DNA of 64,000 nucleotides from contig CP154954.1 of NCBI GenBank assembly GCA_039621445.1, positions 21,190,642 through 21,254,641 on the forward strand, read 5' to 3'. The notes beneath the pieces are model-generated. The model did no database searches, was not told the origin of the DNA, and was given only the letters and a program-made list of their open reading frames with translations. Within the stretch, counting starts at the first letter, position 1. The number at the start of each line of letters is the position of its first letter. Source of the DNA: Euglena gracilis. Taxonomy: Eukaryota. This document shows positions 1-64,000 of the stretch, piece after piece. The position numbers and the translations under genes were made by a program.

Positions 1-625
1 TTCTGGTTGTTGTTGTTTCGAAAGGCTCAGGGGAGCGAGGCTGTTCATGTGCGTGATAGTTGATTGCATCAATGTGCTCAATTTCGCACATTGACCACTC
101 TGAGGTTACAACGGCCATAAATACCCCAGGATTCCCCGGTGGAAACGGCGCGACAAACACCATGAGTTTGGGAGAGACCATGAGGTCGATTTGCGCAAAT
201 GCGCACACCATCGATGTTTGTGCAAACCGACGTCATGTGTATTTGTGCAAAGGTCGACATTCTTCCTTTATTCGAACCATGGCAATAAATCATTGCAGTG
301 AAAGTTGTGTGATCCCCTCCCCCGTTGCATCACAACACAATCTGGAGGAACACATCCTCGTAGAAAATTGGGTGGGGACTCCCGACCCTTCCCTCCCCTT
401 GTTCCCCATCCTTGTTCCCCACGCTCCAGCAAACGCCAAAAAAAACCAAAACCGGAAAAAATAAAAAAATAGTGTGCCAAAACCCCCCGGAGGGAGACAC
501 CACCATCTGCCGACAACTGGTGAAGAGAGCCGCAGCACACAAAATGGGGGGAGGCGGCACAGGGGTTTTGGTGTTTTGGTTGGCCTTTTGTCCACTTTGG
601 GGGGATAGGTCCGGGGGGTTCCAGC

Positions 626-2371
626 AAGGCACCTATAGTCAAGCCCAAACATTTCCCCGTTTTAGGCCATTTCAGGCCATTTTAGGCCATTTTAGGCCAT
701 TTTAAGGTATAGGTGAGGGTTCTGGAAATCATAATTTTTCGTCAATTTTGTCCCAAAAACTGTATCATAACGTGTGCAAACCTTCTCTTATTCAGTAATA
801 AGAAATGTACATACAAAAAGCATGCAAAATTCATGAACAATGTATCAAAACCATGATCAACAAATCTTAATTCATACCCATAGAGGAATTCTGAACAGTA
901 AGAAATTATGGAAGTGAAAATTTTTCAAAAAAACGTTTGACAAATATTAAAAGTTTTTATTTGCGCAACCAAAAAAGCGCCCAGTTTTTTGTATTTTGTG
1001 AAATCGACTCCACCTGCGCCACCTTCGCCATGCTCTGAGCTATGCCGGTATGTGTTCATTACGGGTGTCGTCTTTTTCGGTGCATCTCTCAAGCGTGTAT
1101 TTTTTTTAAGTCTGGAAAGCTCCAAATATCAATGATTTGTGCAGCTGATATCCAGCACTCTTAAGGAGGGATCTTGCCAGGATGTTTATGTGTCCTCGTT
1201 GCTTGCACAGGGGAAGAAGAAGGGACGCCATTTTGCAGGATTTCGCAAAAAGAAGCCATTTTTCTGAAAGATGATGCTGTTGCATGGTGAAATTCAATTT
1301 GAGAGCTGAGCAAAGCTGAGATCAATTCCTCTTCTCCGTGTTTGTTTTCCCCTTTGGGGAATTCATAAACAGGAGAGAATCTCATTCATAATTGTTTGTG
1401 GTTGTTTGGGTCACTTGATCACTCGGCGTGATTATTTGTGGTTTTGGAAAATCCCCAAAATTGTGCTGGTTCGTGATTTGAAGGAATCCCTGGTACGCAA
1501 CAAAACAAATGAGCATGCACATCTTTCAATTGAGATGTTCCAACATCTTTTGTCTTTCTTTCCCTGTCTTTTTCCCCATGCTTCCAAATTTGCACTGTTT
1601 CATTATTTGCAAAACAGACATCGTTGCGCACCAAAAAAGATGGGAGTAAGAAAAAAATTCAGCTGCCCAAGAAGGTTGGGGATCATGGGGACTGATACTG
1701 ATACTCACAATGAATTGCCACCTGTCTCAAAAATTTTGCCACTGTCTCAAAGTATGACTGCAATCTTCTCAAAAGCAATTTTCCACTTGTCTCATAATCA
1801 GAAAAAAGAAGTGTCCATTGGGGTGGACAGTCAAAGAAAGTCATCCGACAGCCCCGTCAGGAGGGCCCACATTTTAGGCAAATCCCTGGCCAACAAATTG
1901 TACCCATGACGAGCATTATTCGGATCAGACATGGATGCAAGAGAAAAAGACGCTTATGAAACAGAAACTTGTCTTCCAAACACAACATGAGGACATTCAT
2001 TCTTGAGAAAAACGGCAATTGCTTTCAGAAATTTGTTTTGAGAAAATTGACAATTGTTTGGAGAAAATTGGCAATTATTTAGAGATAATTGACCAATTAC
2101 AATTGAGAAAACTGGCAGTTATTTTGATTTTGATACATATTCCGCAACCAGCTGTAACAAAAGACACCGAAAGTAATTACCTGAATGGCGTCAGTTGTTC
2201 ACAAAAAAAATTGTTGTGCAACAGAATTTTTCCCATTTTAGGCCATTTTAGGCCATTTTAGGCCATTTTAGGCCATTTTAGGGACCCCCACCGATAGGGC
2301 GTCAAAAAGTCATTTTAGGCCATTTTGGGCCATTTTAGGCCATTTTAGGCCATTTTAGCTATAGGTGCCTG
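626..2371. mobile_element. hAT-type non-autonomous DNA transposon, 8-bp TSD
   Basis: Termini (A/C)AGGCACCTATAG ... CTATAGGTGCCTG. Identical flanks GTTCCAGC at 618-625 and 2372-2379. Subterminal TTTTAGGCCA decamer arrays at both ends. Confidence 0.8.
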
Positions 2372-2741
2372 GTTCCAGCCACAAAAAAAAATCCCCCAAA
2401 AAAACACGTAAATCCCGGGAATGCCAAGGCCAAAAATAAGCATTCGCTCGGATTTCCTCCAACCGTGCTCCCTGTCGCTCTCACCCCTTGCAACGCCGGC
2501 GCCAATATCAGATTTTGGTCGGAGTGCGAGAATGCGCAAAAAAAGCTTAAGTGCGAAATGCGCCACCTAAGACAAAATCAGAAATGATTCACGTCAATTA
2601 TCCAAGTAATTCATCATTAAGAGTCATCCAATTATTCTCAAGACAAATTTTATCATCAGCAAATTCAGAATCAGCAGATGAGAGGGAAAACAGAGCTGTG
2701 TGGGGACGGGGACGCCGATGGGTGAGGGGGTTGGTCCCCCC

Positions 2742-3035
2742 CAGGGGTTTTTTTAAGACCGGGGGGGGGGAGAGGGGGTCCCCCCCACCCACACCTCCTT
2801 CGGGGGGGGCCCCCCGGGGGGGGGGGGGGGGGGGTCCCGGGGGACCCACAAAAAATGGCCGAAAAATCGCGAAAAGTGTTAAAAATAGAATTTTTTCGGC
2901 GCCTGCGGCGCCGAAAAGTATATCCCACCCCCCTCCGGGGGGACCCCCCCCCCCGGGGGAGGGGCGCGCCCCGACCCACCCACCCTACCCCCCCCCTCCC
3001 CCCCCCGGGGGGGTCCACGACTAAAAAAACCCCTG
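2742..3035. mobile_element. hAT-type MITE (CAGGGGTTTTTTTAAGACC / GTCCACGACTAAAAAAACCCCTG family)
   Basis: TIR CAGGGGTTTTTTTA. Perfect TSD GTCCCCCC at 2734-2741 and 3036-3043. Same family at 35261, 47733, 50337 and 58355. Confidence 0.85.
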
Positions 3036-6000
3036 GTCCCCCCTCGCCCAGGATGGTAGTTTGCAAGGTGCTCCTTTGTCGCCAAAGGATAACAACATTT
3101 TTGGTGTATTTATGGCGGTCAACCCCAGCTGCAAAAACAAAACAATGTGCAAAAGAAAAAAATTGTTCCTTATGGGCCAACATCACATTACAAAAAAGAT
3201 CGCATCTGGGGGATCCTTGGACAAGCCCGGTCGCTGGACAAGGGGGGAAAGGAAAGTCAGCGGTCCCCCCCCCCCCGGAGAGGGACTCTGGGCCAAAAAT
3301 CACTCTGAAAAACCAGTCAACCACCCCCTCCCCGGGGGAGGGGGTTGGTCAATGACTAAGTGATTGTGTGGGCTGGTTGCCAACTTCCAGGGGAAGAGGG
3401 GAGAGGTATGTATGGTCTTTTTCGGGGCAGGCGGGAGCATTTTCACCAAAAAAAAAAACGGGGAAACGGGAAGACGGGGATTTGAACCCCAAATACATGA
3501 TTTTTGATGGAAAACCACATTTTTTTCACAAAAAAATCTCAAAAATTTCAGGTTTGAAAATTGGTAGTTTTTAGGAGGGGGGTGGAAAATAACAAAGGTC
3601 AAAAAAAGCGGACCAAATTTTGGCACAGTCAAAATTTTACTGACATTTTTTCTCTTGGAAATTTTTGGATTTTCAATGGCTTTTTTTGCTTCAAAAAAAC
3701 ACTCAAAATCAAATTTTTGAGAAAATTTTGAATTTTTGGAAGATGTGAAAAAATGGGGTTTTGGGGGGGTTTGGGGGGGACCTCCCATATGGGTCCCAAA
3801 ACGGGTAAAAAAAAACACCCAGCGCCGAAGGCGCCAGAAAAAATTTTCGGGTTTCTGTGTATTGGGGGGGGGACGGTCCTTAAGGGGGAGGTCCTTAACT
3901 AAAAAAAAAAAAAATCATCCCTTACGGACCACCCTGCCCCCATAGGGTTTCAGACATTCCTGTACAGCCCTGGAAACGGGAGCAAGGGAATAATCATGCA
4001 GAACCCGTGATAAAGCATCCATATTCCAGGAACAAAAGGGAAAAAATCTAACATTAATGAATAACCAAACGCCAACCTAACCAAACCACCAAACTAACCA
4101 ATCAAATCCCAAATAAGTGAATGGGCAATGCTGGATAAATGCACAGATGTGGGTGGGAAAAAAAGAACCACCACAACAAAAGTTAAACTCCTTTTGCAGA
4201 CACTTTTGCAGGCCTTCGAGGGTCATCGATTTCGACTAGCTAAGAAGGCTATTGTTGAGCATTTAATCTCAAATCCCCATAATTGCGATTTTAAGTTGGC
4301 AATTGTCCACTTGTTGGGGAGCCATCTGAGTTGTTACAAGAGGTTTGCTTCAACGGTCTGGATTGTTCGCTGAACTGGGTAACACAAAAGTTGGAAGAGA
4401 AGGAGGCTGGCGAATTTGACGCATATGTTTGCTGTGAAAAAGAACGAATGGTTGAGATGCAACATCAACTAGGTCCAGTCATCTGCGTCAGGTCCATCTG
4501 CTTGAGACAACGAGTGAGTGATTGAGTGAGTGGGGTCAGCAGCACAATTCGTTCGCCAATCCCGCTTTATAGAAACATACCTGCAGCAGGGGTGCAGCGG
4601 GGCTGGTCAACGTAACTTAACTGTCAGCTTCCCCAGGCTGGTGTGCACAGTCCATTTGGATCCAAAAGCAAACAATCTTTACACGATGTGTGGTTATCTG
4701 TAAACAAAAGCAGCGGGAAAGATCTGGACAAATTTTCTCCCAGGGTCGACTTGCAGCATCTTTTTGTTACAAAGTTTTATCCAATGGCAAGGTTTCAGGC
4801 AGAAGCCGATCTCATGCCAGGAGAAAGTATGATCAAAGCAAGAGAAAATCCAACTCAACTCCAAGGTTGGATCCAGGGGTGATTCAAAACTTTTCCGGGA
4901 AGTGCGTTGGCCATGTTTCATTTCCTTGGCCAGCCTTACATCAGACATTTTTCCCTGTTGACTGAGAAACACATCGCATGCTTGCTTCCTCGAAGCACGT
5001 ATTTCTCACCTTTCTGTGTTCACCTTTTCAACAATTTATCGGAGCTTGATGGGAAAAAAGGAGTAGCTGGTATCCAAATTCAAAAACGAATCAAAAAATG
5101 GTTCTCTTCCCTCCATCCTTTTGCACTGACGAATTTGCTTCTGCAGGGCACCAAACACCCAAAAAAGTCGGTTTACTGTGCTTTTCATCAACGTCGTAAT
5201 AAACACCTCTTTATCGATTTTTTGTGTTTCATGGAATCATATGAGGCAACGAGGAAGGTTTCAGGCAGAACAACAGAACCCTTCACTCACCAAAGATTGT
5301 CCTGCATGTGTACACAACAGTCACACAGTATTTGCATGCAGAGAGGCATATGCATACACCCACACCTTGCCACGACGTATCCCATTGATTTGAAATCGAC
5401 CATCTTTCTCACTAAGGCAACCCTTGTGGAGATCTAGAGAATATGAGATTGAAGAACAATCAGCTTTCTCCACCTGGCCTTTGCAAAACTCAATGTACAG
5501 AATAATTTGCAAAATTGGCTGGAAAGCAATGAGGCCATCTCTTATGGGTGCTAACGTCCATCGTGCTTTTTGCCGCAGTGCACATTTGAAAAACAATACT
5601 GGATGTGTTGAAACCTCGACCATCTGACCTGTGATTGGAGGGTGCACTCAAAAGACGGGCTGACTTACCCCCCCCCCCCATTGTTTCACTGTGCATGGGC
5701 TCTTTTCCCATCTGGGACGTCCATTGTGAACCATCCCCTGCCGTCACCCAAACAGAGTCTGGAAAGGGGGAAACGCTTTTTTTTGAGGGTGAATCACCCA
5801 GTGTTGTGCAGATCATGAATGGGGAGGATCCCCGACGCAGGGGGGGGGGGGTCCTGTTGGGTCGACCGACTCAGTTGGTCAACCCAACAGTCCAATGTAC
5901 AAATAGCCCATATTTTGAAAATTTTAAAAGGGTCAAAAAATGACCAAAATCGTATAAAGACGACCAGAAATAAGAATTCTGTTAATGTTGGTTAGAAAAT

Positions 6001-8525
6001 ACATCCATCTGTTGAAAGCCCTTGCTATTGATCGAGGGGCAACATCGCAACTGAACTGTGGAATGAATGACAATCGGCGATCACAGATTTGATTTTTTGT
6101 AAAGTTTTTGGAACATGCAATCGCCAAGAATAAGAGTACTCTGGATCGTGGCTGAAATACGTGGCAATCTGTCAGAAGCCCTTGCGAACAAATCAAGGGG
6201 CGACATGTTCTGTGTAATTCAAAATTTTAGAAATTGATACCCAAAATCCTTAAATGCCCAAAATGAACAAAGTCTGTTGTGTAGCCACCAATTTCCTTTC
6301 GTTTTTGAGCTTTTCGAAGGACCCGAATAATAAAAATTCTTGTGCAACTCAACCCTTTTGGGGGGGGGGCAAATCCCTTTTTGTCCCAATTGTTCGAGGG
6401 CCCCAAAATAAAAAAATACCTTGTGTTTCCAACCCATTTTGGTGGGGGGGGAATCCCTTTTGTTACTCAACTTTCCAGGAACTCAAAAAAAAAACAGAAT
6501 CCCTTGTGTGACCCACCCGTTTTAGGGAACAAATCCCTTTTGTTGCTCAAGTGTTCAAGAGCCCAAAAAATAGCTAAATCCCTTGCGTTACCAAGTTGTT
6601 TTGGGGGGGCAAAACCCTCTTGTTGCTCAACTGTTAAAGGGCCAAATCCCTTGTGTTGCCAACCCGTTTTCAATATTCGATTCGAGAGTTGCCGCATAAG
6701 AGGGAGTCATGACAAATTGCAACCTCAAATTTGGAACTCGAAGTTTTTTGTGGCCGTTTTGCGTGTTTCCAAAATTCTGTGGTCTTGTTTTTGCTTCCAT
6801 GAAGGCAGATTTTGGGATGCTGATTGGAAACGGCACCTCAATGAATCAAGTTTTGCTTTTTTTGCTTGCCCTTTGTTCAGGCATCATGGAGAACATTCCA
6901 TTTCAGTTGAAACAAGCCTCAAAAGCATCGAGGCTGTGTCCTCACCTTTGGCATTTTTGCTGTGGTTGCCTGGGCCTCGTTTGAGCATCATCAAACCTGC
7001 AGGTTGTCATTGCCTTCTACTGCCGCCTCCCTGTTGCTCCATTTTAATGATGGGTCGTGCGGGGGGGGTCGTGGGAGAAGGGTCGCGGGTGGGAAACGGG
7101 TTTTCACGACGTCACGCATGACATGTGTGACGTCATTTTTTTATCTAATTTTGTGTCCCAATTGGGAATTTGAATATCATTTCGGCCAAAAATAATTAGG
7201 AATTTGTGACAATTTTGCAGTTTCATCCCCAATTTAGGGGCAATTCCGAATTTATGTGAGTTTTTTTTACACTTTTTGGAAGCTCGAAGGTCGCAGGTCG
7301 CAGGGGTGGGAGGTCGATAAAAAAAATGACCAAAATTGGTGATTTTGCACATTTGTTCCGAATTTGACCAAAAATTATATTTTTGAGGCATTTTGGCCCA
7401 TATCAAGTTCACTGTTGCGATCAAGGGAAATTTGGTCTCGTGATTTTCTTGACGGTTTTTTGGCCGTTTTTCAAACAAAGCATAAAACCTTTTTTTTCAA
7501 AAAAGGTGACGTGGTCTGGCTGTGGACCACCTCATAGTTGTAATGGCAGTGGGGGTCCATCCAGACGACGGATTTTTTCGTGAATTGCCCACTTTTTGAC
7601 CATTTTTGCAATTTTTTTTTTGCAATTTTGCGATTTTTTTTGCATTTTTTTGAGACTGACATATTCCTCATTATTCCATATAATATTGCACCGTGGGATG
7701 CCAAAAATGGCCACTCTGGGGGGCGGACACTTTGGGGGGGGGGGGTCAAATTTTGGCTTTCAGCGCCTTTGGCACCGAAGGAAAGCCACTTTGAGGGGTC
7801 CCGGGCGAGAAATTGGCCATAGACTTTTTGGTGGGTGCTAGCAGTGCCTCACCCCCCCCTCAAAGTGTCCCCACTCCCAAAGTGGCAAAAAAAATTTGGC
7901 AAATTTTGGGTTACCCCCCCAAAAATGGCCATTTTCCTTCGGCACCTTTGGCGCTGATGGCCAAAATTTAACCCCCCAAACTGCCCCTCCCCCCCCCAGA
8001 GTGGCTGTTTTGGGGTCCCACGGTGCCTGGATGGTGGCCTATGGGGGGGGGGGGGGGGGTGAGGGTAGTCGCTGGCGTCCATGATCTGTGCCGACTGCGG
8101 TACCGACTGCGGAAGCTAGCGACTAGTGACCCCCTCTGCGGACTAGTCGCCAGCAACCATTGATGGTCGCTAGCAACTGATCTCTGTCCACAAATAGTCT
8201 GTCTTAAAGTTAAACTATTTCAGGAGGTCCATGTTGGGGGTCAATATGCAAAGATTTCAAAATGAAACCTTCCATTTTAAAATTTTCTCTCTTTGAACCC
8301 TTGCCCATTTGATTTTGCCTTACAGATCATCAAGACAGTAATTTTGCAACACCGGGAATCTTGTTATTTTACAGCCCTCGAACAGTTGAGAAAGAACATT
8401 GCTTCATTGTGTTCACCCTTGGGCAACAGCAATTACCAATTGGCAACACGGTAGCCAACCAGCGTTTACCCGCGGCAGCCCTGCCTTGCACACACAAAGA
8501 GATTTTGTTGATGGAAGCCCCCCCC

Positions 8526-8562
8526 CCGGACTTAGGACAAAGCCGGTGACCCCCTACGATGG
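8526..8562 (+). repeat. Solo fragment of the left terminal repeat of the YR-PHD element
   Basis: CCGGACTTAGGACAAAGCCGGTGACCCCCTACGATGG matches about 16398-16434 with one mismatch. Confidence 0.75.
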
Positions 8563-11265
8563 TCAGCTACGGCATCACTAGGACCTTGGTTAAGCTGCAG
8601 AGTGGAAGCTTTTTTAGACACTTGTGAGGGGGAAAAGGCCACACCAGCATGGTGCATGACATTTGAAAAACACTTATTAAATACAAAAAATTAATGGGGG
8701 CAACTTCAGGCAGAAAAAAGGCAAATGTACCCAGAAAATGTGAAACAATCAGCACCAAGAAAACACATTGCTTGGCACCAAGAGTCCGTTGTTTCGACTC
8801 AGCGAAGAAAACACAGTTCCTTGAAAACGTATGCAGATAATTTCCAACATGAACCACAAGTTATAAAAAAAAAATCCCTGGTTGAAAGAAGGCCTGGAGA
8901 AAACCCTGATTGAAAGGAAGAAAACCCAAAATCCCAAAAAAAAACTGCACGAAGCCGTGTTGACGACCCCCCTGGATTCCAGCTCGGAGGCTTGAACAAT
9001 TGGATTGGCTGAAAAAAGGATGGTGGCTGACTCCCTCCTCCCATGGGGGTGGGGGTCGAAACGGGTGCCAAGAAAAATCGAAACTACAAAAAAAAATCCC
9101 AAAAAAAACTGCCAATAATGCAAAAAAAAATTAAGGGGGGGTCCAGCCAGCCAGCAGCCACTACCCAGTCAACAACCTTTTTCCAACCTCGAGGGACCCC
9201 CCTCCCACTCATCAACGAGTTTTATTCATTTCCAGCCGCTCTTTGGGTAGCTGAACACTAACGGATTTTTCGCTTTTGGGGTACAAAATGGGCCAAAGAT
9301 GACTGGCCAGGGCAACGTTGGTCCAAAGGGTGGGGACAAATTTTCAAAAGCAGCGCAGGGTTAGAGTTTGGACTGTGCAGCCTGAGTTTGGCCTAACTCC
9401 GTTGCCTGATCCCCACCTGCGAGTTAGGCCTGTACCTCCAACCCAGCCCCCAAAACAACAGGGCGGGCCGACCGTTCAGCGCATTTATCTTTCTGTCCCC
9501 CTTCCTGCCAACCTGCCTGCCGCCTTTGGGAATTGAGAGGATGGGCTGTGGGAGAGTGTAAGGCCAAGCTCAGGCGGCTCAGTCCTAACCCTAACCCAAC
9601 GCCTTCAATAATGATCTTTTAGAATCAAATTAACACTATTTCAAGACCGCCATTTTGCAGCGAGGGATTATTACGTGTTTTAAGGAACCCAAAAAAAACT
9701 TGTTCCGGCAACATTTGAGCCAGTGAACACATACTTGCTTGACTTCAAAAGGGCAGTTGGAGATTCGGCCATACTCGTGCCAGCAACCTTTTTCCAAATG
9801 GACGAAATGAATATAATAATGAACAGGAAATCCCTTCTGAGTCTTTTGAGGAACTACCCAGCATACAATTGCTTACCGACCCCCGGGGGGGGGGGGAGGG
9901 GGGGGTCACTCCACTTTTTTAAAAACCAGTCAGTCACTCATTTTCAAAAAACCAGCCAGTCACTACCCCCCCGGGGGGGGGGGGGGGGGCCACTCAGAAA
10001 AACGGCCACTTTCCAGTCACTTTAGGCCATTTTAGGCCCAAAAAATTTTTCCGGCGCCTTTGGCGCCGGGGTCACTCAAGCCACTTTTGCCCACTCCTGG
10101 CCGACCCCCCGGGGGGGGGGGGGGGGGGGGGCCGGGCCAAAAACCAGTCAGTCACTCTGAAAAAACCAGTAACCCACCCCCCGGGGGGGGGGGGGGGCGG
10201 TCAGTGCTTAAGCAATTGCATGCTACCCAGTTTCTGTTGGACATAACAAGGCAAAGAGGAACATGCATGCCATTCTTGAAGGGATGAATCAGAAAACATG
10301 ATAAAGAAAGTAAAGTTGCATCCATTGGAAGTGTTCAACAAGGAAAAAGATTCCAGCTCATCTTTCAGGAGCTGCTCGTAAGTTTCGAATGCATCCAACA
10401 GTCTTTGTCGGGCTGCGGGAAATGATGCATACGCCCCGAGAAAGCCACCTGTGGAGAGAGGTAGAGAGAGGGGGTTTGCCACACCCGACGTTCCTGCCTC
10501 CTTTTTTGCACGCAACAGGTACCACAGCCCTGAACTCTTAACAGGGACATGTCCCCCCCCTGATACCCTTTGGCCCAGACCCTTGGCCGAATCTGGAAGA
10601 ATGGAGCAACAAACAATCAGTCAAACAAGAAAGTCCATTACACACTGTGCAGCAATGTGATGTGGGGCAAAGATGCATTAACTAAAACCTTCCAATCGCA
10701 AAATGAGCTGGGAATTGAAAAAAAGACAGCACTAGAGATTCGGAGATGCAAATCGAATCATTAATTATCTATTAATTATCTCAAGAGAGGTAAAAATGTG
10801 GTGTCAACTTGCACAGCCAGCCCTCTGTGTCGTGCTGTGCTTGATGTGCGTAGCACTGTGAACTGTTGAAACTCTTGCTTTCACCACTATGACGACAAGT
10901 GTTACCCCCAAAAACATAAAGCTCCTTGCCCACAATGAGGGGTTGTTTACAGGTAAACTTTTTGGGACATGGGATGCCCTCTATGGGCTTTGAGTCCTAA
11001 TTGAGGTAAATTTGCACTCCATACCAATTCTTACCTGTGCAACTTTCAATTTTGTTCCCCAGTTATTCACCTGTGAGAATCTGACTTCCACACATGAGAG
11101 ATTTGTGCCTTGCTTTCAACATCAACCTCGGAGGCTTTGGAGAGGTTCAATAAGTCTGACGAGGACTTTGCCATGCTGACGGGGTGAGACCGGGGGGGGG
11201 GGGGGTCCCTGCGGCGGAAAAGGGAAATTTATCAAAGGCAAAGGCAAGCAAAGGCATATTGCGGG

Positions 11266-12704
11266 CAAGCACCTCTAGTCAGCCATGCCCTTGGGCCCAG
11301 CATCGCCCAGCATCGCCCAGCATCGCCTTTGGAGCCCTTGAAGGTGTACCTATAATGCCTGCTGCTTTTGCCGCTCTAGCCCACTTTTGGCTACTTTTGG
11401 CCATCTTTGGTTGCTTTTTGACCACTTTGACCAATTTTGACTGCTTTTTGCCCACTTTGACCACTTTTGACTGCTTTTTGACCACTTTTGCCCATATTTG
11501 CTGCCTTTTGACCAATTTTGACTGCTTCTTGACCACTTTTGCTGCTTTTTGCCCACCTTTGCCCATTTCCAACCACCTTTAACCACCTTTGTAGCTTCTT
11601 GATCACTTTTGCTGCTTTTTGACCACTTTTGGCCCCTTTTGCCTGCTTTTTGACCACTTTTGACAACTTTTGTTGATTTTCGACCCACGTTTGCTACTTT
11701 TTGCCCACTTTTGGCCATTGTTGCAGCTTTTTGATCACTTTCATTTTTTCTGCCCACTTTTGCTGCTTTTTGACCACTTTTGCCCACTTTGCCCACTTTT
11801 TTTACCACTTTTGCTGCTTTCTGACCACTTTTACCCCACTTTTGCCTGCTTTTTGACCACTTTTTGACCACTTTTGCTGCTTTTTGTCGGCACAGGATGT
11901 GGTGCAGGCCTGCAAGGCCTCTTGCCGGTCACACAAACAAAATCCAAAACAGTTGTTGCGCTGGAGGGTGGAGGGAGATGCATCTTGTCCACCATCTACA
12001 CATTGTCCAGTTTCTGCATCCAGTTCATCTTGTCCAGCATCGGCATCTTGTCCAGTATCTTGTCCACCATCTACATGTTGTCCAGTGTCTGCATCCAGTT
12101 CATCTTGTCCAGCATCGGCATCTTGTCCAGTGTCTGCATCTAGTTCATCTTGTCCAGCATCTGCATCTTGTCCACTATCTGTCCAGTATTCATCCGTTGG
12201 CTGCTGACCAAGCCAAAATAACCACAAAAGCCCAAAAAATGGCCACAAAAAGCCCAAAAGACCCCAAAAAGCCCCAAAAAGCAACCAAAATAACCAAAAA
12301 TTGCCCAAAAACACCAACAATGTCCAAAAAAGATTGTGAAAAATGACCCAAAATCACCAAAAAGGTGCAAAATGGCCAAAAATGCCATAAAATCTGCTCA
12401 AACCGCCCCAATTGGCCCAATATTTGCCAAATCAGTGACAAATAGCCCCCAAATTAGCAAAAATTGACCCATAATGGCCAAAATGGGTGGAAAACTGGAG
12501 CTTTGTGGGAAAATTATCCCAAAAATGGTTCAATTCTCCAAAATATACAAAAAAATGCCAGCATCGCCCAGCATCGCCCAGCATCGCCCTGCATCGCCCA
12601 GCATCGCCCAGCATCGGAACCCCACCTCTGGTCTCCAAAAATCCAGCATCGCCCAGCATCGCCCAGCATCGCCCAGCATCGCCCAGCATCATCAGAGGTG
12701 CTTG
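11266..12704. mobile_element. hAT-type non-autonomous element with internal tandem repeats
   Basis: TIR CAAGCACCTCT ... AGAGGTGCTTG. Perfect TSD ATTGCGGG at 11258-11265 and 12705-12712. GCATCGCCCA decamers near both ends; TTTGACCACT and CATCTTGTCCAG repeats inside. Confidence 0.85.
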
Positions 12705-15700
12705 ATTGCGGGGGTCAGACCTTAGGTTTAGCTCCTTTACGTAGGGTGTTGGGGATTCATGACACAAAATCTTTCCACTCGCTAGCCCTCTGGACTCCAT
12801 CCTGAGTCCTGTGTTTAAAATGCAGTCCTCCAGTTTGTACTCGGTCAGACGGCGATAACACCCTCTTGGTCTATGGGTTGCGTATGAAACACTCAGCCCG
12901 GCATAGCTGGTGTATTTTGTGTGTGTTTTTTAAAAAGAACGTTTTTTATGATTTTTTTTGAAAAAAAAGAGACAACTGTTTGAAAAACAAAGGGGAAAAC
13001 AATGAGACAGATTCCCCTTGATCGCAAAGGTGATATCAAAATGGACCAAAATGCTTCAAAATTCTTGGTGAAAATCCACACAAAAATCACCGATTTTGAT
13101 CACTTTTGATAAATTTTCTTGTCAAAACCATGTCTGGGGGCTCCGGCTTCACGCCCAAACCGGCGTCTGGGAAGCGGCGTGAAGCTGTCTGGGGGACCAA
13201 AAATAGTGCCAAAACGTGTCCAAAATGCTTTGTAGACACGTGGTAAACATATCTGAGAAATTTTGGGGGGTCTTCGGCCAGGCACCGGCTTTACGTCCGA
13301 ACCGTCGTCTGGGACACAATTCTCGGGGTAGAAACCATCCAATTTTGCCTTGACATGGTCTATAGATGTAAAAAAAAGGCTTGTATTTGAAATAAAAAAA
13401 AATTGCCCACAACCCTCAGTGGTGTTTTTTTTTTGTTATTTGTTGTTTTTCTAAAAATATTTTTGGAGAAAAAACTTTCTGGGCTTCGTTTTAAACGAGC
13501 TGCCAGCTGTGCCAGCGTTGGATGGACAGGCATTCCAGAAGCACACTGCAGGCAGAGGGAAACAAAAAAAATTGGCAAGTACCAAAAACCTGCAAAAAAC
13601 CTCCAAAACTGCCAGACCACGGAGTACCAAACGTCTGAAAAAACAGTTCAGAATATTTTCAAAAGGGTTCCAAAACTTTTGGCAAAGTGTGCAAAATTAT
13701 GGCAAAAAGCACACAAATATTTTCAAAGAAGTACAAAAATTTTTGGCAAAAATGCCAAAAATTATGGCAAAACATCACAGAAGCTGTGAGTGTTAGGTGT
13801 AATTGTAAGACCATAGATTTGGGTGTGTGGTTTTATATTTTAGTTCTTATCTCTTTGGTGAGAACAAAGCTTACCACCAAGGAAAGGGAGTGCCAACCCC
13901 CCTCTGCCCCCTCCCTAGTCCGGGTAGTAACGCCACATTATCACCCATTTCTTCAATTGGCTTGCAATTGGATCTTGGATTTCCAAAAACCTCTTTTCGA
14001 CTCCCAACTCCCCGACAGGTCAGAGTTATTCAGCGGGGGTTCAACCTGGATGGGATTTGCCACCCCCCCCCTATTTAGACATTTCGCCAAAATAATTTAG
14101 GGCAAATAAGGATTTGTTTATTCATTTATTTACCGTATCCCCCCAAGCTATTCCCACCACAGGACCCTTACTGACCAATGGGAACAATATGGCGTATGGC
14201 GGGGAACAGCTCGGGGGGGAGGCTTGGTCCCCTCCCCCGAGCTGTTCCCATTTTTGGGCTGGCCAACCTCGGACAGCCCAAAAAATGTCATTTTTGCAAC
14301 CTTTTTGAACATGGTAGATTTGATTCATCAATTAATCAACTAATTGTTTGTCATCGCAGATGAATCGAATCGTTCGGCCCAGGGCGATTAAGCGTTCATC
14401 GTGGATCTCAATCACGATGGGCACGATATTTGGTGAAAACACAGGATTTTGAACACTACCCAATCAGATAATACGTGACTTACTGGTCCATCATTGAACA
14501 CAATGGTTAAAAGTGACCAATGAGTCAACGAAGGTGCCGCTGAAATGTTGCGCAATTCTTATTAAGATTCAGTGGTTCGTAATCTGCTTCGTTCAGCCAT
14601 GGCGACTCAGAATTGAGCAAGAATTCATTAGTGGGCACGCAAAGAAATGGTTCGTGTTCAATATTCGAATTTCTCACACAGAATCATTTGCAAAAATCAG
14701 AAGAGACCAACTAATAATTAATCGTCCGAGATCACAATGAATTGTTCGCCTGCTCAAAACGATTAATTGGCACAACCCTCCGGTGTGCATTGTGGCTGAT
14801 TTTCTGTGCCTGTTATCCCTCCTTTTGGCCTGGCGCTGTTTTTCACCTGTGTCCCTTTTTGTCTTTGTACGTGGAGGTGGCCGGAGCTTGGCGGGGCTTA
14901 CCTTGTTTACTGCGCCGGCCACCAAGCAGCTGCCAGGCACATACTCCACTTTAGTTAGGGGGGTCTCCTTCACCGCAACAAAACCATCGGGCAGTCCACA
15001 ACCCCAGCAGGTGTGGTTCCCAACTCGGTGGACAGGTCCACTCAATTGGGAACAGGAACAAACTCAGGCCCAGAGGCACCTCCTGGGCAGCTGTGTCCCA
15101 CAAGCACACCCACTCGGAACCCGGTCAGGCACCCCCCCCCTTCCTGGGGGGAAAAGCGAACCTAATTTCAGCTGCCATCTCCATCACCGCTCCCAGCCGG
15201 CAGTCTGCAACCCTCCCGGACCCCTCGCAATGCCAACCCCCACCCCAGCCAGCAGGCTCGCCATGGCGTGCCGACCCCCCTCTTAGTTTTAACACAATGG
15301 CTCGAAATCCCAGTCGTCAATAGATGATAACATATGATCATTGAAAAAAATCAATGACAGACAAAAACTGAAAATTGAAATATGAAGGACCTTTCACATG
15401 AAAAAAAAATCTGCACAATATAAAAAGAAAAAAGTACAAATGCATGCAAGCAAAAAAAGTTCAACAAGAAAACATAACCCCCCTATCCTATTCCCAAAGG
15501 GGGGATGGGGGATGGGGCGTCTTTTAATGAAGACCGTGCTGACATATTTTTGCAAATGGGGGGAGGGGGAAAATTTTTTTCGTCCCAGATGATTTTGTGC
15601 AACATTCCCAGCCCGACGGGTCGAATTTTCAAAAACTATCACATTTGCGACAAAAAATTCCTCTGGAAGAATTTTTTTCAATTTGGGTGAATTTGGGTTA

Positions 15701-16378
15701 AAATAATCAATTTTGGGGGAAAAGTTCAAAAATGCTCTTTTTTGTGGTCTTCTTCCCATCATTTCCTTGTTTTTGTGTTTTGTTGCTTTTGGTGGCTTTC
15801 AAGATCCAGAAAAAAATGAAAATTTGGGCGGTTTTGGGCTGATTTTTTGGACAAAAAAGTCTCAAAAAAATTTGCAAAGATGGCCTGGCATGGCGTGGCG
15901 AGGGGGTCCGAAATGGGGAGAGGGAAAAAAAATGGACCTGAGTTGCTTGTCAACCGCAGGTTATCCGAAGAAGACCAAGATGAACGCTCGTAGACAAGCT
16001 CCAACATTGATGAAAAAAACCGAGGATTTCTTTACAATCTTCAAAGTTGGTCCAAACAAAATCTCTTTTTCAAGAAATGAACAACCATGATATCTTTCTG
16101 GGCTTCAATCACAAAGGAAGGTATGGCAACCAAATGAAAATCTGAAACCAAAAAAAACACCAATGAAACAGTGACGGACGTGTTGGATCTTGTTTGTAAA
16201 TGCAAAAATGCAAACGATCTTCAAGGAAATGCTTCCAAGGCCGACACACCAACAATACATTAGAGAGTTCTTGGGAGGGCAGTTGCAAACGTCACAGAAA
16301 ACGAGCAAACCCCCTTCCGGGGGTACCAACCCAACCTGACCCACTCCACCGCTCTCCCACCCTCCCGGTCCAACCTTT

Positions 16379-16428
16379 AAGTCGGTGACCCCCCCCACCG
16401 GACTCAGGACAAAGCCGGTGACCCCCTA
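16379..16428 (+). repeat. Left terminal inverted repeat of YR element (50 bp)
   Basis: Exact reverse complement of 18750-18799; further GGACAAAGCCGGTGA motif copies extend to about 16500. Confidence 0.85.
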
Positions 16429-16734
16429 CGATGGACTCAGGGGTGACAAAGCCGGTGAGGGGGGGTCACCGGCTTTGTCCTGAGTCCGGTGACCCCCCCC
16501 CAATTTTTAGAAATGAGTGGATGAATCGTGTGGGGATGTGTGGGACAACCAATTACAAGCCAGAAAAGGCCACCATCCACTGAGACGCCAGGAGGACCAC
16601 AAGATTGCCAGGCACAGCACGAGGACAGAGAGAGAGCTGCCACCAAAAAAAACCTGGTACAAGCATCAAGCATACGTAATGCTATTGGTAGGTTCCAGGA
16701 GGAAAAAAATGGTGGCAGACAATTGGTGTGATCC

Positions 16735-18698
16735 TCATTGCTTACGCTTCATGTTCAAAACACGAGCGGGCATGGGGGGCATCTCCCTGCCATCACAACG
16801 AGGACAACACCAACTGTTGCGAGGAGGGGGCATGGTACGGCCAGCGCAATCAAGGTGCCAAAATTCGTGGCATGAGTCGCAGTCCATAGGGCGTAGCAAA
16901 CCGCGTTTGCCCAACGGCAGAAAACACCGAGCACAAGGCTTTCCTTGCATGCGCTCCTCGGTGGTTTCCGTCTTTAGTACGGGGAACGGGTTAGGAAGGT
17001 TATCCATGATGACCGAGGTGGCAGCTCCCTCCGGTGCCGGCGGCGCAGCGAAGACCGCCTCCCGGTACTCGGCCTTCTTGGCCGCCAGGTAGCGCTCCAA
17101 GCTGTACTGCGAGCAAACCACGGGCTCCTGGGAGAATAAGCAATCGGGTGCAAGAAAATGACCAGGACACAACCTCGTCACTAGAGTTCTCGTCGACAAC
17201 GATGATTTCGCCACGATATTGAACAGTGCGAGGACGTTTTACACGTGGCTGCAAGGAAAAGACATTTTAATTTCATTTAAATGGCGGAGAAATGTGACCT
17301 GACGAGGTGCATCCACATCGAAGACCTCAGATTTTACGCATATGACCTCGGGTTCCTCGGACTTCGGCTGCTCCACCTTCACATCCTCCTCTTTCGTTGG
17401 ACCTTCAAGTTTCACACTCGGTTCCTTCTTTTCTGGCTTGAAGGTGGACTATGAAAAAGCACGTGAAGGAAAATAGTTTTGGGAGGTGGCACCTTGGACA
17501 GAACGGCAGCAGCTTGCAACTGCACGTCACTCGGTAAGGCCCTGTGGTACCGGTCCATAGTCCGCGGTACCACGCCCACAACACGAGCGGCATTGTGTGC
17601 ACCCATGGAATTGACCAAGCGGGTGAAAACAGGCCGCCTGGCACAGTCCCGAAAGGTCACTGGGCGGCCAAGGACTCCACGCGCCCACAGGACAGCCCCT
17701 TTGAAAGTTGCCATTGTGGCTGGTTTTGTCTGCTCCTTGCGTTTTTTGCTGTCGCGTGCTGCTGACATGTAGCCACCGCCAAGGAAAAATGGTCCATTGC
17801 GGTCATCTGACTCCACAACGGCGAGTTGGCGACGGTACGCGGCAATGGGGCATAACTTTTCATTTTCATGGGCAAACAGAATTTGCTCGTGTGCTTCTTT
17901 GGAAGAGCCTCCTTGTAAATTTTTCATCTTACCAAATTTGACTTTCAAAATTGGTTGGCCGTCTTCCATGTTTTCCGGATGAAAATTTCCAATGCGAAGA
18001 AGCTCCATGCTTTCTGCCCGTTGCCCCAAATTGTACGACAGCACAAGGATGTTGTACCGTTGGGTTTCAAACCAGGAATCCCACTTGGTCTGTGAATGTA
18101 GCTTGAGCATATCCGAATCGTCCAATACCCGCACCTCCGGTTGACGTGCTTTAAACTTCTTCAGCCGGGATGAACATGAGTCCACAAATCGAACAAAAAT
18201 TGGAAATTGGCTTTTTGCTTTGGGGACGATTACGTGCTCAGGCTTTGTCAATTTGTACATCACAGCCAAGGCGTTGACGTAAGTTGTCAACGTCTGCGGA
18301 ACCCATTCATACATGGGCACCCCAGCCTGCCGACACAGAAGCTGCCTTTGGGCCTTGTGGGCAATCTTTTCTGCTTCTGTGTCAAAGATGGCGTGCACTG
18401 TGAGCACATGCTTCGCAAAAGCGCACATGTACTCGTCTAGGTCATCAGTTTTGTAGCCTCTCACATCACAAATTTTTTGGAAATTGGTAAGAGCTACATA
18501 CCCCCCTTTCTGATTTTTGGCACTTCCATCGGGCTGAGGTACAGATTCTGTAAAAATGTCCCCAAAAAGCACTGTATCCGCAGATTCTTTTTTCATTGGG
18601 GATTCCGTGAATTCTTTCAACCTTGCCAAAAAGGCACTGGGGGTGGGTGTGGGTCCCAAGCCAGCCTCAGCTACCACAACGGCCTGTGCCGGCATCAT
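16735..18698 (-). CDS. Tyrosine recombinase (DUF3504/Crypton-like) fused to a C-terminal PHD finger, 4 exons, about 607 aa
   Basis: Exons 18698-17493, 17448-17299, 17248-17174 and 17127-16735, joined by phase-0 GT-AG introns of 44, 50 and 46 nt, give one open frame. YR motifs: LGQRAES, KMKNLQGG, LCPIAAY, PFFL, DCARR, DRY. PHD C4HC3: CARC...CDSCHEFWHLDC...WCCPRC. Confidence 0.85.
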
Positions 18699-18703
18699 TT
18701 TGG

Positions 18704-18740
18704 CTGTGGGAAACAAGAAACAAATAATGAAAAACAGAAT
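18704..18740 (-). promoter_or_regulatory. Polypyrimidine tract plus AG acceptor just upstream of the YR start codon (probable spliced-leader trans-splice acceptor)
   Basis: Minus strand reads TTCTGTTTTTCATTATTTGTTTCTTGTTTCCCACAG|CCAAAATGATG. No obvious upstream coding exon in the element. The SL interpretation is inference from the euglenozoan context. Confidence 0.5.
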
Positions 18741-18749
18741 TTTCCTCAT

Positions 18750-18799
18750 TAGGGGGTCACCGGCTTTGTCCTGAGTCCGGTGGGGGGGGTCACCGACTT
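18750..18799 (-). repeat. Right sub-terminal inverted repeat of YR element
   Basis: Exact reverse complement of 16379-16428; lies about 138 nt inside the right end. Confidence 0.85.
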
Positions 18800-18804
18800 A
18801 TAGC

Positions 18805-18927
18805 AAGACCCCCCCCTCACCGGCTTTGTCCTGAGTCCGGTGGGGGGGGTCACCGGCTTTGTCCTTCGGACAAAGCCGGTGACCCCCCCCACCGGACTCA
18901 GGACAAAGCCGGTGAGGGGGGGGTCTT
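18805..18927. repeat. Perfect 60-bp-stem hairpin, TTC loop
   Basis: Arms 18805-18864 and 18868-18927 are exact reverse complements; centre GTCC-TTC-GGAC. Confidence 0.9.
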
Positions 18928-20119
18928 TCTTGATATAGAGCCCCCCCTCCTCTTGGGGTTGGCACGGGAGAACTAAGGTTTCCAGTACGAACCGGCTCCC
19001 GCCCCGGGAGGTTGTCTTATGGGGAATGCTATCCCCACATTCCCCAACATGAGACACTGTATTTATCTTTATTTTGCATCTGGCCCGAGTTAAGCCCATT
19101 TTGCTAGGCGCAGGTCCAAAAAAAGGACCAAAACCAGGGCCTATCTACCAACATGAAAACTGTGTATTTTGGAAATAACTGCCTAGGGCCACGAGTCGTC
19201 AAAAGGGCCCAATAGAAGAATTGCAACACCCGTGCAACACCCTATCCAATGGCACCTGGCTCCATGGGTGACCAAAGTTGCACCCCACATCCGTAACCCC
19301 ATTTCTTCGTTTTCCGGCCATTTCTGGTTCTCTTTGGCCAGCATCGCATCCCAAAAATGAATCGTTGTGGTTTTCTGGTCAGATGTCCAAGCACCATCTA
19401 GGTCATCACTCATATTTTCCAGTACTCCTGGACATTGGGGAGGGGGGGAGAAAGTTAATGTGGCCTCCTTTCCAAGACTATTTTCAGCCGTAAACACATT
19501 CTGTCACGTCGAGCACCTCCTTGACCACCCCAAAAACAGCAAAAAAAAATCCGCCAAGCACAAATGGCCATTTCTCGGGCCAGGTGGAGAGTTGGACTAA
19601 AAAAGCGAACAAACGACATGTCGGGCGTTCCCAAGGCTTTCTTTTAGGTCGCCGGACATTTCTTTTGATTCCCCATTATTTTTGGGTAATACTAAAGAAA
19701 TTGGTTTCTCAATCCAAAAATGGCCAAAAACGACAGAGTTGAAGCGTGAGATGCTGTGTTGGAGCGTAAATTGGCCATGTCTTGGGCTAGTGGATTGCGG
19801 TGAAATTAGTTTGGGGGTTTCAGGGGCTCTGGACATTTTGCTTGGTTTTGTGTCATTTTCCAGATGTTTGGCATTTCGCAATTTTTTAGCCAAAAAAAAA
19901 CGCCTGAAATTGGCCGAAAAATGGCCGTATCTCAGGCGAGGTGGGGAGTTGGAAAAAAAAAAGTGAAGATACGGGGTGTTATGGGGTGAGGCACGTCCGT
20001 CCTGGGCTTGACATTTTGCTACATTTTTGAAGGTTTTTGCCATTTTCTTTCTCAGAGCGACCTAAAATAAAGCTCTGGGCCGTGCCGGGCTGTCGGGCCA
20101 CCAGAATTATGCGGTCTTG

Positions 20120-21168
20120 CAGGCGGGGGAAAAATGCGGAAATTATGCGGAAAAATGCGGAAAAATGCGAAAATTATGCGGAAATTATGCGGAAATTATG
20201 CGGGAAAAAAATGCGGAAAATATGCGGAAAAATGCGGAAAATGCGGAAAATATGCCGAAATTCTGTGGAGTCCCAGGTCACATGGAGAAGACAGATATAT
20301 TTCTACCTCACAATATGCAGGGTCCCGATGCTATTTGATTTCCATCGCCGATGCCCAAGCTTGCCAGAAGTCACCAAAATGCAATGGAAAAACAAAGCAC
20401 AATAAAAATGTTCAGCGGCTTTTAGAATCAGTTCTCAGAATTGCAACGTTCATTTGCACTTCTTTTCCACAACCCCCAAAAAAGGCAATAAATCAAATTT
20501 CTTGTTTTTTTTCTTAGTTTTTTTTTCTGTGGTTTTTGTGGGTTTTTTTGCCATTTCTTTGTGGTCCAACCTCCGTGCATTTTGTGACAAAGCCCACTGA
20601 TCGGCATCCAGCTGTCCACAAACGGAAAAAAACCTTTCCACACTTGAAGTGGCGACCGGGGTGGAAATCAGAAACAAAACACGTTCACGAAAAAGAGATG
20701 GCCGATGCGTCTTCCACCATTCAATCAACTCCTCTGGGCCGTCAATATCCCTTTTTGTGCATTGCAAATATTGTATGAAATCTTCATCACATCCATCCAA
20801 ACGCTGATGACATAAGAGGCAAATTATTTGGGTTGAGCACGCGAAGTTGACGGTAAAACTCAATTTGTTCCTTGCTTTTCTCAAAGCGAACATTCAAACC
20901 GTCCTGCAACGATTTCAAAACTCTGATGAACATATCACGCAGAAACTGGGCTTGCACCTGAACTAGGACCCTTTTGGAGAAAAAAAAGAGGCAGACAAAT
21001 TATGCATAAATCAGAGAGATGAAAAGACGAGCACTTGTGCTCCAACATATTGGGGAAACAATGAACCTTGTAGTTGACCTAAACGTAAAAAAATTACAAA
21101 AAATGCGGAAATTATGCGGAAAAATGCGGGAAAATGCGGAAAAAATGCGGTAATGGGGGTTCGAGGGT

Positions 21169-21204
<36 letters not shown>

Positions 21205-21338
21205 AAAAAAAAAGAAGAAAAAAGAATAAAAGAAAATATGCGGAAAAAAAAAATATGCCGGGGAAAAAATGCGGAAAAATGCGGAATAATGCAGAATAAT
21301 GCGGAATAATGCGGGCCGCTTAATTTCCCCCCCCCCTG
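20120..21338 (-). mobile_element. Internally deleted hAT transposon
   Basis: Ends CAGGCGGGGGAAAAATGCG ... CGCTTAATTTCCCCCCCCCCTG. AAATGCGG subterminal arrays at both ends. Carries a hAT dimerisation-domain fragment. TSD not preserved. Confidence 0.6.
20564..20788 (-). pseudogene. hAT transposase C-terminal dimerisation domain fragment
   Basis: YLQ...LIEWWKTHRPSLFRERVLFLISTPVATSSVERFFS matches the hAT dimerisation signature WW...P.L...L..P.TS..VER.FS. Confidence 0.8.
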
Positions 21339-24163
21339 GGCCAGGCCTTTGGGCTGACGGGCCGGACTAGGCAAGGCGGAGCCCCTGGGCCATCAGGCTG
21401 GACCGGGCCAGGCCACTATGCATGTTGCTAAAATTTTCTTCGGATTGTAGTAATCAAAGCTTGGTCCATTTGGGGGAGTATCCAAAATACAAAGGAAAAG
21501 TCAGATGGGGCAAGAGAAAATGACCCTCAGTCAGGCCTTGGGTCATTAAAGAGGGGTGGTCCGTTTTAGGAGTGGGGGGTGGGGGGTCAAGTCACCACAC
21601 GGAGGATGGAAAAAAACTAGCACATGGAATTTCCAGGGCTTGGAAAAAAAGATCAACTTAAAACTTGCAAATGCAATCTTCCAACAAGGAACCAGATTTA
21701 TGTGACACTTGGACAGATGAGTCAAAACACTTTCAAGGAGCAACGCATCAAAACAACATTGAAGCATCAACTCTGCAGAAGGGATTCTTCGTGACTTTGA
21801 AAAAGGATCTCATCCAGATTTTTCTTGATTCCCACATACCCCTCGACTGGACTGAGGTTGAGGTTAGTGGGAAAAAACCTCAACCTGAACGTCAACAACC
21901 TCTACCTCAACCTCAACCCCAATGAAACCGTCCAAATTCAGAAAATTGAACAGGCAAAAGGCATTGATTGGACAATCCTTCCTCAAAGGTGATATGTGTG
22001 TGCACAAACCTGCAAGTTTGTGCACATCATATCTGAAAAAAAATGTGCAGGTTGGAGATTTTAAACTTGAGATAAATGACCAATGGCCCAATTTTTGAAA
22101 GATTCCAGTAATTTGCCACTTTTTGTACATTTTTCACATTTTTCACACTTTTTTTTGCCATTGAGTATTTTTCCTTCGAATTCAGACACAAACGTAAACG
22201 TGACATTGAGGAAACATTGGGGCGATGGCAATACGGTTGAGGTTTTTTGGGGACCCCCCTCCCCCCCCCCTGTACAGTTGGGATTTTCGGGACCCCCCCC
22301 CTAATGCCGACCTCCCCGAGACAGATGAAAATTTTGACACCAAAAGTGGCCTTTTTAGACAAAAAAAGCCTTAAAATTTTTCCGGCGCCTTTGGCGCCAG
22401 GTTTTTGGCCGATTTTTGAGGGGGGGGTTGGCAGTACAGTTGGGACCCCAGGATCCCCCGGTGTTGAGACAGTACAGCAAAAAGTGCCAAAAAATGCAAA
22501 AAAAACTGACCTCGGGACCCCCCTCCCCCTGCCAACGCTCCATTGAGGCAAACTCAATTTCAACCTCAATCTCGGGGGCTAGGCGCGGTTTGGGGGGGGG
22601 GGGTCCAGGACCCCCCTCCCCCCCGTCGCGCGGTCGCTCGCGCACCCGCAAGCCCCCCTTGACCCCCCTGTCTGACACTGTGCCTGGCTTCCCCAATAAA
22701 AAAAAATGCGAAAAAAATCGCCATTTTTTTGAGGCCCAAAAATGGCAAAAAATGTCCATTTTCAGACGCAGAGAGCGCGGCCCAAACGGCACTTTTTTAA
22801 AAATAAAAAAAGGCCCCCAAATGGCCAAAAAAATACCTCTTTTTGACCTAAAAATCACCGAGTTCAGGCCATGCGCAGCGCGGTCGCCCTTGGACCCCCA
22901 TCCCCCCCCCCCCCGGCCGCTCGCCCCCCTCAGCCCCCCCCCCTGCTGTGACTAACCTCCCTCAACCTCAACCTCAATTCCTCAATCCAGCCCCGCTCCT
23001 GGCGCCCCCGGGTGTCCAAGGGTCCTCATCACGGACGAAGCGGTGATAACAATCGTATGGGGGATGCCCACCGCATGGGGCATAGGTTCATCCTCACCGA
23101 CCCGGCTCAGGCCGGAGACTCCGAAGCCCCAGCCCCCGACATCCTCCCCGACCCGGCAGTGACCGGAGGCCCCGCGGCCCTATCCCCCGACATCCTCTGC
23201 GACCCGGCTGGGAAGACCGGAGACACCGTTGTTCCACATCACCATCCTGGAGCCACAACCCCCAAATGGGGTCTTCCACCTTAGACTATGATCGACACCA
23301 TCCCCAAACTGGGACCCTGCAAGTGACCATTATCGAGCCCACCCCCATCACAGCAGGAGCAGAAGCCGGACCCCCTCATCCCGAAGGGATGCATGCCACA
23401 TGAAGCAGAATGTCTACAGAAGAGCCCCAGCCCAGTCCTCCCAAGGAAGCATGGACCAGCAGATGCATGCCCTGGCAGGGGGCAGGATGGACATGGCTCT
23501 GCTCCAGCTACATCAACAACAGCTACAACACATGCAGCATATGCAGCAAATGCTGTACATCCAGAACAAGCTTCTGCAGCCAAACTCTCAACACATGCAG
23601 CAGATGCTACAGCCCCAACAAAGGCCACCCCAGCCAGATCCCCAGCCAACTCAACCATACTCACCGCGAGCTTCGACCAGTTCCATAGCAACCACGACAA
23701 CATCGACCTCGACGTCATCGTCCAACTGCCAAGAGAGAAGACGTGTGACCAGTGTGACCTCACGTACAACGTCACATACAACCTATTTTTGGAACTTTTG
23801 GGTCCAAAAACAGATCCAATTAGGAATTTATCACACTTTTTCGGCAATTTTGATTCCTAATTTGGGTGCCAATTCCTAATTGGGTGCCATTTTTTGGCTC
23901 CTACTGGGATGCGGAAACCCTCCATGTGTGGGTCGCGGGGGGGTCGCGGGGGGGGTCGCGGGGTTACACCCCCTGAGCAGGTCATCGGCCAGAAACTAGG
24001 GATTTTTGTGTAATGCCATTCCCTTTGGTCAATTTTGGTGAATTTTTGAAATAGAATACCATGCGGCATGCCTGAAATGGAGGCTATGCAGTCGAGTTCG
24101 GGTCCCAAAACCCCCCTCCTCCCCTTGTCTAGTTGAGTTCGGAACTCGACAAGGGAGATCCGG

Positions 24164-24590
24164 CAGTAGACTTTGGTCACTTTGACCACCCCCTCCCCCC
24201 CCCCTATGGTGAAGTTCATCGTTTGAAAGTTCACTGGGGGGTCCCGGACCCCCTCCCCCCCCTCTCTGCCTAACCCACCGGTGAACTTCACCGGTGATGT
24301 TCACCAAGAGAGCACTTTTTGGCCAAAAATGGACAAAAATGACATTTTTGGGCAAGTTTTCGGAAATTTCGATTAAATTCCATGAAGCATCGGCCTCGAA
24401 ATGACCATTTTGAGAGGAAAGGAACAAAATTTCACCCATGAAAATTTCACCCCCAACCATCAAAACAGTGAACTTCACCGGTGTACTTCACCGGTGAACT
24501 TCACCGCCAAAAGTACCCCCCCCCCTCCTCCCCCGGTGAACGTTCACCGGTGAAGTTCACCGGGAGGTCCACAGCCCCCCCCTCGTACTA
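24164..24590. repeat. Interspersed repeat rich in palindromic GGTGAAGTTCACC / CCGGTGAACTTCA motifs
   Basis: Inverted homolog at about 29240-29842; ends not resolved. Confidence 0.55.
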
Positions 24591-26638
24591 CCTAACCTCC
24601 AGGGGGGTCCCTCAATCCCTCAGGGTGGATTAGAGTTGTAACCCTAACCCTACTCCTTCAAATAACCTCATAAATTCGTTTTGGCCACAGGTTAACGCCA
24701 TCAGGAATTCTTTTATGCCAAAATTGCACTTTTTATGCTCCACAGGGTGTGGCCAAGGGTTTGGATGCTTTTGAAAAGGAAAACTATTGAGGTCGTTTCT
24801 ATCGACCATGTGGTCGGCCCGACCTCCAATGTGGTCGGTAACCGCAACAGGTCAGCCCGACCTATAGTCAAAAGTCCTTTGAAAAGGGGGGGGGGCGTAA
24901 TGCGGTACAGTGGCAATTTCTGTCGATCTCCAGAGGTCGGCCCGACCTCCAGAACTAGCATGGTCAATATTCCGCCCGGGGCTGCAATTTTCGGTGACTT
25001 TCAGTGATTTTACGTTAATTTTTGAAATGTTAATGAAATGTTAACCAAGTTTTGAATAGTGCTGAGCTCTTAAGGGGACTTGCATGTAATGGAAGGCCGA
25101 AAAGACTAGGATTCCAAACTTCACGTTTCTGATATGTTAACCCCCCCATTAGGGCGGGATTGAGGTTGAGGTTTGGAAAAAAACCTCAACCTCAATGTCA
25201 ACAACCTCAACCTCAACCTCAACCTCAATGTGACCTCAATGTCCAAAATTCAAATAATTGAACTCACAAAAAGCATCGATGGGACCATCTCGTCTTGAAA
25301 AAACCTTCCTCAAAGGCAAGTTTGTCAGCTTTTCTGCCAATTTGCAACATAAGTGGGTGGAAACAAGAAAAACATTGTGGGTTGGTGATTTAAAACTTGA
25401 GATAAGTGACAAACTGCCCAATTTTTGAAAAAATCCATGTAATTTGCCTCTCTTTGTAACACTTTGTTCAAAGCTTTTTGTCGTTGAATCATTTTCCTTT
25501 GTATTTTGGCATTGAGGTGACATTGAGGAAAGATGGAGGTTGGAAAACCTCAACCTCAACCTCAACCTCAACCTCAACCTCAACCAACCTCAACCAATAC
25601 CAATCCAGCCTTGCCCCCATACACCCCATACCCGTTTTGTTGGATTTTTTCGACTTTTTTGACGCGTTTTTGATCCAAAGTCAATGGGTTGGCGGCCAAA
25701 AACGGGGCTCTGGCGGGGCGAAAAATGCTCATTTTCGGCTCAAAAACAGTTTTTCCAGGTCCGGGAGGCCAAAAAACATCGTTTTAGGCAAAAAAAATTC
25801 GACGTTTTGGGAATTTTTGGGACTTTTTTGACCCGTCTTTGACCCAGACTCCATAGGTTTCGGGCCAAAAACGGGGTCGGGGGTCGAAAACCGCTCATTT
25901 TCGGCCCAAAAACAGTTTTCCCAGGTCCGGGAGGCCCAAAAACATCGTTTCGGGCAATTTTTTTTAAATTTTTAAATTTTTTGACCCGTTTTTGACCCAA
26001 AGTCAATGGGTTTTGGGCCAAAAACGGGGCGCCGGCGGGTCAAAAAAACGCACATTTTCCACTCAAAAACAGGTTTTCCGGGTCCGGGAGGCCCAAAAAC
26101 ATGGTTTCGGGCAAAAAAATTCGAATTTTTTCAACTTTTTTTGACCCGAAAATGACCCAAAGTTCATTGGTTTCGGGTTCAAAAAGGGGGGTGGAGGGGT
26201 CGAAAAGTGCTCGTTTTCGGTTTGAAAACACTTTTTCAGGTCCGGGAGGCCAAAAAAAACATGACTTTGGGCCAACAAAATTTTTCGACTATTTTTTGTC
26301 CGAAAACGGCCCAGTCTGACAGTGGAAAAGGTTACAAAATGTCCCAAATTGGCCGAAAAACGGCCGTATCTCGGGCTTGGCGGGGAGGTGCGGGGAAATC
26401 AAAATACCAGTGGGTAGGGAGGGCGTCCCAAAGGCTTCAATTTTGGTCTCCAGGAATTTCCTTTGATTTTGCATCATTTTCGAGATATTATTGAAAATAT
26501 CGAGGGAGCACGCCGTCAACCAGCCGTCGGCCAGCCGTGTGACTCACAGGAAAATGACCCGAGCCAATTCAGAAGTTCGCTGTTGATCTTCCTTCAAGGT
26601 CATGTTCATCGTTGGTGGAGGCTGCATATTGCCCATTT

Positions 26639-27601
26639 AAACCGGCGTTTGAGACGCCGGGTTCAGGACAGAACCGGCGTCCCCCCCCACGGGTTTTACG
26701 GACGCCGGTTCTGTCCTAAAACCCGGCGTTAGGAACGCCGGTTTTGTCCAAAACCCGGCGTCCGGTTTTCATTCCTAAAAATGTCACCAAAAGTGCCCCA
26801 AAGTGGCCCTAAGGTGCTGGTATGACTGTTTCAACCATCTAGGACAATGAATTTTGCCATTTGGGGACCACTGGGGTGGATATCCAAATTTGGTGAAAAT
26901 TGGCCCAGATTTGGAAATAGAGTACCGTGCATAGTGGAAAGATCTGATGACCACCGCTGGTCGTCTGTTGAAAAGAGCTTTCGATCGAGGGGTAACTTGG
27001 TACCCTAACGTTGCACGCAGCCCGAGATACGCTCGCGATCGTCGGATCATCCTGAATCTGAGTCGAAATTTGGGGTAATTTTCAGTGATTTTTGGTTTAA
27101 GATGCTGAATAAACCTTACAGAAATGTGTTTTCTCTTCGAATCGACCACCTGAGGGGTCCTAGGGGGCACCAGAGTTGTGAAATTAGGATTTCCTAGTGA
27201 CAGAAAATAAGAGATCCAGGCGGCGTGGATGAATTTGGTGGTGATCGCTAGTCGTCTGATGAAAAGAGCTTTCGATTGAGGGGTGAGTTTGTCCCTCGAC
27301 TATTGACACAGCCAGAAATACCCTCGCGATCGCCGGAATTTGGTGAAATGCAAAGTGGCGTGACATTGCAGATTAGTGGTTGGAAATTGGTCCTGGGAGT
27401 GTCCTTTGCCCGAAGGGTGGGGACGCCGGTTCTGTCCTGAACCCGGCGTCTCTAAAACGCCGCTTTAAACAAGGGGTGGCGGACGCCGGTTCTGTCCAAA
27501 ACCCGGCGTTCCGGACGCCGGTTCCGTCCTTCGGACGGAACCGGCGTCCGGAACGCCGGGTTTTGGACAGAACCGGCGTCCGCCACCCCTTTTTTGTAGT
27601 A
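26639..27601. mobile_element. Non-autonomous element with the same end architecture as the YR-PHD element
   Basis: About 48-bp inverted repeat (26639-26686 vs 27419-27466). Perfect 59-bp hairpin at 27471-27591 with GTCC-TTC-GGAC centre and a 10-nt tail. Inserted in CCCATTT^GAAGTC without TSD; the uninterrupted site is seen at 38071-38083. Confidence 0.85.
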
Positions 27602-28644
27602 GAAGTCATTTTTCGTCAATTTTTGTGAATTTTGCCAATTTTGGACCTTTTTAACCAATTTTGACCTTTTTGGCCTATTTTTGGGTCATTCTCTTGTCAT
27701 TGTGAAGAATTTTTGTCCACAAATTAATTGAATAACAAAAATTGCTCGCAACTGGTGTCCCATTTTTAATGGACTGGCAAAACTTACTTGATAATGAACA
27801 AAAAAAAGCTCAAATTTTGTGTGAAATGGAGGGTGTGTCCCCTATGCCCCCCCCCTGCGACCCCCCCCCCCGACCCACACATAACACATGGAGGGTTTCC
27901 GCATCCCAGGAGGAGCCAAAAATGGCACCTAATCAGGGATTGGCACCAAATTAGGAATCAAAATTGCCAAAAAATGTGTGATAAATTTCTAATTCAATCT
28001 ATTTCTAAACCAAAAGTTCTAAAAATAGGTCCCAACTGACATTGTATGTGAGTTGGGACCTATGAGTTAGGACCTATGTGAGTTGGGACACCTGGGCAAG
28101 CAAGTGGCACGAACGTTCTACTCCCTCAATCTGGCCTTCCATGCCATTGGTGACCCTCAATTGAAACACTTGTTCAATGTCGTTGCCCCAGGCCAGGTGA
28201 CAGCATGCCCAACTGCTTTCCTTTGCAGAGCTGTGACCTGGTCCTGGTTTCCAGCTGCCAAGCTCGAGGAAGCTGGGAAGAGAGTTCCTTGACGAGATCT
28301 ATGCAGAGCAACGAGCTGCCTTGAAGGAGGAGTTGATATGCGAGAAGGAACAAGATGACCCAGAATTTCACCAAGTTGTTGTGTAACATGATGCATGATT
28401 TCAGCCGTAGATCACTGCCGACAGACATTTTTCTTTGGGCGCGATGACCATGTACCCAATTTTCTGCTCTCACCCCCCCCCCCCCCGGAGGGATCGGCAC
28501 ACCTCACCCAGTCTAGAAATGTCTTCATTGAAGCACAATAATTTCATGAACAATTCAACCACTGCCAAAACTCAGAAGTGAAAATGGTTTAAAGTCTTGT
28601 TTTTACCATGTACAATATTGGTAATCAGCAGCATCTTTGGAGCA

Positions 28645-60337
<31,693 letters not shown>

Positions 60338-60921
60338 ACTGCCCCGGTGAGCAATTGGCCACCACATGGGTACGTGCACCATCTTGCCTCCAGTTCTGTG
60401 TTTTGCCTGCCCCGCTGTACCATATCGCCCCATGCCAACCTCACCCTGATGACCTTGGCAACACAGTCGTGACCCTTGGAGCCTGAATGGCTCAGCAGTT
60501 TCCTCGAACTCAGTGGGTCGAGGAAAGGGGTCCCCCCCCCCCCCAACCTGCCATGGGGAGTCCAGACCAACCCCGGGGGGTCCGACCCTCCAAATGCCCA
60601 TTCATCGAACCCTGCTCCCTCGTGATGCACCACTCCCCCCAACCCACGGGTTTTGTGCTGTTAAAACGCTTCATTTTATTGTATTGAGTCCAATGCACCC
60701 CACCAGGCAATCATCAAATTAAGCTTATGCTGGTGCTTTGTGCTCCCAGGGGGAGGGGGCGTTTCCTTAATATTTTTGGAGTGATGCTTTTTTCCCTTGG
60801 AGTGACATTTATGGCATGAAGCGGAGGGGGTATGTGTGGGGGGTGGTGTGGGGGGGGGGTGGTTAGGTGTTGTGTGTGGCTGGTTGCACAGGAAAGGGAT
60901 CTTGTTATCTTGGTTTGGGGG

Positions 60922-61393
60922 CAGGGTATTTCTTAAGCCGGAGGGAACCCCATCCCTGGGGAGGGGTCCAGCCAGCCAGCAGCTCAAATCCACCAAATCG
61001 GGGCTGGGAGCCCCCCCCCCAGGGGGTCGAGTGAAATAAAGTTGGGTCCAGCCCAGCCGGAGGCCTGGCCAGCCGGCCGCAGGCTGGTCAGCCAACTGGG
61101 CTGCCCAGCTCACCTATCCCTGCATTTTTTTTCTCATCACAGCTTCCTTGCCCTCAATGTCTGGCACATGCACTAGCTCCATCCATCAAAATGTCGAGAA
61201 GGCAAAACTTTTTCAGAAAATTTTGTTTTTTTATCGACCCAGCCCAGCACAGCCCCCTCCAGCCCCGGACCCCCCTTCCCCCCCCCCATCCCCCAGGGGG
61301 GGGGTCCAGCCAGCAGCTCGTTTCCAGCCAGCAGCCTTTTTTCTGGCTGGAGGCTGGACGCCCCCCCCCCCGGGGTCTTTAAGAAATCCCCTG
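60922..61393. mobile_element. Intergenic hAT-type MITE (47818 family)
   Basis: CAGGGTATTTCTTAAG ... TTAAGAAATCCCCTG; TSD TTTGGGGG / TTTGGGGA. Confidence 0.8.
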
Positions 61394-61785
61394 TTTGGGG
61401 ACCTGCCCCCCCCCTGACGAGGCAGAAGGCCAAGTAAGTCAAAAAAAAAACGACGCCAAAAATGTGTGGTGTAGCGTGGGGGGATGTGGGGGTGCGGGGG
61501 GAGGGGGTAGTGTGGGGGGAGTGTGGGGTATGTGGGGTATTGTGCTTTCCGCCATCACCTACACAAAGGAGTGCGTGATTGGTGGTTTGGTGCCGATACC
61601 TGACCTTTGACGCCGCAATGTGATCTGACGTCCGGGACTGTTTTGGGCTTCTGAATTCGCGGGCATCCCCCAAGTGCACCGCCTCGGGTTCCCTCTGCGT
61701 GCCAGCCAGTTCTTGGGATGATGCCTGCCCCCCCCTCCCCCTGTGCCGCCCGCCTCCAACCAGCCACCCCACCCCGCCCGCCGGG

Positions 61786-63672
61786 ATGGCCGGCTGGCTC
61801 CCTCTGCCGTGGCTCTGGGCCAGGCTTCTGCTTAAGGGATTGCAGTACCCGGGGGGGGGGGGCTGGAATGCAGCTAGTCCAAATTTGGCTAGTGGGATTT
61901 CTAGCGGACCCCCCCCCCGGGGGGGTCCTTGAGCAAAAGCCTGCTCTGGGCGGCGCTCTCCCTGCCGTGGGGCGCGTGGGGGGTCCCGCAGAGCCACATC
62001 CGCCTCCTCAACGCGTGCAGCGACTGTCCGCCGCTGCAGCTGTTCGAGGGAGGAGGGCGGCCCCGCCGGGGTTGTGGGTGGTTTTTGTTTGCACTCAGGC
62101 GACAACCCCACCTGAGGACATTTTCGGCAGGTTCTGAGCTTTCACTGGGGCACATTCGAAGGAGGAAGATTGAAAGTTGAGCATTTACAGATTCTTGGAA
62201 TGCATCAAAATGTTATGCACAAATGCATTTTTTTGAAGTTGAGGTATTGTTTATTTCTACGTCTCTCCATTTATCATCATGATGTGTATGTTATGCATCC
62301 ATACATACGTTATCTTCATCACATCTTCAACGACATGTCTATATCGGCATGCATGCATACAAAAATGCATTTTTAAATATGTCTGCTGTGAAGATGCTTC
62401 ATTTCTCTTTTGCTTTCCAGAAGAAAAAACGGTACTGCTCTCCCCCAGTCATGCGAAGGTGATCCGCTCCCAGCCCTACAGCCAGATCAGAGATTTTTTT
62501 TTTACGTTTGGTGTCCCGGGGGGGGGGTCAAGCAAAGTGGGCACCCCCCCCACTTCCCTCTATTTTCAGTGCGAAGCGAAGTCGATTTTGGACCCCAGAA
62601 TTGACCCCAAAAGTGCCCCCCCCCCCCGCCGCCTGCCCACCCCAAGGGTTCTTGGGTGGGACCGGACCCCCTCCCGTGGTCCTAAAAAAAATGCCTGAGC
62701 CGGATCTCGGAGTACGTCACCCTCCCGGTGGGGCCGGCCCACATCACCGTCCGGGTTCGCAACCAGGCCGTCTTTCCTGCTTTTTGTGTACCCATCCTCC
62801 AGGTTTCCCCGCCAGACCGGCCCCACCCCACACTACCCCATCCTTTAACATCCTATGGTCCCACAACCGCTTAGCACCCCCCCCCCCCGCGTCCAACCAC
62901 CAAATAGTCACCCCAGAGGGAAAAATGCTGAAGAAGCAAGAGACAACACTGTGCAAAAACCACACGGTGTGCTGAAAATACAGGCAAGGTGGGTTTGCCA
63001 ATTTTTGGGTTTTGGGCAGAATTATAAAATTGACCAAAACGCTTTGTTTCACACTGCAGGTTTTATTATTTTTAAGGCAAAATTTTTCAAATGTTACAAG
63101 ACGGGGGTTTTAAGGTTTTTAAAGGTTTTTAAGGCATTTTGAGAATTTTTGAGAATGTTTAAGGCGTCTATTGTCCATGGGAGATGGGCGGTCAAAGGGC
63201 CGTCCGGGCATCGAACCAACGTCGGTCCAGGTTGAAAATAAAAAAAACAAACAAAACATTTTTTTTGGAGTTTGGGTGTATCGACAATGTTCCAGCGATG
63301 CCAGAAATCATTTTCCCCTCTGGAGTTGGCTTGCTTTTTTTTGCTGAGATTTTACGACTTCTTATTTTTTTGCTGGAAATTCGCAAAAAAAATTCCGGAC
63401 GAATTTTTTTAAAGGTTGTTGAAGGTTTATTTTGAATTTTTTTCAGGCATTTTGGAAAAAAAGATTCCTCCCAGGGACGACAGCAGTGGCTGGCCGCCTG
63501 CCCGGAACTCCACCACGCTGCTACGGCAGGAGCCGGTGCACCTCCCGCCGAACCCCATGGCCAGGGCCCGCGGTGCGCCCGGTGCAGTCTGTTGCAGCCC
63601 TCTCGGCCCCGTCTCCTTGGGGGTCCGTTGTGCCACGCAAGCCCTGTGGTGGACGTACGTGGTGTTCGGGAC
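61786..63672 (+). CDS. Secreted DUF4397-like protein, 3'-incomplete
   Basis: Exons 61786-61817, 61949-~62056, ~62449-62484, 62703-62760, 63476-63558 and 63652-~63672. They give MAGWLPLPWLWAALSLPWGAWG (signal-like), SHIRLLNACSDCPPLQLF...PYSQISEYVTLPVGPAHITVR...TYVVFGT. This resembles DUF4397 (RllhasPDaP...Y...SeY..lp.G) from memory; not searched. Confidence 0.65.
61821..61943. mobile_element. Exon-inserted 123-bp MITE forming nonconventional intron 61818-61948
   Basis: TIR CAGGCTTCTGCTTAAGG / CCTTGAGCAAAAGCCTG; perfect TSD CTCTGGGC. Confidence 0.9.
62488..62697. mobile_element. Exon-inserted MITE forming nonconventional intron 62485-62702
   Basis: CAGAGATTTTTTTTTA ... TAAAAAAAATGCCTG. TSD AGCCAGAT / AGCCGGAT. 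Removal restores PYSQISEY. Confidence 0.8.
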
Positions 63673-64000
63673 GTACGCTGCTTTGAGGACCAACTGGTGT
63701 GCCCCTCGTGCCTCCATGCCTGCAGTGGCACTGCTCCATTGCTTGTGCGACCGTTTGGTGTGCATGGACTGCTCGACATCGCGTGAGTTGGGTGAAGTTT
63801 CGTCGCAATGACATTTAAGGGAGAACAAATGCGCCTTATCTTTTTTTGTGTGTGTGTGTTATAAAATCCATGTGTAGTTCTTTTTGATCACCATTTGAGG
63901 GAACTCAAAGTTGACCGAAACGTGCATTTACCTGGAGGTTCTTTTTGATTCAACAAATTTTTTGGAAAACGTTGAATGGCAGAGTCTCTGCCAATATTTC

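What the first reader, a model, noticed from the sequence alone, without database searches (positions are those of the whole stretch)
26639..27601. Non-autonomous relatives plus an empty site define the YR element's rules: TTT^GA target, no TSD, 59-60 bp hairpin with TTC loop, 10-nt tail
Seen: this 963-bp non-coding element has the same layout as 16379-18937 (terminal IR, sub-terminal IR, perfect 59-bp stem with the identical GTCC-TTC-GGAC centre, exactly 10 nt to the end). Its repeat motif is related (CAGGACAGAACCGGCGTCCCC vs CAGGACAAAGCCGGTGACCCC). It interrupts a host repeat that is intact at 38071-38083 (CCCATTT^GAAGTC), showing insertion without duplication. All three elements (16379, 26639, 30049) read TTT|AA...TA|GA. 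Inference: a diversified family mobilised in trans by YR-PHD-type proteins with sequence-specific integration.
Basis: partly seen in the sequence, partly recalled or inferred. Interest (0 to 1): 0.82.

Follow-up and report, generated by a model that had tools for sequence, protein, structure and literature searches.

The report
Recombinase transposon family with splint-and-hairpin ends
A 963-base non-coding mobile element sits precisely, without any duplicated target bases, inside a host repeat, and it shares an unusual end design (a copy of its joined ends in reverse, plus a very long hairpin) with a nearby 2.6-kb element that encodes a Cre-like tyrosine recombinase fused to a PHD finger, which points to a poorly known kind of eukaryotic transposon.

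Summary
26639-27601 is a discrete 963-bp insertion. Its flanks are contiguous at 38077|38078 in an uninterrupted paralogue, so there is no target duplication, no deletion and no ambiguity in the ends (host ...TTT | element | GAAG... host). It ends in a 59-bp perfect stem (63-nt arms, 98%), a TTC loop and a 10-nt tail. Element 16379-18937 has the same layout to within 1 nt, although its 15-nt motif differs at 4 of 15 positions.

New here:
- In both elements the segment just upstream of the loop is the reverse complement of the joined 3' and 5' ends. A strand with joined ends folds into one bulged hairpin of about 120 bp.
- The 2.6-kb element's only gene, with three GT-AG introns of 44-50 nt, encodes a 607-aa protein. 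Its model matches Cre, XerA, Tn1549 and IntI recombinases, and it ends in a PHD finger.
- Two relatives only 43-49% identical carry the same terminal motif upstream of their start codons.

Best reading (0.55): a Crypton-class tyrosine-recombinase DNA transposon with DIRS/Helitron2-like ends and abundant non-autonomous derivatives. The TTT^GA target rule rests on three copies, of which one is verified. Trans-mobilisation is inferred.

The parts
26639..27601 (+). Element 2: 963-bp non-coding, non-autonomous member; exact insertion
   Evidence: The flanks are contiguous at 38077|38078. There are nine start-to-stop ORFs of at least 40 aa; the longest is 128 aa with a GTG start on the minus strand. 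No Rfam family matches.
26639..26688 (+). Element 2 5' terminal unit A (half-site +, 5-nt spacer, half-site -, then the 15-nt motif); it forms a small 5' hairpin
   Evidence: the fold of the first 30 nt is -10.3 kcal/mol.
27415..27466 (+). Element 2 A': reverse complement of the 5' end; it abuts the hairpin with 0 nt between
   Evidence: BLAST of element positions 1-50 against 27466-27415 gives 92%; repeat I3 is 95%.
27467..27595 (+). Element 2 hairpin: arms 27467-27529 and 27533-27595, loop TTC at 27530-27532
   Evidence: z = -18.4.
27592..27601 (+). Element 2 tail: 10 nt after the perfect stem. The last 6 nt (GTAGTA) have no complement in the internal copy.
38071..38083 (+). Empty site in a paralogous copy of the host repeat (break point 38077|38078)
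   Evidence: contigs with further empty copies are.
16379..18937 (+). Element 1: 2559-bp member that carries the recombinase gene. Its ends were placed by the start of the 100% A/A' match and by analogy with element 2.
   Evidence: Contigs of runs X1 and X4 stop matching exactly at 16378 (records 1 and 17).
16735..18698 (-). YR-PHD gene: 4 exons with GT-AG introns at 17449-17492, 17249-17298 and 17128-17173; 607-aa product
   Evidence: gene model; it aligns to P0035 and P0095 up to residue 588; fold; PHD.
16379..16428 (+). Element 1 5' terminal unit A
   Evidence: 50 of 50 nt are complementary to 18750-18799.
18750..18799 (+). Element 1 A': reverse complement of the 5' end, 2 nt upstream of the hairpin
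18802..18930 (+). Element 1 hairpin: 63-nt arms, 98% complementary, loop TTC, same 11-nt centre as element 2
30049..30920 (+). Element 3: degraded member of the element 2 subfamily (74.8% identical over 745 nt); the hairpin centre is deleted
29994..30115 (+). Perfect 59-nt-arm palindrome made of element 3's left flank, the element's first bases, and an inverted copy of that flank
   Evidence: I3, 100% complementary; no other copy of this flank in the window.
8518..8562 (+). Isolated 45-nt fragment of the element 1 terminal unit (95.6% identical), cut at both sides

Best explanation
These are members of one family of eukaryotic DNA transposons moved by a Cre-like tyrosine recombinase (YR) fused to a PHD finger. 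By coding content the family is Crypton-class (YR only, no reverse transcriptase), but its ends are unlike described Cryptons.

Layout. Each element reads: 5'-unit A ... A' - B - TTC - B' - short tail-3'. A'B is the reverse complement of the 3' end joined to the 5' end.

Proposed mechanism (inferred):
- The internal copy acts as a splint. In a folded single strand, A pairs with A' and B' pairs with B. In a circle the same pairings make a ~240-bp palindrome or cruciform.
- This brings the two element/host junctions side by side in a junction-like structure lined with eight copies of the 15-nt binding motif.
- The recombinase cuts at host TTT | element and element ...TA | GA host.
- It rejoins the host flanks exactly and joins the element's ends.
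- Insertion is the reverse reaction at a TTT^GA site.

This accounts for the absence of a target duplication, the exact ends, the conserved distances, and the need for A' to abut the hairpin. The 963-bp element keeps only these cis parts and must use a recombinase supplied in trans, probably from a cognate subfamily not in the window. The PHD finger probably reads chromatin at the target (inferred).

Shown: the anatomy, the exact insertion, the YR fold and conserved residues, and the linkage of the YR gene to the motif in diverged relatives.

Inferred: that the YR acts on these ends, the single- versus double-stranded form of the intermediate, and the joined-end intermediate itself.
For: - Exact insertion without duplication.
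- Near-identical geometry in two diverged subfamilies. The first motif lies 27 or 28 nt from the 5' end. The last motif ends 22 nt from the 3' end in both. The A'-to-B motif distance is 60 nt in both. The in-arm spacing is 32 or 33 nt. The motif itself differs at 4 of 15 positions.
- A'B is the reverse complement of the joined ends over about 125 nt. Element 1 differs by one substitution and 5 nt of gaps; element 2 differs by two substitutions, a 2-nt gap and the 6-nt tail.
- The joined-end strand folds into one long bulged hairpin, -163 and -158 kcal/mol.
- Element 1's only gene is a YR. The model has pLDDT 86.9. Foldseek finds 40 PDB matches at E <= 0.001; those listed are chiefly Cre, XerA, Tn1549 Int, IntI and lambda Int, with best E 9.1e-06 and probability 1.00.
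- In the 25-sequence alignment R231 and K263 are invariant, and D355, R358, R359 and Y388 are at least 90% conserved.
- The family has 217 representatives at E <= 0.001.
- None of the 28 other ORFs of at least 180 aa in the window has a Pfam family at E <= 0.01, so none shows a reverse transcriptase or a Rep-helicase.
- Introns are retained in the gene, as reported for Cryptons.
- P0003 (43% identical) has an upstream read-through containing TGFVLSPV, three residues, then TGFV. This is the same as element 1's hairpin arm translated.
- P0070 (49% identical over residues 2-100) has YIRKD...GLRTKP about 27 codons before its start. Element 1 has YIKKD...GLRTKP about 26 codons before its start.
- So 2 of the 4 relatives with at least 25 residues of upstream read-through show the element 1 motif.
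- Contigs identical or nearly so to the YR gene have depth 4741 against about 75-140 for flanking unique pieces in X1, and 1830 against about 45-70 in X4. This hints at tens of recent copies. It is a rough indicator only, because the tool warns that depth is not a copy number.
Against: - No copy shows the recombinase acting, and no joined-end (circle) read was among the 15 of 1319 joints displayed.
- Classical YR exchange needs a shared 6-8 bp overlap. Here no bases are shared between the element ends and the target at element 2's junctions.
- The element's 5' end lies at the outer edge of a half-site, not at the canonical arm/spacer position.
- The position equivalent to the catalytic His of HxxR appears to be Asp (D355). 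This mapping is by motif spacing only.
- The protein itself has no Pfam hit. Only 5 of 25 relatives touch Phage_integrase, with best E 0.012, and a profile search of PDB sequences found no recombinase.
- The end layout equally matches Helitron2.
- Two of the 4 relatives with long upstream read-through (P0015, P0040) show no motif.
- With about 1000 query 6-mers, one chance 6-mer hit among the 155 proteins is expected by my estimate, so the P0070 match counts mainly because of its position.
- No genome was available, so no flank logo could be built.
Confidence: 0.55

Rival explanations
1. Helitron2/Helentron-type rolling-circle elements. The 963-bp copies are non-autonomous Helitron2-like elements moved by a Rep-helicase encoded elsewhere. 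Element 1 is such an element that carries a recombinase gene as a passenger, as some Chlamydomonas Helitron2 elements carry Fanzor.
For: The passages read in PMC3627910 define Helitron2 by these features:
- a 5' ATIR 0-2 bp from the end that also forms a 5' hairpin;
- a 3' ATIR immediately upstream of a 3' hairpin;
- insertion after TTTT without duplication;
- in some families, a gene in the opposite orientation.

Our elements have all four in topology, and the gene is antisense to the hairpin-at-3'-end orientation.
Against: - No Rep-helicase is present in element 1 or anywhere in the window.
- The ATIR-like units are 43-50 nt, not 8-15 nt. The hairpin is 59-63 bp, whereas in Helitron2 the 3' ATIR lies only about 20-30 bp from the end.
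- The elements start with A, not T.
- Eight copies of a 15-nt motif have no described Helitron counterpart in the passages read.
- The recombinase keeps its catalytic residues across relatives down to 23% identity. It stays linked to the motif in relatives 43-49% identical. That is not what a decaying captured gene would do.
Confidence: 0.13
2. DIRS-derived retroelements. The internal complementary copy of the ends serves, as proposed for DIRS1, to complete and circularise a cDNA. Reverse transcriptase is supplied in trans by a full DIRS-like element, and the YR only integrates the circle.
For: In the passages read in PMC3266345, adjacent left and right internal complementary regions near the 3' end, complementary to the two termini, are described as the unique signature of DIRS1-like elements. 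Integration without duplication is part of that model. Our A'B has that property. The short non-coding copies are very abundant (summed depth about 1e6 against about 1e2 for unique pieces; a rough indicator).
Against: - There is no RT, RNase H or methyltransferase in element 1 or in the window.
- Three introns are retained in the YR gene.
- The gene is antisense to the orientation in which the internal copy lies near the 3' end.
- The termini are direct repeats of each other, not inverted.
- No fused or longer forms were found (weak evidence, as the tool says).
Confidence: 0.1
3. The repeats are not transposon ends in use. The palindromes are by-products of replication slippage or fold-back in a repeat-rich genome, and the insertion arose by some other recombination.
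For: The genome is extremely repeat-rich. Other palindromes exist in the window: 31922-32015, and the flank palindrome at 29994-30115. That flank palindrome shows that fold-back copying does occur here.
Against: - The insertion is exact to the base.
- The same multi-part geometry recurs to within 1 nt in two subfamilies with different sequence.
- The motif is enriched 18 against 0.19 expected.
- The motif is linked to a conserved recombinase gene in diverged relatives.
Confidence: 0.04

Closest known systems
Crypton DNA transposons (YR-only eukaryotic elements; Goodwin 2003, Kojima and Jurka 2011)
   Same: The only gene is a tyrosine recombinase, with no reverse transcriptase. The gene has introns. 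There is no true target duplication. Non-autonomous derivatives are far more abundant than autonomous copies (passages of PMC3212892; PMC13465315 background).
   Different: Described Cryptons have neither inverted nor long direct terminal repeats. They have 4-6 bp direct repeats that match the target, or no repeats at all. Here there are 43-50-nt terminal units, an internal reverse copy of the joined ends, a 59-63 bp hairpin, and no shared bases with the target. A PHD finger is not mentioned in PMC3212892 (0 occurrences). Placement of this YR among the Crypton clades could not be tested.
DIRS1-like YR retrotransposons (ITR plus internal complementary regions)
   Same: Two adjacent internal regions near the 3' end are inverse-complementary to the element's beginning and end, so together they mirror the joined ends. 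The encoded enzyme is a YR. Integration gives no duplication (PMC3266345 passages).
   Different: There is no RT, RNase H or methyltransferase and no gag. The termini are direct, not inverted. The right complementary region abuts the right terminus, which makes a 3-nt-loop hairpin. The gene is antisense and has introns.
Helitron2 (Helentron-like) rolling-circle transposons
   Same: The 5' terminal sequence is repeated in inverse directly upstream of a 3' hairpin. There is a small 5' hairpin and a short tail after the 3' hairpin. Insertion is after a T run without duplication (PMC3627910 passages).
   Different: The encoded enzyme is a Cre-fold YR, not a Rep-helicase. The repeat and hairpin sizes are 4-6 times larger. 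The first base is A. There are arrays of a 15-nt motif.
YR reactions on folded single strands (integron IntI with attC; XerCD with CTX phage), and IS200/IS605 'peel and paste'
   Same: Works-like comparison only, recalled and not from a call: a bulged hairpin formed by one strand is the recombination site, little or no homology with the target is needed, and there is no duplication. IntI bound to attC (2a3v) is among the fold matches (rank 33, E 5.2e-04).
   Different: Those systems are bacterial. No membership is claimed. Nothing here shows a single-stranded intermediate.

Membership tests
Tyrosine recombinase superfamily (protein) | Two-domain Cre/integrase fold | tested here: met
   The model has pLDDT 86.9 and pTM 0.77. 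Foldseek against the PDB gives Cre/Tre, XerA, Tn1549 Int, IntI, lambda Int and XerH, with probability 1.00, best E 9.1e-06 and TM (target) up to 0.64.
Tyrosine recombinase superfamily (protein) | Catalytic R-K-H-R-(H/W)-Y residues | tested here: inconclusive
   R231 and K263 are invariant, and R358 and Y388 are at least 90% conserved in 25 sequences. The HxxR histidine position appears to be D355, and the H/W position appears to be V380. This is by motif spacing and predicted secondary structure only; there is no residue-level superposition.
Tyrosine recombinase superfamily (protein) | Match to Pfam Phage_integrase (PF00589) | tested here: not met
   The protein itself matches 0 families. Five of 25 relatives match weakly, with best E 0.012. 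The profile search against PDB sequences found no recombinase.
Crypton | Encodes a YR and no reverse transcriptase | tested here: met
   Element 1 holds one gene. No RT domain was found in it or in the 28 other ORFs of at least 180 aa.
Crypton | No terminal inverted or long direct repeats; short 4-6 bp direct repeats shared with the target | tested here: not met
   There are 43-50-nt terminal units and a 63-nt-arm hairpin. No bases are shared between the ends and the target at element 2.
Crypton | YR falls within a described Crypton clade (F, S, A, I, V) | not testable with these tools
   No reference Crypton sequences were on hand. The nearest Atlas cluster is a eukaryotic 'ALOG/Phage integrase' cluster (score 0.98), which is a lead only.
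DIRS1-like retrotransposon | RT/RNase H (and methyltransferase) genes | tested here: not met
DIRS1-like retrotransposon | Adjacent internal regions complementary to the two termini | tested here: met
   (both elements); the definition is from PMC3266345.
DIRS1-like retrotransposon | Inverted terminal repeats | tested here: not met
   The 5' unit recurs in direct orientation in the 3' terminus: 97.7% in element 1 and 84% in element 2.
Helitron2 | Rep-helicase transposase | tested here: not met
   None in element 1 or the window. The rest of the genome could not be searched.
Helitron2 | 5' ATIR at the end forming a 5' hairpin; 3' ATIR immediately upstream of the 3' hairpin | tested here: met
   The topology is met. 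The sizes lie outside the described 8-15 bp, and the 3' ATIR is not about 20-30 bp from the end.
Helitron2 | Insertion after a T run without duplication; element starts with T | tested here: inconclusive
   Insertion after TTT without duplication is met. The first base is A in all three elements.

The most novel reading that the evidence does not exclude
This is a new superfamily of eukaryotic transposons. In it a Cre-fold tyrosine recombinase, fused to a chromatin-reading PHD finger, cuts and rejoins folded single-stranded ends held together by an internal 'splint'. That would be a eukaryotic counterpart of the integron attC, CTX phage and IS608 reactions. It would also mean that the DIRS 'internal complementary region' and the Helitron2 'ATIR plus hairpin' are the same solution to juxtaposing two ends, and that the DIRS feature belongs to the recombinase step rather than to reverse transcription.
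Probability: 0.25. Interest if true: 0.85.

Novelty: new variant of a known kind. Interest (0 to 1): 0.68.

Why it matters
How Cryptons and other eukaryotic recombinase-only transposons move has never been shown. One reason is that their ends are featureless. This family offers sharply defined cis parts: exact ends, a countable set of binding motifs, a giant hairpin, and a mirror copy of the joined ends. It also offers a small intact recombinase gene and very abundant short derivatives, so the reaction could be rebuilt in vitro or in a heterologous cell.

The family also links three groups treated as unrelated: Crypton by enzyme, DIRS by its internal complementary region, and Helitron2 by its asymmetric inverted repeat plus hairpin. 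This bears on the old proposal that DIRS retrotransposons arose from a Crypton-like ancestor.

A sequence-specific, scar-free, duplication-free eukaryotic integrase would also be of practical interest.

Tried and rejected
- Other copies in public collections:
  - With alignment A3 it gave 348 pattern matches, none a relative.
  - The viral contig scan gave 311 pattern matches, none a relative.
  - A DNA scan for the hairpin centre with CCGG shoulders gave 120 loci. In all 120 the palindrome around the match was 19 bp or shorter, so none resembles a 60-bp arm. My reading is that these are ordinary short bacterial hairpins, and the pattern was too generic.
- Fused or longer forms of the recombinase: none found (weak evidence, as the tool states).
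- Second recombinase copy or PHD copy in the window: none.
- Rfam: 0 families in the window.
- Earlier notes of this scan: nothing by place, sequence or words.
- Naming of relatives: of the 10 clusters looked up, only P0019 carries a named record, a 'hypothetical protein' labelled Genlisea aurea. This says nothing about function, and I draw no host range from it.
- RNA run X21: depth over the recombinase gene was at most about 0.7 per bin, too low to test the introns or expression.
- piggyBac-like TTAA and foldback-element readings were rejected. There is no duplication, and the hairpin is at one end only.
- A first brute-force intron search timed out and was replaced by a direct check.
Full report
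**Setting.** The window is repeat-rich eukaryotic DNA. No whole genome is held for it, no Rfam family is present, and none of the 28 ORFs of at least 180 aa outside the recombinase ORF has a Pfam family at E <= 0.01. Contigs of three public DNA runs laid on 16000-31000 show that most of this stretch is high-copy repeat. Summed depth is 1e5-4e6, against about 45-140 for the few unique pieces. The tool warns that this depth is not a copy number.

- **Boundaries.** BLAST of the two flanks of 26639-27601 finds them side by side in another copy of the same host repeat. 26512-26638 matches 37936-38077 (81.7%), and 27602-27829 matches 38078-38297 (76%). The filled site reads CCCATTT, then the element from AAACCGG to GTAGTA, then GAAGTC. 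The empty site reads CCCATTT directly followed by GAAGTC. Neither junction shares a base between element and flank. The ends are therefore exact, with no target duplication and no loss of host bases.
- **Further empty copies.** The laid contigs hold more copies of the host repeat without the insert. A joint 26627 to 27602 appears in 6, 4 and 4 contigs of the three runs. Thirty contigs in X1 run on from 26627 into the right-flank sequence. These may be paralogues, not alleles.
- **Non-coding.** The longest start-to-stop ORF in the element is 128 aa with a GTG start.
- **Hairpin.** The arms are 27467-27529 and 27533-27595 (63 nt, 98%) with a 3-nt loop. Folded as DNA it gives 59 perfect pairs plus 3 more beyond one mismatch. 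The energy is -106 kcal/mol, z = -18.4, and 0 of 200 shuffles fold as well. The element ends 10 nt after the perfect stem. Element 1 (16379-18937) has arms 18802-18864 and 18868-18930, a 60-bp perfect part, the same TTC loop, the same 11-nt centre and again a 10-nt tail. Only four close-spaced inverted repeats with arms of at least 30 nt exist in the 64 kb. Two of them are these hairpins, and a third belongs to element 3.
- **Motif.** The shared motif gives 18 hits against 0.19 expected. Sixteen of the 18 lie in the three elements.

The parts fit into one scheme, 5'-A ... A'-B-TTC-B'-tail-3'.

- **The unit and its copies.** A is a 43-50-nt unit: a half-site, a 5-8-nt spacer, the inverted half-site, then the 15-nt motif. 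A' is its reverse complement and lies directly before the hairpin. In element 2 it is 0 nt away and 92% identical. In element 1 it is 2 nt away and matches 50 of 50 nt. The hairpin arms each contain another copy of the unit. The right arm, which is the physical 3' terminus, carries it in direct orientation relative to the 5' end. So the termini are direct repeats and the inverted copies are internal.
- **A'B mirrors the joined ends.** Aligning the 3' end followed by the 5' end against the reverse complement of A'B gives near-identity over about 125 nt. In element 1 the differences are one substitution and 5 nt of gaps. In element 2 they are two substitutions, a 2-nt gap and the last six bases of the tail. 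A single strand with the ends joined folds into one bulged hairpin of about 120 bp, at -163 and -158 kcal/mol, with the join at the bulge. The 5' ends also form small hairpins of their own (-5.0 and -10.3 kcal/mol).
- **Conserved geometry.** The geometry is conserved although the motif differs at 4 of 15 positions:

| Distance | Element 1 | Element 2 |
|---|---|---|
| 5' end to first motif | 28 nt | 27 nt |
| Last motif to 3' end | 22 nt | 22 nt |
| A' motif to first hairpin motif | 60 nt | 60 nt |
| Spacing within the arm | 33 nt | 32 nt |

Sequence divergence with fixed spacing is what protein-binding architecture under selection looks like.

**The gene.** Element 1 carries one gene on the minus strand.

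- **Gene model.** With three GT-AG introns of 44, 50 and 46 nt it encodes 607 aa. The model aligns to two relatives that have the same domains in one ORF, through to residue 588.
- **Sequence searches.** The protein has no Pfam hit. A word-indexed search found two relatives. A full HMMER scan found 217 representatives at E <= 0.001 and 24 at E <= 1e-30.
- **Conserved residues.** In an alignment of 25 sequences, R231 (in a GxRxE context) and K263 are invariant. D355, R358, R359 and Y388 are at least 90% conserved.
- **Fold.** An AlphaFold model from that alignment has pLDDT 86.9. Foldseek against the PDB returns 40 matches at E <= 0.001. Those listed are chiefly Cre/Tre, XerA, Tn1549 integrase, integron IntI, lambda Int and XerH, with probability 1.00 and best E 9.1e-06. 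Two lower-ranked rows are yeast Ndc10/CBF3 structures. The protein is a tyrosine recombinase by fold.
- **Open point on the catalytic set.** The histidine of the HxxR motif seems to be replaced by aspartate. I infer this from motif spacing only.
- **Other leads.** Pfam touches Phage_integrase weakly in 5 of 25 relatives. A profile search of PDB sequences found no recombinase. The language-model Atlas places the protein next to eukaryotic integrase-bearing clusters (a lead only).
- **PHD finger.** It is weak in the window's exon (E 0.024) but clear in P0035 and P0095 (E 6.6e-07).

**Is the recombinase the element's own enzyme or a passenger?** The best evidence I could get without a genome comes from gene predictions of relatives that read upstream of the conserved start.

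- P0003 is 43% identical. It begins with a read-through that contains TGFVLSPV, three residues, then TGFV. This is the same peptide, with the same spacing, as the translated left arm and centre of element 1's hairpin.
- P0070 is 49% identical over residues 2-100. It has YIRKD followed by GLRTKP about 27 codons before its start. Element 1 gives YIKKD (its very terminus) and GLRTKP about 26 codons before its start.
- By my estimate one chance 6-mer hit is expected among the 155 proteins searched. The 8-mer in P0003 and the positions of both matches are what count.
- Of the four relatives with at least 25 residues of upstream read-through (P0003, P0015, P0040, P0070), two show the motif and two do not.

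So the gene and the terminal motif have stayed together while the protein diverged to 43-49% identity. This favours a cognate enzyme over a captured gene. Contigs identical or nearly so to the gene have depths of 4741 (X1) and 1830 (X4), against about 75-140 and 45-70 for unique pieces. That hints at tens of recent copies.

**Mechanism (inferred).**

- **What has to be explained.** The design puts the two element/host junctions next to each other whenever A pairs with A' and B' pairs with B. This can happen in a folded single strand of an integrated copy. In a joined-end molecule the same pairings make one long palindrome.
- **The proposed reaction.** I propose that the recombinase binds the motif array and cuts after host TTT and after the element's terminal TA. 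It then rejoins flank to flank and end to end. Insertion is the reverse reaction at TTT^GA.
- **What this accounts for.** It explains the exact ends, the absence of duplication, the lack of shared bases with the target, the abutting position of A', and the conserved distances.
- **Precedents (recalled, not from calls).** IntI acts on folded attC, XerCD acts on the folded CTX phage strand, and IS608 uses sub-terminal hairpins. All work with little or no target homology and leave no duplication.
- **Points against a textbook YR reaction.** There is no 6-8 bp shared overlap. The 5' end lies at the outer edge of a half-site, not at an arm/spacer border.

**Comparison with known groups.**

- **Cryptons.** They share the coding content (YR only), introns, lack of true duplications, and abundant non-autonomous derivatives. 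But they are described as having no inverted or long direct terminal repeats, only 4-6 bp direct repeats matching the target or none (PMC3212892 passages; PMC13465315 background). That defining feature is not met here.
- **DIRS1-like retrotransposons.** They have adjacent left and right internal complementary regions that mirror the termini, and they integrate without duplication (PMC3266345 passages). Our A'B has this property. But there is no RT, the termini are direct, and the gene keeps its introns and is antisense.
- **Helitron2 elements.** They have a 5' terminal repeat that also forms a 5' hairpin, its inverse copy immediately upstream of a 3' hairpin, and insertion after TTTT without duplication (PMC3627910 passages). 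The topology is the same. But the enzyme is not a Rep-helicase, the repeats and hairpin are several-fold larger, and the first base is A.

I file the family under none of the three as a plain member. It is Crypton-class by enzyme, with a new end architecture.

**Target rule.** All three elements sit between TTT and GA(A/G). TTTGA occupies 186 of 64000 positions on the + strand (0.29%).

- Element 2's ends are proven by the empty site.
- Element 1's 5' end is supported by the start of the perfect A/A' match, and by contigs of two runs that stop matching exactly at 16378.
- The 3' ends of elements 1 and 3 are placed by the 10-nt rule and by their mutual similarity.
- Elements 1 and 3 share the end TGATATA and the next three bases GAG. 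Those three bases could belong to the element rather than the target.

The rule is plausible but rests on n = 3.

**Novelty search.** Five full-text searches found no paper describing a recombinase-only eukaryotic element with sub-terminal hairpins, an internal complementary region or a PHD finger. Only listings, abstracts and the cited passages were read.

**Verdict.** I rate it a new variant of a known kind, interest 0.68.

Noticed in passing
window 29994-30115: There is a perfect palindrome with 59-nt arms at element 3's left end. It consists of the host flank, the element's first bases, then an inverted copy of 54 nt of that same flank, after which the element continues from its position 15. 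The flank has no other copy in the window. It looks like a fold-back copying error seeded at the element's small 5' hairpin, or a trace of the insertion chemistry. It remains unexplained.
   Followed up: partly
window 16027-16378 (records 1 and 17): 435-nt contigs of runs X1 and X4, at single-copy depth, match the left flank of element 1 up to exactly 16378 and then run on for 84 nt that do not match the window there. This could be an allele without element 1 or with another insert.
   Followed up: no
window 31880-33400: This is another repeat unit bounded by inverted blocks built from TAGTCGGCCGACTA-like palindromes (31890-32015 and 33265-33400). It contains C and G homopolymer runs of up to about 40 nt (33080-33130) and sits inside a (CA)n/(CACCC)n microsatellite. 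It is probably a different transposon.
   Followed up: no
window 25519-26520 and 37900-38300: The host repeat that received element 2 is itself the most abundant sequence in the laid stretch (summed depth 1.8-4.2 million against about 100 for unique pieces). It carries a short GCCGTCGGCCAGCC tandem. It is probably another mobile element.
   Followed up: no
window 8518-8562: This is a 45-nt isolated piece of element 1's terminal unit (95.6% identical). It lacks the first 11 nt of the unit and everything after position 56. It may be a remnant of an old copy or of an excision.
   Followed up: partly
window 26919-27046 and 27210-27337: Element 2 contains an internal 128-nt direct repeat (73% identical). 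The corresponding part of element 3 is also conserved. Its function is unknown.
   Followed up: no
window 29407-29463 (run X21): RNA reads pile up at 29026-29526 (depth about 33-36 per strand). Many have loose ends made of long G runs. This may be a transcribed G-rich repeat or a library artefact.
   Followed up: no
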